64,000 nt of DNA from Mantamonas sphyraenae STR306 (taxonomy: Eukaryota > Protista > CRuMs). Under the pieces are notes generated by a model. The model searched no databases and had not been told where the DNA came from. It saw nothing but the letters and a program-made list of their open reading frames with translations. This document shows positions 1 to 64,000 of the stretch, one piece after another. The translations under genes and the position numbers were made by a program. The stretch spans positions 372,001 through 436,000 of the forward strand of contig JAPMXV010000042.1 in NCBI GenBank assembly GCA_026936335.1, written 5' to 3'. The stretch's first letter is position 1, and every line of letters starts with the position of its first letter.

Positions 1-3000
1 GAGATCTACAAGTACGAGAAGGAGGTGCGCAACATTGTGCGCCGCGCTGAAAACGAGCTGCGCATCGAGGAGGCGCTGGACAGCATCGAGGCGACGTGGG
101 ATCACATCCTGTTGGAGTTTGAGGAGCAGGAGCCCCTGAACGAGCAGAGCGAGCCGATGCTGATTGCGGTGAAGCTGGAGAGTACGTTTGAGATGCTCGA
201 GTCACACCAAGTGACACTGCAGTCGCTGCAACACGGCAAGTTTAGCATGCACTTTGCAGACGAGGTGCACAAGTGGCAGAAGCGCCTGGCACAGGTGGAG
301 GTCACGCTGACGTTGCTTGTGAGCGTCCAGAAAACCTGGATGAATCTGGTGGGGATCTTCAGCCAGCTGGAGGAGGTTGCAAGCGCTCTTCCGGAGGACA
401 CACAGCAGTTTGCAAAGTCGGACGCCGAGTTGCACCAGCTGCTCCACGACATGTCCCTGAACCGCAATGTGGCGGCGGCGTGTTCGCGTCCGGGACTGGA
501 CGAGACGCTCAGGCGGTTGCAGCAGCAGCTGGAAAAGTGCAAGTCGAGCATGCTGGAGTTCCTGGAGAAAAAGCGAAGCATGTTCCCGCGCTTCTACTTC
601 ATCTCGGCTCAGGATCTGCTGACGGTGCTGTCTCGCGGTCACCAGCCGCAGCTGGTGAGCAAGATGATCAGCATGTTGTTTCCGCACGTGGCGAGGCTTC
701 ACTTCCAGGCAGATTCCGGGTACGCGAAGAAGCGTGCCATTGGCCTGTACGGACGCGATGGCGAGTACATGGAGTTCCACAAACCATTCGACTGCAGCGG
801 GCCCAGCGAGCGTTGGCTGGCCAATCTGGTGACACACATCCGCAGCGCCCTGCAACTGGCCTTGACGGATGCCATGCTGACGAGCGAGGACCCTGGCTAC
901 GGTTGGGTGACCGAGTACTGCTCGCAGGTGGTGCACCTGACGACCAACATCTGGTTCAGCGCCGACGTAAACGTCGAGTTTGACAAGCTGGAAGAGGGCC
1001 AGGTGAGCTCGCTGCGAGCGCTGTGGAACAAGCAGATGGACAAAATGGACGAGTTGACGGAGTATGCGCACCGTTCGCACCACTCTGAAAGCATGAACGA
1101 GGTCCAGCGCAACAAGGTGAGCGCGCTGATTGTGCAGGAGCTGCATCACCGCGACATCCTGCAGCAGTTGATGGAGGCACGCGAAGAATCTGCAGAGTGC
1201 TTCAACTGGCAGCAACACATCCGGTACATGTGGGAAGAGAACGAGGAGCGGTGCACCATGTTCCTGGCGGAGACAGAGGTGGTGTACGGCTTTGAGTTTA
1301 CGGGCAGCTCGGGCGCCATGATCCCGACGAGCCTGAGTACGCGCAGCTATCTGAGCATGTGCCACTCGATGCAGCTGCACCGTGGAGGCATCCTGACAGG
1401 CCCTGCCGGAGTGGGCAAGACTGAAACGGCGTGGAACCTGTCGCGTGCAGCTGGCAGGCCCATGTTTCTGTTCAACTGCACAGCACAGGTGGACAGCACG
1501 ACGCTTTTCAACCTGTACAAGGGCATGGCCATCAGCGGATGCTGGTCGCTGGTGATGGGCATTGCTGCGCTGGAGCCCGGCGTGCTGTCTGTGACGGCTA
1601 CTCACCTTCAGCGCTTCATGGAAGCCATCCGAGCCAAGAGCAAGGTGGTGGTGGTGGCCGGCGAAAAGATCAAATTGCAGCAGGCGCGCTTGGGTGTGTT
1701 TTTCACGCGCAACACAGACAGCGTGACCAAGACGCACATGCCGGAAAGCATGCGCTCGTTGCTGCGGCCCGTGGCCATGGTGAAGCCGGATACGCACACC
1801 ATCATGCGTATGCTGCTGCACTCACATGGGTTTGAGAATGCCGACGTGCTGGCGGACAGGATGGTCGCGCTGCAAAAGCTGCTGGCGGACAACCTGTCCC
1901 AACAGCAGCACTACAACTGGGGCTTGCGTGTGATGAAGACGGCCGTCGTGCGTGCGGGCACCACGCGACGCGTAAAACAGGACGTGAACGAGGACAGGCT
2001 GCTGCGCGACACGCTGTACACTTTCCTGTCGCCGCAGTTGCTTGAGTCTGACGAGCAGTTGCTGCAGAGCATGCTGAAGGACGTGTTCCCCAAGGCCGGC
2101 CGCTTGAAGCTGGATCTGGACGAGCAGGTGGAGGCCATCGTGGTGGCCAGCGCGAGGAAGCTGGGTTACCAGGCGAGCGAGTCGTTTGTGAGCAAGGTGA
2201 TGGAGCTGAAGCACCTGATGGAGCACAACACGAGCGTGATGCTTGTGGGACCGTCGGGAAGTGGCAAGACGGCAGTGTGGCGCACTCTCGTGGAGGTGCA
2301 ATCAGAGATCGGCCTGCGCGTGCACGTACAGCACTTTTCGCCGCGCGCCATGCCGGCTGAGAACTTTTTCGGCATGGTGGCCACAGAGAGTAGCGACTGG
2401 AACGACGGACTGTTTCCGTTCTACATGCGAGAGGCAAGCAGTACCGCGACGCTGAACCCGTACTGGTTTGTGTGCGACGACGAGATGGATCCAACTTGGA
2501 CGGAACCGATGCACAGTGCCATGGACGGCATGAAGACGCTGATTTTGCCGTGGGGCGAGCGCATCGCCATGACCCCGCGCATGCGTCTGCTCTTTGAGTG
2601 CACGGACCTGTCCAAGGCCGCGCCGGCAAGCGTGGAGCGCGCCGCGGTTCTGCACATGACCCCGGAGGATGTGGGCCACGAGTCGCTTCTGGTGAGCTGG
2701 CTGGAGGCGCAGAATCTGAGCGAAGAGGAGGAAAACCTGCTGAGCGAGTTGATCGAAAAGTACATGGACCCGACGCTGACCGAGGTGGAGAAGATGAACA
2801 ACGCAGTGCGTTGTTCGACGGTGGCGCGCATCGAGAGCTTCTGTGCAATGATGACGGGCCTGTTGAAGGAGTACAAGCCGAAGGTTGGGGATACGCACGC
2901 ATACGAGTGCCTGGTGTCGCTGGCCGTGATCTGGGGTCTGGCTGGCAGCGTAAACCAGACGGCACAGAGGAACCACAGGGCACAATTCAACCAGTGGTGG

Positions 3001-6000
3001 CGCAGCACGTTTGAGGAGGAGGCCAAGGCGGTGTTTCCGGCTCAAGGCCAGGTGTACGACTACACGTACAGCAAGGCAGAGGGAGGCATGGTCCCGTGGG
3101 CCGAGGGTGGCACATTTACGTTTCTGGGCGACGACAACAGCGTGCATCCGACGCTGCTGTCGACGCGCGAGTGTGCACGCATGCGCGTCATTTCGCGCTG
3201 GCTGAGCCACACAGACCGCGCGTTGATGCTGGTTGGCGCTTCGGGATCGGGCAAAACGTCGATCCTGCGCGACCTTGTGGAACAAGTGGCCGACGAAGAG
3301 TCGACCAAGACGGTGACGTTCAACCGCTCGACGAGTTCGACGGATGTTCAGAGCGCCCTCGATTCGATCCTGGAGAAGAAAACAGGTCGCATCTACGGAC
3401 CGCCAGGCACACGCAAGCTGGCAATGGCCCTGGACAACTTTCACCAACCCAGCCCCGATGCGTACGGCGCAAACAGCGTGTGGTCGTTCATCCGTCAGCA
3501 CCTGGACGCAAAGCAAGTGTACGACCCCACACGCTTCACGACAAAGGACATCATCAACGTGCGCTACATCGCGTGCATGGACTTGGAAAACAGCAGCCAC
3601 GATATCCCCGCACGCGTGATGCGCCACTTTACGGTGCTGTATGTGCCTGTGCCAGACACGGACGCACTGCGCCAAATCTTTGCCTCGGTGATGGCCAACC
3701 AGATGAACCACTTTTCGGCAACCGTGAAGGAATACGTCGACACGGTTGTTGCGGCGACGGTGGAGGTGCAGCAGAACATGTCTGCGTCGTTTGCGCCAAC
3801 GATGGAAAAGTTCCACTATGTGTTCAACATGCGACACATCGCGGCTGTGGTGCACGGCATGTCGCTTGCAGACCCGGACAGCATACGCTCGCCACGTGCG
3901 CTGCTGCGCATGTGGCTGCACGAGTGCCACCGCGTGTTTGGCGACCGCGTGAGCAGCCGCGCAGACAAGCTGCACTTTGACGGCATGCTGAAAGAGGTGA
4001 CCACCAAGTACTTTGAGGATCTGGACCAAGCAGCGCTGCACCGCGAGCCGCTGTTGATGTCTCCCTTGTTTGCGGAAGAGGACGAAAAGGGCGGATCGCG
4101 ACTCGTGCGCGAGGTGCCCAGCTTTGAGAAGCTGAAGAACAAGGTGGCCAAAGCGCTGGAAAGCCACAACCAGAAGCAGCCGATGATTGACATCACGCTG
4201 CACGAACAGGCCATTGAACACGTGTGTCGCGTCGTGCGTGTGCTGAACATGCGCGGAGGCCACATGCTGCTTGTGGGCAACGATTCGTTCGACATGCAGT
4301 CGTACGCACGGCTGGCGGCGCACCTGAGTGCGTACGAGGTGCGACAGCTGCAAGTGCATGCAGGCTACGGCTTTGCGCAGTTCCGCAACGACATGCTGAA
4401 GATGATGCGAGCCGCAGGCGAGGAGAGCAAAAAGATCATGTTCCTGGTGTCCGACTACCAAGTGACGGAGGATCGCTTCATGGAGAACATCAGTGACCTT
4501 GTGTGCAGCGGCTTCATCCCGGGCCTGCTGTCCCAGGAGGAGGAGGAGAACATTGTGGCCAGCATGCGGCAGGAGGTGAAGGAGTTGGGCCAGCTGGACA
4601 CTCGCGAAAACTGCTGGAATCTGTTTGTGCACAAGGTGCGAAGGAACATTTCGGTGATCATGACCATGAGCCCTGAAGAGAACGAATTCCGCCGCTGGTT
4701 TGCCATGTTCCCGTCGGTGTTTGCCAAGATGACGAGCGATTGGTACCCACGCTGGAACCACGAGTCGCTGGTGCGCATCAGCAAGGAGCTGCTGGAGAGC
4801 GCCAACCTGGGTTCAGAGGAGTTCACCGAGAACGTCATTCACCACTTTGCGCACTCGCACCGCTGTGCCGGCGACCTGGACCATGAGTACAACAAGAGGC
4901 GCGAGCTGACCAAGCACTCGTCCATCCAGCTGTTGTACAAGCATCTGTCCGTGTTCAAGTCGCTGCTCGCCGAGAAGCGCGGCGACATGGAGCGCAAGCG
5001 ACAGATGATCAAGGATGCGGTGGAGCAACTGCAGGCAGCAAACCAGGAGGTGCAGGAGCTGGAAACCGCGTACCAGCACCAGATGGACCTGGTGAAGGAA
5101 AAGACGGTGGGTGCACAACAGCTTCGCCTGCAACTCGGCCACGACACGTCGATTGCAGACGCACAGGCAACTTGCACCGTCAGGAAAAGTCGAGGTACGA
5201 GACTCTGAAGAACGAGGTGTCCGACCTGCGCGCCATTGTGGACAAGGAGCTGGAGCGTGCGGCGCCGTACATCAAGGGCATTGAGGAGGCGTTGAACCAC
5301 CTGGACAAGACGTCGCTCTTGGATCTGAAGGCGCTACCCAAGGCATCGCAGGAGGTGGCCGACACGATGGCATGTGTGGTGGTGCTGCTTGGACTGGCCA
5401 AGCCGAGCAGCGATCTGGGGTGGAACATGACCAAGAAGCACCTCGGGGTGTCTGAGAAGATCCTGTCGAACCTGCAGTCGTTCGAGGTGTCGCAGGTGAC
5501 GGAGGAGACGGCAGCGTTTGCCTCGATGTACATCGGCGAAACCGAGTTCACGGGTGCATACATCCGACAGAACAGCCAAACCAAGAGCGCGGCGGCGGGC
5601 TTCCTGTGCGACTGGGTGCGAAACATGATCATGTACTACGAGATCTACGACGACGTGCGCCCGCACATGGAGAAGCTGGAGAGCAGCAAGCGGGCCATGC
5701 AGCAGGTGGAGGAGAGCATCTCGAACATGGAAGGGAAGGTCGCACACCTGGACACGCGCCGGGGAGAGCTCAGCTCGCAGTTTGAGCAAGCGACGTCGGA
5801 GAAGAATACGCTGGAGAAACAGGCGGACATGACGATGAAGAAGCTGCGCGTAGCAGAGCGGGTGCTGAACGTGTTTGCGCCGAAGCAAAAGGCATGGGAG
5901 GAGGAGGTGCAGGAGCTGGAAGCGCAGGAACACACTCTGATTGGGGACGTGCTCTTGAGCTCTGCGTTCTTGTGCTACAGCGGCGCATACCCGCAGGATC

Positions 6001-8108
6001 TGCGCACACGGCTGATGAGCAGCTGGGTGTCGGATCTGATTCATCGCGGCATCCCTCTGACGCGTGGGTTCGACCCGCTGCAGATGCTGACGACGCAGGT
6101 GCAACTGTCAGAGTGGCGCATGCAGGTGATTGGCACGGACCGCTCGCTGACGGAGAATGCGACCATTGCGGTTGGCAACAAGGGCCACATTTTGGTGGTG
6201 GACCCGCACCTGGTGGCGAACCATTGGATCAAGCAACAGGAGGAGGGCAACGGCCTGGTAACGGTGTCCTACGGCGACCCGTACTACCTGGGCGCGCTGC
6301 GAGACTGCATCCAGAACGGATACCCTCTGCTTGTGGAGAACGTGGCGGACGTGCCGGATCCATATCTTGAGACCATCCTGATGGGCAAGTGGTTCCGAAA
6401 GGTGCGCTCGAGGTACTACAACATCGGAGACCGTGAGGTGGAGGTGGATCCGGGCTTCCGGCTGTACATGCACTGCCGCAGCCCCGAGGCGAATCTGTCG
6501 CCGCTGTACTGGTCGCAGGCCACAGTGATCCTGTTTAGCGTGACCGAGAACGGCTTGGAGCAGCAGCTGATGGAACAAGTGCTGAAGAGGTACCACCCGG
6601 ACATTGCGCACGAAAAGGACCGTTTGCAGCAGAACGTGTTGACCTCGCAGTCGCGCAGGCTGGACGTGGAAGTACAACTGATCCAGGAGTTTGGCGAGCT
6701 GCAAAAGTTTTGGAAGAGCGGTGCGTCTCCGGATGGCAGCGGCGACCGGTCGGCGGTTGGGATGGAGAGTGTGCTGGGCGGCGAGGACGACAACGAGGGC
6801 TCTTCGAGCAGCAGCGGCGGCGCAGCCAGCAGCAGCAGTAGCAGTAGCAGCAGCAGCAGTAGCAGCAGCGGAGCCGGTGGAAGCAACGGCGGAGGCGGCC
6901 ACGATGAAAGCGGTGGCGAGGGCCACGATGGTCAGAGTGGAGTGGGCACGAGCATGCTGGACGCGTCTCACCACTCGTTGTCTCTGATGGAGCAGGAAAA
7001 GTCGCACGAGGAGGTGCTGGTGCAGCTGAACAAGGTGGAGGCGTTGGCTCGCGAACAGATGCAAGAATCTGTGGGCAAAGGAGCGAGCGAGCAGGTTGCA
7101 CAAAAGGTGGAGCTGTACACGCCTCTGGCACGCAGGTCTGCGCTGTTGTTCTTTTTGATGAAGGACTTGCACAGGCTGAACCCACTGGCGCAGTTTTCGC
7201 TGCTGGAGTTCCAGTCCATCTTCCACGGTGTGCTTGCGCAGGGTGAGAACAGCGAGGAGCAGGGCGAACAGCTCGTGGCGATGCTGGAGGAGGCCGTGAC
7301 GTTTGCAGTGTACTGCCACGTCATCCAGGGCACGTTTGACGAGGCCAAGGTGGTGGTTGCAACGATGCTGTGCTTCCGTCTGATGCTTCAGAAGGGCCAA
7401 GTGGACAAGGCCCAGCTGCAGTTTCTGGTGGGCAGCGAGCAGGTGTACGACCTGATGAACCCGTTTGCGGACTGGATTGCAGACAGCAACTGGTACTCGC
7501 TGCAGGCACTGGCAGAACTGCCGCAGTTTGACAAGCTGCTGGAGGACATGGAGTCGAGCAGCAAGCGCTGGCGCGAGTGGAGCGAGTTGGAGGAACCGGA
7601 GTTGGAGATCCTTCCGGGCAGCTGGGCGGACATCAACACGTTCCAGCGACTGCTGATCATCAAGTGCCTGCGTCCAGACCGTGTGACGGAGGCTGTGGGG
7701 CGCATGATCATCGAGGAACTTGGTTCCAAGTACATGGAGTCGCTGTCGTTTGAGCTTGGCCGTCCGGATCCACGCGTGCCGACGCTTTTCCTTGTGCGCG
7801 AAGGCGTAGACGCAAGGCAGCTGCTGGCAAAGCATGAAATCACGCAGGAGAACTTCAAGGTGATTGGCATGGCAGAGCCTGTGTACGAGCACACGCTGCG
7901 CACAATCGAAAAGATGGCCATGGAGGGAGGCACGCTGATGCTGGAGAACCTGCACCTGTGCAGCGATGAGTTCCTGGCCCACTTGGACAGCAAGCTGGAA
8001 GCAGTGTATGTCAACATGGAGGCCACAATGAGCGGAAGCGGAAAAGGACGTGGCCGCGGTGGGGCAGCTGGAAGCAGTGGTAGCGAGGGAGAGAAGGGCA
8101 AAGACGAG

Positions 8109-8141
<33 letters not shown>

Positions 8142-9754
8142 GTGGGGAACCCATGTCTGCTGCGGCACGTCGCGAGGCTTACTTGTCGACGGGCGGTCGC
8201 CAGGACTCGTCACTGGTGCTCACGTCCAAACCGCTGAGCAAGGAGTTTCATCTGCTGCTTACGTCCGAGGTGACAGACCGCATCCCGCTGCGCATCCTGC
8301 ACCGCAGCAGCAAGATCACAGGCGAGCCACCGCAGGGTTTGCTGGAGCGACTCAAGTACACGTTCCGAACGGTGGGCGCCAAGGTGTGGGAGTCGAACAC
8401 CGACACGCCGCTGGAGTTCAAGTCGATTCTGTTTGCACTGTGCTTCTTCCACTGCGTGGTGTCGGAGCGCGCTCGGTTTGGCCCTCTCGGGTGGAGCAAG
8501 CCGTACCGCTGGAGCAACACCGACCTGATGGACGCCGTGGCAATCCTGCAGAAGAGCATGGACTTGACGTCGTACCGCATTCCGTGGGAAGAGCTGCAGT
8601 TTCTGTTTTCAGAGTATGTGTATGGTGGACAGATGGAGTACGAATGGGATCAGCGCGTGTGCGTGACATACCTGCGCCGATTCTTCCGCGAGGAACTGTT
8701 CAACGGCATGGAGCTGTTCCCCGGCTTCCCAGCGCCGCCGAACCTGACGTTTGAAGAGTACGCCGAGTATGTGGAGGACCACCTGGATTTCGAGGCGGAT
8801 TCGCTTGCGCTGGGCCTGACGAGCAGCTCGGAGATGCACTACCGTGCCAAGGAGGCAAGTGTGCTGTTTGAGCAAATCAAGACCCTGCAGCCGGAGCTGC
8901 GCTGGGAGGACAACGGGCCGTCGCGCAGCGAAAAGGTGAAGCTGATTCTGGACGAAATCCTGGAGAAGCTGCCGTTTTCGTTCCGCCTTGAGAAGCTGAA
9001 GAGCAGGGTGGGTGCGGGCAACCCTGTGGCCAACGTGCTGATCAGCGAGTGTGCGCAGATGAACGAGCTGCTGGAAACCATCGAAAGCAGCCTGAAGGAG
9101 TTGGACCTGAGCCTGAAGGGAGACATTGTAAGCACCAAAGCGCGAGAGGAGATGAGTATGTCTCTGTTTGTGGACGAGGTACCTGCGGCGTGGTTGCGCA
9201 AGAGCTACAAGACGAAGCGTCAGCTGGGCAGCTGGATCGCAAACCTTCTGCAGCGGTACCGCCAGCTGGCCAGCTGGGCAGACACGCTGAGCCTTCCTGC
9301 AAGCGTGTGGGTGGGCGGCTTGTTCAACCCGCAGTCACTGTTCAACGCGCTCAAGGTGACGGCAGCGCGCAGGAACGGATGGGACGTCAGTCAGGTGCGC
9401 ATGAGCTTCGAGGTGACCAAGATGACGCCTGCAGACGTGGAGATGGCGCCTCAGGTGGGCTGCTACTTCCATGGGTTGTTCTTGGAGGGTGCACGATGGG
9501 ATACGACGTCCAACGTGTTGATTGAGGCGCAGGTGCGCGATTGGCACGCGCCGCTGCCTGTGATCCATGCACGCCCCACTGTGACGCCCCTCAAGGACAA
9601 CGAAATGTTCTTTGAGTGTCCTGTGTTTGCTACGGTGGACCGCGCCGACACGTATGCGTTTAGTGTGCCCATTCCATGCAAAGGGGAAGACGAACTGCTC
9701 AAGTGGATCACGCGCAGCGCAGGCATGATCATGGATGTGAGCAGGAGTTGGTGA
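1..9754 (+). CDS. Dynein heavy chain, axonemal-like, divergent (5' partial; split by 2 single-base frameshifts)
   Basis: ORFs 25-5208, 5172-8237 and 8153-9754 join into linker, AAA1 (GPAGVGKT, RPVAMVKPD, HYNWGLR), AAA2 (GPSGSGKT), AAA3 (GASGSGKT, LEKKTGRIYGPPG), AAA4, stalk/MTBD, AAA5, AAA6 and C-domain (WVGGLFNPQS, GLFLEGARWD). One missing base at about 5170 (GCA A[A]C TTG) and one at about 8110 (GAG GG[N] AGC) restore the frame. No intron signals at either junction. Confidence 0.95.
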
Positions 9755-9798
9755 GGGCGTGTGTTTTGGAATGGAATCGCATGTCGTTGATTGTGTTG

Positions 9799-12700
9799 CT
9801 ACTGGGGGTTTGTGTTTGTTGTGTTATCGGCGAGGTCGAGAAAGAGGTCTTCCAGGCGAGCGTGTCCGTGCTCGCGGGCAATGTCCAGCACGCTTGCGTT
9901 TGTGCCCAGGACACGTTTGTGTGGGTCGGCGCCGCTGTTGAGGAGAAGACGCACAATGTCCATGGCCCCCTTGCTGACGGCAATGTGCAGGGCGTTTTGG
10001 CCTTCTGCGTTGACAAGATCCAGGCGTGGGTGGCCGTCGAGAAGTGCCTTGACAGTGTCATAATCCCCCCACTGGGCCGCAATGTGGATAGCTGTGCGTC
10101 CCCAGGTGTTTTGGATGTCGAGGTCGCCGTTTGCGTCGACGACTGCGCGAATGATGCGCGGATGTGATTTCCACGCGGCAATGGTCAGAGCCGTGCGACC
10201 GTGACTCGTGGTGGCGTTGACGTTGGCACCCATCTCAATGAGCATCTCCACAACGTGTGCGCCTCCGTGCATGGCGGCGTGGTGCATCAGCGTGGATTCG
10301 TTGTCCGTCATGTCCTGCCAGTCCACGGGCACGTCAAACTGCTCCATGAGCCAGCGTAGCACATGGGCGCGGTCATGCTCTGCAGCTGCCACCAGCAGGT
10401 CGTGTGAAAACGTGGCACCCAAGGAGACAAGCAGCTGGACGGCGTCGATGTGGCCCGCGCACACGGCAAGATGCAACGGCGTGTTGCGACGTCCCGTAGA
10501 GTCTTCGCAGGCGTCCACATCCACATCGCGGCCGTGCTCTATCACAAACTCGATCAGATCACAGTTGCCCGAGCGAGCGGCGGCATGGATCGCCTGGTCG
10601 GGGAGTACGAGACCGACATCGTGGACCAAGAAGCGCACAACCTCCAAATGCCCTCTCTTGCACTGAGACAGCAGTATGCCGTCCTCTTCCAGCTCCTCCT
10701 TTCCGTCACCGGTCAGCCGAGCCAGGAGGGCGCGCAAAACACACACGTAGCCGCAGCCGCGCATCACACTCAAGTTGACCATTGGTGCGGCAGAAACGCC
10801 GTAGAAAGCTTTGATGTAGGCCAACAGCCGTTGTGCCTCCTCTTCGGTGTCCATAATGAGGTAGTGCCAGCCACCGGTGGCTGATTCAAGGGCAGCAAGG
10901 GCAAAGCCGGGCAAGGCCTCGGATGCATCATCGGCGGGAAGGTGCTTCTCCTGAGTGAGCACACCCTGAGCATCCTCATGGTAGACGAGTACGGTGCAGC
11001 GCAGGGTGTTTGCAATCTGCTTGGCGGTGTGGCGTCCTGCGCGTTCGACCATGCGAGCTGGCAGACCCGCTCCCGTCATGACAGCTTCGCCCAGCGTGTC
11101 AAAGATGCGACTGCTGATGCGCAGGCCTTGCATGCCCTCCTCCAATTGTGTGTGTCGCACGCGTGTGGGCCACAAGGGCCCGGCCCAACCGTGGGCCAGC
11201 TTCGACAACGCTTCATCGTCGCCCACAGCGGAAAACAGACGCTGTGCGATGCTTCGTTGCTCTTCAGCGCCAACCATGTCGCCACGTCGCTCAAACACAC
11301 CCATCATTCCTGCGTGGCATGCGGCCTGTTCGTTCGCCGCGGCGCCAATGCGTTGCAGCTTGGCCAGAGCATCCTCAAACTCAGCCACGCTGTCTCTCAA
11401 GTCACCCTGGCGCATCAACACGCGTGCCCATGCCATTTCGACCTCGTGGCTGACTTCTCCGCTTGCTGCAAAGCGTTCCTTGGCCAACTCGCACACACGA
11501 TCGGCCTGTCCGCCCTTGCCACGCTCCGCCTCGCCCGCAAGCACCATGCCCATGGCCACATCTACGTTGCTCATGTGCTTCACACGCGAGCGAAGTGCCC
11601 CAATGTCCGCGTCGACGACCACAAAGCTGTCCGGCGCACGTCGCAGTTGCGTCAGGCTTGACCAATCCAGATGGATCGCACGCATCTGCTGCAGACGCGC
11701 AATTACTTCCCCCACACGCACATGCGACCACAACGGCCACTCGGCGGCCACCTCGTTCTCAGCCAGAGCATGTCGACCAAACTTGACCACCAACCGTCGC
11801 TTGAGCTCGTTCTGCGTCGTCCCACGCGCCTTGAGCATGTTGTTGAGCATTCGAACAACCACAGCTCGCAGTGGCTCCTCTTTCGGGGTCTGAGACTCCT
11901 GCATGGCTTCGCGCAATTCGCTGCGCACCCAGTTCTTGGCCACACGCGCAACCATCTCCTCAAGCAGCAGTTGGCGAGCAGACTCGTTCTTGACACAAGC
12001 ACGCACACGTCCCAGTTGCCTCATGTTGATGCCGTTCTTGTGCAGGGCGCGCGTCAGCTCCTGACCTCCAAGCATGACTCCCTTGTCAGCCTCTTGATCC
12101 AGCCATTGCGAAAATCGTGGCACAACCTCATGCAAGAGGCTCTTTGTAGCCAACATGACGTCTGCGTCCGGTGTTCGATCGTCTTGAAACCGACTGAACG
12201 CGTCGCTGGACAACGGCGTGTCGAACGACCGCACAAACTCGGGTCGCAGCATCTGATGCCAAAGCCAGCTGTCGGGCGAATGTTTTTCCCTCGCCTGCGG
12301 CGGCATCAGCCGTGCAAAGTCAAGCAGATAGAAGCGGCCGTCCGTTCCGCGATGTCCTTCGATGTCAGCTGGTCCCACAACCTCCACGCCACTGCTCGTG
12401 TGTCGGGCCAGGTTCAACCGGTTGCCCAGCTCGCCCATCATCGCGTTGAACTCCTCGTCGTCTGCGTGTTCCACGTGATCCTCCTTGCCGGCTTCGTCTG
12501 TGCCGTAAATGAGCGACCCCTCCTCCAGGGGCAGCACACTCACCGCCACAAGCCGGTAGCCTTTGTAGTCGACCAGTGCCATCAGCGGCACGTGGATTCC
12601 CTCGACACCCGCCCCATGCACACTCACCAGGCTCTTCAGTTCGTGGCCTGCAGCTTTCATCGCGTTCTCGTCGCCCATGTACATGCCGCTGTCGTCAACG

Positions 12701-13116
12701 GCAAACTTGAAGATGATATTCTGCACGAGGAACTTCTCCCCTCCTGCCACCCCAGTCGTTTGGATGGGGCGGATGCTTTTCTCGACCACTGGGACGTTGA
12801 CCTCGCTGATGATGACTTCGCCGTACAGCTTGGCACAGTGGACAAAGTCGTTTGCAAGGCGCTTGACCTCGACGAAAGCCTCCTCCTTTTCGATTGGCCC
12901 CTGGGCTACGCTGACCCTGGCCATCACACGCTGAAACTCGTCATTCCAGTCGTGCGACGTGTCTTGGAGCAAACTCGACGACGCCTGCGATGTCAGGTCG
13001 TCCGAGCTGTCCTCAAAGTCGCTGACGTCAAGATACTCCGTCACGAGGGTGTCGAACCACTCGCCATACTCGTTTTCGTCATCCACAAACGAAAGGGACG
13101 ATGCGGCAGAGTACAT
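9799..13116 (-). CDS. Clu (clustered-mitochondria) domain protein with helical repeats and C-terminal ankyrin repeats
   Basis: Clu motifs GVAGGEKF, MKAAGHELK, PLMALVDYKGYRL, DIEGHRGTDGRFYLLDFARLMPP, LRPEFV, LSSDAFS, LHKNGINMRQLG. Ankyrin repeats TPLHLAV, GRTALTIAA, GRTAIHIAA, GQNALHIAV. First ATG at 13116; the track start at 13212 is a GTG overlapping the SRPR stop. Confidence 0.88.
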   Translation of the reverse strand: MYSAASSLSFVDDENEYGEWFDTLVTEYLDVSDFEDSSDDLTSQASSSLLQDTSHDWNDEFQRVMARVSVAQGPIEKEEAFVEVKRLANDFVHCAKLYGEVIISEVNVPVVEKSIRPIQTTGVAGGEKFLVQNIIFKFAVDDSGMYMGDENAMKAAGHELKSLVSVHGAGVEGIHVPLMALVDYKGYRLVAVSVLPLEEGSLIYGTDEAGKEDHVEHADDEEFNAMMGELGNRLNLARHTSSGVEVVGPADIEGHRGTDGRFYLLDFARLMPPQAREKHSPDSWLWHQMLRPEFVRSFDTPLSSDAFSRFQDDRTPDADVMLATKSLLHEVVPRFSQWLDQEADKGVMLGGQELTRALHKNGINMRQLGRVRACVKNESARQLLLEEMVARVAKNWVRSELREAMQESQTPKEEPLRAVVVRMLNNMLKARGTTQNELKRRLVVKFGRHALAENEVAAEWPLWSHVRVGEVIARLQQMRAIHLDWSSLTQLRRAPDSFVVVDADIGALRSRVKHMSNVDVAMGMVLAGEAERGKGGQADRVCELAKERFAASGEVSHEVEMAWARVLMRQGDLRDSVAEFEDALAKLQRIGAAANEQAACHAGMMGVFERRGDMVGAEEQRSIAQRLFSAVGDDEALSKLAHGWAGPLWPTRVRHTQLEEGMQGLRISSRIFDTLGEAVMTGAGLPARMVERAGRHTAKQIANTLRCTVLVYHEDAQGVLTQEKHLPADDASEALPGFALAALESATGGWHYLIMDTEEEAQRLLAYIKAFYGVSAAPMVNLSVMRGCGYVCVLRALLARLTGDGKEELEEDGILLSQCKRGHLEVVRFLVHDVGLVLPDQAIHAAARSGNCDLIEFVIEHGRDVDVDACEDSTGRRNTPLHLAVCAGHIDAVQLLVSLGATFSHDLLVAAAEHDRAHVLRWLMEQFDVPVDWQDMTDNESTLMHHAAMHGGAHVVEMLIEMGANVNATTSHGRTALTIAAWKSHPRIIRAVVDANGDLDIQNTWGRTAIHIAAQWGDYDTVKALLDGHPRLDLVNAEGQNALHIAVSKGAMDIVRLLLNSGADPHKRVLGTNASVLDIAREHGHARLEDLFLDLADNTTNTNPQ

Positions 13117-13208
13117 TTGTGGATGTTGAAAAAGGCCCTTTTTGTTTTGCTGTGCGATGCGCATGTGCACACGCTTCTCCTGCTGCGCACAGCCCGCTGC
13201 CCTCTCGT

Positions 13209-14177
13209 TCACGCGAGCAGTCGCTTCACCACTTCCTGCACGTTGAACTTGCGCAAGTCTCCATAGCTCTGACCAACTCCAACAAAGACAATGCTTTGGC
13301 CACAGCTTTGGGTCAGGCTGAGGGCTGCGCCGACCTTGTCGTCGATGGTGTCAAACTTGGTGAGGAGCACACCGTCGATGGCCATGCGGTCTTTGCCTCC
13401 GATGCCCTTGTCCACCAATGCCTGGTTGAACTTGGTCAACTGGTCCACTGCGTCGTTGCCCACCAGGGCCTCGCCCACAAACAAGGTCAGATCGGGCTCG
13501 TTGACTTCGATCAGTTTCGCCAGCGAGCGCATCAGCGGTTCGTTGTCCTGCATGCGGCCAGCTGTGTCGACCAGCACCACATTGGCGCCGTCCTCGGACG
13601 CCTTTTTGATGGCAAACTGGGCAATGCCGGCCGGATCCTTGCCGTATCCACTCTCGTGCAGCGGCGCTCCCAGCCGTTTGCAGTGTGTGCGCAGTTGCTC
13701 CACAGCTCCGGAACGGAAGGTGTCACACGCTGCAATGTGCACGTTCAGGCCGTTCTTCATCAGCCAGAAGCACGTCTTGGCAAGGTTTGTGGACTTGCCT
13801 ACGCCGTTCACGCCCACAAACACCACCACATATGGCCTTCCGCTCTCATTGGCCTTCTTTGTGTCCCTGAGGATGTCCACCGTGTGTTTGGGCGTCAGGA
13901 TGCGTGTCAACGACTCGCGCAAAGCCTCCTGCACGGCGCTGCTCACGCTCTGCAGCGTGCCCAGTTGCTTGCCCACCAGGTTTTCCCCCACGCTCTCACA
14001 CAGCTTGCGTGCAATGTCCGCTGCCACGTTCTTCGAGTACAGATGCGACTCGAACTGGGCCAAAACAGGCTCCAGGTCTTCCTGCGTCAGCTCTTTGCCA
14101 GCCGCAAGCGACTTGAAGTAGTCAAACCAACCACCACCGCTGCTGCTGCTGCTGCTGCTGCTATCCTCCTCCTCTGC

Positions 14178-14208
<31 letters not shown>

Positions 14209-15596
14209 TTGCCCACGTTGACCACGTCGTCAAAGCCCATGTCCGGCCATTCCTCTTCGTCGTCTTCGCCGAGCTGCGCGGTGCGTTTCTTGGCCGCATC
14301 CAACATCCGCTGCGTCCTTTCGATTTCTTCTGCCTCCTCTGCATCCAGGCCCGAGCGGTCCTTGCCCGACGCGTCGCTCATGTCCAACGCCTCCATGTCC
14401 TTCTGCGTCACCTTGCCCGTGCCCCAAGTGCGCTTTTGTTTCTTTGGACTTGCTTGGTCCTCCGACGAACTGCCTCCTGTCGACAGGTCTCCAAACAGCA
14501 GCGATCCTTTCTTGCCCTTGCCTCCGCCGCGTCCTCCCTTGCTTTTGTTCTTTCGTGCGCGCAACTTTGCCAATTTCGCAGCCTTGATCTCTTCCGCCGT
14601 CAGCTCCCGTCCTTCCTCGTCGTCCTCGTCGTCTTCCTCGCCCTCGGCGTCCTCGTCCTCCTCGGCGTCCTGTTCACTGGTCCCTTCGCTGGCCATGGAC
14701 TGTTCCGCATCTTCGCTCTCCTCGTCCTCTGTGCCCTTGCCGCGTCCTCCGCCCAGCTTGGCAGCAGCCCCGGCGAGGAGACCCCTTGGCCGCTGTCCTC
14801 CGACTCGTCCTTGCTGCTGCTGCCCTTTGTCTTGCCCTTCACTTTCTTGCCCTTCTTTGTCTCTGCAAACGAGCGCATCTTGGGCTTGGCTTTCTTCTTG
14901 CGGGCTGCCTCCTCCTGCGCCGCCAGCAGCGTCTGAAAGCGCGAATTGTAGTCGTACTCACGCTGCGCCTTGGTGTTGCCCTTCTTCAGACCATACTTCT
15001 TTACAAAGTCTGTTTTCATCTCTGCCAACAGCGCCTCCACGTACGTCAGGTTCAGTGTGCGGTTGTACACCGCCTGGTGCCCGTGTGCGTGTGTAATGTG
15101 TGATTTCCGGTGTCAGCAAAGGGCCGTCTTTGCCGGAAATGCTTGCCACGTCGACGCCCCCCTAATCACCGTCTTGCTTCCATCTGCCACTCACCACAAA
15201 CACCAGACCGACGTCGTTGGCCAGTGCCCACTTCACCGTAAACTTGTCTGCGTCGTATGACTTGCTATCCGCTCGTTCCTGCGTCCGGGGAATGAGTTGT
15301 CAGCTGCTTGGGCCGTATTCCCCGCGTACCCTCGCTCTCTCCGCCTCCATCCTCAGTCCGCTGTGCTCTCGTTGCCCCACCACACAAGATGGATTTGGCC
15401 ACTCGTCGGCAGCGAGTCGACACGCCCATCCCACCCCCTCTCCCCTCCTCCCATTGTATGTTCACGGGACACTCACCTCGAGCAGGACTTTCGCCACAAG
15501 TTCGTCCACGGGCTTGCTCTTGAGGTTGGCAAAGCTGTCCTGGTAGTGCCACAGCACCAGGCCACCACGGGAAAACACGGCACAATAGTCGAGCAT
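13209..15596 (-). CDS. SRPRA: Signal recognition particle receptor alpha subunit
   Basis: Exons 15596-15477, 15278-15195, 15073-13209. N-terminus MLDYCAVFSRGGLVLW (longin/SRX domain). GTPase motifs GVNGVGKSTNLAK, DTFRSGAVEQL, DTAGRMQDN, TKFDTIDDKVG. One-base frameshift at about 14790. Confidence 0.96.
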
Positions 15597-15652
15597 TCGC
15601 GGATTTTGCGTGGGCGGGCTGGCGAAGCGAAGCGCTGGTTTGGCCACAGCCC

Positions 15653-15729
15653 ATGTCGTCTTCCTCGTCATCCTCCTCCTCCTCCTCCTCCAAGAATCTG
15701 AACGAAGACAAGGTGTATGTTGAGACCAT

Positions 15730-15768
<39 letters not shown>

Positions 15769-17355
15769 GGACTGTGAATCGGCGGTGCTGCCACCCCAGG
15801 CACACATGTGTGTCTGGACCCCAGCTGACAAACACGCACTCCCGGCCTCCCACAGCACCACTTGGGACCTGGACAAGCGCGAAGAGTTTCGTTTTGAAGT
15901 GGATGAAGGGGATTTGGTGCATTTGACCCTTGTGGATGGCACAGCAGAGATCCTGGGCACGGAACTCGCCAAAGATCGCACGTACTCGTTTTCCGGCGTC
16001 AAGCTGCCCTTGTTCTCCTGGCACGGCTGCCAGGTGAAAACCGTTGGCAACCTGGCCATTGGCTACGTGGCCAAGGATACCCCCATGACCAAATACATGA
16101 ACATCCACGGCGTCCTGGAAAAGCGCCGCAAGGCCGCCGAGAGCCAGAAGGCGCGCGGCCCGCGCGTACGTTGTCACCGCCTGCCTCATCCCATAGCGCG
16201 CTCCCACCCCTCCAAACAACCCTGCTCCGCCACCACCGAATTCGGTCCTCACACCAGTGTGTGTGATGCGTGTCCATGCGTGTGCATGCGCTCCGTATCC
16301 CCCCCCTTTTTGTCCCTCGCGTGCTCACAGGTGATGGTGGTTGGACCCAAGGATGTGGGCAAGTCGTCCTTGGCCACGCTCTTGCTCAACTATGCCGTGC
16401 GTGAGACGCGTGCGCCCGTGCTGGTGGACTTGGACGTTGCCCAGAACCAGATCAGTGTGCCCGGGGTCCTCGCCGCCGTGCCAGTCACCATGCCCATCGA
16501 CTTGGAGGAACACCTGTCCGGCAGCGCACCCCTTGCGTACTTCTACGGTCACACCGACGCCAGCAAGAACACAGAGCACTTTAAAACCCTGTTGGGCCTC
16601 CTGGTGGACTCACTCAACACACGTGAAGAGTCTGAAGACGAGGCGCGGTCCGCAGGCATGATCATCAACACCGGCGGCTGGGTCGACGGCAAGGGCTACC
16701 AGCTGCTCCTGGATTGCATCGAGATGGTACGTGAGCCCTCTGACAGCGTACAAGGGACATGTCCCGTGGCATACTGACACACGCCTGCACACACTCACTG
16801 GCAACACCTGCACAGATGCAAGCAGACGTCATCCTGTGCTTGGGGTTGGACAGGCTGTACTACGAACTGCAGAACGACATGGAGGAGCTGGAACGCAGCG
16901 TGGACGTGGTCAACGTGACAAAAAGTGGCGGCGTGGTGTCGCGCAACTCGAGCTTCCGTATGAACGAACGGATGCGCAGGATCCGCCTGTACTTCCATGG
17001 CTTCCAGAACGAGCTGTGCCCCGTCACCAAAGTGCTCAAGGCGTCCGACTTTCAGATTGTGCGCGTGGGTGGTGGTCCCATGGCGCCGTCGTCTGCCTTG
17101 CCCATTGGAGCGCAGTCGAAGCAGGACCCGATGCAGCTCACCACAGTGCGCGTCTCCTACGACCTGGTCAACACCGTCTTGGCCGTCTCCTACGCCGACG
17201 ACAAGGACAAGGTGTTGGAAACCAACGTGGCCGGTTTTATTTTTGTGCAAAGTGTCGATGTCGACCGTGGCCTGCTCACCGTGCTCATGCCCACGGGTGG
17301 CAAGCTGCCGTCCAATGTGCTCCTTCACGGCACCATCAAGTGGATGGAACAATAG
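15653..17355 (+). CDS. CLP1: CLP1 polynucleotide 5'-kinase / mRNA 3'-end processing factor
   Basis: Exons 15653-15714, 15856-16165, 16331-16726, 16816-17355. Motifs GTAEILGTEL, FSWHGC, GPKDVGKSS (Walker A), DLDVAQ, IINTGGW, KSGGVV, APSSALPIG, TNVAGF. Confidence 0.96.
15732..15767. repeat. (GT)18 microsatellite in CLP1 intron 1
   Basis: Directly visible dinucleotide run. Confidence 0.95.
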
Positions 17356-17421
17356 AGCTTGCTGTTGTGTATGTTGTGTGAATCCAGCCAAGCCAGTGAA
17401 CAGTCTTTTTCTTGCCCGGGG

Positions 17422-17883
17422 TCATTTGTCGAGGGCCTGATCTCTGCGAACGCCTTCGTCTTCATCCACCAAACGCGAACGCTGTCCCGCGCCGGTGCTT
17501 GTCTCTGCTGGCGCGGGCACATACTCAATGTAATCGTCCACCACACGAAACTCGGAGGTGTTCTCCAGGAACGAGTCCATGTACCACGTATACTCCTCGT
17601 CCGTAAGGAAGGGCAGTGCCGCCATGATCTCCTTCTTGGCTTTTGTGAGTGGCAGCCGACCGCGCTCCACGCAGTTCTCCGACAGCAGTTCATCTGTGCA
17701 TGCACAAGAAACGGGGAGATGTGTGAGCAAGTGCGTACGTGCGACGTGATGAGCGTGCACACTCCCTCCACAACGCGCTTGGCGACACAACGGGAAACAG
17801 GGCAGCTGAGGTGACACGAGGGGGAGCGGCGCAAAGAAACACATACAAATGACACGGGACTCGGAATTGAAGAGCTGGGACAT
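17422..17883 (-). CDS. Small hypothetical protein (about 102 aa)
   Basis: ATG 17883; intron 17846-17694 (GTATGT...CTCAC...TGCACAG). Spliced product MSQLFNSESRVIYELLSENCVERGRLPLTKAKKEIMAALPFLTDEEYTWYMDSFLENTSEFRVVDDYIEY... No family recognised. Confidence 0.65.
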   Translation of the reverse strand: MSQLFNSESRVICMCFFAPLPLVSPQLPCFPLCRQARCGGSVHAHHVARTHLLTHLPVSCACTDELLSENCVERGRLPLTKAKKEIMAALPFLTDEEYTWYMDSFLENTSEFRVVDDYIEYVPAPAETSTGAGQRSRLVDEDEGVRRDQALDK

Positions 17884-17989
17884 GTGCAGGATGGTGAGTG
17901 GACAGATGCAGGTGCGGTTGTGCGTCCTGTGTTTTCTGCTGGTGCGCGCCGCGCACGCGGGGGCACCCCAATCTCCAGAAGCCGATAGG

Positions 17990-18994
17990 ATGCAGAGCAA
18001 CGCGTTTGTAATCAACCCGACCGCCAAGCACACGGCCACTGTGTTTTTCCTGCACGGTCTGGGCGACAGCGGGGCGGGCTGGTGCCAGGCGTTCCAGATG
18101 TTGTCCAGCAGGGTACCCCACATCAAGTTTGTCTGCCCCAACGCACCCTCACGTCCGGTAACCATCAACTACGGCGTCAGCATGCCTGCCTGGTTCGACG
18201 TGTTTGGTCTGGGCGAGGACAGCCAGGAAGACGAGGACGGCATTGTCAGCACACATTCCGACGTCCTGGACATGCTGGAGAACGAAATCACGGAAAACGG
18301 CATCCCTTCCGAGCGTATCATCCTGGGTGGTTTCTCTCAGGGTGGAGCCCAGGCGCTGTACTCTTCCCTGCGCTACGGCAAGACGCTGGCGGGTGTGATC
18401 GCAATGAGCACGGTACGTCGCACCATCCATTCTTTCCTTTTCTTTCCTTTTTGCCGCTGCTGGCGTGTTGACAGACAGAGGTTGCATTCACACGACACCA
18501 ATGGTGTCGACAGAGTGTGTGTTTGTCCCCCAATGTGGCGCGGAGGACTTACACGGCGTGTGTGTTGCGTGCAGTGGGTGCCGCTGCGCGAAAAGGTGGT
18601 GGAAGAGGCCTCAGAAGAAAACAAGAACACGCCGTTCCTGCACATGCACGGCGAAGTGGACATGGTGGTGGAGATGCAATACGGAGCTGCGTCTGCCATG
18701 ATGCTGGAGAGCATTGGATACAACGTGTCGTGGCACCAGTTCAACGGCTTGGGCCATGCTGCAGACCCGCGTGGCCTCAGCGTTGCCCTGGAGTTTCTGA
18801 ACACAAACCTGCCTCAGGACTACGAGATCAAGGCCAGCGATAGCAACGACAAGGAAGACGGAGAAACGGCCGAGGCGGAGAAGGTCAAGGAGACGGAACA
18901 GGTTCAGGCTCAGATCGACGAGGAGGTGGTGATTGAGTCAGAAGCGCAAGCCACCAACAACACGAACGAGGAGGAGGAGGAGAGCAAGCAGTGA
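17990..18994 (+). CDS. LYPLA1: Acyl-protein thioesterase / lysophospholipase (alpha/beta hydrolase) with acidic tail
   Basis: FLHGLGDSG, CPNAP, MPAWFD, GFSQGG (Ser), HGEVD (Asp), GLGH (His). Intron 18413-18574. Start may be 17906 (see findings). Confidence 0.92.
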   Translation: MQSNAFVINPTAKHTATVFFLHGLGDSGAGWCQAFQMLSSRVPHIKFVCPNAPSRPVTINYGVSMPAWFDVFGLGEDSQEDEDGIVSTHSDVLDMLENEITENGIPSERIILGGFSQGGAQALYSSLRYGKTLAGVIAMSTVRRTIHSFLFFPFCRCWRVDRQRLHSHDTNGVDRVCVCPPMWRGGLTRRVCCVQWVPLREKVVEEASEENKNTPFLHMHGEVDMVVEMQYGAASAMMLESIGYNVSWHQFNGLGHAADPRGLSVALEFLNTNLPQDYEIKASDSNDKEDGETAEAEKVKETEQVQAQIDEEVVIESEAQATNNTNEEEEESKQ

Positions 18995-19079
18995 TGGTGA
19001 AAGGCAGGACAGAGGAAAATGTGAGAGAAAGAGAGGATTCAATGCAATGCACGTTTGCGCCAGGTGGCCAACCAGAAGA

Positions 19080-21632
19080 ATGAGCAGCAACTGGGAGGAT
19101 TGCACCGAAGCAATGCGTGCAGCCACGCAGAGTGAGTGACATGACACAACGTGCCAGCAACAAGTGTGTCAAAGGGGGGAAGGGGGGATGGCAGACGGCA
19201 CACACGGCTGACACACGGACCATTGCACTAAAAAAAGAGCTCGAGCGGGGCGAGCTTGCGTTCAGTCCGTCCAAGACGCTGTCCCATGTGCTCAATCGCA
19301 GCCTGTATGCCCTCGAGGTAGGCCATGTCCATGTCCCCGGATCCATTCTACTGTCTCTCGACGGTTCCCCCGCGCCTTTTGCACTTTACTTGTCCATTCG
19401 ACAGCCATTGGCTGACACACGTGTCGCGCAGATCATGGACCCGAAAATGGACACCGGTGTTCCGCGAACGCTGCAGCAGCGCAGCGACGAGTCGGACGCC
19501 GAGTTTGCCATCCGTCAGGCCCAACAGCAGGTGTATGTATACGCAGAGGCCAAAGAGGCAGGTATGGTGCCGTCGGGAAAGGTGGCCAACGCCGACTTGC
19601 TTGCGTTGTTTGACGAGCTGCTGATCCAAGAGTGGCGTTTCTACGAGGGCGCGTCCTTGGCCGAATCTGTGTTTACCTGTGCTGCACTGCAGCGTGTGGA
19701 AGACATTGACAACAGCTGGCTGTACGCGTACGCACGTGGACTGCTGAAAACGGTGGGTGTGGTTCGCATGCTGGCCATGCGCACCTCCCTGCACGGCGAG
19801 GAAGACCTGGTCACCAATCTGTTCAGCTTCAGTGTGCTCGACGACGTCGACGAACACGTCGTCGTCTCCGAACTCACCGAGGCCGAGCTGTCGATTGAGG
19901 AGCAGCTGCGAAGCGCTCGTGGCACTGACGGCGTCCCCCAGGCGTCTGTCGATTTGCTCAATGGCCTCCTGGCACGGATGCGTCTGCGCAAGGCTATGCT
20001 AAACATCCACATGGGCCTGGACGGGGCCACGGGCAAGGGGGTTGGTGTGTTGCGCAAAGCGTTGCCTTTGGCACGCACCCAGTTGGCCATCATGTTGGAA
20101 ACGGTGCCTCTGGGCAGTGAGTATGTGCCGTGGATGTTGAGTGACATCAATCGGCACATGCTGGTGCCCAACCCTCCTCCGGTGCTTGCGGAGGACCTGT
20201 TTACGCGTGCCACTGTGCTGGAACGCGTGGAACAGTGTCTGCTGGGCCTGGACAACCTCCTGCCCATGTCCCAACTCACCTCTTGGGACGCCATTGTACA
20301 GTTTGTGCGCGATTTTGGTCGCACGCACACCTGCTTTGTGGCACGCGCACGCTGTGCGTCGATGCTGTGGAGCCAGGCCAGGGTCCTGGGCAAGCACGAG
20401 CTGCCCGTCCTGCTCAAGCAGCACATGGACGCACACCACTTTCACCCGCGATTGCAAAGCCACGAGGCTGTGGACAAGCTGCTGCCTCGCGCGGGCAAGT
20501 TTCTCATGCGCTACCTCAAGACGGCGTTGATGCACCCAGGCCGAGCGCACGACCGCATGCACACCATCATGATCAACCTCGACGTGGTGGTGTCGGAAGC
20601 CATGGTGGTGGACGACCAGGTCGTGGCTGACGAAATCGATGAACGTGTGTCTGCGTTGGGTCCCGAGGCTGTTGTATCCGAGGACGACAAGCAAATGCTG
20701 GGCATGCAGCTGTTCCCACGCATGATGAGTCCCTGGCTGAAAACTTTTCTCCTCGAGGCCATGATTGACTACCTGCGGCTGGGACTGCATTTGCGTCTCC
20801 TCGACGTCGACGACTACACCTACACCTACTGGTATCTGGACTATGTGCTGATCACACGCATCAACATCGACGATGACCTGCGCAAGGCGCGGTGGGCAGA
20901 GTACGAAGCCCGTCAGGCTGCTCTGGACATGGCTCAGGAAGACGAGAGCGCAGGGAGCAGTAGCGGCAGCAGCAACAGCAGCGGAGGCGGCGGCAAAGGC
21001 GGCAAAGGCGGCAAGAAGGGCAAAAAGGGCAAAAAGCTGAAGGCCGGCAAGGGCAAAGCATCCAAAGGTGGCAAGGGAAAGGCCGCGAGGAGCAAACGAA
21101 CCGTTCTGCCAGCGCCTCCGGCCGCAGATGCAGACGTCGTGGATGTATCCAGCGCAGAAGTGTGCCTGTTGCGTGTGCAGCGCGAGCTGTGTCGCACTCT
21201 CTTCACCATGGGCTCGGTGTGCGAAACTCTTGGCCTGTTGGATGTACCCGAGCATGCGTTCAGCACCACGGGTCTGCGTTCACCACCCGATTCGCGGCCT
21301 TTGCCGACCTGACCACAGTGGACATGCTGACGCACAACAGCTACCTCATGTGCACACAGAACGAAATGGAGCTGGGCATGGCCTTGCAGCTCACCGGGGT
21401 GGCCATCAAGTATGTGGCCGACGCTGTCAACATGCTGAAACGCACGCACGCCAAACACGCAGACGCTCTCTCTGCCTGTATGCTCAAGGATATCGACGAC
21501 ATGACCGCTCTCTGCTACTCTCTCGACGAGTCTTTGCACGCCCTGAGCCAGGCCCGCATGCAACTCGGCGTCCAAATGGACTTTGCCCTCCACGACACCC
21601 TGGTGGCCATTCAAGTGAAGAGCGCAGAATGA
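19080..21632 (+). CDS. NAA35: NatC auxiliary subunit NAA35/Mak10
   Basis: Exons 19080-19131, 19238-19317, 19432-21632. Motifs WEDCT...LERGEL, ALE|IMDPKMDTG, EWRFYEGASLAESVFTC, EEDL, LGLHLRLL..DDYTYTYWYL, RF..RFAAF. One-base frameshift at 21279-21280. Confidence 0.9.
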
Positions 21633-21808
21633 AGACCGCCCAGAAAATCACAAGCCATGATTGTTTCCATCACTGCCTTTTTGGTTTCATCCGACTGATG
21701 GCCAGGGTTCATTGTCCCTCAACCGCCGCTTTCCCCGCTTTCATCCTTCGCCGTCAGCGATGCAGCAGTTTGCTCCTCTCACTCACACTCTCTTGTCAAT
21801 TGTTGACG

Positions 21809-23025
21809 TCAATCCTTTTCGCGCTCGTTGAGAAAGTTGATGTAGTCCTCGTAAACAAGCGGCGTCTGTTCCTCGTTGATTGCTTGGCCTCGGAATCGGC
21901 CGTCCGCTACGTACAGGATCCGGTCGGCGTAACATTCCAGATCTGGATTGTGCGTCACCATGACACAGGTTGTGCCGTGTTCCCGATTGATATCCAGAAT
22001 GAGGTTCATGACATCCACGGTGTTTTTCGTGTCCAGATCGCCGGTGGGCTCATCCAGCAACAGCAGCTCCGGCTCGTTGGCCAGGGCACGCGCAATTGTC
22101 ACGCGCTGCTGTTCACCCCCCGACATTTCCGAAGGAAGGTGGTTGACTCGATCGCGCAGACCGACCACTGTGAGAGTGTGTGTCAGCGTGTGTCAGCGTG
22201 TGTCAGTGTACCAGCGATACCCGACCTGCTTTCTCCCGCGGCTGCTCGCTACGTACATCCAAGCAGGCCCAGAGCTCGCTTGCGGCGTTCCTCCTCGTTG
22301 AGTTTGCCCAGGATGATCATGGGCAGCTCCACGTTTTCGAATGCGCTCATTGTGGCGAGCAGGTTGAATGTCTGGAACACGAAGCCGATCTTCGACAGCC
22401 GCAGGTGTGACAGGAAGTTGTCCTCGCTCTCCGGACCGATGGTCTCCCCCAAGATTTCTGCAAACACGCACGTGGGTGTCAGCGACGACCAAGTGCGGGG
22501 GTAGAGGGGGGGTGCCAGGGGTGTGCAAAGCCGAAAGTGCCCGGCGCCTCGTACCAATCGTTCCCTTGGAACACAGGTCGATAGTGCCCAGCATGTTCAG
22601 CAGGGTCGTTTTCCCTCCTCCGCTGGGGCCCAGAATGGCTACAAACTCTCCCCTGTATGTGCACTGTGTTAGCGCCCCGTGTCTGCGTGTCTGTGTGTCT
22701 GGGTGTTCCGTTTTCCCACTGCCTCGCCTCACCTTCGAATCGGAAAGAACTCCCCGTCCTCGTTCAGGTTGATCTCCTTTAGCGCCACAACCGCCTCCTC
22801 GCGGCCCTCAATGTTGTACTCTGCGCATTGGTTGTCCGTCCAACAGGCTCGTGTTAGTGGTTGTGCCCCACGAACCCAGCCGGAGCGCGATGTTCCACCA
22901 CGCACTCCCCAAGCTTCCCTACCCTTCTGTACGCCGTCCACCACCACCACAGGCTCTCCAAACATCTTGGAGCGCTCCTCCATGACCCCAGGATATGCCA
23001 CCTTGTGCACCGACGAAGAGGACAT
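21809..23025 (-). CDS. Stand-alone ABC ATPase of LolD/MacB/FtsE type (protist 'ABCH'-like), no membrane domain
   Basis: Exons 23025-22923, 22820-22733, 22652-22555, 22457-22257, 22167-21809. GPSGGGKTT, IGFVFQTFNLL, ENVELP, MSGGEQQRVTIARAL, LLLLDEPTGDLD, VTHN. Confidence 0.92.
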
Positions 23026-23367
23026 CGCGGAATTTCTGCCTGCCACTGCGCCGCCAAACAAAAAAGTCCACGTATGTGTGCACATCCCACCCCACACCCC
23101 ACGCCCCACACCCCCACACAGCGTCCATGTACCATCCCTGCACGGAAACAGAGCTCCAGTGCTGTGATCAGGATTTCGCGCGGCACAGCGGCTGGCCGGC
23201 GTCCGATTTCCAGCCTTCTGGTGCTGTCGATTTCGTCGAAACGGGTCGCGCCGCTGCCGCGCGTAACACGCCAAACAGGAATGTAGGGACGCGCATAATC
23301 AGTGGAAACGACTGACACTGCAATTGGCCACTCGTGTGTGTTGTGTTTGTGTCCCCACCACAGTGGA

Positions 23368-25327
23368 ATGAGTCGGTTTAAGGCAAAGGAGAGTTCGAAA
23401 GAAGGCTCACGCCCAAACACCAACAAAATGGTGCTCGCCGACTCGATGGACAGCGACGACGTGTCGGAAGAGGGTGCAAGCGACGACGACGGCGGCGCCG
23501 GCGGGTACGTGGGTGACGGTGGCGACGCATGGGAGCGACTGGGTTGGCTGCAAGCGGAAGGGCCGCGTGCACTGGACAGGCTGTACGAGAGGCAAAACAC
23601 ATGCCTGCAGCAATTGTTCCCATCCCAAGAGACATGTCGCGACGCCAACGACGATCCCTTGGACAGGGAAGCCCTGTACGAGGAGCTGGAGCAGCTGGAG
23701 AGCGAGCAGATCGAAACTCAAGACACTGTTCTGGCACTCATGGATTCCATCCCTGAGCTGCTTGGCTCGGCCATCTGGGGGGTGCAGGACATGGAGTTTC
23801 TGCGCCAAGTGCAGAGTCAAGCACAGGCACAGCTCGCACAGCTGACCCTGCTCCAACGCGAGTTACAACTGCACAAGTCCCTCGAGGACGCCGACAACAA
23901 CAACAACAACAACAACAACAATATGAACAACACCAAGGGTAAAGGCAGGAAGAAAAGGCAGTTGGCAGACGATGTCCTGCTCGTGGAGCTTGCGGTGATT
24001 GAACAGCCGCTGCCCAGCGCCCTCCAGCTTAACGCTCCCTCACACAGGATTCACGAGCCCAAAGGTTCGCTGTCCACGGGCTCGCTGTCCACGGAAAGCA
24101 GCGACAGCGATGTGTACGAGGAGGAGTTGGACGACGAGGTGGATGCACAGTGCGATGCGGACGGAAACCCGTTTGGTTGGCTGGACGACAACTCGGCTGC
24201 CAGTTGGGACGACTACGTGGTGCAGTTGCTCGCCTCGCCTCTTTGTCCATACTCGGTAATCGGCAAGGTGCATGCGTTCCTTGTCTGCGAACAGAGCGAG
24301 GAGGACGCAGATGGCAACTTGGAAACCTTTTACGTGGAATCGGAGCCCATAGCCCACGCGGTGTTGGATGAACACACAGGCATGGCCGTGTTCCCTCGGT
24401 TGTATGAGCGTGTGCAAAGGCAAGGTTTGCGCGCTCTGTCCAGCGTCACCGATGCATGGCCCGAGTACGCCTACGTGGGTTTCTCGGTGGAAGTCGAGGT
24501 CGCCGGAGCGGGAGTGTTTCGCGTGTGCACCTCCCTGGAGAGTGCCTACCCGTGCAGGTTGTACGGAAGCAACGAAGAATGGTTGGAGGCTGCGGCCGAA
24601 ATGCTCTGGATGGACTGCGTGGACTATCACATCGACCAGGAGGAGGTCTCATGGAACCAGTTGGCCAATGTGCTGCAGTTGCACTTTGTGAACAGCACAA
24701 TGCAGGACCCCATGGAGCCCGAGCGGCCACTTGCACGCTCGGACATTGAGTATCTGCGCTCCAAGTTTCTGCCCGAAAGCGAGCAGCGACAGGTGATCAG
24801 TCAGGCTGTGTTCTTTGGTCCGCAGCTCCCTGCCAGTCTGTCCCCGCACGGAGCCTCGGGCAGCAGCAACACAGGCGCAGGTGCGGCGATGGACACGCAA
24901 GGCCTATGGCCGTGGTTTGGTCAGATTGTGCAGATGCTGCGCAGCCGACCGGATGTGCACGCGCTGTGGTGCAAGGGTGCCTTGTTTGGCCTCGTGTCGC
25001 GCAAGGACGCGATGAACGCTCTGTGTAGCGACAGCATGGAGGTGCCGCAGGCCGGCCGCTTCCTCATCCGTTTTTCTGAACGGAATCCTGGCAGCCTTGT
25101 CGTTGTGTATCTGGACGGCGACGACCAGTCGGACGGGCTGCAAGTGAAAAACTTCTTGGTTTCCAACGACGCCGATCTGCACGAGCTGATGGCGCGCTAC
25201 CCTGAATTTGGCCAGGTGCTTGTTGTGGATCCGAACGGCGACAACGACGCCATGCAACTCGTCGACAAGGAGCTCATGTTTGCACAGGACGACACACACG
25301 AACTGCTGGCAGCAGACTCGGCGTCTT

Positions 25328-25366
<39 letters not shown>

Positions 25367-27363
25367 TTGGTGCCAAGTACAATCGTGTGACGCTGGAATA
25401 CGCCGATCTGGAGTTTGACGATCAGGAGGACGGCGACGGCGACGGCGCGGTGCGTTTGGCAAGACTGGATGAGGAATTGGTGATGGTACGCAGCGTGGAG
25501 CTCAAAACACGCATGGGCAAGCGACTGCAGCGTCAGCTGCGCGACGAGTCACGGCTGCTTTGCAGTGCGGCCCACGGCAACGTCGTGCGCATGTACGGCT
25601 ACGCCATGCAGGAGAATGACAAGGGCGACGGGGCACGGGTGCACCTTGTACACGCGTACGAGGAAGACATGCAATCGTTGCCGTCGCTGATGGACGCGGC
25701 TGTGGACGAGGAGGACGGGGGTGCACTGGACATGGTGCAGGTGCTGCGCATTGCCCATGGCATTGCGTGTGGCATGCAGCATTTGGTGGAGACATGTGGC
25801 AAGGTGCACCACGGCGATCTGACCGCAGACAGTGTGCTTGTGGACAGGCGCGATGCTTCGCATGTAAAGATCTGCGAGTACGGCATGGCGAGGCCCACGT
25901 GCCTGCGCTACCGCGCGCCCGAGGTGATGCGTGGCGACGGCCCAGGCGACAAGACAGATGTGTACTCGTTTGGCCTGTTGCTGGCGGAGATGATCAACAT
26001 GGAAACGGTGTTTGCAGAGATGGAGGACGACCTGGAGGCAGCCAACGCTGCCACATACGACGGCCTTCGTCCACAGCTGGACAGCACGCGCTGCCCCGTG
26101 CTCCTCGAGTCCATCCTGCAGTCGTGTTGGAGCGACGACGCCTCGCAACGCCCGTCATTTGGCCAGTTGGTGCGTTATCTGCACCGGCTGCTACGCCAGG
26201 CGGTGGTGGGTGCGGGCGGTGTGGACGCGGACAAGGAGTTGCGTCTGGCCGAGGACAGGCTGCATGACGCCGAACAGACGCGCCGGCGCGCTCAGCTCAG
26301 TCTCCGGTATGCAGAGAACGAGAGGGAGGCCTTTGGGCGCATGAGCAAGCAGGCCGAGGAGGATGTGGACGCCTACGGTGCGTGGACGGGGCAGTTGGAA
26401 CACAATCTGGAGGCGTTTGTTGCGCCGTATCTCATCGACATCGACACAGTGCGCAAACTGACGCTTGTGGAGGAGGACGAAGTGGAGCGCGTGTACACGG
26501 GCGTGTGGAAGGGCACACCCGTGCGCGTGAAGGAGCTGTGCAGCATCGCCGCACACAACGACGACGATGCACTCGTGCACACGTTTGAAATGGAGGTGTC
26601 GCGCATGAGTAAGCTTCGTCATGACAACTTGACACTGTTTCTGGGCGCTTGCATCGACGAGTCAGCACACAGGCTGTGTCTGGTTACGGAACAGCTGCGT
26701 GGATACGTCAATCTGGAGACGTTGCTCGGTAGCAGCGAGCCTGCACAGCGTCGTATGGTGCGCCAACAAAGCGTGGCCATTGTACGTGGAGTCGTGCGCG
26801 CCCTGCGTCACATGCACCTCAGCAAGCCGGCCTTTGTGTGTGGCAGTGTCACGGCGCGACAGGTCTGGCTTCGTCTGGACGACTCGCAGACACGTGTCCT
26901 TGCCGTCAAGGTGGACCCCTTTGTGGGCCAACACATCTTGCTGGAGCACGGACGCATGGCTCAGGACGCACACGCCACCGAGAGTGTCCTCGAACTTGCC
27001 GAACCGGGCTCCCTGGCGCCCGAACTCCTGGAAGCCATGGTGCTGCAACGCGATGGCGATGAAGGCGACCTGGATGTGTGGCGCAGGCCGTTGGACCGTG
27101 CATCTGACGTCTGGAGTGTGGCCATGCTCATTTGGCGCATGCTGGCTGGAGGCGAGGACATCCTGCAGCCCCACAGCGTCGACCAGCACGTAGAGTGGAT
27201 CCTCCACGACGGTTGGCGTCCACAGGTGCCCCAACACGAGTCCCAACAGTTGGATGACTTGCTGCACGCCTGCTGGGCCGACCGTGCCGACGAACGACCT
27301 ACTGTCGACCAGCTCGCCACGAAACTGCGTACCCTGCGGCTGCCCAATGAATCGAAATCCTGA
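23368..27363 (+). CDS. STAT-like protein (Dictyostelium-type coiled coil, DBD, linker, SH2) fused to two tandem kinase-like (pseudokinase) domains
   Basis: Single intronless ORF; first ATG 23368. STAT core: LAVIEQPLP, WNQLANVLQLHF..TMQDP..PERPL...DIEYL, WPWFGQ, LWCKG, GRFLIRFSERNPG. Two TKL-like folds: HGNVVRMYG/RYRAPE/DVYSFG/CWSDDASQRPSF and RHDNLTLFLGAC/LAPE/DVWS/CWADRADERPT. Confidence 0.88.
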
Positions 27364-27429
27364 GAAAGTGAAATGCCGTGATTGATTGTTGTTGTTGTGT
27401 GTGTATGTATGTGCGTGTGTGTGTGCTCT

Positions 27430-28125
27430 TCAGTAGCCCCAGACGTCGCCATCGCCCTGGCTCGAGTGGTACACCCTGATCCAGGCCAGCACAGTTCCGT
27501 ACACAACCAGTCCGCCAGCCAAACCGAGCACAAAGGCAAGTGCACCAATGGCCTGGGCGTGCAGCATGACCAGCGGCAATCCAAACCCAGAAACCACAAG
27601 CGAGCCCGTGAGAAACTCGCCCACATGGCCAAAGTCCCGCTTGCCTGCACCGCCCCCAAACCCGTCCTCCGTGGGGGCAGGGCAGAACACGTTGGGCAAC
27701 GGTGCCACCAAGTATGTAAACACTGCGTATGGGTTTGTCGACAAGACGGCGGGGGACCATGGGAAGAGCCGTGGAATGGCGTGCCACCGAGGGAACGACG
27801 GGAAGTGTGTGTGAGTCGTTCGCGCCATGGGAAAACTGCCCAGCACCACCCTGCGTCACTCACCAATCATTATAGGCAGCCAGTTGTCGTGCAGGACACA
27901 CGCCAAGATGTTGAGCACCAGACCCAGGCACAGCAACAGGCTGAACCCGAGAATGCTGTTGTTGGGTACCGGCAACACACAATTGTCATTGTCAGTTCTC
28001 TCTCCCCCACCTTTGTGCCCACAGCTCGATTCACGCCTTCAAAGGCTGCCCCTCCCTCAGCCCTCCTCTCCATCTTCACTGTGTGGTACATACGTCTTTG
28101 GATCGCGCGCGTTGAGTTGAACCAT
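27430..28125 (-). CDS. VPS55: Vacuolar protein sorting 55 / OB-RGRP family membrane protein
   Basis: Exons 28125-28094, 27955-27864, 27722-27430. GLVLNILACVLHDNWLP, YLVAPLPN, FLTG.LVVSGFGLPLVMLHA.AI. Confidence 0.92.
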
Positions 28126-28135
28126 TTTCTTTCGT

Positions 28136-28159
28136 CGTTGCTGCGACGTCGCAGCAACG
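28136..28159. promoter_or_regulatory. Perfect 24-bp palindrome CGTTGCTGCGACGTCGCAGCAACG in the 58-nt divergent VPS55/TPR spacer
   Basis: Palindrome read directly; a regulatory role is inferred from position only. Confidence 0.5.
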
Positions 28160-28183
28160 CACGCGCACACACACACGCCACAC

Positions 28184-29101
28184 ATGGTACGTCCTGAGCC
28201 ACACACGCATCACACCACACCACATCACATCACACCACATCACATCGCAAGTTCTGCGCTCACACGTCTCTCTGCTCCCCTGTTTGCGACGACGGCCAAC
28301 CACCCTGTGCAGGAGTCTGAATCAGCGGTGGAAAAGTGGCTGCTCCTCAAGGTGGGCATCCTGCCCAAGAGCTCTCTGGGCTGGTTCCGAGCTGGCGTGG
28401 CCTTTTACAACAAGAAGCAGTTCTCCTACGCCATCGAATGTCTCCAGCGAAGCGTGGAGATGGACCCGAACAACGTGCGTGCCGCCACCGACCGTTGCCC
28501 TTCCAACCCACTTCCTCCTTTACAGCCTTCCTGCTGACAGCACACACCCCTGGTCGGTCCACACATGGCCCATGGCCTTCTCTGCTCTCTTTCCACACAG
28601 TACAACGCCTTTCAAATCATGGCACGCGCTTGTATCGCTGTAAATCGTACGTTGCCGCCGTTTCCCATCTCCTCCACCCGCCACCGCTTTCCCTCGTGGT
28701 ATCCCTCCGCCGTACCCACTCACACGCAATCTCCCACGACAGGCCGCGACGATGCCATTGCTGCCCTCAAGGAGTCGGTTAAACTGGACAACCCAAGCGA
28801 CTGGCAACTTCTCGGTATGGTCCCAACCACGTTCCCCGTCGTTCCGTCTTGCACATTCACCCTTACCCCTCGCTCACACTTTCCCTTTGCACCTATGGTT
28901 TCCCGGATCGACGCACCCCTGCACCACAGTTGAGCTGACAAACAGCAAGCAAGGTGTCTCTTCCAACGCCAACTCCTCCTCCTCCGCCAAGGGCAAGCAG
29001 CAGTTTGACGACGAACAACAAGGCCAAGAAACCACAACAGCAGAAGCTGGTGCCTCCTCCTCCTCATCATCATCCTCATCATCCTCATCATCATCGAATG
29101 A
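28184..29101 (+). CDS. Small TPR-repeat protein with Ser-rich tail (3' end uncertain)
   Basis: Exons 28184-28186 (ATG only), 28313-28474, 28601-28646, 28743-28814, 28930 onward. TPR helices WFRAGVAFYNKKQFSYAIECLQRSVEMDPNN and YNAFQIMARACIAVNRRDDAIAALKESVKLDNP. Stop is probably TGA 29099-29101 if one A is missing; as assembled the frame runs to 29417. Confidence 0.8.
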
Positions 29102-31971
29102 ACGCACGTCGCACGATCTCGTCCGTCTGCTTCCACAACCCAAACACGCGCGTGCAATGGCCAAACCCTGTCCATCGAGCGTCGTTCGAGTCATTGTTGT
29201 GGATCGGCGTCGTGGCCTTTGTGGGCACCGCGTGCGTCGTGTGGGGTGTCCACGAGTTGGGCATGCTGCCCAGCCCGCAACCCGACACCGTGCCTGCACA
29301 TCGTTTCTCGGCTGGCAGGGCGATGGAAACTCTGGAAACAGATTCTTGCACTGGGTCCTCGCCCACTGGGTCATCCCAGTGAACAGCAGACGCTGGATAT
29401 GGTCGTCAAAAAGCTGAAGAAGCTGCGAAGCCAACACCTGACACACCAGGACAGTCTGGCCATGGACATCAGCGTCCAACGAAGCCGCACAAATGCATAC
29501 ATGGACAAGGGACGCTTCATGGTGTATTCCAACGTCAGCAACGTGGTGGCCAGGCTGTCGCCGCGTTCGCTTCCAGCGCAAGCGCCTGCATTCCTCGTCT
29601 CGACGCACATCGACAGCGGGGTGCGCTCAGGCGGCGCCTTTGACGACGGCGTGCCTGTTGCCTGCATGCTGGAGGTGATTGCCAACATGCTCAACTCGAA
29701 ACCACCGCCCGAGTGGAACGCCACGGCGCTCGTCTTTCTTTTCAACAGTGCCGAGGAGATGGGTCTGCTGGGAAGCAATGCCTTTGTGGCCGATCATCCG
29801 TGGGTGTCCAACATCCAGGCATTCGCCAACTTTGAAGCGTCTGGCAGTGCTGGGCCTTCCATCTTGTTCCAGAGCTCCAACTCTCGTCTGGCCAGCATGT
29901 ATGCGGCTGCAGCTCCGCAGCCGCGTGGACTTGTCGTTGCACAGGACATCTTCCAATCGGGTGTCATTCCATCGGGCACAGATTTCAAAGTGTACGCTGA
30001 GGATGCAGGCATTGCAGGCATCGACGTGGCCTTCTACGAGCACGGAGACGTCTATCACACAATGATGGACAACATCGACCGTGTGCAAGAAAGCCCTGGC
30101 TCTGTTCAGCAAATGGGTGACAACATGCTGGCCTTGGTGCAGGCTGCGTCGCGCGTGCAGCAGTGGAACATGACCGATGCCGCCCCAGGGGTCTACTACG
30201 ATGTGTTTGGCATGTTTATGCTGTCGTACACGTCAGAGATGGCCTCCACCATGCATGTGATCACCCTTCTGGTGGTCCTTATGGTGCTTACCCGGTACGT
30301 CTACCGAATGGGCACTGGAGATCTCGTGCAGCACACGGTGGTGTTGTACGGTGGCCTCGTCTTCACAGCTATCCTTTCATTGATCCAAGCAGAGCTGCTG
30401 AGCAACGTGTTTGGTCCAATGCGCTGGTTCCCGCGTGCCGAGCAAGCCTTGCTCCTTTTCAGCCCCGCCGCCTTTGCTGGCCTTGCCCTGCCTGTCTACG
30501 CCGGTCATCGACTCATCCCCACACTTTGTCTGCATTTTCGAGGCATGCAACATGCTGCCCTGCTCTTTCACGCGTTCCTGCTTTTTGGCGGCACCATGCG
30601 CAACGTCGGCTCAACCTACATCGCCTGGCTCTGGGTCCTCGGCATCCTCGCCAGCATCGGCATGGACGTCTTGTCCACAGCCGCTTTTGAGCCGTGCGAG
30701 GTGATGACGTCGCAGCAGCCACTAGGGCGACCAAAAACAAGAACAAGAACAAGGCCGAGGATTCCGACGACCCGGCTGCAAAGATGCTCGATCAATTGGA
30801 GGAATTGGGTGTGAACGCGCGTCTTATTCAGGCTCCTCTGTCGCTACTGCCCCTGCTGCCGCTGATAGTGCCGCTGATGAGCCTGGACATGCTGATTGCT
30901 CTTGTGCGCTTCTTTGTGCCGCTGATGGGTCGGTTTGGCGCCGTGCCAGCCGACGCCATTGTGGCAGTGATGGTTTCCATGAGCGTATGTGTCATGCTGG
31001 TGTCCTGGTGGCCGGGGGTCCTTGCCACGCTCGGCACGCCTGAATGGCCCATGCTGCTGCAAGCACTACGTGCCTCGCGTGCCGTACGTGCCTCGCGCAC
31101 TCTCTCTCGCTCGCGCCACAACATCCACAACGGACGTGTTGGTGTCCTTGTCCTTCGCATGATCATTCTCATGCTGGTGGCCACAATTGTGGCCGGCCTT
31201 GTCCTTCGACCGTACGATGCCACACATCCCAAGCGCATCATGGTTCAATCCATGCATTTTCGTGACCAGGTATGCCCTGTGGGTTCTCTGTGCCAGGAAG
31301 TCCCTACAGAGGATCCGCAAGAGCCGCGGCTGGTCATCTCATCTTCCGATGCCACCCCACTGGACGACTCTGTCGCCGGCGTCCGGGCATGGTGTGACTC
31401 TCAACCAAACAATGGCTGTCGCATGGAACGGGATACCTCTCAGCCTCGCGCCCCTGTTCCCTCGCAGGTTGGACGGCGCCCATGCAGGCTGTGCGACAAG
31501 ATGGTGCTCCGTGGTCCGGCCGTGGTCACCAGCGACTCCCTCAAAGACAGCCAGCGCCTGCGTGTCAAGGTTGAACAGATTGTCGACACACCATCCATCC
31601 GAAACGTCACGATTCTCCTGCAGGCCACTGCCTCGATCAACGTGCAACTGGGCATCCCGCCCACGTGGGCAGGAAACTACCGCCTTTCCGGCTGGTCCCT
31701 GCACGACAAACTAGCCCAACCGACCATTGCTTGGACACTTGACGCACGTCTCGTTCAGCCTTTCTTTGTCTCGGCGCTCACAGAGAATCAATCGTGGCGC
31801 ATCACGCTCATGTTCAACCGCATCGACGGCCTATCTGCAACCAATGATCCCCTGCAACTACGCACGACTGCCATTTACGACCAAGACTCTCCTGTTGATG
31901 CGCATCTGCACGAACATTGCGCAACCACGCCCGTTGTTGTGTCGCACACAAACCACCGCATCTCCACTTGA
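29098..31971 (+). CDS. ERMP1: Multi-pass membrane M28 metallopeptidase (ERMP1/FXNA-like)
   Basis: RFSAGRAM..L, GPRPLG, YSNVSNVVARL, STHIDS, GAFDDG, FLFNSAEEMGLLGS, NFEASG, QDIFQSGVIPSGTDF, YHT..D, VYYD, many TM segments, PY...HPKR. Frameshifts at about 29336 (extra base) and 30692 (missing base). Start at 29098 or 29157. Confidence 0.88.
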
Positions 31972-32011
31972 CAATGAAGCATCATGCATTGGCTCTCTCG
32001 CATCTCCCGCA

Positions 32012-34976
32012 TTACCGAAGACCGAACCCTTCGCTATGCTCGATTGCAGTCAGCAACGCCTTCTGGAGCACCTCTTTGGAAGAGTATTCCGGCAGCAGGA
32101 CGTGGTTGAAGCACGTGTGCGACGACGGAAGCCGTGCATCCTCGCTGCCATTTCTGCTGATCACCAACTTCAGCGTCTGCAGGCCACCAATGGGCGACCG
32201 AGCGCTGCCCGTGGCAAACTGCAAAAACTTCTTCTGCTGCTCCGTGCTCATCGACAGCAGCACTTCCCAGAACCACACGATTACCTGACTATCCTTGGTA
32301 AATCCATCGTCGTAGTGGGTACCCTCCTGCAGCGCCTGAAAGTCCAGTTCCTTGGAGCCGCAGATCAACAGCTCCAGCTCCTCGGCGTGGAACAGCTTGA
32401 GGCCAGGGCCGTCCGCCACCATGATGAACCCCTCGTAAAAGGCGTCAAATTGCACTTGCACTTGCTCCACCAGCAGATAGTTGATATAAAGCGCAACAAA
32501 CTCCTCCTTGTTGCTCTGATTCACGAGGATCTCGTCTCCGTTTGGTTTGAGGTCGTGCGTGACCGTGGTGCCCCAGGCATCCTCATATGCGACACGAAAG
32601 GTGGATCCAATTACGTCCTCCATGTCGTCGCCTTCGTACTGCAGAATGTACTCCAGGGAGCGCGCGAGCGTCGGATTCAGGGACTTGAGGTCGGCCAGTG
32701 TCATGGGCTTCTTCATCAGCTTGCGGTAGAGCACCAAAGGGAACTGAACGTCCAACAAGACGCCATTGTACAGAGCCAACCCCAGCAGCATGCCTACCAC
32801 CTTGAACTCCTGTGCGCTCTCGAAGCTGCTGCTGTTGAACCACAGGTGGCGCATTTCCGTGTCCTCCACAAACATGCCAAACTTGGGATCCAGCAACTGG
32901 CGAATAAGCAACTGGAAGTACTCTTTGCGCACCCCGCCCTCGTCGATGCCGTCCTCGCCGTCAAACACCACCTTGAGCTCCTTCTGGAAGTCTTTGGTTT
33001 CGTACTGCACCACTGCACTCAGCGTATCTTCGAGGAGGTGGGAACGACGCACAAGGAACTTCAGATATGGAGACTCCAGGGCGTTGATGTTGCCTGACAT
33101 CAGCGCCGAAAACAGATGCTGCGGGTCGCGTGTGCCACGCGCAATGTTCTCCTGACGCACCTGGCTTTCGATGCGCAGGCAGCGGCTTTTGACAGCTGGC
33201 ATGAGCACAAACGGGTACGCGAGCATGGAAGTCTGGCCACGCAGCCACGCGACGACGTGGTATCGCAGGTCCATGGACTCGTTGATCGTGTCGTTGTAGA
33301 ACATGGTGTGTTCCAGCTGCACCATGGCCCTGTCATTTGCTTTGTCTGTGCGTGTGGCGCATTGTGTACACGTGTGAGTGGGTTGGGTGTGGACTGTGCG
33401 TTGCGTGCGTTGCGTGTGTGCGGTTGGGCGCACACCGGCTGCTGGCCCTCCGAAACGTACTCAGGAGGCGCAGGAGATCGAGCACGTAAAACACAGGGTC
33501 GTTCTCTGCGTTTCCCTGAATGAGCACCTGCATTGTGAGCAGGTTTTGGGCCGTAATGACCATGTCGCGGAAGCGTTTGTGGGGCAAGTTGGCGGTCCAC
33601 TCGACAATCTGGTCGTAGTCGGAGGCCGCAAGCTTGTTGATGCAAGAGAGTACTCGCTCGAGGGTCGTGTTGTAGTTGGTTTCGTACAGGGCGTGAAACT
33701 GGAGGGACAATCATAAACATGCGCATCTGGGCGACGCCTGAGCGCTGGGGTTGGTCGCTGTGAAAAGTGCGGTCGAGTGCGGAGATGCCAGCCTCGTTGA
33801 CAGTGGTCGACTGCATGGCTTCGATCAGCTCCATGGCTTTGATGAGCGCACGCACGTCCAGGCCGTTGAAGAGGTTGTTGTCCACCGCGTCCTCCTTGTC
33901 CTTGCTGAAGGTCCGCTGCAAGCGCTTCACAAGCAGCGCCGCAGGAGAGCGGGTGTCCAAAGAGGAAGAGGACGACGACGACGAAGAAGAAGAAGAAGAG
34001 GACGAGGTGCTGGACGTCGACGTCACCGACGCACTGCTCGTGTCCAAGGCGATCTCGTCGGTGCTGCCATTGCCGGCGTCGTCGCCAGACTCTGAAAGTT
34101 GTTCTTTCACTCCAACCGTGAGCTGGCCAACGCAGTTTGGGTGGTTGTGGCGTGGTGAGAACACGGCGAGTTAGCGGCGAGGGAGGGGGAGGGGGGGTAA
34201 CCTGGCAGGTGGTGGTCGGTGGACGCAGCTACGCCACCGCTCGCTACACTCACATTGAAGCTATCGTTGAGACGCTGGGCATCAGAAAAGAGGTCTGAGA
34301 GCAGTCTAGCGGTTGCCGCTTCACCCTCCTTGATGGCTGTGCGGATATCGGCAAGTTCGACGCCAGCGGGTTTCTCCACCGTCGTCTCTGCCTGCTTGCC
34401 CTTCTGCGAGCCACAACGGCCGCCATCGCACACACGTCGGTTCCAAAACAACCACACAAAAGCCACAGGTGTCAGCTCTCCACGGGTGCCATGTGTGGTG
34501 CGTTGTCTACGTGCCTTGCCGCTGTGTTCTGGAACTCTGCGGCTGACAAACGAGCGGGAAATCTGCAGGCAGTTTCCGTTCTCACTGCTCTGGAACCGGC
34601 GGCCTCTCTCCTCCACTTACCGACGCCTTGTCCTTGTATCCTGGGTTGTTGACGTCGTCGCAATGGTAGGACGTCTCCAGCTCCTTGGCCAGCTGCAGGG
34701 CCATCGGGCCGGCTTCGTACGCGTTCAAGCGGAGGCCATCTGAGAGATCGAACGATCAGGACGCCAAGAATTGAAGAAAACCCGCCGCCACGTCAGCATC
34801 AGGGACGCACGGCAAGGAAACATGTCCACCCACACGCATATCGCACACACATAACCTACTCGGATTGGATGCGCAGAAGCCGTTTTCGCATGAATCGTAG
34901 CCGCAGCCCTGAGTAAGTTGCAGATGGTAGCTGGTTCGACGACGCCGCCCGGTTTTCCCGCCGTATGAGTGTTCAT
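32012..34976 (-). CDS. UBE3A: HECT E3 ubiquitin ligase with N-terminal AZUL zinc finger (UBE3A/E6AP-like)
   Basis: Introns 34859-34740, 34620-34404, 34253-34123, 33460-33346. AZUL: YHLQLTQGCGYDSCENGFCAS. HECT: PYLKFLVRR, FDGEDGIDEGGVRKEYF, LQFATGS, LPSSHTCFNHVLLPEY, EGFGLR. Frameshift at about 33705; the start region is uncertain (possible frameshift near 34935). Confidence 0.88.
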
Positions 34977-35271
34977 GCCCGTCCCCTATGCCACTCGTCA
35001 CACCCTTTGCCTTGTTTGACCAAACCTACCGCTCCACGCGCTCCTTGATGCGCTGTTTCTTTGACATGGGGCCTACGGATCACCAGTTGGAATTGTTTTC
35101 GCTTGGGTGGACCGGCACGCCAATTCTTTTCAAGCACAAACCACATGCAGCCTCGATTAGCATACAATCCATTTCATTGTGCCTGTGCCTCTCTCAGATG
35201 GCTGTGCTCCATTCCAGGCAAAAGGAACCGCAAAGACCTGCCCCACACCGCAAACGCCACCAAGTCCGCCC

Positions 35272-36293
35272 TCAAACATACCCACCCGTGCCACTCTGGG
35301 TCCCCTGGAACACACTTTGTACGAATTCTTTAAAAGTCATCTGGTCGTAATCGTTGCCGCTGGCGCTACTGGCGCCGCTGCCGGCAGTGTCGCGCCCCAG
35401 CGAGCTTCCCGAGCTCGAGCTCGACCGTGCCAGCCCTCCCGTCTTGTTGCGCCGCTCAAGGAAATTCTGTACATACAGGGCAAGCTGGTCGTAGTCGGGA
35501 ACCTTGTCCTCGACCTGTGCTTCGAGCTTTAGCTGCTTCAGGAGGGTCAGAAACAGCTCTGATGGCACGCTGCCTGTGCCGTGTTCGTCTGCCAACGCAA
35601 ACAGCTCCTCCGCCTCTGCAAAGAACTCTTCGTACTGCAGACACACCGACACGGCGCAGGCAAACTCGTTAAACGAGATCACCTCTTCGCGCGAGCAGTC
35701 AAACACCTCCAGAAGCATGTCCAGCACGTCTGTAGGAAAGTCGTAGCACAGCAGACGCACTAGTTGTTGAAACTCATGGAAGCGGATGTTGCCGTGGAAC
35801 TGTTTGGGCTTGCTCAGCACGTCTGCGCGCAACCAGCGCGCCACCGATGATCAACCTCTCGTAGGGTCAGCCACACGCGACGAAATCCCACACACGCCCA
35901 CACCAACGTTGGTTGTACTTGGTGTTGCATCCTGTACCGCGCTCTGGAGCCGTTTCCATCCCGCATTCGGCCGTGCAACTCACCGCTGGTCTTTGTGTGG
36001 CCGCCCACTCCCGAACCGTACAGCGTCAGATATGCAGACACGAGATTGTCCATAAACGTTTCTCGATTCTCGCGGCTCAAGCGAATCAGGCGGTAAGAGC
36101 GGGACAGGTTGTTGCTGCCGTGCACCACGGCCTGGAAGTAGTCGGCCAAAAAGCCCACCGGGTCTTCCGGCCTGTTCTCCAGGATCAGCGTCACGGCGTC
36201 CTTCAAGTACGCTGTCACCATGTGCGTTTGCAGATACTCCTCGGGAGAGTCGATCACCTCGTCGTTGTCATCTTCCTCCTCCGACCTGCTCAT
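35272..36293 (-). CDS. Tubulin polyglutamylase complex subunit (TPGS1/CSTPP1-like), RIIa-type dimerisation N-terminus
   Basis: Exons 36293-35984 and 35822-35272. EEYLQTHMVTAYLKDAVTLILENRPEDPVGFLADYF, TFMDNLVSAY, LLCYDFP, ISFNEF...EEF. Confidence 0.78.
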
Positions 36294-36430
36294 CGTCGCC
36301 CGCCCACGCAACGATACTCAGTTTTGTGTGCGTTTGTCTGCGCGTCCCCCACATTCTCGCTTTGCCAACCTTGCTGACATCTCGTCACACGTGCTCCCCA
36401 TACCTTCTTCTGCCCACTCTGCAGTCGAAC

Positions 36431-39400
36431 ATGAGCGGCTTCACCGACTTTAGCTCGCCGGTGCAGTGCATCCTCACCGACATTTTCGAGCAATGGAGCG
36501 CTTACACACGCCAGCGCGTCCCTGAGGTTACCACTCAATGGAGGGTACGTTTCGGCCATCACAAGGCCCTCGCATTCGCACCGCCTCGCTGTCCCACCCT
36601 GCACCCTTCTCGCCACCTCCCATTGTGTCTCCCTATGGCCGCCCACCTCCTTTTTCGTCACCGACGGCCACTCGTCAAAATCGTCTGCGCCCCTCTCTTT
36701 CCCGGTCGTTTTCTGCACTCTGCGTGCGCCTATCTGCCGACTTTTGCATCCCATTCCGTGCCTATGCACATCCTGCTCCCGTTTCCATGCTTGGTGCATG
36801 CCCATCTGCCCACCGGCGCGTGTTTAGGCCCTCGCTCTCGCTGTTCCGGGACTTCAAACGGTCGCCCCGCCACAAATCCCGTGCGGGCCCCTGTTGCTTT
36901 CATGGCCGTCTACGCGTCCTTTCCCCTGTTTACCACCATGGACGTCTGCCTGTCTCCCAGCCATCCACTGTCCTTTGCCATGTCCTGCATGTCTCCTCCG
37001 CCCCGTGCCTCCCTGTGTGCCCTTCCTCGTGTCCGCCAAAAATCCGAGAACTCGCCTTGCAGGGTTTTCCGCTTCTCCCCCAAACCCTCCGCCACCCCAC
37101 GCCACAACTCGCCACGCGGCCTCCCTCCTTCTCACACCACCTCTCCCGTCCCATGCCCTTTCTCTGCCACCCCACTCGATTCCACAGAACAACCTCAAGC
37201 AACGCGACCGCGCACAGCAGAAGCGCCTGCCGAAAATGGTGTGTTGCTCCACCTCTGCATTTTTTGAGCCCTCACTCTCGTGGCCCGCCATGCCCTTGTT
37301 CGCCTTTGACCTCGCCTCCTGCCTTGCACCTAGCCCTCCAACATGCGCCACACGTGCACCCTGCCCCTGTCTGCCGCCTCCTGCATCGGTGTGCGACCAG
37401 CTGGCATACCTCCATCCAACGCGACCGCCTGCTGACCCTCGAACCCTCTCCCGTGCTCCCCACCACCACACAACAGCCTCCTGTGTTCCGCTTCAAAGAG
37501 GTTTTTTCTGCAGAGAACGACCCGGACCTCAACAAGCTGCTGAACGCCCTCGGCGCCCTCTCCAAACACGCTGTCAGCGCCCTCGTCGCCGTCAACGTCG
37601 CGTGGATGAAGGATGTCATCACACAGCCCTCGCATATCGGCCACCGCGACGGCAAGCGCAAGGCGAACGACAACGTCAACGAAGTTGTGGAACTGCGCGA
37701 GATGGTCGTCCAGTATCTCTACTGCGTCCTCCAGCTCGCCATCCTCGAGCACTTTGACGGGACAAACATTCAGGCAAACACAGCCGACAAGCTCGAGGAC
37801 ATGATCTTTGAGCACTTTGAGTACGAGCTCAACCCCAAGGAGATGGCCGAGGTCACCGAGCAGCGCGACGTTGTCGACGACCTCTTTGCCCAGCTCCTCG
37901 GCAAAATCTCCATCTTCCGTTCCGACATCATCAACGAAAAGTACTTTTCTCTGGTCAAGCCCCTCATGGGCAAGAAGGACGACAAGGAGAAGGCAGCCAT
38001 CCTCACCAAGGCCGTGCGTCACATCCACCTCGACATCACCACCGAGGATGGCATCGCACGCGCCGAGCAGTGGTTCACTTCTCTGACCCCCATCTTCCAG
38101 GATGCAAAGATCGAGTCTTTCAAGCATTCCATCATGGACTCCTACGGCAACATGTGCCGCTCCGTCATCTACGACGAGCAGCCCGATGTCCACTATGGCT
38201 CCTGGTACCAGGCGCTCTTTACAACCTTCACGCGCACATTCGAGCTCACCGAGCGCGGTGACAAGCACGCCCTCCAAGGCTACCCGGCCTCCTGCGCCAT
38301 GCTTGCTTGCCTTTCGCCCGAGCTCTTTGACCAGCACTTCACCAACATGCTCGATCTCCTCTACAAGTGCCTCAAGAAGAAGGACCTCCGCATCATGGCC
38401 ATGCGCTGCATCAACACCCTTGTCGAGGCCTGGTACCGCAAGTTCACCGACGAGGAGACCTCTCGTCTGCCCATCATCAAGCAGATCTGGAGCAACATCC
38501 TTGCCCCGGCCAAGCGCAAGGAAATCCTTCCGGGCGTCGAGCTCGACCTCCTCACAGACTTTCTCGTCATCACCGCCGACGCAGAAAAGGACTTTACCGT
38601 GGGCGAACTCGTCGAGGACCTCCTCACCCAGGACCACGTCCAGCGCCACCTCCTTGCCCTGCGTGCCTTCAACCGCATCGCAGACAACGTCGAGGACAAG
38701 GAAGGCTCCGACAAGGCCTTTGACGTCATTGTCCAGGGCGGCGACGAAGAGCTGCCCACAGACGAGGACGGCAACACCATCGAGCCCATCGGTCTCTCCA
38801 TGCATCTCGAGTCGCTCACCGCCCTCTTCAGCGCTCTCCTCAAGCGTTACGATGGAGTCGTCGGCGGCTGCACCATCTACAACACCACGCGCCCGCTCAA
38901 GGAGACCCTCGTGCGTGATTTTCAGTACATGAGTGTGGACGTCATCCTCGAGATCATCGGTGGCTTGCCGCGTGTCATCCCCATGGGATACCAGGGCTCC
39001 GTCCTCTACGGCCTCCTGGCCAAGTACACTGTGCACTACAGCACCGACGTGCGCCGCGAAGCATACCTTGCTCTCTCGCGCATGTTCAACCGCTTCCCCA
39101 AGGAGCGTGCGCTCATTGTGCACTCGTATTCCGACTGGATGATCCATTTGCCCGAGCACCTCGACAACTTTGTCGTTGCTGGCTGCCTGCAGAACCTGCA
39201 TACCCTGCTCCTGGAGTGGGTGGACATCCTGCGTTCGGGCGACGAGGACCATTCCGTGTATGATCTGACCCCCGAGGAGCAAAAGGAGCTGGAGCCCGAC
39301 AACGACGACGACGAGGTCCTTGACCGCGTCTTTCTCTTTGAGTCCAAGTTCCGCAAGGTCAACATCCCCTTCCTCGAATCCCTGTGCCTGGTCATCATGC

Positions 39401-42400
39401 ATTCCACGAACTGCACCGCGCGCAGCAACTGCTTCGAGGTCCTCGAAGACCTGCGTACGCTGTACCGCCTTCTCGTGCCCACCAGCGCCCTTGGCCTGGT
39501 CCACGAGCGTATGCAATCCAACCTCAGCGACTTTGACGAGGACGAGGACGAACACACCGCCCTGCTCAACACCCCGCGCCTGTACGACGTCATCGAGGAG
39601 AGCGGCGACGCAATCCTGCTCAACGGATTCCACGACCACTCGCGCAACCTTGTGGCCGTCGACGTCGAAGAGCAGCCGCCACCCGGCCTGACTCTCAAGT
39701 TGCTCGCTGGCAATGACCATGAGAACTCCCAGAAGCGCTGGACGCGCTGCCTGGGCGAGCTCGGCAAAACTGCCGCCGCCATCTGCCCGGCCGTCGTCGG
39801 CATGGCCTGGGTCGAGACCAACACGCGCATCACCAACCTCGGCATGAACCCGCGTGATACCTCTGTCACCGACATCTCCCTGGTGTGGCGCAACCACCTC
39901 GTGTTTGCCTTTGCCACTGCCCAGCTCGACGAACTCGAGCCTGAGGAACAGGAGGCTCTCTTCAACGAGTCCTTCCAGGGCGAGGAGGGCACCCTGCGCG
40001 GCAAACCCAAGTCTGTGCTCCGCTTTGAGGCTGGCGAAAGCACCATGGATCTGCTGCGCTACGCACTGCAGTTCATGGATGCCGACACAGAGTACATGCG
40101 CGAGACCATCACCATTGCCGTTGCGCATCTGCCCACCAACATCTACCCGCTGCTTTTCCACGAGATTGGCCGCTACGAGGAGGCGTACAAGGTGACAAAC
40201 ACCAAGAAGAAGATCCGCGACAAGGACCGCAAGGACCGCCTGCGCAACGAGGTCTCGTACATCTACCGCATTGTGGCGGAGAACGCAGGCCCGGACACGT
40301 TCCGCGGCTACAACCGCCACCTGCCGCAGGTGTTCTACAACACTCTGCTGGAGTACTTCAACTACCTTCGCATCGACGTCAACAACTACCCGCACTCTCT
40401 GCAACCCCTGCGCTACAACTTCTGCCTGCTGGTCAAGTACCTGTGTGAGGAACTGCCCGAAGTGGCCGCCTCCAACGCGCAGAGCAGCAGCAGCAGCAGC
40501 GGAGGCGCGCTCTCGGGCGACGAAGTCGACCTCGAGGGCGACGGCGAGGAGGAGGAGGCGTTCTTTACGTTTGAGGCACGCCAAGCCATGTTCAAGTTCC
40601 TGATGCCATGGTGTGGTCTGCGCCCGTACTCCCTCGCACGCGAGTCGGAACAATCCGCTACGCTGGACCGCCTGCTCAAGCCGCTGCGCTCGCAGGAAGA
40701 CCGCCTGCGCGCCGAGCACTACTACTACCGCGAGGTGGAGGCAGTTGAGCACCGTGCAGTCGAGGCCATGGCCGCCCTGCTCAACGGCCGCGCCTTTAAC
40801 CCGCTGGGAATGGACGAGGACTCCACACCCGAAATCGAGTGGCTGGACACCGTGGTGTGCTGCAACAACGACGTCATGCGCCAGCATGGCATCAACGGCC
40901 TGCAGGCACTCATCTCCTTCAACTACGCGTTTATGGAGATGTACTTGCACAAGTGTTACGTCGATGCACCCGAGATCAACATGGCCTACTTTGCCGCCCT
41001 GGTCGAGGCGTTTTCCACCACGGACGAGCTGCCCATCACGCCTGCCGTGGCCATCAACCTGCTTCTGCACAAGTCGGGCGACCGCAACTACGAGGTGCGA
41101 CGCCTTAACCAGCGCTTCTACGACGCAATCATGCTTCGCTACTTTAGCGACCGCGAGGTCACCGGTGCCTTCTGGGGCGGCTCCACGCTCACAGACACCA
41201 TGCAGTCGCTGCAGCGCAAGCTGTCCACGACACTCGCTCGCTTCTGCTCGGAGCTGACCAACGAGGTCATCCAGGAGATGGTCAAGCGCTTGCCCGTCAC
41301 TGCACCCGCATTCAAGGTGCAGGCCTTGGCATACATTGTGCCCTGGATGGGCAACCTGGACCTGGACACCGACCGCGACGGCACATTTGATCCGCAGATG
41401 GAAACGACGATTCAGACCATGTTGGACATTTCTGTCGAGTTTGGTGAGGAGTTTTTCCGCGAGCTCGCGCAGGTGTGGGAGCGCGTGTCGCACAACGAGC
41501 AGAACGTCATCTTTATGGTGGAACACCTTGTGGACGCCTCTCTGGAGGACCCGTCGCCCGAGTTTCTGCAGACGGCCAAGAAGATTGCTGTGTGGCTTGC
41601 ACGCGGTGCGCCCGCTGCCACAACCAAGGCAATCTCGGACGTGCTGCTGGACTCGCTCAAGTACGCGCCCATGGATGAGCAGATCCCCACGCAGGCGCCG
41701 GAAGAGAAACGTGCTGGAGGCGAAGACGACGACGACGAAGAAGACGATGAGGCGGAGGACGGCGAGGTCGAACCTGCCGGACGCGCTGTGGTGGTGGCCG
41801 ATGAGGAAGGCGACGAGCTGGAAATGCTGATGGCCGTGTCGACCATGGCCGACTTTTCCACCACGACGTCGTACGTGGGCCAGGCACCGCCCGAGTTTGC
41901 ACCGGGCATGGAGCCGCCGCCTGTGTCTCCCGAGTTCCGCTTCACACGCACGGATCTGGCCATGCTTCTGGGCGTGGAGATCATCAACGAACTGGAGCCG
42001 AGCGACTTTGCTGTGAACCTGCACACGCTTGTGCACGTGGCCGTGGTCAAGATGGACGACCTGAGCGATCTTGTGCTGGAGCACGCCAAGATTCTGCTGA
42101 GCAACATCCTGCACGGCGTCGTGCTGCGTGAACTGGACTCGCAGAGCACCGCCGACTTTGACGAAACGCTGGAGTTGGTGAACTTTGTGCAGTCGAAGCC
42201 GCTCCGCGCGCTTTGGGACAGCGAGGACACAGAGGAGAACGAGCGCCTGGTGCTGAGCACGAGCGCACGCATCCTGCAGTCGTTGAGCATCAAGGCTGAC
42301 ATCCAACAGGCGTGGAGCGACGAAGCCGTGTACTGGGGCAACCACAGTGCCGACACCTTCCTTGCCCTGCGATCCTTCCAGGTGTTCCGCGCCGTGGCCG

Positions 42401-45400
42401 CTTCGGTCAACGTGGAGCAGCTTGTGGCTACGTTGCAGACAATGATGATGTGCCTGGACGAGCCTACGGTGACGCACCTGATCTTTGCGGTGGAGATTGC
42501 CAAGGCACTGCAGGTGATGGTTGCCCAGGTGCCCAACATTGCCGAGTTTCCGCAGGTCGTGTGGGCGTGCCTGGCCATGATGAAGACCAACAGCCCGGCG
42601 CTGTTTACAGAGGCCGTAAAGCTGTTGGGCGTGTGGTGCTGGACAACGTGGATCCGCACGACGAGTCGTTCATCAAGGGCGTGTACGCGACCGAGCCCGA
42701 ATCGTGGAAGGGCAGCTTCCGCGGCGTGCTGCCGTTTGTGGTCAAGGGTCTGACGGCAAACAGGGCCATGGAGGCCACGAGCGAGCTGCTCGTGCGTTGC
42801 CTGAAGCTGGCCGAAAGCGAGCTGCTGGGCAAGGAGCAGATGCGTCCGCTGCTGCTGTCGCTGGGTCTGACCCCGATGCTGGCCATGGGCCTGGAGCACG
42901 GCGAGGTGTCGGAGAAGGCAGCCGTTGTGGCTCAAGACCTGTCTGCACATCTGCAGAGCTTGAACCTCGAGGATCTGGCACGCGTGTTTATGTCCTACTC
43001 GGAGGGCGAGTACACCACGCTGGACTTTTTCGTGACCAACCTTGTCGAGCCGCTCGTGGACTCGTTTGGCGAGCACGAGTTGGTGATGGTGGTTCTGCTG
43101 TGTCAGGCCATCAACAACAACGAGAACGAGCTTGTGCGCGAGGTCACGCTTGCACTGCTGCACGAGGTGCTCAAGCGCATCGAGATGCGCGAGGAGAACT
43201 TTTCGGGCGAGGCTGCATTGCTGTTCCGCGCCGTGTCCAAGGAGGTGACGTCGGAGCTGTTTTTGGACGCTCTGCCTGCACTGCACGTGGCCAGCCACCG
43301 CAGCACCCTGCGTACGCTCTGCCGTACGGCTCGTACGTGCGTGAGGACTCGGTGCCTGCCCTGGGCATTATCGAGTCGTTCCAGGTGCAGCAGGAGGCGA
43401 CCTTCAACGACGACGGCTACGCGCTTGCGGACGAGGTGGAGAGCGCGGATGCGCTGCACGCTGTGCTGAAGAAGTGCAACGAGGTGGTGGACATCAGCTC
43501 CATCGACCTTTCCAAGCCTTTGTTGCAAGCCACAGTGCGCCTCAAGGCCAAGCCTGCCACGCGCCCCAAGGCCAAGGAGGCTGTGTCGACAGACGCAGGC
43601 AAGGCTGCAGCGAAGCCGGCGGAGAAGACGTACGCGCCGCCGCCTGTGGAGGCTGCGGAGGAGAGCAAGAGCGAGGACGACGTGTTTGACATGTTTGCTC
43701 CGCCCACGTCTGCGCCGCCCGAGACAGAGAACACGGAGGCCGGTCAGTCGTCGACTGCCGCCGAGGGCGACGACGAAGACGAGCTGAAGCCCAAGAAGAA
43801 GCCCAAGACGAAGAAGAAGAAGTCGACGTGGCAGAAGCACGTACACAAGAACGGTCGCGTGTACTACTATAACCGCAAGACCAAGAAGACGCAGTGGACC
43901 AAGCCCGAGGACTACGACGGTCCGGAGGATGAGGAAGAGGAGGAACAGCAGCAGCAGGAGGCAGCTCCGGTCGCGGCCGCAGTCGAGACCTCCCCCGCAG
44001 CGGAAGCGGAGACCACGGAGGCAGCCGAGGAGGAGGCGGAGCCGGAGCAGGCTCAGGAGGAGGTGGAGCCGGAGCAGACTCAGGCTCAGGAACAGACAGA
44101 GGCGGCCGTGGAGAACACGAAGGAGGAGGCACCGATGGTGTTTGCACCGCCTCCGCTCGAGGAGGGGCCCGTGACGCCGAAGCTGAGCAAGCCGAAGAAG
44201 TCTGCGTGGAGGGAGGTGCAAAAGGACGGCAAGGTGTACTACTACAACAAGCAGACTCGCAGCACACAGTGGAAGAAGCCTGCGGAGCTGGAGGAGTACG
44301 AAAAGGCCTTGGCTGCATTTGAGGCCCAGGAGGCCGGCGAGAGCACGAGCACGAGCACCACGGCAGCACCAGCAGCGGCTGAGGAGCAGCCTCAGGAGGA
44401 GGAGGAGGCCACCGCAGAGAGCGAGACTGCTGCTGCGGCAGAGGCGGAGGAGGAGGAGACGAGCAGCAGCAGCAGCAACGCAGCAGCAGCTGACGCGTCT
44501 TCGTCATCGGACGACAAGGCTGTTGAGGAGGCGGCTGAAGAGGTGGATCCGGAAGCACTTGCACCTGGATGGAAGGAGGTGACGTCGAAGGACGGACGCA
44601 AGTACTACTACCATCGGGCGACAAAGAAGACGCAGTGGAAGAAGCCGCTGTTGAAGGACATGCAGTCGAGCGCAACGTCGCCTGCAGCCATCAAGGCTGG
44701 GGAGGAGCTGCGACAGGCCAACAAGAAGTGGCGCAAGCTGAGTGCGGTGAACCAGTTTGCGTTCAACGCTGACCTGTACGACATCTTCCCTGCGGCGAAC
44801 AACGTGGTCGCCAAGACGCACGAGGTCTTTATGGCAGACTTGGGAATTGTGCAGGAGAGCGTGAGCATGGAGGAGATCACGCGCAGCCTGAAGGCGACGC
44901 CGAGCATGGGTGAGGACCTGAAGGACGTGCTGGACTTCCTTGCGCAGATCCCTGCTGCCAAGGGCGAGGCCATGGACGAAATCTCAGCACGCATGGACGA
45001 GCTGGCTGGCGAGGACGAGGCGTGGCTGGAGAACTTCAAGGCGGCACGCGGCGAGGCCGTCACTGTTGTGGAGGCGCAGATGGAGGCGTTCAACTCGAAG
45101 AAGCGATCTCTGGACACGGCGATCTCCGACCTGGGTCTGATGGCCAACGAGGAGCAAGCTGTGAAGCAGCACCAGGAGATGTACCTGGTGATGCAGCTGT
45201 ACGACTGCAACCTGGAGCTGCTGAACTTGATGCGCGTGGACCTGGCGAGCCTGCAGTCGCTTGTGCAGCAGGTGGTACAGTTTGACGAGGAGCAGTGGTC
45301 GGCTCTGCAGCAGACGCTGGACAACCTGATTGCGGACAACCGCGAGAAGTATGCGTACTTTGAGGAGAAGGAAGGCAAGGCCAAGTTCCGCCAGAACTTT

Positions 45401-45436
45401 GGCACGCACAAGAAGAAGAAGGGCACCAAGGTGTAA
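36431..45436 (+). CDS. FRY: Furry/Tao3/Mor2 NDR-kinase scaffold with three C-terminal WW domains
   Basis: Exons 36431-36544, 37188-37238, 37477-45436; frameshifts at about 42628 and 43307. Furry motifs DLFAQLLGKIS, LLALRAF..IAD, LPRVIP..LLAKYTVH, WTRCLGEL, WRNHLVFA, VPWMGNLDL, AKKIAVWLAR, LALRSFQVFRA. WW domains at about 43823-43906, 44201-44281, 44558-44647. Confidence 0.88.
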
Positions 45437-45486
45437 CGAGGACCACCTGGCCAATGAATCACTTTCACAACGACCTTGCGTCCACG

Positions 45487-47511
45487 TCACACTTTGTTTT
45501 CATTGCTCTTGCTGGCTGCGTTTTTGTTGTCGTCTTGGTCGTCGTCCGCGGCGTCAATTTCCATTGCCGCCAGCTGCTCGGCTTCGGCGACAATGTCGAC
45601 GTCGGCGGGCGAAGAACCAGACATCCATTTGTGGAGATCCATTGCTGCAAGGAGAGAGTACACGACGGCGTAGTCACGAGCGGCGTTGATGGAGCTGAGG
45701 ACGGGATGGCGCACGTTGCTGCGGGAGATGCACACGGCCTCGGTGCTCTTGATGGCAATGGAGCGGACGGGGTTAATATCAGCACTGAGATCGCGGTTGA
45801 TGGACCGCAGAAGGTCGTTGGTCTTCAGGAGGAGGAGCATTTGGCGCGGGACACGCTCGAGGACCTCGCCAATCTGCACGAGAAACTCCTGTGCGCCGGC
45901 TTTAAGTTCTTGAGCTTCCTGGGCTGTGGTGAGGCCCGAGTTGCCGAGCCCCTTTTGAATGGACTGCCAGGAGCGCTGTGTGAGCATGACGCTCATGAGC
46001 TCGTAGAGATCGCCCGAGCCAAGGCGGCGACAGTACTTGCGGAGCTTGCGGAGGTCGCCAAAGACAATGGAACGCCACAGCCTAGCATAGTCGAGGCGAA
46101 ACTCGTCGTCCAGCTGGCGATAGAGGCCGTGGTCGAGGACAATGATCTGAGGTTGGCCCGAGCGCGGGTTTCTCCGGACGAGAAGGTTGCCTGGATGGGG
46201 ATCGCAGTGCACCCAGCCGTGGATAAATATTTGGGTGGAAAAGATGTCTGCAAGGGTGTTGACGACGCGTGTGGGGTCGAGATTGCGCTCCTGGAGACGT
46301 TGGACATCGTTGATTTTGACGCCGTGGACAAACTCCATGGTGAGAACCTTGGAGGTTGTGAGATCCCAATGGATGGCAGGGACGTGGACATCGGGGTTGT
46401 CACGGAAGAGGCGTGCGGTGCGCTCGGCATTGGTGGCCTCCTGGCGAAAGTTGAGTTCGTGCGGCAGATTCTCCTTGAATTCGTCGACAAGCCACTGAAG
46501 ATTGAACATGGGGAACAGGTAGCCAGCCGTGCGTACCATGAGGTCGATGGTGTACACGTCGCCCTGACAGGTTGTGACCAAGCCGGGGTACTGGATCTTG
46601 ACAGCCACCTCCTTGCCATCCTTGGTGACGGCACGGTGGACCTGGGCAAGGGAGGCTGCGGCAATGGGCTGTGTGTCGATGCGTTCAAACACATCCTCGG
46701 GGTATGCGCCGATTTCGTCCTTGAAGGCCTCGCGAATCTCTTCCCATGGTCGGAACGGGGCGTGGTCCTGAAGGAAGGCCATGGTGCGGACGTACTCGAC
46801 GGGCAGGAGGTGGTCGAGGGAGGCGACGTGTTGGCCAGCCTTGATGTAGATGCCACCGGCAAGCTTAAAGGCGTTGAGGAGCTTCTCTGCGCTACGCTGG
46901 TGGACTGCGTGGCGCTCGGCCTTGTATTCGTCGGGAGTCATGGAGTCTTTCTCTGCATCAAGCAGCTTATAGTCACTGGCAATTGAAACGGAGACGGAGA
47001 CGGCGCGGAGGAAGCGACCAAAACCAACGACGACAGCCCAGATGCGCTCGTAAAAGGGCATGTCCTCGGGAAATTCGACGAGGCTGAAGGCCATGTAGAA
47101 GCCAACGCCAGCGGCTGCAAAGGTGCCATAGGCAGTGACACGGACGGCCGTGCGCAGCAGAGAGGACTGTGCCTGTGCGGAGGAGGCGGTGGAGGCGGAA
47201 GTGGCGGTGGTCGGCAAGTTTTCGGAGGCGACGGACCGGAGGGTGTGGAGGCAGGCTCTGTGGACAAGGTGCGGATTGTGCGCATTGCGAGGGGCCACAA
47301 TGGACGGACGGGAGGCAGCACGGAGGGGAAGAGCGAGCGGACGAGCAGCCGCAGCATGGGAAGAGACGTGGCGGCAGGCCGGTTCAGCGGCTGCGGAAAA
47401 GGTGGGACGCACAAAGAGCGAGGAGGGTGGGGTGGCGGCCACCAGGCGTGCCACGCCTTGGTTATGAAGAAGTAGGGAGCGGGTTGAACGTGGGGATCGC
47501 AGGCGGTGCAT
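45487..47511 (-). CDS. ADCK1: ABC1/UbiB atypical kinase (ADCK1-like), probable mitochondrial presequence
   Basis: GGIYIKAGQH, PIAAASLAQVHRA, VAVKIQYP, ELNF..EA.N, LTMEF, VHCDPHPGNLLV, LDHGLY, LLLKTNDLLR. Arg/Ser-rich N-terminus from ATG 47511. Confidence 0.92.
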   Translation of the reverse strand: MHRLRSPRSTRSLLLHNQGVARLVAATPPSSLFVRPTFSAAAEPACRHVSSHAAAARPLALPLRAASRPSIVAPRNAHNPHLVHRACLHTLRSVASENLPTTATSASTASSAQAQSSLLRTAVRVTAYGTFAAAGVGFYMAFSLVEFPEDMPFYERIWAVVVGFGRFLRAVSVSVSIASDYKLLDAEKDSMTPDEYKAERHAVHQRSAEKLLNAFKLAGGIYIKAGQHVASLDHLLPVEYVRTMAFLQDHAPFRPWEEIREAFKDEIGAYPEDVFERIDTQPIAAASLAQVHRAVTKDGKEVAVKIQYPGLVTTCQGDVYTIDLMVRTAGYLFPMFNLQWLVDEFKENLPHELNFRQEATNAERTARLFRDNPDVHVPAIHWDLTTSKVLTMEFVHGVKINDVQRLQERNLDPTRVVNTLADIFSTQIFIHGWVHCDPHPGNLLVRRNPRSGQPQIIVLDHGLYRQLDDEFRLDYARLWRSIVFGDLRKLRKYCRRLGSGDLYELMSVMLTQRSWQSIQKGLGNSGLTTAQEAQELKAGAQEFLVQIGEVLERVPRQMLLLLKTNDLLRSINRDLSADINPVRSIAIKSTEAVCISRSNVRHPVLSSINAARDYAVVYSLLAAMDLHKWMSGSSPADVDIVAEAEQLAAMEIDAADDDQDDNKNAASKSNENKV

Positions 47512-47631
47512 GCGCACTGTGCAGGGAGGTGGAGGGGGAGTTTGGATGGGATGGGCTGGGCAGGTGGTTTGCATTCTCGCTTGGACACGCATTCCCACAC
47601 AAGTCAAGCGATGCCAAAGTGGCTGTGGGCG

Positions 47632-49394
47632 TCACCGTGCAAGCTGCCTCTTGCATTTGTCGGCGAGGGCGACCATACCGTACTGCTTCTGCGATAACTT
47701 GCGTGTTTCCTTGAGAAAGGCAGCTGTGGTGAGGTTGCCATTGTTGTGGGCACTGAATAGATAGTAGAGAAGATCGTCAATGGCCTGGGCTTCCGCCTGC
47801 AGACGCATCATTTGGCGCAGGACGACGTTGTCTGCCTCGGTATACTCGTCGATGTCCAGCTTCTCTGCGTCCGACTCGTGCTCTGCAATCCAGGCCTTGG
47901 TTTCCTGGATGGCCTTGTCGTGCTCCGCCATCGTTGTCTCCAGGTTTGCCTTGCGCTGCTTGAGTGAGCCAAGCCGCTCCGTCAGCTTTGTCTTTTCCTC
48001 GTTCAGCTGACCCTGTGATTCGAAGCATTCGTCGATGAGCGAGGTCTGCGAGCGACTGAACTCGCTCATGGCCGATTGCACGCGTCCAAACAGCTCCTGG
48101 CTAGCGTTCCGCTTCAACACCTCCTCGGGCTGTTCGTACGGTTGGTTGCCCATGTACTGACTCATGAACGCATTGCTACCGCCACCGCCGCCGCCACCGC
48201 CACCACTCGATGTGTTGCCTGACATGTTGGTTGTGGTTGTGGTTGTCATTCCCCCCTGTGAATAACCATAGCCCGTCGAGACGTTGCTGCTGTTGCTGGC
48301 CGTGTTTCCGCGCCCAAACGTGTACATGTTGTGTGTTTGCATGGTTTCGTGCTGCTGTTGTTGCTGCTGCTGTTGGTTGTGCCTCTGCTGGGCCATCCAG
48401 TTGTATCCTCCGCTCAGTTGCTGGCTCTTTCTGCGAGTCCTGCGTCTGCTGCGACTTCCAGTTGTACCCGGAGGATGTGTAGCCTGTGGAGGATGAGCTG
48501 CTGTTGCTGTTGGATGTGTTGCTGTTGTTCATGCCTGTTGACGTGCCTCCCCCACGTGTGACCTGCTTCTGGTACAGTGGCGGGTCATCGGAAAACACCT
48601 CGGTCAAAGCGAGAATGACCTGCACCAGCGAGCTTTGTTCCACGTTCCATTTGTGCAGGTACGGGTGGAAGCACTCGCCTGTGCTGGCGACGTGTTTATG
48701 CCCCTCCTTGATGACCATGTCTGTGCTCGTTTGCAGACGGCGCGGCGATCGGGAATCAGCACAAACCCCACACGGCAGACACCCTCACCCAAATCTATCC
48801 ACGGGCTCCTGCCGCAACATCCATAGCCATGACATGCACACCCTGGTGGTTTGCTTACCTTTGGTGGGTGTCACATACATCAGCGGCACCTCCTGTGGGT
48901 AGTGGCGCGGAACAAACAGAGCCACGGGGAAGTTGTACGTCGCGCCGCTGTACTCCACAGGAATGGTGCCGGTCAGCGCCAGGACGCTGTACCTGCTCTT
49001 GGAGTCGGCTGTTTGATGAAAGCACACAAATGCGGCGTTGTGTGTGTGTGTGTGAGTGTGTGTGTGTGCGAGTCGCGTCCTTTTGTACAAGGAACGCGGA
49101 AGCGGTGGGAAATCGGGAACCGGAATGAACGGAGCCCTTCCTGGGCAGCGCACTCGCCCTATTGCCACTCCGTATCCTGCGGCTGCTCTTTCAGGGCGCA
49201 CACTCACCAAGTTCGCGAATCTGGGGACCAAGCGACGGCACATTGTCCGTCACCTCCTTGGCGTCCCGGCTGGCACGGTTTCGGTTCGAGTACGACCCAA
49301 GGTGGTCCAGGATCACATCCACAGGGTGCTTCTGCTGCTGCTGCTGCTGCTGTTGGCCCTGGTCCTGCTTGGTGGAGCCTCCAAACGGCCACAT
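47632..49394 (-). CDS. TSG101: ESCRT-I subunit TSG101/Vps23
   Basis: Exons 49394-49208, 49008-48859, 48720-47632. UEV: LTGTIPVEYSGATYNFPV, YPQEVP..YVTPT, HPYLHKW, FSDDPPLY. Steadiness box: AIDDLLYYL...FLKETRKLSQKQY. Extra-base frameshift at about 48429. Confidence 0.93.
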
Positions 49395-49455
49395 GATCTG
49401 CAGATGAGCGTGTGAGTTTTTGGATGCGACGGCGCGGCCAGCAATCCGTTTCGCC

Positions 49456-51078
49456 ATGGTACGTGTGTGTGTGATTCGACACGGGGTGGGAGGAAGTGTG
49501 TGGATGGTTCGCTGACACGGAAGTGATTGTGCAGTCGTCCATCAACTCGTCGTCGATCGAGAGCAAGCACACGGACATGATCCACGATGCTCAGCTGGAC
49601 TTCTACGGCACCCAGCTGGCCACGTGCTCCTCCGACCGCTCCATCAAGATCTTCAATGTCAGCGATGACCAAACCACCTTTGTGTGCGACCTCCTCGGGT
49701 AAGTCAGCCTTCCAGTGTCGTCCCAAGCACAGCTGCAAAGGCATGCAGGCCAACCTCGCCTCGTCTTTGCCTGCAAAAACGCACCGCCTGTGCCTTCTCC
49801 ATCCACCGTGCACATCCTTCCCCTCCATCACTGGGCCCTGTGTGTCCATTCCATGCGGCTTGTGTCTCCAAACCTCCGTTCCCGACCCCGCTGCAGCCTT
49901 GTTCCGTGTCCGTTTCGGCCCGCGCGCTGCGCTGTGCTGACGTCGCCGCCCTCATTTGCGCCCTCTCTCGCAGCCACGAGGGTCCTGTGTGGCAGGTTGC
50001 CTGGGCCCATCCCAAGTTTGGCAACATTCTTGCCTCCTGCTCCCACGACACCAGCGTCTTTATCTGGAAGGAGACCTCCCAGCATGTGTGGGAGAAGATT
50101 TACACCCACGACGTCCACAAAGCCTCTGGTCAGTTTCCCTCAGCGCCACTGCCCCCGTGTTTCCTGGCCCACCCGTGCCCCATGCACGTCACTCTCGCTC
50201 CTTTCCATGCTGCCGTGTCCCTCTCCTGCCATCTCGTGTGTCTGTTGCCCTGCCCACTGACATGCTTGTCCCGCCTTTTGCGTGATTCCCACGTCACAGT
50301 CAATTCCATCTGCTGGGCTCCGCACGAGTTTGGCCTCATTCTGGCCTGCGGCTCCAGCGACAACCAAATCTCCGTGCTCATGCATAGCGAGGACGAGGGT
50401 TGGCTTTCGCCCATCGTCAAGGACAGCGCACATCCCGTCGGCTGCAACGCCGTCTCCTGGAGCCCCAGTGTGCCCAGCACCGAAGGCGACCAAATCCTCC
50501 GCCTTGTCTCTGGCGGCTGCGACAACGAAGTCAAAGTCTGGGAGTGAGTTTGCAGCCCTTGCTCCTGGCACCATCCCTTGTCATTTGTCCCTTTCATGCT
50601 TTCATCCACGCATCACACACACATGCGAGAACACTGTGTCGCTAACTCTCGGCGGCCCACCACCACCACGCCACGCCTGTGCAGACTTGTCGACGGTAGC
50701 CTGAACCTGAGTGAGCAGTCTCCCGCACAGAGTCATTCGGATTGGGTGCGTGACGTCGCCTGGGCGCCCAGTGTGGGTCTCCCGTCGTCCGTCATTGCCT
50801 CGTGCTCGCAAGACAAGACGGTGAAGATCTGGACGCAGGAAAAGGCCGGAGAGGAGTGGCAATGTGCCACGTTGCCCACCTTTAACGACACCGTGTGGAG
50901 GGTCAGCTGGAGCATGGCTGGCAACATCCTCGCCGTTTCCTGCGGCGACAACACCGTCTCGTTGTGGAAGCAGTCGCTGGACACCCCCAACGAAGACGAC
51001 TCGGAGGCCAATGGCTGGATCAAGATCTCCAACATGAAGGAGGGAGGCCAACTGGACGACATCTCCACAACACAGTAA
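49456..51078 (+). CDS. SEC13: SEC13 WD40 protein (COPII / nuclear pore)
   Basis: Exons 49456-49458 (ATG only), 49535-49698, 49974-50128, 50300-50543, 50685-51078. [78 protein letters not shown]. Confidence 0.97.
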
Positions 51079-51116
51079 AAAACGCAAACCTGTGCTCCGT
51101 CGTCCTGACCATCGCA

Positions 51117-52258
51117 ATGCTGCAGATGAAGCTGGGCAGGGTGCCGGCGTCGCTGCTCCTCCTTCTTGCCCTTCTCACTGCTTGGTGCCATGCCATCGAG
51201 CTCACAGACATGCACACAGTTGCATGGGGTGGCAGTGACTACGCCAAGCGACAAACAAATGTCGACGTCAATCTCGTCCTCGTCGTGCGGACAGCCAAGG
51301 CCGCTCACATTCCTGCCGAACTGCACCTCAAGCTGCGTAGCGCCAAGCACAGCCACAGCGTCACCGTGCCCGGCCACTCCTACGCAAACGACAATCAAGC
51401 TGCCGATGGACGCGGTGTCTTTCAATACGATGTCGATCCAGAGCCGCTCAAGCTCGTCTTGCCGCACGGTGAATGGTACGTAAGCCGCGTCCGCCTCACC
51501 GCCTACGACGGCAAGGATGTACTGTTGGACCATCACCATCTACTTGCCCAACACACGGCGGCCACCTTTGTGGTCGACCGCAAGCTGGGCCAGGCCCCCA
51601 GCTGTGGCGGCTGCGTCCATGGAACGTGCGACAAGGCGTCCGCCGCTGCCACTGCTACACAGGTTATACAGGCGCACGGTGCACCACGCGCAAGGCCACC
51701 AAGGGAGACACAAGTACAGAGGGACACAATTCAGACGCACAACACAGGGGTACGCCAGGCACACATGGTTCAAACGCAGGCTCGCAGCCCTCGTCGGACG
51801 CCGCCGCACAGGCCTCCCCGAAACCCAGCCCCTCTGCAGACTGCACACAGGGCTGTGTCAATGGCGTTTGTATCCATGGGGAAGGCTGTGTCTGCCACGC
51901 TGGCTTCTTTGGCGCAGCATGCACCTCGGACGAGCCTCCGTCGCCAAACTCACAGGTTTTCGCTGGCTTCCTCACTGTGGCCATTGTGCTCGGCCTCGTC
52001 ATCGCAGCCATCTGTGCGGGCTACTATTGCCACAGCGCTCGCCCCATCTCTTCACGCACCACACGCGCAATCAACAACAAACGCATGCAGGCAAAGGTCC
52101 GCCAACAAAACTCCTCCTCACCCGACTGGAAGCCCAACTGGGACCATGACACACAGGGGATCGCAGACTGGGACGACGACGAAGAAGACGATGATGTCGA
52201 GCAAGACGTCGAAACCATGCTGCTTGGTGCACGGGCGACCTCTGCGAGGAGGAGATGA
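51117..52258 (+). CDS. Single-pass type I membrane protein with two EGF-like domains
   Basis: Signal peptide (SLLLLLALLTAWCHA). EGF1 CGGCVHGTC...CHCYTGYTGARC (frameshift at about 51640). EGF2 CTQGCVNGVC..CVCHAGFFGAAC. TM segment FAGFLTVAIVLGLVIAAICAGYYC, then an acidic tail. Confidence 0.8.
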
Positions 52259-52262
52259 AGAT

Positions 52263-54400
52263 TCACTTTCGTGCAATGGCTGCCCAACTCCCTGCGCCTC
52301 CCCACGCCTTTGTCGCATTGCTGTTGCTCATTTCCTCCGCCTCTTCCTGCACATCGTCCCGAGGGGCGAGATCAGCCTCTTGTTCCCGGTCCTCCTCCTC
52401 CTTCTTCCTCTCGTTCTCATCCTGCTGCTTGATCTGCTGCTCCACCTTGTTGACCTCCTCCACTGCTGCTTGCGCCAGCACAGGATTTCGCTTGCCCCAC
52501 ACGTTGCCTGGCTTGGTACCGCTGCGGTTGCCACTGTTCTTGTTCTGTCCTTGACCCGCAGATCCGCTGCTGTTGCTGCTGTTGCTGCCTCGACGCCCAT
52601 CTCCTTGGTGGTTGCTGCCATTGTTGCGGCTGTTGCTGTTCCTGTTGTTGCTGTTGTTGTTGTTGCGTCCTCCTCGTCCTGAGCGATTGTTGTTGCGTCC
52701 GTTCTGGCCAGGCTTGGACCAATCCTTCTGTGTCGCCCACTGGCCCTTGGGCTGGTTGTTGCTGCTGCGGTTGTTGTTGCGACGTCCTCCTCCGCCGCCC
52801 CTGTTTGTCCCCTGCTCGTTCCTTCGCTTCTCTTCTTCCTCCGCCTTCTTCTTGCGCTCCTCCTCCTCCTTCTGCTTGCGCTCTTCCTCCTCCCGCTTCT
52901 TTCGCTCCTCCCTGCGTTGCCGCTCCTTCTCTCGTGCCATTTCAGAGAAACTCAGCACCTTCTCGTCAACCTTGACCGGTCCCAGAGCCTCTTCCTGGTC
53001 TGGGAAAGCCAGCTCGTCCACAATGGGGAAGCCATCGTCGTCCACAAGCACTCCATCGATCATTCGCGGCCCATTTCCCTTTGCGCTGCTCTCCTCCGTT
53101 TCCAGCTCGGCCCACACATTCTCTGTGGCCCTCTTGTCTTTGCTGCGTCGGCCTTTCCCACTCGGCCCAAAGTCCAGATTCAGTCGCTTTGCCTTTTCGC
53201 TCGCCTGTACCTTGTTCTTGTGCTTCTTCTTCTTGCCTCCCACTTCCTCCATCTCTGTGCCGTCCAGCGAGAGGCGCACCTCCTGAGGTCCCTGTTTGCG
53301 TGGCCCGCGTCGGTTGTGCACCGTCGTGAACCCGCTCTCGTCGTCCTCGTTGCTCGTATCAAACAGATCTGCCCAGCGCCGGTCCCGCTCGTCCGCGTAC
53401 AGCTGGCGCATCAGATTCGACGACTGTTGTTCCATGGCTCGTTTGTGTGCCAGCCAAAATTCGTACTCCACGTTGCGGTACGCAAACTTGCTGCTTGTCG
53501 CATCCTCGTTCTTCGTCTCCGTCTCAGTCGCCGCCTGCACCACCACCTCCTCCTCTTCTTCCGACGGAGGCTCGTCCAGCATGTCTGCAATGCCCAGCTT
53601 CTCGCGCACGGCCTGTGCCGTCTCGCTCTTTTCGTTCGACTCCACCGTCGGGCTCGGGTTGGTGATTTCCGGATGCGACGTCGCTGCATCCACCGCCTCG
53701 TCGACCAACTCGTACAGCAAAAACTGACACAGTCCTGCCATGGCCATCTGAGTGCTCGTGTACAGCACGTCGTAGTGGTTGCCGTGCGAGAAGCACAACG
53801 CAACCTCGCGTTCAAACCCATTGTCCAGCACGCTGGGTCCTTCGTCCAGATTCTGTGTCGATCGGATCGAAAAGTTCACTTGGTACATGAGCGATAGCGC
53901 TTGCAGCTCGATCTGCCCTCCCCATGTTGCAGGCGACCGCATTCGCAAGATGTACGCATCAAACCCGCGTTCATAGTCCACAAACGGCTCAAACATCTCA
54001 CGGTGCTCCTCCACGTAGTCGCAGCACTCCTTGCGCACTCGGATGTGCCGCGACTGCGTGTGGAACAGCGCGTCCGACACTGCTCGGAACTGTGTGGATT
54101 CCTCTCGCGTGAGCAAATTCATGGAAATTCCCACTCTAGCCTCGTTGGCTTCCTCGTCGCCCCGCCTGCACAACTCACCAGACACGCCCCATCGGGAGGA
54201 ATGGTCTTGCGCACCAACCCTGCGTTTGCAAAGAACTCATCCGCCATCGTGTCCTCCAGGGCGTACTCATCGACAAACTCGCCCTCCTCCGCGTCCTTCA
54301 CCATGGCTGCCTGCTCCTTCTCTGCCTTTTCTGCCTTTTCTGCCTTTTCCTTAGCCTGTGCCGCCTTTTGCCTCTGTTTCCTTTTGTTTCCTGATCCCAT
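52263..54400 (-). CDS. OTUD4: OTU deubiquitinase, OTUD4/ALG13/Otu-like, with RG/Asn-rich tail
   Basis: Exons 54400-54179 and 54089-52263. Catalytic DGACL|FRAVS spans the intron; WGGQIELQALSLMY, LCFSHGNHYD, LCQFLLYEL, YRNVEYEFWL. Confidence 0.8.
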
Positions 54401-54462
54401 GGTGTGTTTTTGGCTGCGGGAGTTTTAATTTCAGTGGCACGGCCTCGGCCACGGCAAACGCG

Positions 54463-56315
54463 ATGGGTGTCCCCAAGTTTTTCAGGTAAGGTGATCGTTG
54501 TGCCACAAAGCATGGTGGTGAGAAGAAACCAAACCCAATAGAACTTGTCTCTGGCCTCTCGTGGCCGCTCTGTAGTCCGGCGCAAACCTGCCCCACCATG
54601 TGGCTGCTGACACGCCTTGCCGACACTTCCTGCACACCACAGATGGCTGGCCGAACGCTACCCGTTGTGTCTGCGCGACGCACGTGCCCTGCCCGTGCCA
54701 GAGTTTGGTAGGTTGTCGGCGGTGCAAGGCAGGCGCCAGCGACACAAGAGGGCCGCGGGAGCCGATCACCACTTCCCTAGCGGCACACACACGCACACGC
54801 ACTCACACGCACATTTGCTTCACCGGCATCGGCCACCCGCAGACAACCTCTACCTCGACCTCAACGGGGTCATCCACAACTGCACTCACGGAGACGAGGG
54901 CAACGATCGCGACAGCCCGCAAACGGAGCGTGAACGCATGGTTGCCATTTTCGCGTACATTGAGAAGTTGGTGCAGCTCATCCAGCCCCAGTTCCTCCTC
55001 TACATTGCCATCGACGGTGTGGCACCACGCGCCAAGATGAACCAACAGCGACAGCGCCGATTTGGTACTGTGCGTGCCTACACTCAGGGCAATCCTGTCC
55101 CGCCAGAAACCGGCGACGACGACGACGACGATGTGGTCGTTATCGACGCTGAAGACGCAGACGAAGATGCACAAGATGTGACTGACAAGAGCCTCGACGA
55201 GGAATTGGGTCTGGACACGGCGGGAAGCTCCACGGGTTCGTCCAAAGCAGCGGAGGAGGCCATGGCTCAGGGCGACGACGAAGACTTTGTCTTTGACGAC
55301 GCCATGTTTGATAGCAATTGCATCACCCCGGGCACAGCTTTCATGAAGCGCTTGTCCCGCAGGCTGGACTACTTTATCCGCCGCAAGATCCATGAGGACA
55401 AGCAGTGGCGCCGCATCCAGGTTGTTCTCAGCGGCTGTGAAGTCCCTGGCGAGGGCGAACACAAGGTCGCCGACTTTATCCGCCGCCAAAAAAGCCAAGA
55501 GGGCTTCAACGCCAACACGCGGCATTGCCTGTATGGCCTCGATGCGGATTTGATCATGCTGTCGCTGGCCACGCACGAGCCCCATTTTGCTTTGTTGCGC
55601 GAAGAAGTTGTGTTTACATCCATGAACATCCGCCACCCCACGCTGGGCCATCTCAAGCAAGCTGTGCACACGCCCAAGCGTGACTCGTTCCAGCTGCTGC
55701 ACATCAGCCTGGTGCGCGAGTATCTCCAGCTCGAGTTTCGCCAGCTCATCGGCCGCTGCAGCCTTGAGCGCCTCATCGACGACTTTGTCTTTATGTCCTT
55801 CCTGGTAGGCAACGACTTTCTGCCGCCCCTCCAGGCCTTGGAGATCGACGAAGAAGGCCTCAACAACTTGCTGCGCGCATACAAAGAGTTGCAGCTGGAT
55901 TCGGCTGCGTCTGCCGCCGCACGCATGGCTGCCGAGGAAGGCAGCTCGTCGTCATCCTCATCCTCCTCTGGTGGCAAACAGCACGTGAAGATCCCAGTGG
56001 CAGACGATTCGAGCTATCTGGTGAATGCCAAGGCGGGCAAGATCAACCTGGCTGTGTTTGCCCTGCTTCTCAACATCCTCGCGGGCTACGAGAATGACCA
56101 CTTTCTCGACGTGGGCAAAACCAACAAAGAGGCCAACAAGATGCGCCGACGCAAGAAGCAGGCCGAGATTGTGCATCGTGTCATGACGCAGATGGGCGAT
56201 TATCTGGGCAATGTCAAGAGCAGCGAATGGCGCGACCGACTGCAGGCAGAAGCCGAACAGTTGCGTACAGACAAGCAAGCAGCCAAGGAGGAGGACAAAC
56301 AAGATGCAGAGGCAG

Positions 56316-56350
<35 letters not shown>

Positions 56351-59230
56351 GCAGGGCAGAACACAAGCGCCGACGACTCGCTCAAGCAGATGTTGGGCAT
56401 AGGAGGCAACGGCAACAAGAGCACAGGCGACCCCAAGGCGTCCAAGGCTACCCCGCAAAGCGACAGCGAGGCCACAGACATGCTCAAGTCACTGCTGGGT
56501 CTGACGAGTAGCCAGCACGCTGCCGAGGAGGAGGAAGTCAGCCGCACTGGCGTGGCACAGCTGGAAACAGACAGGCTCAAGAACTTGCTGGGTGTGGGAA
56601 GCACGCGCACGCTGGAAGCCAGCAACAGCGCAGGAAGCTCAAGCTCGAGCTCGGGCAGCCAAGACAAGAGCAAGGACGAGGGAGGCGAGGAGAAGTCTGC
56701 AACTGGCACCAGCAAGGCGCTGCTGCAGAGTGTAATTGACAGCACGTACTGGAAGCAGAACTGGCGCACAGTTTACTACGAAACCAAGTTCCCCGAGCAG
56801 ACGGTGGACGACGATTTTAAGCGCAAGCTTGTGTCGGACTACCTGCACGGCCTGGAGTGGGTGCTCAACTACTACTATCAGGGCCTTTGCAGCTGGCAGT
56901 GGTTCTATCCGCACTTTCACGCACCGCTCATTGCCGACGTGCTCAACTTTGTCGAGGTGGGCAACGAAATCAGCTTCGAGCTGGGCGAGCCATTTTCGCC
57001 GTGCCAACAACTGCTCGGTGTGCTGCCGTCTGCCTCGCGCAAGCTGCTGCCCGAGCCCTTGCAAAGCCTGATGGAGTCTGGCAGCGACATCTACGACTTT
57101 TACCCGCGCCAGTACAATCTGTTCTTGGACCCCAAGGGCCGCGAGTGGCGCAACATTGCCATCATCCCCTTTATCGACGCCGACCGCCTGCGTGCAGCAC
57201 ACCAGGCTGTGCTGGACAGCAGCGAGGGCGCAAAGATGACGGAAGCCGAGCTGCAACGCGACCGCTTTGGCGACGAGTACATCTATGCTCGCTCGAGCAA
57301 GTCGCATGCACTCAACACGGTAGACGTGGAGGATCCCGAGGGTGCGTTTGAGGATCAAACCATCTTTCCGTCGCTTGACAAGTGCAAGTGCGTGCGCCAG
57401 GTGCACCAGCGTCGTGAGTACCCGGAAGGGCGCTTTGAGGCCAAGCTGCTGCAGGGGGTATTGGTCAGTGCCAAGATCCCTCCCACAGGCTTCCCCACCA
57501 TGCACTCGCTGCGCTTTGGCGTGGACGTGCGCCCTGCCCGGATCCGCGTCTTTCACGGCCGTTCGCGCTCGGACAACTTTTTGGTGCGTGTGGCGCCCGA
57601 CAATGGCGTGGCCAACGTGCTAGGCACCAAGAGCAACGAGACGCTTGCAGACGAGCTGATTGACAACAATGTGTTTGTGCAGTGGCCGTTCCTGCTGGAG
57701 GCGCAGGTGACGCAGATGAGCACGCCGACGGAGACGTACATGCGCACTCGTGACGGACACATCAAGTCGCAGCGCACATCGCACTGGCCCGTGCAAGAGG
57801 TATGCGAAGAGCTGATGAACAAGGGCATTGAAATCGTGGAGCCCGAAGACGTGGAAGCCATGTTGACGGTGCGCCCGTTTGTGGGCATGCGACGCACAGA
57901 CGACGGCGCACATGTGCGACGCTACGCTGAAAAGACGATCGTGGTGCCGGCCAACATGGCTTTGCTGAAGCACCCTCGACCGGACCCGAGGTACAAGGAG
58001 CGCGAGCCTCAGACGGTGCAGGAGGAGTTTGAAGTGGGAACACGTGTGATCTACCTTGGAGCACGTTACTTTGGCAACCCTGCTGTTGTGACGGCACACG
58101 GAAAGAATGACACGGTGACACTGCAGGTGACGATCATGAAGACGCCCCCCGAGGACCTGGCCGTGAACACGGTGCAGAAGTGGAAGCGCAGCACAAAGTG
58201 GTACCGCACGTACGACCTGCAAAAGAAACTGGGCATGAGTGGCCTGGTGTTGGCTCGCATCTCATCGAGCATCAATGTGGACGGCGTGGCCGGCGTGGAA
58301 ATTGGCTTGAACCTGAAGAGCAGCGGCAAGAACCTGCAGTCTCCGGGCTTCACACGACGCACAAACACAAGCAGTGGCCAACGTGGAGGTGGAGGACGCG
58401 GAGGCGGAGGCAAGCCGCAGTGGGAGTACAGCTCCAACGCACTGACGCTGCTGTCGGAATTCAAGGAAACCTTCCCGGACCTGTTTGAGGGATTGGAGCA
58501 GCACGCCAAGAATGACCGCTTCACGCTGACGCAGCTGTTTGCAAGCGGCGAGTACGCGGAAAACGCTCTCAGCGACGCCAAGGCGGAAGAGGCGCGTCTA
58601 ATGGCACGCCTGGAGGAGGTGCTCGTGTGGATCCACAACAGCCCGGTGGGCAACGTGGATGTGGAGGAGGGAGGGATCACGCGGCTAGACAAGGAGAGCG
58701 TGCAGGAGATCGAAGAGATGGTGGACGAGCATTATGAGGAGACGCCTCACAGTGTGAGCAACGGCGGGTTTGGCACGGTGCAGCTGAAGGAGGTGCCTGC
58801 CAAGATGCTGATCAAGTCGTCCGACCTGTTGGTGTTTGGAAACGAGCATGGAGACAGCAGCAATCTCGCCAGCAGCAGCGCGTCGTCGTCGTCGATGTAC
58901 GTGGGCAGCAACACCGTGGAGCTGGGCGATCGTGTGGTAAACACACACGAGGAAGGTCCCACGCCGTTTGGTCTGCAAGGCACAGTGGTGGCTGTGCATC
59001 CCAACAGCACCGCGGCTGTGATGTTTGACGAACCGTTCATGAGCGGCACGACTCTGGGCTCGGCATGCAGAGGCACACGCGGTGCTGTGGTCCATCTCAA
59101 CTCGTTGCTCAACCTCAGCAAGCCACTGCTCATGCAAGACGATGAGGTGGACGAGGCACGTGCAAGCAAGAAGAAGCGCAAGGGCAAAGGCAACAGCGCG
59201 CCGCAGAACATGTGGGATTTGCTTGGATGA
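54463..59230 (+). CDS. XRN1: 5'-3' exoribonuclease 1
   Basis: Exons 54463-54485, 54643-54707, 54843-59230. MGVPKFFRWL.ERYP, DNLYLDLNGVIHNC, DGVAPRAKMNQQRQRRF, FDSNCITPGT, PGEGEHK, YGLDADL, VGNDFLP, plus XRN1-type C-terminal modules (IGLNLK, ELGDRVV, PFGLQGTVV). Confidence 0.97.
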
Positions 59231-59344
59231 TTGTTAGTGTCCATCCACACCCTTTGCCAAGTGCAAAGACTCATCCTCCTCATCCACAGCCGAACGCCGC
59301 GCATCGAAGAATGAACGCAACCTTGCATTTCATTCTCCTCTAGA

Positions 59345-59422
59345 CCTCCCCATCCACCCAATTACCCTCCCCTCCCCATCCATCCAATTACCCTCCCCTC
59401 CCCATCCACCCAATTACCCTCT
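59345..59422. repeat. 26-bp minisatellite x3 (CCTCCCCATCCAYCCAATTACCCTCY)
   Basis: Three near-identical adjacent copies at 59345, 59371 and 59397. Confidence 0.9.
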
Positions 59423-59433
59423 CCTCCCCCGAA

Positions 59434-60219
59434 TCAGTCGCCCGCCTCTTCCTCCTCTTCCTCCTCGTCCTCTTCCTCTTCTTCATCGGAATCCTCGTCC
59501 TCGCTGCTGTCGCTGAGCTCAACATCCTCATTCTTGAGCTTCTCGCCAGCTTCGTTCTTCTTGATGCGTGCAGGGATGGTGCCTTTGGGTTCGCGGAAAC
59601 TGTCGTTGTTTGCGGCAAAATAGTACCCGAGCTCCTCCAACGACACTGTGGTTGTGTTGTCTTTGAACAACCTCTTGTTGTTGTAAAAGTCATCAAACTC
59701 CTCTGGGTCGTATTGCTGGCCCTGAATCATTTGAAAGATGTACCGCGCGTTCTTCACCGTCACCGAGCCACGCATGTCCAGATCCAGCAGTGTGAAGTGC
59801 CAGCGCAACCTTTCGAGGAAGCGATGCTTGCGGTGGAGCAGCGACATTGTTTCAAGGAACTGCTTGGGCGTCACTTCGCCCACCTGCTCCACCGTCGCTT
59901 CCACAATCCGCTTTGTCAAAAGGTGTTCCTTGCCCGAGCCCGAGTACATATCTGTGCGCAGCGTGCACGGAAGTGTGTAAGCATACATGGTGTGTGTGTG
60001 TGTTGGACCAAGCACGCTAGGACGTGCCATTCTTCCGGGCGAGCAGGGCGCGCAGGAAGCAAAATGGCTGGAGCTGCAAAGAAAACGGTTGCACTGACCT
60101 TTGTGCGCTTTCCACAGCGTCTCTGCATCCAGAACCCCACTGCCATTGTCCAGCATGACAAAAAGGTCGTCCAGATCGTCCAGGAGGTGTGTCTCCTCCA
60201 GCAGGTCTGCAGACGACAT
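59434..60219 (-). CDS. EF-hand-like protein with acidic tail
   Basis: Exons 60219-60099 and 59951-59434. Degenerate EF-hand loops LFVMLDNGSGVLDAETL and HFTLLDLDMRGSVTVKNA. Alternative ATG at 60273. Confidence 0.7.
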   Translation of the reverse strand: MSSADLLEETHLLDDLDDLFVMLDNGSGVLDAETLWKAHKGQCNRFLCSSSHFASCAPCSPGRMARPSVLGPTHTHTMYAYTLPCTLRTDMYSGSGKEHLLTKRIVEATVEQVGEVTPKQFLETMSLLHRKHRFLERLRWHFTLLDLDMRGSVTVKNARYIFQMIQGQQYDPEEFDDFYNNKRLFKDNTTTVSLEELGYYFAANNDSFREPKGTIPARIKKNEAGEKLKNEDVELSDSSEDEDSDEEEEEDEEEEEEEAGD

Positions 60220-60271
60220 GGATCGGGGCGGAGTTGCGTGGGCCAGCGCTGCCTCCGCCAAACTGCCATCC

Positions 60272-62842
60272 ATGAGCCATCATCCGCGGTCGCCCCTGCA
60301 GCAACCGCATCTCATGGGCCACAGACGCACCAGCCTGTCCACAGGACGGGCCAAGTTCTCCCAGGAGCCCTTTGAGCAGTTGGAGGCGGAGCGCGGTCGT
60401 CGCCGCTCCTCAGCCGACCAAACCCTGGGCCTGGAACAGCTGTCCGCACATTATGAGAGCATGAGCGGCGGCGACCAGTCTCGCGAGCACCGGACTCGCA
60501 ATCGTGCAAATTCCAGTGGCAGCGAGTCCAGCGTGGCCAACAAGTACGCGTCGCTTTCTGGCGTCGGCAACAAGCGAAAGAAGGGGCAGTCGCGCCGTCC
60601 GTCGTACATGCGTCTCACGGCCAGCTCGCTGAGCAAGATTGCAGAAGAGAGTGTGCATGGAACGGGCCGGTCTCGTTCCCACTCTCGCTCCCGCTCCCGA
60701 TCCCGATCCCGATCCCGGTCGCGCTCGCGCTCGCGCTCCCGTTCGCGCTCACCGCGCCGCAACCGGCCACGCAGCAGCCATCGAAGCCGACGCGGCGCAG
60801 GGAGGCAGAGCCGCAGCGCAAGTCCGCACAGCAGAAGCCGGTCACGAAGCAGAAGTCGCAGTCGAAGCCGATCGCGCAGCCGGTCAGGGACGCCGAAACG
60901 AGGGAAGCGACACACGCCACGCAACCAGAGGCATGCACACTCGCCGCGACAGGGATCCCACAAGCAACACGGCAAGAAGCATCACACACGATCACGGAGA
61001 CACAGTGGCGCATCGCATGGCCATGACCACAGCGACAGCGAGTCGGACAACGAGGAGCGCAGTCAACCGTTGCGCAGACGTCTGACGCCGCGCGGCAAAA
61101 AGAGTGCCCGCCAGACATCCGAAGAGGAACGCCACACTTGGCTGCTCCCTCTCCAGCGCTACTTTAACCGCATTACTGTCAACACAAACAACCGCATTGG
61201 CTCCATCCAACAATGGTAAGGGACACCACGCCCGCGCAGATGGTGTCACGCTTGTCACCGGCTCACACTCCACACGCACTCTCTCAGGGAGGACTATCTT
61301 CACGTGCTGGTCACCACCGAGACCATTAGCCCCAAGGAGGATGTGCCCATCCTCAACGAAGTCATCTCAGAGCCCTTTCGATCGATCTCGTGGCGACGAT
61401 TGTCGCAGCACTTGCGCCTCCACTACGTGGTCGATTCCACCGTGCAGGTGGAGAAGCTGACCCAGAACAGTTTGCACAAAATCAAGGCGTTTGCGTTGCA
61501 CACCACCACGTGGGAGGTCGAACAGTACGACCAGGTGGAGATCAGCAAACTCATCGCACGCATCGAGGCCCTGTCCTCACTGAGCCGCAGCAACGTGGAT
61601 GAAGTGCGCGAAAAGCGCAAAAGCGAACGTGTGCAACACACGCAAATGGCAGAGGCCACTTGGGACACAGAATCGGGCTTGGCTTCCACTTCTGGCAGCG
61701 AGTCCCTGCGGCCATCCTCGGCCTCCTCCTCCCGTCGCAAGAGCAACCTTGCCTCCTCGCTCCTCCGCGAAGTCAATGCTTCATCTCCATCCGCAGGCGG
61801 CTCATCGTCGTCTTCATCATCCTCATCCACGTCGTCCTCGTCGGCTGGTGTTTCCACCTCCTCAGTGGGCGGCTCCTCCTCTGGCAGCGGAGACACAGGC
61901 AACAAGATCTCGCTGGGTCTCAAGGCCTTTGCCAGTAGCCACGACTACCAGCGCTCCGAAGCCTTCAGCATCCAGCGCAAGCTGTCGGAACTGAAGATCA
62001 AATCGGTGGTGTTTGAGTACAGCTCGCGCGACGATACTCTGATTCCCAAGAGTGCCATCGACCGGTACAACGGCTTCATGTCATGTGTGGGCGTGAACCC
62101 GGCCACATCGGAGCTGGTGCGTGCGTACCTTTGTCCACGAGTGCGCAAGTACACAAGCAGCTACGAACAAATCCACGGCGTGTACACACAGGTGCAAGCA
62201 CTGAAGCAGATGACATTCAGCAAGTACTTCCCCAACTATCTGGGCTCCGACGAGAACTCGCACCCTCACTTCCTCCTGTTCTACACCGAGCACCTCGCCG
62301 GCGCCCGGTCTGTGCAGGACCTGCTGGAGAACTATGGGGATATGCACCACGGCAAACTTACGCTTCTCTTTCGCTACTGGGCGGGTGAGCTGTTGCTGGC
62401 CCTGCAGGACGTGTTGCTCATGAGCACCCTGCGCGTGGACTTTGACCGCGTCACACTCGACCACATCGTTATCAGCGACCACGGCACTCGCCTCACCCTC
62501 CGCAACCTGCCATGGACCTTTGAACGGCCCTACTTCTCCTCCAAGACCCGCCAGTACTCCAACGAGTTTCACATCCGCCTCGAGGCTGAGCTGCTGCAGA
62601 TGTTCTCGCGACTCATCCAACGCATGTACTTGTTTGAGGACCAGCTGCGCGACGTCAACATCCCCTCGGAGCTGCAGCTCATTGTGCAGTACTGTGAATC
62701 GTACACCACCCGCCAGCGTGCACCTACGCTGGCAAAGCTGCTCAAGCACAAATATCTGCGCGGCGGCGACCTCAAGAAGCTCGAGCACATCCGCGACCGC
62801 TTCCGCAGGTATACAGGCACCTCTGATCTGGACGATGTGTGA
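60272..62842 (+). CDS. RS-domain protein with C-terminal degenerate kinase-like fold
   Basis: Exons 60272-61215 and 61288-62842. Two (RS)n tracts at about 60670-60890. C-terminal FPNYLGS...FYTEHLAG..SVQDLL...FRYWAGELLLAL...RAPTLAKLLKHKYL resembles a kinase fold without catalytic motifs. Confidence 0.75.
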
Positions 62843-62883
62843 AGGACGCACGGGATGCCCATTGAATCTTCATTTGCCCAACC

Positions 62884-64000
62884 TCAAAGCACATCAAAGT
62901 CGCCGTTGTTGTCCGTAGACATTTCCAGGGTGAGGAAGCCCGAGCCGCCGTTGTTGTCAAAGGAATCCTCTTCAAAGAGCGAGTTGAACCCAGCGCTGCT
63001 CTCTTTCGTGTTCTTCAGGTACAGCTGTGCCTGGCCGCCCTCTTGCTGTCCGCCATCGCCACCATCCTGGTCCTGTGCACCCGAGATGCCGTCATTGCCA
63101 CCGTTCGCCGCCTCTTCCTGCACTTGCATTTGGTCGTTGGCTCCATCCATGCTGCCCTGTCTCTGTTGCATGTTGCTACGAAGACGCTGGGCCTCGCTTC
63201 GAAGCGACGCCAGCTCTCGGTCTTTGGCACGCATGGTTTGCCTCAGCTGCTCCATCTCGTCCTTGTACGAACACAAGGGATTGGCGCACCGGCTGCTGCC
63301 TGACGTGTCCTTGGGGTTGACCACCGAGGACAAGAGACCCAGAAACTTGCTGAGCGACTCTGTGTCTGTGCTTCGGCTGAAGCGACGCAAGGCCTCACTT
63401 TGCTCACTCAGGTCACTCATGGACAGCGTGTCCATGAGCTGGTTCAGCTGCTCCTCCAGTCCGCCACGTCGCCGAGGCGCCCCACCCTGGCTCAGCGAGG
63501 TCATGGGCCCGCCCACATACGAACTCGAATCCCACGAGTTGAACGACATGAAGCTGCTTGTGTCGTTGAAGGTGGAGCCTCCGCCTGAGCCTCCCGTCTG
63601 CATCAGCTGCAGCACTTTGGGATCCATGCTGCTCATGTCCAGTTGCAACAGGCCGCTCCCGCCTCCCAACCCGGCTCCACTGCTGGCGCTACTTTGGCTT
63701 GACGCTGCTTGCTTTTGCGATTTGTTTGTCGGAGGTGTGACAATTTTGTTTGCTGTGTCACCACACCGTGGGTCAGTGACCTGCTATGTCGACGTGTGCG
63801 CGCCCCAAGCCTCATTCTCACGGCGAAAGGGCGCCTTGCCGCAACACTCTGCGCCGCCCTCCCCGCTCCGCCGTCAAGAGCGTACCCACTGCCCACTGCC
63901 CACTTACCAGACACTTCACCTAGCGACCGTGGAATCAAATACAGAATCTCCTCGTCCGACTTTTTGCCCTGGCGCTTGAGCGAGTGCTTGGAGAGGCACG
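62884..64000 (-). CDS. Unknown protein with coiled coil (5' partial)
   Basis: Open exon 64000-63908 (CLSKHSLKRQGKKSDEEILYLIPRSLGEVS), intron 63907-63753 (GTAAGT...CTGAC...CAG), exon 63752-62884 with heptad segment EMEQLRQTMRAKDRELASLRSEAQRLRS. Confidence 0.7.

Follow-up and report, generated by a model that had tools for sequence, protein, structure and literature searches.

STATs are usually treated as ending soon after the SH2 domain and its tyrosine, and they are usually phosphorylated by a separate kinase, a JAK in animals or, in Dictyostelium, Pyk2 and Pyk3 of the TKL group. The locus described here raises the question of whether a gene of Mantamonas sphyraenae, a gliding marine flagellate belonging to the CRuMs, joins a STAT core to two kinase-like domains in one polypeptide and, if so, what such a protein could do. 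The gene lies in a window of 64,000 nucleotides (contig JAPMXV010000042.1, positions 372,001 to 436,000), from whose first letter the coordinates below are counted. We favor, at a probability of roughly one half, a reading in which the protein would serve as a non-catalytic phosphotyrosine signaling scaffold and would no longer be a DNA-binding transcription factor or a kinase.

One gene in two Mantamonas species

The stop-to-stop frame extends from 23302 to 27363, has its first ATG at 23368 and is without frameshift or internal stop (Table 1), in an assembly built with FALCON from PacBio long reads (25.06 Mb in 78 contigs, GC 59.19%). One public short-read run (X3), which we read as RNA because four GT..AG introns of the neighboring minus-strand gene are skipped in it, gives contigs at 23364-25318, 25375-25853, 25824-25944 and 25915-27468, with no joints. 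Its depth is 102-128 over 23364-27468; the upstream spacer stands at 6.7 and the neighboring genes at 231-284. M. sphyraenae thus has a genuine gene here, expressed and made of a single exon. Its layout is right as an initial annotation made from the sequence had given it: intronless, frameshift-free and running from coiled coil through Ig-like domain, linker, SH2, poly-Ser tract, first kinase-like domain (KD1) and helix to a second kinase-like domain (KD2). The positions given there for the SH2 arginine codon, the AGC repeat and the domain bounds were accurate as well.

Table 1. Features of the STAT-pseudokinase gene, in window coordinates.
Feature	Residues	Position	Strand	Basis or remark
Whole coding sequence		23368..27363	+	1331 aa plus stop, intronless
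N-terminal STAT-type coiled coil	59-170	23542..23877	+	AlphaFold2 helices, Foldseek alignment to 1uur
Poly-Asn run and basic cluster KGKGRKKRQ	177-198	23896..23961	+	NLS-like cluster
Ig-like STAT 'DNA-binding' domain	201-400	23968..24567	+	Alignment with 43 relatives, AlphaFold2
Lineage-specific acidic insert splitting the Ig-like domain	223-276	24034-24195	+	54 residues
EF-hand-type STAT linker	401-470	24568..24777	+	Pfam EF-hand_12, E = 1.7e-14, 54.5 bits
STAT-type SH2	509-632	24892..25263	+	Pfam SH2, 24.3 bits; alignment to 1uur
Poly-Ser spacer		25324..25365	+	Pure AGC run 25333-25362
Tyr-bearing tail between SH2 and KD1		25372..25416	+	Candidate phosphotyrosines Y671, Y678
Kinase-like domain 1 (KD1)	706-945	25483..26202	+	Pfam PK_Tyr_Ser-Thr, 97.9 bits; motif alignment
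Long helix/coiled coil between KD1 and KD2	946-1018	26203..26421	+	Conserved; single AlphaFold2 helix, low-confidence model
Kinase-like domain 2 (KD2)	1019-1325	26422..27342	+	Pfam PK_Tyr_Ser-Thr, 76.3 bits; motif alignment

The transcriptome of Mantamonas plastica contains an orthologue (P0014, 1521 aa; E = 0, 38% identity), collinear with it over the whole span that opens with the coiled coil and closes with KD2, which makes the fusion real and no younger than the genus. We consider it very improbable that neighboring STAT and tandem-kinase genes were joined by a misassembly or a collapsed AGC repeat, or are transcribed separately. Such an artefact would account for the interval 25319-25374, covering the poly-Ser repeat, over which none of the four public runs supplies a bridging short-read contig; the short-read unitigs of every run break at this tract, and the case for a continuous M. 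sphyraenae transcript is thus made by the orthologue, the open frame and the evenness of the depth. However, PacBio reads easily span 42 bases, depth is equal on either side of the repeat in both DNA and RNA-like reads, and the frame stays open through it, with the first Met after the poly-Ser sitting within beta3 of KD1, so that KD1 could not be translated whole by itself. Furthermore, M. plastica independently provides a single ORF with the same domain order and different low-complexity linkers, and the fusion claimed by the initial annotation stands on long-read assembly, even RNA-like depth and this collinear transcript.

Identity between the two species amounts to 39% in the coiled coil, 48% in the Ig-like domain, 53% in the EF-hand linker and 52% in the SH2, and to 42%, 41% and 39% in KD1, the inter-domain helix and KD2, respectively, with 7-30% in the spacers. 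The pseudokinase domains are therefore conserved at about the level of the STAT coiled coil. These values, well over those of the spacers, together with the predominance of synonymous SNPs in the ORF (7/10), point to purifying selection. Outside the CRuMs, no similar architecture occurs among the best 150 of 328 STAT-core relatives found in 1.84 billion representative proteins, nor did we find, in the literature consulted, a published description of this fusion or of a different one in Diphylleia (discussed below), in keeping with the earlier impression that the arrangement was undescribed.

A STAT core with an altered DNA-binding domain

By sequence, Dictyostelium STATa (1uur, E = 4.7e-23) comes out as the nearest solved structure. 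AlphaFold2, applied to residues 55-654, gave a model (pLDDT 80.8, pTM 0.81) that resembles 1uur across each of the four domains (Foldseek E = 3e-25, TM 0.74 by target); the next Foldseek matches are metazoan STAT6/5/3/1. In a Pfam search with the whole protein, EF-hand_12, SH2 and PK_Tyr_Ser-Thr, the last in two stretches for which Table 1 lists the scores of KD1 and KD2 run singly, passed their cut-offs (25, 21 and 23.1 bits), and EF-hand_12 has its single match in the whole M. sphyraenae genome in this gene. STAT_linker remained slightly below its cut-off (25.1 against 27 bits), Dict-STAT-coil was weak (E = 0.13), and the Ig-like domain gave no match to STATa_Ig, probably because of its acidic insert.

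In the model, a STAT-type coiled-coil domain precedes the Ig-like domain, its long helices spanning model residues 5-29, 43-80 and 85-127 (pLDDT about 85-90 for the second and third); the coiled coil is unusually acidic (net charge -13 vs -2.3 in relatives). The Ig-like domain, which begins at LVELAVIEQPLP, can be aligned with 43 relatives through its QPxP start motif and core strands and is modeled as a beta-sandwich at the DNA-binding position with pLDDT above 90. Both phosphotyrosine-binding arginines of the SH2 are kept, namely Arg545 in alphaA2 (25000-25002) and Arg568 in betaB5 (CGT, 25069-25071; FLIRFSE), and the binding pocket is intact. Candidate phosphotyrosines Y671 (25378-25380, GAKY) and Y678 (25399-25401, LEYAD) follow 39-46 residues past the SH2, and at the matching positions M. 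plastica has a canonical GY motif (GVTGYVHRG) and LQYVD; the polypeptide continues for about 650 residues beyond these tyrosines.

The features expected of a DNA-contacting surface are largely lost from the Ig-like domain and linker. The domain's net charge is -18 in M. sphyraenae and -19 in M. plastica, far outside the range of -4 to +8 in 43 relatives (mean +2.0, SD 2.7), and it contains 3-5 Lys and Arg residues in Mantamonas compared to a mean of 13.5. Lys or Arg makes up 60% or more of 11 columns in the relatives; 10 of these are non-basic in Mantamonas, and the TNExQW motif reads GSNEEW in M. sphyraenae and TTDEEW in M. plastica, with Asn and Gln replaced in both. We take these conserved basic and TNExQW positions to be DNA contacts on the basis of the STAT1 and STAT3 DNA complexes. 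Their loss suggests that DNA binding has probably been abandoned and makes transcription-factor activity doubtful, such that, of the 'STAT transcription-factor core' originally proposed, the fold holds while the DNA-contact residues do not. The acidic insert itself is about 145 residues long in M. plastica. The domain's 48% identity between the species implies that it still does something.

A less likely but still serious reading is that the protein remains a phosphotyrosine-activated STAT transcription factor, its tail tyrosine phosphorylated by a separate active TKL kinase. An SH2-phosphotyrosine dimer would then enter the nucleus and bind DNA atypically or via an unfused STAT-like partner, and the pseudokinases would give the activating kinase a built-in place to dock or be regulated, similar to JH2 except that they sit on the substrate. 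Four confidently modeled domains matching 1uur and metazoan STATs, the intact SH2 pocket and the tail tyrosines would fit this view, and the acidic stretches could serve as activation domains. The canonical GY tail of M. plastica in particular fits ordinary STAT-type activation and dimerization and counts against a scaffold. Two further STAT-like genes, unfused and divergent, are encoded in the M. sphyraenae genome and are possible partners. Against all of this stand the charge reversal and the lost contacts in both species; moreover, the KGKGRKKRQ cluster, which could offer a nuclear localization signal in M. sphyraenae, has no counterpart in the M. plastica orthologue.

Tandem kinase-like domains and a putative scaffold

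For both KD1 and KD2, PK_Tyr_Ser-Thr outscores Pkinase. The nearest solved chains are ZAK, CTR1, TAK1, Roco4 and Eph among the 53 PDB sequence matches listed for KD1, and KSR2/KSR1, CTR1, ILK and MLKL among the 60 listed for KD2, where the similarity is weak (E = 1e-11, N-lobe only); no JAK chain is among the matches listed for either. By profile and sequence, both domains classify as TKL-type. The AlphaFold2 model of the C-terminal half is of low confidence (pLDDT 41) and shows the stretch between the domains as one long helix.

Neither domain carries the set of Gly-rich loop, beta3 Lys, HRD Asp, catalytic-loop Asn and DFG Asp that an active kinase has. KD1 lacks the Gly-rich loop, has Arg for the beta3 Lys (LVMVRSV), HGD for HRD, EYG for DFG and Ser for the catalytic-loop Asn, and its activation segment is very short. 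In both species KD2 has no Gly-rich loop, CGS for HRD (and hence no catalytic Asp) and DPF for DFG. Both are predicted pseudokinases, with catalytic motifs lost in the two Mantamonas species alike, which agrees with the degeneracy pointed out in the initial annotation.

Could one of them still phosphorylate the tail tyrosine of its own or a partner copy, yielding a self-contained kinase-STAT module? M. plastica KD1 retains HGD, the catalytic-loop Asn, DYG and APE, so that weak or unusual activity is conceivable, and KD2 keeps its beta3 Lys (VRVKEL) and alphaC Glu in both species and may bind nucleotide. The kinase of a Diphylleia STAT fusion has HGD, Asn and DFG intact, and low activity is on record for some named pseudokinases, JAK2 JH2 being one (cited in PMC4196871). 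However, the Gly-rich loop is missing from both domains of both species, the beta3 Lys of KD1 is Arg in M. plastica as in M. sphyraenae, where EYG and the Asn-to-Ser change are added, and KD2, without its catalytic Asp and with DPF, is nearest among solved structures to the non-catalytic scaffolds KSR, ILK and MLKL. Non-canonical activity of this kind seems to us quite unlikely. The label 'one-gene JAK-STAT-like module', together with its supposed bearing on the origin of JAK-STAT signaling, is not supported: there is no active kinase, no FERM domain, and the kinase-like domains are of TKL type.

We favor the scaffold reading because no kinase domain looks active and because the Ig-like domain is stripped of its basic residues and TNExQW, while the SH2 pocket is kept; the initial annotation had already entertained a phosphotyrosine-binding scaffold as an alternative. 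In this protein, two TKL-family pseudokinases joined by a conserved helix take the place of the usual short C-terminal tail of a STAT. According to the proposal, the SH2 could dock on phosphotyrosine, either of an activated TKL kinase or of the Y671/Y678 tail of a second copy, and the tandem pseudokinases could bind or allosterically tune an active TKL kinase, much like KSR, ILK, JAK JH2 or the pseudokinase domain of Pyk3. As a 'Rosetta stone', the fusion would record that STATs and TKL (pseudo)kinases have long been functionally linked.

The genome offers a phosphotyrosine toolkit that counts in favor of the scaffold reading, with at least 13 SH2 matches, 17 PTP-family matches (about four genes being strong) and at least 54 kinase-domain matches to a TKL-type kinase query. 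SH2-bearing STAND NTPases are also encoded there.

Rarely does a signaling protein seem to have had all its 'active' parts disabled, as here with both kinase active sites and the DNA-contact surface, while the folds and the phosphotyrosine pocket remain under selection; this makes the Mantamonas protein a clean natural test of pseudokinases and a 'pseudo-STAT' as scaffolds.

Relation to known STAT and kinase systems

The Dictyostelium-type STATs (Dd-STATa, 1uur, and those of Vermistella, Thecamoeba and Pelomyxa) are built on an identical succession of four core domains, and share with the Mantamonas protein the QPxP Ig start, the EF-hand_12 linker, an SH2 with FLIRFSERNPG and the lack of the metazoan N-terminal domain. 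Mantamonas differs from them in its roughly 650 additional C-terminal residues with two pseudokinase domains, in the acidic Ig-like insert, in having lost TNExQW and most of the conserved basic residues, and, in M. sphyraenae, in the lack of an obvious canonical GY tail motif. In an unrooted tree from a quick search, a separate clade on a long stem unites the two Mantamonas proteins and lies outside 42 other rows, of which the three that are named are amoebozoan.

The CRuMs diverge at the base of Amorphea, and a second member, Diphylleia rotans, encodes a protein (EukProt P0063, 1467 aa) composed of a STAT core, a kinase and a second complete STAT core. As in Mantamonas, a TKL-like kinase domain directly follows the SH2 and tail (here GY) of a Dictyostelium-type STAT core. 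The differences are substantial: the Diphylleia kinase is single, with HGD..N and DFG intact and an atypical N-lobe, whereas Mantamonas has two kinase-like domains, and the Ig-like domains of the Diphylleia protein have ordinary charges of 0 and +5. Used as a query at E <= 1e-10, this kinase matched at least 54 other M. sphyraenae kinase domains and missed KD1 and KD2; furthermore, the two Diphylleia STAT cores cluster together, apart from Mantamonas, in the same unrooted quick-search tree. A STAT-kinase fusion ancestral to the CRuMs or older, such that the first STATs carried their own TKL kinase, is in our view unlikely. On that view the version retained by Diphylleia would be partly competent and that of Mantamonas fossilized and duplicated, and fission would have produced the separate STAT and TKL/JAK proteins of Amoebozoa and animals. 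If true, kinase-STAT signaling would have left living relics of its origin in both proteins. Taken with the STAT-kinase-STAT protein of Diphylleia and with the STAND NTPases that bear SH2 domains in the M. sphyraenae genome, the Mantamonas fusion shows that the phosphotyrosine toolkit of the CRuMs is unexplored and inventive.

Metazoan JAKs consist of FERM, SH2-like, JH2 pseudokinase and active JH1 tyrosine kinase domains. The likeness lies in tandem kinase-like domains, at least one of them a pseudokinase, and in a functional tie to STAT; Mantamonas, however, has no FERM (no Pfam match) and no active JH1 counterpart, both of its kinase-like domains are degenerate and TKL-like, and their order relative to the SH2 is different, which sets it outside the JAK family. 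The SHK kinases of Dictyostelium, which place an active kinase N-terminal to a single SH2 and have no STAT core, differ in order and content from a protein in which STAT core and SH2 come first and pseudokinases follow. KSR1/2, ILK and MLKL have lost catalytic residues, kept the fold and act by binding or allosterically regulating partners; these nearest solved relatives of KD2 all lack a fused STAT core or SH2.

A functional parallel is found in Dictyostelium, where Pyk2 and Pyk3, of the TKL group, phosphorylate STATc, as shown experimentally, the STATc SH2 docks on the autophosphorylated kinase, and the Pyk3 pseudokinase domain represses the kinase domain as JAK JH2 does (PMC4196871). This case, in which a TKL kinase and a pseudokinase work on a STAT by way of the STAT's SH2, is a precedent for the scaffold reading (PMC4196871), and the conserved Mantamonas fusion offers independent 'Rosetta-stone' evidence suggesting that the STAT-TKL partnership is old rather than a Dictyostelium peculiarity. 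The two systems have in common a TKL-group kinase, a pseudokinase domain (in Pyk3) and a Dictyostelium-type STAT; in Dictyostelium these are separate proteins with one active kinase domain, whereas in Mantamonas they make up one polypeptide in which neither kinase-like domain looks active.

Gene structure and transcription

What is decisive for the genus is P0014, a 1521-aa protein from a Trinity transcript of Mantamonas plastica in EukProt, which is collinear with the window protein all the way from coiled coil to the final helix of the second kinase-like domain (E = 0; 1160 columns, 38% identical) and thereby settles that a STAT core and two kinase-like domains (KD1 and KD2) form one protein. 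Its low-complexity linkers differ from those of the M. sphyraenae protein, and its Pfam pattern is the same, except that its SH2 goes undetected by Pfam. The M. sphyraenae frame has 0 stops and 0 frameshifts and is open through the poly-Ser repeat, 3' of which the first methionine falls within beta3 of KD1. The window is part of contig 42 (372001-436000, GC about 0.59) in a genome of 25,061,354 bases and 78 contigs, described in the genome paper as a diploid FALCON PacBio assembly of 25.06 Mb, 78 primary contigs and 59.19% GC (PMC10492846). The long reads behind this assembly easily span the 42-base repeat. The short-read contigs of all runs do break there, none crossing the poly-Ser repeat in any of the four, which would suit an artefactual fusion; given the long-read assembly, the open frame and a collinear P0014 with other linkers, we consider an artefact very improbable. 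The single, real, intronless fusion gene proposed in the initial annotation thus stands, and its placement of the SH2 arginine codon and of the AGC run proved accurate (table of coordinates).

Four public sequencing runs from a single study contain the stretch. Two of them, X1 and X2, behave as DNA, since they retain the introns of the neighbouring minus-strand gene; X3 behaves as RNA, since it skips four short introns there (CT..AC as read, GT..AG on the minus strand). Contigs of X3 cover the ORF with 0 joints, at depths to be compared with 6.7 in the upstream spacer and 231-284 in neighbouring genes, contig depth being a crude measure; this coverage is consistent with one transcript, though no proof of it. 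The first contig starts four bases 5' of the ATG, after Illumina adapter sequence, with depth near zero further upstream, which points either to a transcript start that is sharply defined or to a 5' UTR of very small length, although contigs do not prove where a transcript ends. Over the upstream gene, X1 and X2 show small indels and SNPs, mostly in or next to the intron spans. Within the ORF, a 121-base segment exists in two contig versions at roughly equal depth in all three well-covered runs; they differ at 25854, 25884, 25890 and 25914, all four differences being synonymous, and this fits two alleles of a diploid.

Coordinates of the fusion gene, its neighbourhood and related loci (nucleotide positions are those of the window unless a contig, C, of the M. 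sphyraenae genome is named)
Feature	Position	Strand	Remarks
Stop-to-stop open frame	23302-27363	+	
ORF from first ATG	23368-27363	+	1331 aa
SH2 betaB5 Arg codon	25069-25071	+	CGT
AGC run	25333-25362	+	in 14-Ser tract
X3 contig	23364-25318		depth 110.7
X3 contig	25375-25853		depth 102.4
X3 allelic bubble	25824-25944		depth about 116
X3 contig	25915-27468		depth 128.5
Upstream gene	21800-23025	-	stretch of the gene with four RNA-supported GT..AG introns
Intron	22167/22257	-	89 nt
Intron	22457/22555	-	97 nt
Intron	22651/22732	-	80 nt
Intron	22820/22923	-	102 nt
EF-hand_12 (Dictyostelium-STAT linker)	residues 404-471		E = 1.7e-14, 54.5 bits, cut-off 25
SH2	residues 540-609		24.3 bits, cut-off 21
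P0063 first core, STATa_Ig	residues 228-338		
P0063 first core, EF-hand_12	residues 343-432		
P0063 first core, SH2	residues 440-530		followed by GYV tail motif
P0063 kinase domain	residues ~659-875		
P0063 second core			Ig-like, EF-hand and SH2 set; PPGYVV near C-terminus
STAT-like L020	C25:69485-73090, match C25:70985-71590	-	ORF 483 aa; hhalign probability 99.3%
STAT-like L021	C49:145220-148585, match C49:146720-147085	+	ORF 449 aa; hhalign probability 98.9%
STAND NTPase-SH2 L002	C49:467706-470960	+	
STAND NTPase-SH2 L003	C73:152430-155669	-	
STAND NTPase-SH2 L004	C13:236940-240128	-	
Cbl-like L010	C5:29679-32843		
SAM-SH2_2 L013	C12:50373-53561		
Three-kinase open frame	C42:88246-91767		1776 aa, outside window

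The STAT core and its acidic Ig-like domain

By fold and by four domains, the window protein is a member of the STAT family. The Dictyostelium-type core and two kinase-like domains expected from the initial annotation were recovered in part by Pfam: EF-hand_12, SH2 and two stretches of PK_Tyr_Ser-Thr (KD1 97.9 bits and KD2 76.3 bits taken singly; cut-off 23.1) exceed their cut-offs, whereas STATa_Ig is silent and Dict-STAT-coil sub-threshold (E = 0.13); STAT_linker, at 25.1 bits, falls just below its cut-off of 27. Compared by sequence with solved structures, the N-terminal half comes closest to Dictyostelium STATa (1uur, E = 4.7e-23); the matches to human STAT2 and STAT1 are marginal (E = 0.015 to 0.47). 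Residues 55-654 were put into one alignment with P0014, both Diphylleia cores and 43 further relatives; three of these relatives carry organism names, and all three are Amoebozoa (Vermistella, Thecamoeba, Pelomyxa). The AlphaFold2 model built on this alignment has pLDDT 80.8 and pTM 0.81, with disorder limited to the N-terminus, a poly-Asn/basic stretch, the acidic insert and one loop; its top Foldseek match is again 1uur (E = 3e-25, TM 0.74 by target, 584 columns), and every one of the 43 matches with E <= 0.001 is a STAT, in the order STATa, then STAT6, 5, 2, 1 and 3. Structure prediction is thus confident of a STAT fold in the core but not of the C-terminal half, where spacer, KD1, helix and KD2, modelled on a two-row alignment, reach pLDDT 41, and where the protein departs from the STAT family.

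Both SH2 arginines that coordinate phosphotyrosine are kept (Arg545 in GLVSR, Arg568 in IRFSE). After the SH2, M. plastica has the family GY motif (GVTGYVHRG) and then LQYVD; M. sphyraenae has, directly past the poly-Ser, GAKY (Y671) and LEYAD (Y678).

The Ig-like domain begins normally, with LVELAVIEQPLP against the family motif QPFP, and is then split by an acidic insert (54 residues in M. sphyraenae, about 145 in M. plastica) before it resumes at WDDYVVQLL; it is probably because of this interruption that STATa_Ig fails to fire. Counted on those alignment columns in which 60% or more of the rows have a residue, which excludes inserts, the domain holds 5 Lys+Arg and 23 Asp+Glu in M. sphyraenae and 3 and 22 in M. 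plastica, against means of 13.5 and 11.5 in the 43 relatives, for net charges of -18 and -19 against +2.0 (SD 2.7, range -4 to +8). The coiled coil gives -13 and -16 (relatives -2.3), and the SH2, at 0 and -1 (relatives +3.4), is nearly normal, so the acidity is not a proteome-wide bias. The Diphylleia Ig-like domains have an ordinary net charge, 0 and +5. Across the Ig-like domain and linker, 11 columns are at least 60% Lys/Arg in relatives; M. sphyraenae is basic in only one, the structural Arg of PxRPLS, and the near-invariant TNExQW has become GSNEEW (TTDEEW in M. plastica). In the STAT1-DNA and STAT3-DNA structures, the Asn and Gln of that motif touch DNA, as do several of the conserved basic residues. 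The window protein therefore lacks the DNA-contact feature; to judge by composition, its Ig-like domain no longer resembles a DNA-binding domain and has probably lost DNA binding. Of the "STAT transcription-factor core" first described, the STAT fold remains and the DNA-contact residues do not. That the protein is still a phosphotyrosine-activated transcription factor, with a built-in kinase-docking module, deserves less weight because of this acidified domain and the lost basic and TNExQW residues, and we regard it as a doubtful reading.

Two conserved but degenerate kinase-like domains

For comparison, KD1 and KD2 were lined up with a Raf-like kinase from a plant, a kinase from a jellyfish and active TKL kinases from M. 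sphyraenae itself (table of motifs). Because catalytic motifs are lost, both are predicted to be pseudokinases in both species, the least degenerate being KD1 of M. plastica; the activation segment of KD1 comprises only about a dozen residues. A residual catalytic activity that would make the protein self-activating is unlikely in view of the degenerate motifs of both domains in both species.

Kinase motifs in KD1 and KD2 (M. sphyraenae / M. plastica)
Motif	KD1	KD2
Gly-rich loop	absent in both	absent in both
beta3 Lys	Arg in both (LVMVRSV / LVIVRMI)	kept (VRVKEL / VTVKEL)
alphaC Glu	kept	kept
HRD	HGD in both	CGS / AGV, without Asp
Catalytic-loop Asn	Ser / Asn	Gln / Asn
DFG	EYG / DYG	DPF in both
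APE	kept	kept

These domains are not decaying. Identity between the species is 42% for KD1, 41% for the inter-domain helix and 39% for KD2, beside 39% for the STAT coiled coil, 48-53% for the Ig-like domain, linker and SH2, and 7-30% for spacers. Among ten single-base differences within the ORF in the public runs seven are synonymous; by a rough estimate, which takes about 27% of random changes to be synonymous, chance would give seven or more in under 1% of cases.

By sequence, both domains fall in the TKL group. Among the matches listed, the nearest solved chains are ZAK/MLT, CTR1, TAK1 and Roco4, then Eph kinases, for KD1, and KSR2/KSR1, CTR1, ILK and MLKL, mostly known pseudokinase scaffolds, for KD2. 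No JAK chain is among the matches listed for either, and the window protein is not a JAK relative; a resemblance of KD2 to JH2 is likewise unsupported by sequence, with 0 JAK in its top 60 solved matches. The suggestion that the gene bears on how JAK-STAT signalling arose is accordingly not supported, as on present evidence it has no direct bearing on the origin of JAKs. A recent tandem duplication was also rejected: KD1 and KD2 share about 31% identity over 85 C-lobe residues only and have no close paralogue elsewhere in the genome, and they are therefore not recent duplicates of each other. Elsewhere on contig 42, a single open frame matches kinase domains at three separate places, so the STAT fusion is not the only multi-kinase-domain protein that this genome encodes.

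Relatives, phosphotyrosine signalling and known systems

An exhaustive HMMER search of 1.84 billion representatives with the STAT core returned 328 relatives, P0014 being the closest; among the best 150 of these, a long extension after the SH2 occurs only in P0014 and in P0063 of Diphylleia rotans, likewise a CRuMs protist (1467 aa, three Trinity isoforms, EukProt EP00002). P0063 places a TKL-like kinase between two STAT cores, the second of them complete; HGD, the catalytic-loop Asn, DFG and APE are all retained in this kinase. Its N-lobe is atypical, as Pfam starts to match only from profile position 40 and neither the Gly-rich loop nor the beta3 Lys is canonical. Compared with the Mantamonas gene, P0063 comes nearer to being a kinase and a STAT truly united in one protein. 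Orthology of its kinase to KD1 found no support, KD1 and KD2 not being among the 54 M. sphyraenae kinase domains found at E <= 1e-10. A quick maximum-likelihood tree of STAT cores pairs the two Diphylleia cores and sets the Mantamonas pair on its own long stem, all outside the group of 42 rows to which the three amoebozoan sequences with organism names belong, a placement with modest support and a long-branch warning. A shared origin of the two fusions does not appear to be supported.

Word-index searches with the full-length protein gave kinase-domain matches only (papaya PB1-kinase, jellyfish SH2-kinase) and no relative of the same architecture; the STAT-core region against long proteins gave nothing, a blank that carries no information as P0014 was missed too, and a Diphylleia core matched itself only. 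An exact look-up found the window protein not on record, and a metagenome scan with the Mantamonas alignment yielded 148 pattern matches, 0 confirmed. A Logan fragment close to the Diphylleia cores, P0016, is uninformative on architecture because its contig stops just past a partial SH2.

The papers and preprints searched, about 8.4 million, describe no natural STAT-kinase or STAT-pseudokinase fusion, in keeping with the earlier supposition of novelty, though this is no proof of absence from the literature or InterPro; none treats STATs in CRuMs, and reviews describe STATs as unfused (PMC3670263; PMC4053784). The genome paper, which presents Mantamonas as a gliding flagellate of the CRuMs supergroup, branching at the base of Amorphea, leaves kinases unmentioned; its word-start matches to "STAT" include "static" and "statistics", and among the passages listed none deals with STAT proteins (PMC10492846). 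What is new is a conserved architecture of familiar domains, unusual in its all-parts-disabled character.

In the M. sphyraenae genome at least 13 SH2 hits were counted, beside 17 to the PTP family, with strong matches in about four genes; a TKL-type kinase query gave at least 54 kinase-domain hits. The genome is therefore equipped with writers, erasers and readers alike. The fusion gene is not the genome's only STAT, as a profile search found two divergent, kinase-less STAT-like genes. Against the STAT-core profile, L020 aligns over part of the Ig-like domain, linker and SH2, and L021 over linker and SH2; for each the best solved match is Dictyostelium STATa, and both are without the ATRQDP motif. 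They could be partners of the fusion protein or the actual DNA-binding STATs. Three other genes, paralogous to one another, combine a STAND NTPase (NACHT / NB-ARC / nSTAND1), a Cbl_N2-type EF-hand and an SH2, and are by their domains putative NLR-like NTPases with a phosphotyrosine reader at the sensor position. A Cbl-like gene, L010, pairs an SH2 of Cbl_N3 type with a RING finger, and in L013 a SAM domain precedes an Spt6-type SH2_2 module.

The most likely reading, to which we give a probability of about one half, is that the fusion protein is a non-catalytic phosphotyrosine scaffold; what the named readings leave over goes to something we have not considered. The phosphotyrosine read by its SH2 would sit either in an activated TKL kinase or in the tail of another copy of the protein, and the tandem pseudokinase module would bind or tune an active TKL kinase. 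To judge by its domain order, the window protein is not an SHK-type kinase. Models for a scaffold of this sort are KSR, ILK and JAK JH2, and the closest is the Pyk2/Pyk3-STATc system of Dictyostelium, in which the SH2 of STATc docks on Pyk2 and Pyk3 that have autophosphorylated, and the kinase domain of Pyk3 is repressed by the pseudokinase domain beside it (PMC4196871). In that light, the Mantamonas gene may be seen as a Rosetta-stone fusion of a STAT and a TKL (pseudo)kinase, which in Amoebozoa are separate, interacting proteins.
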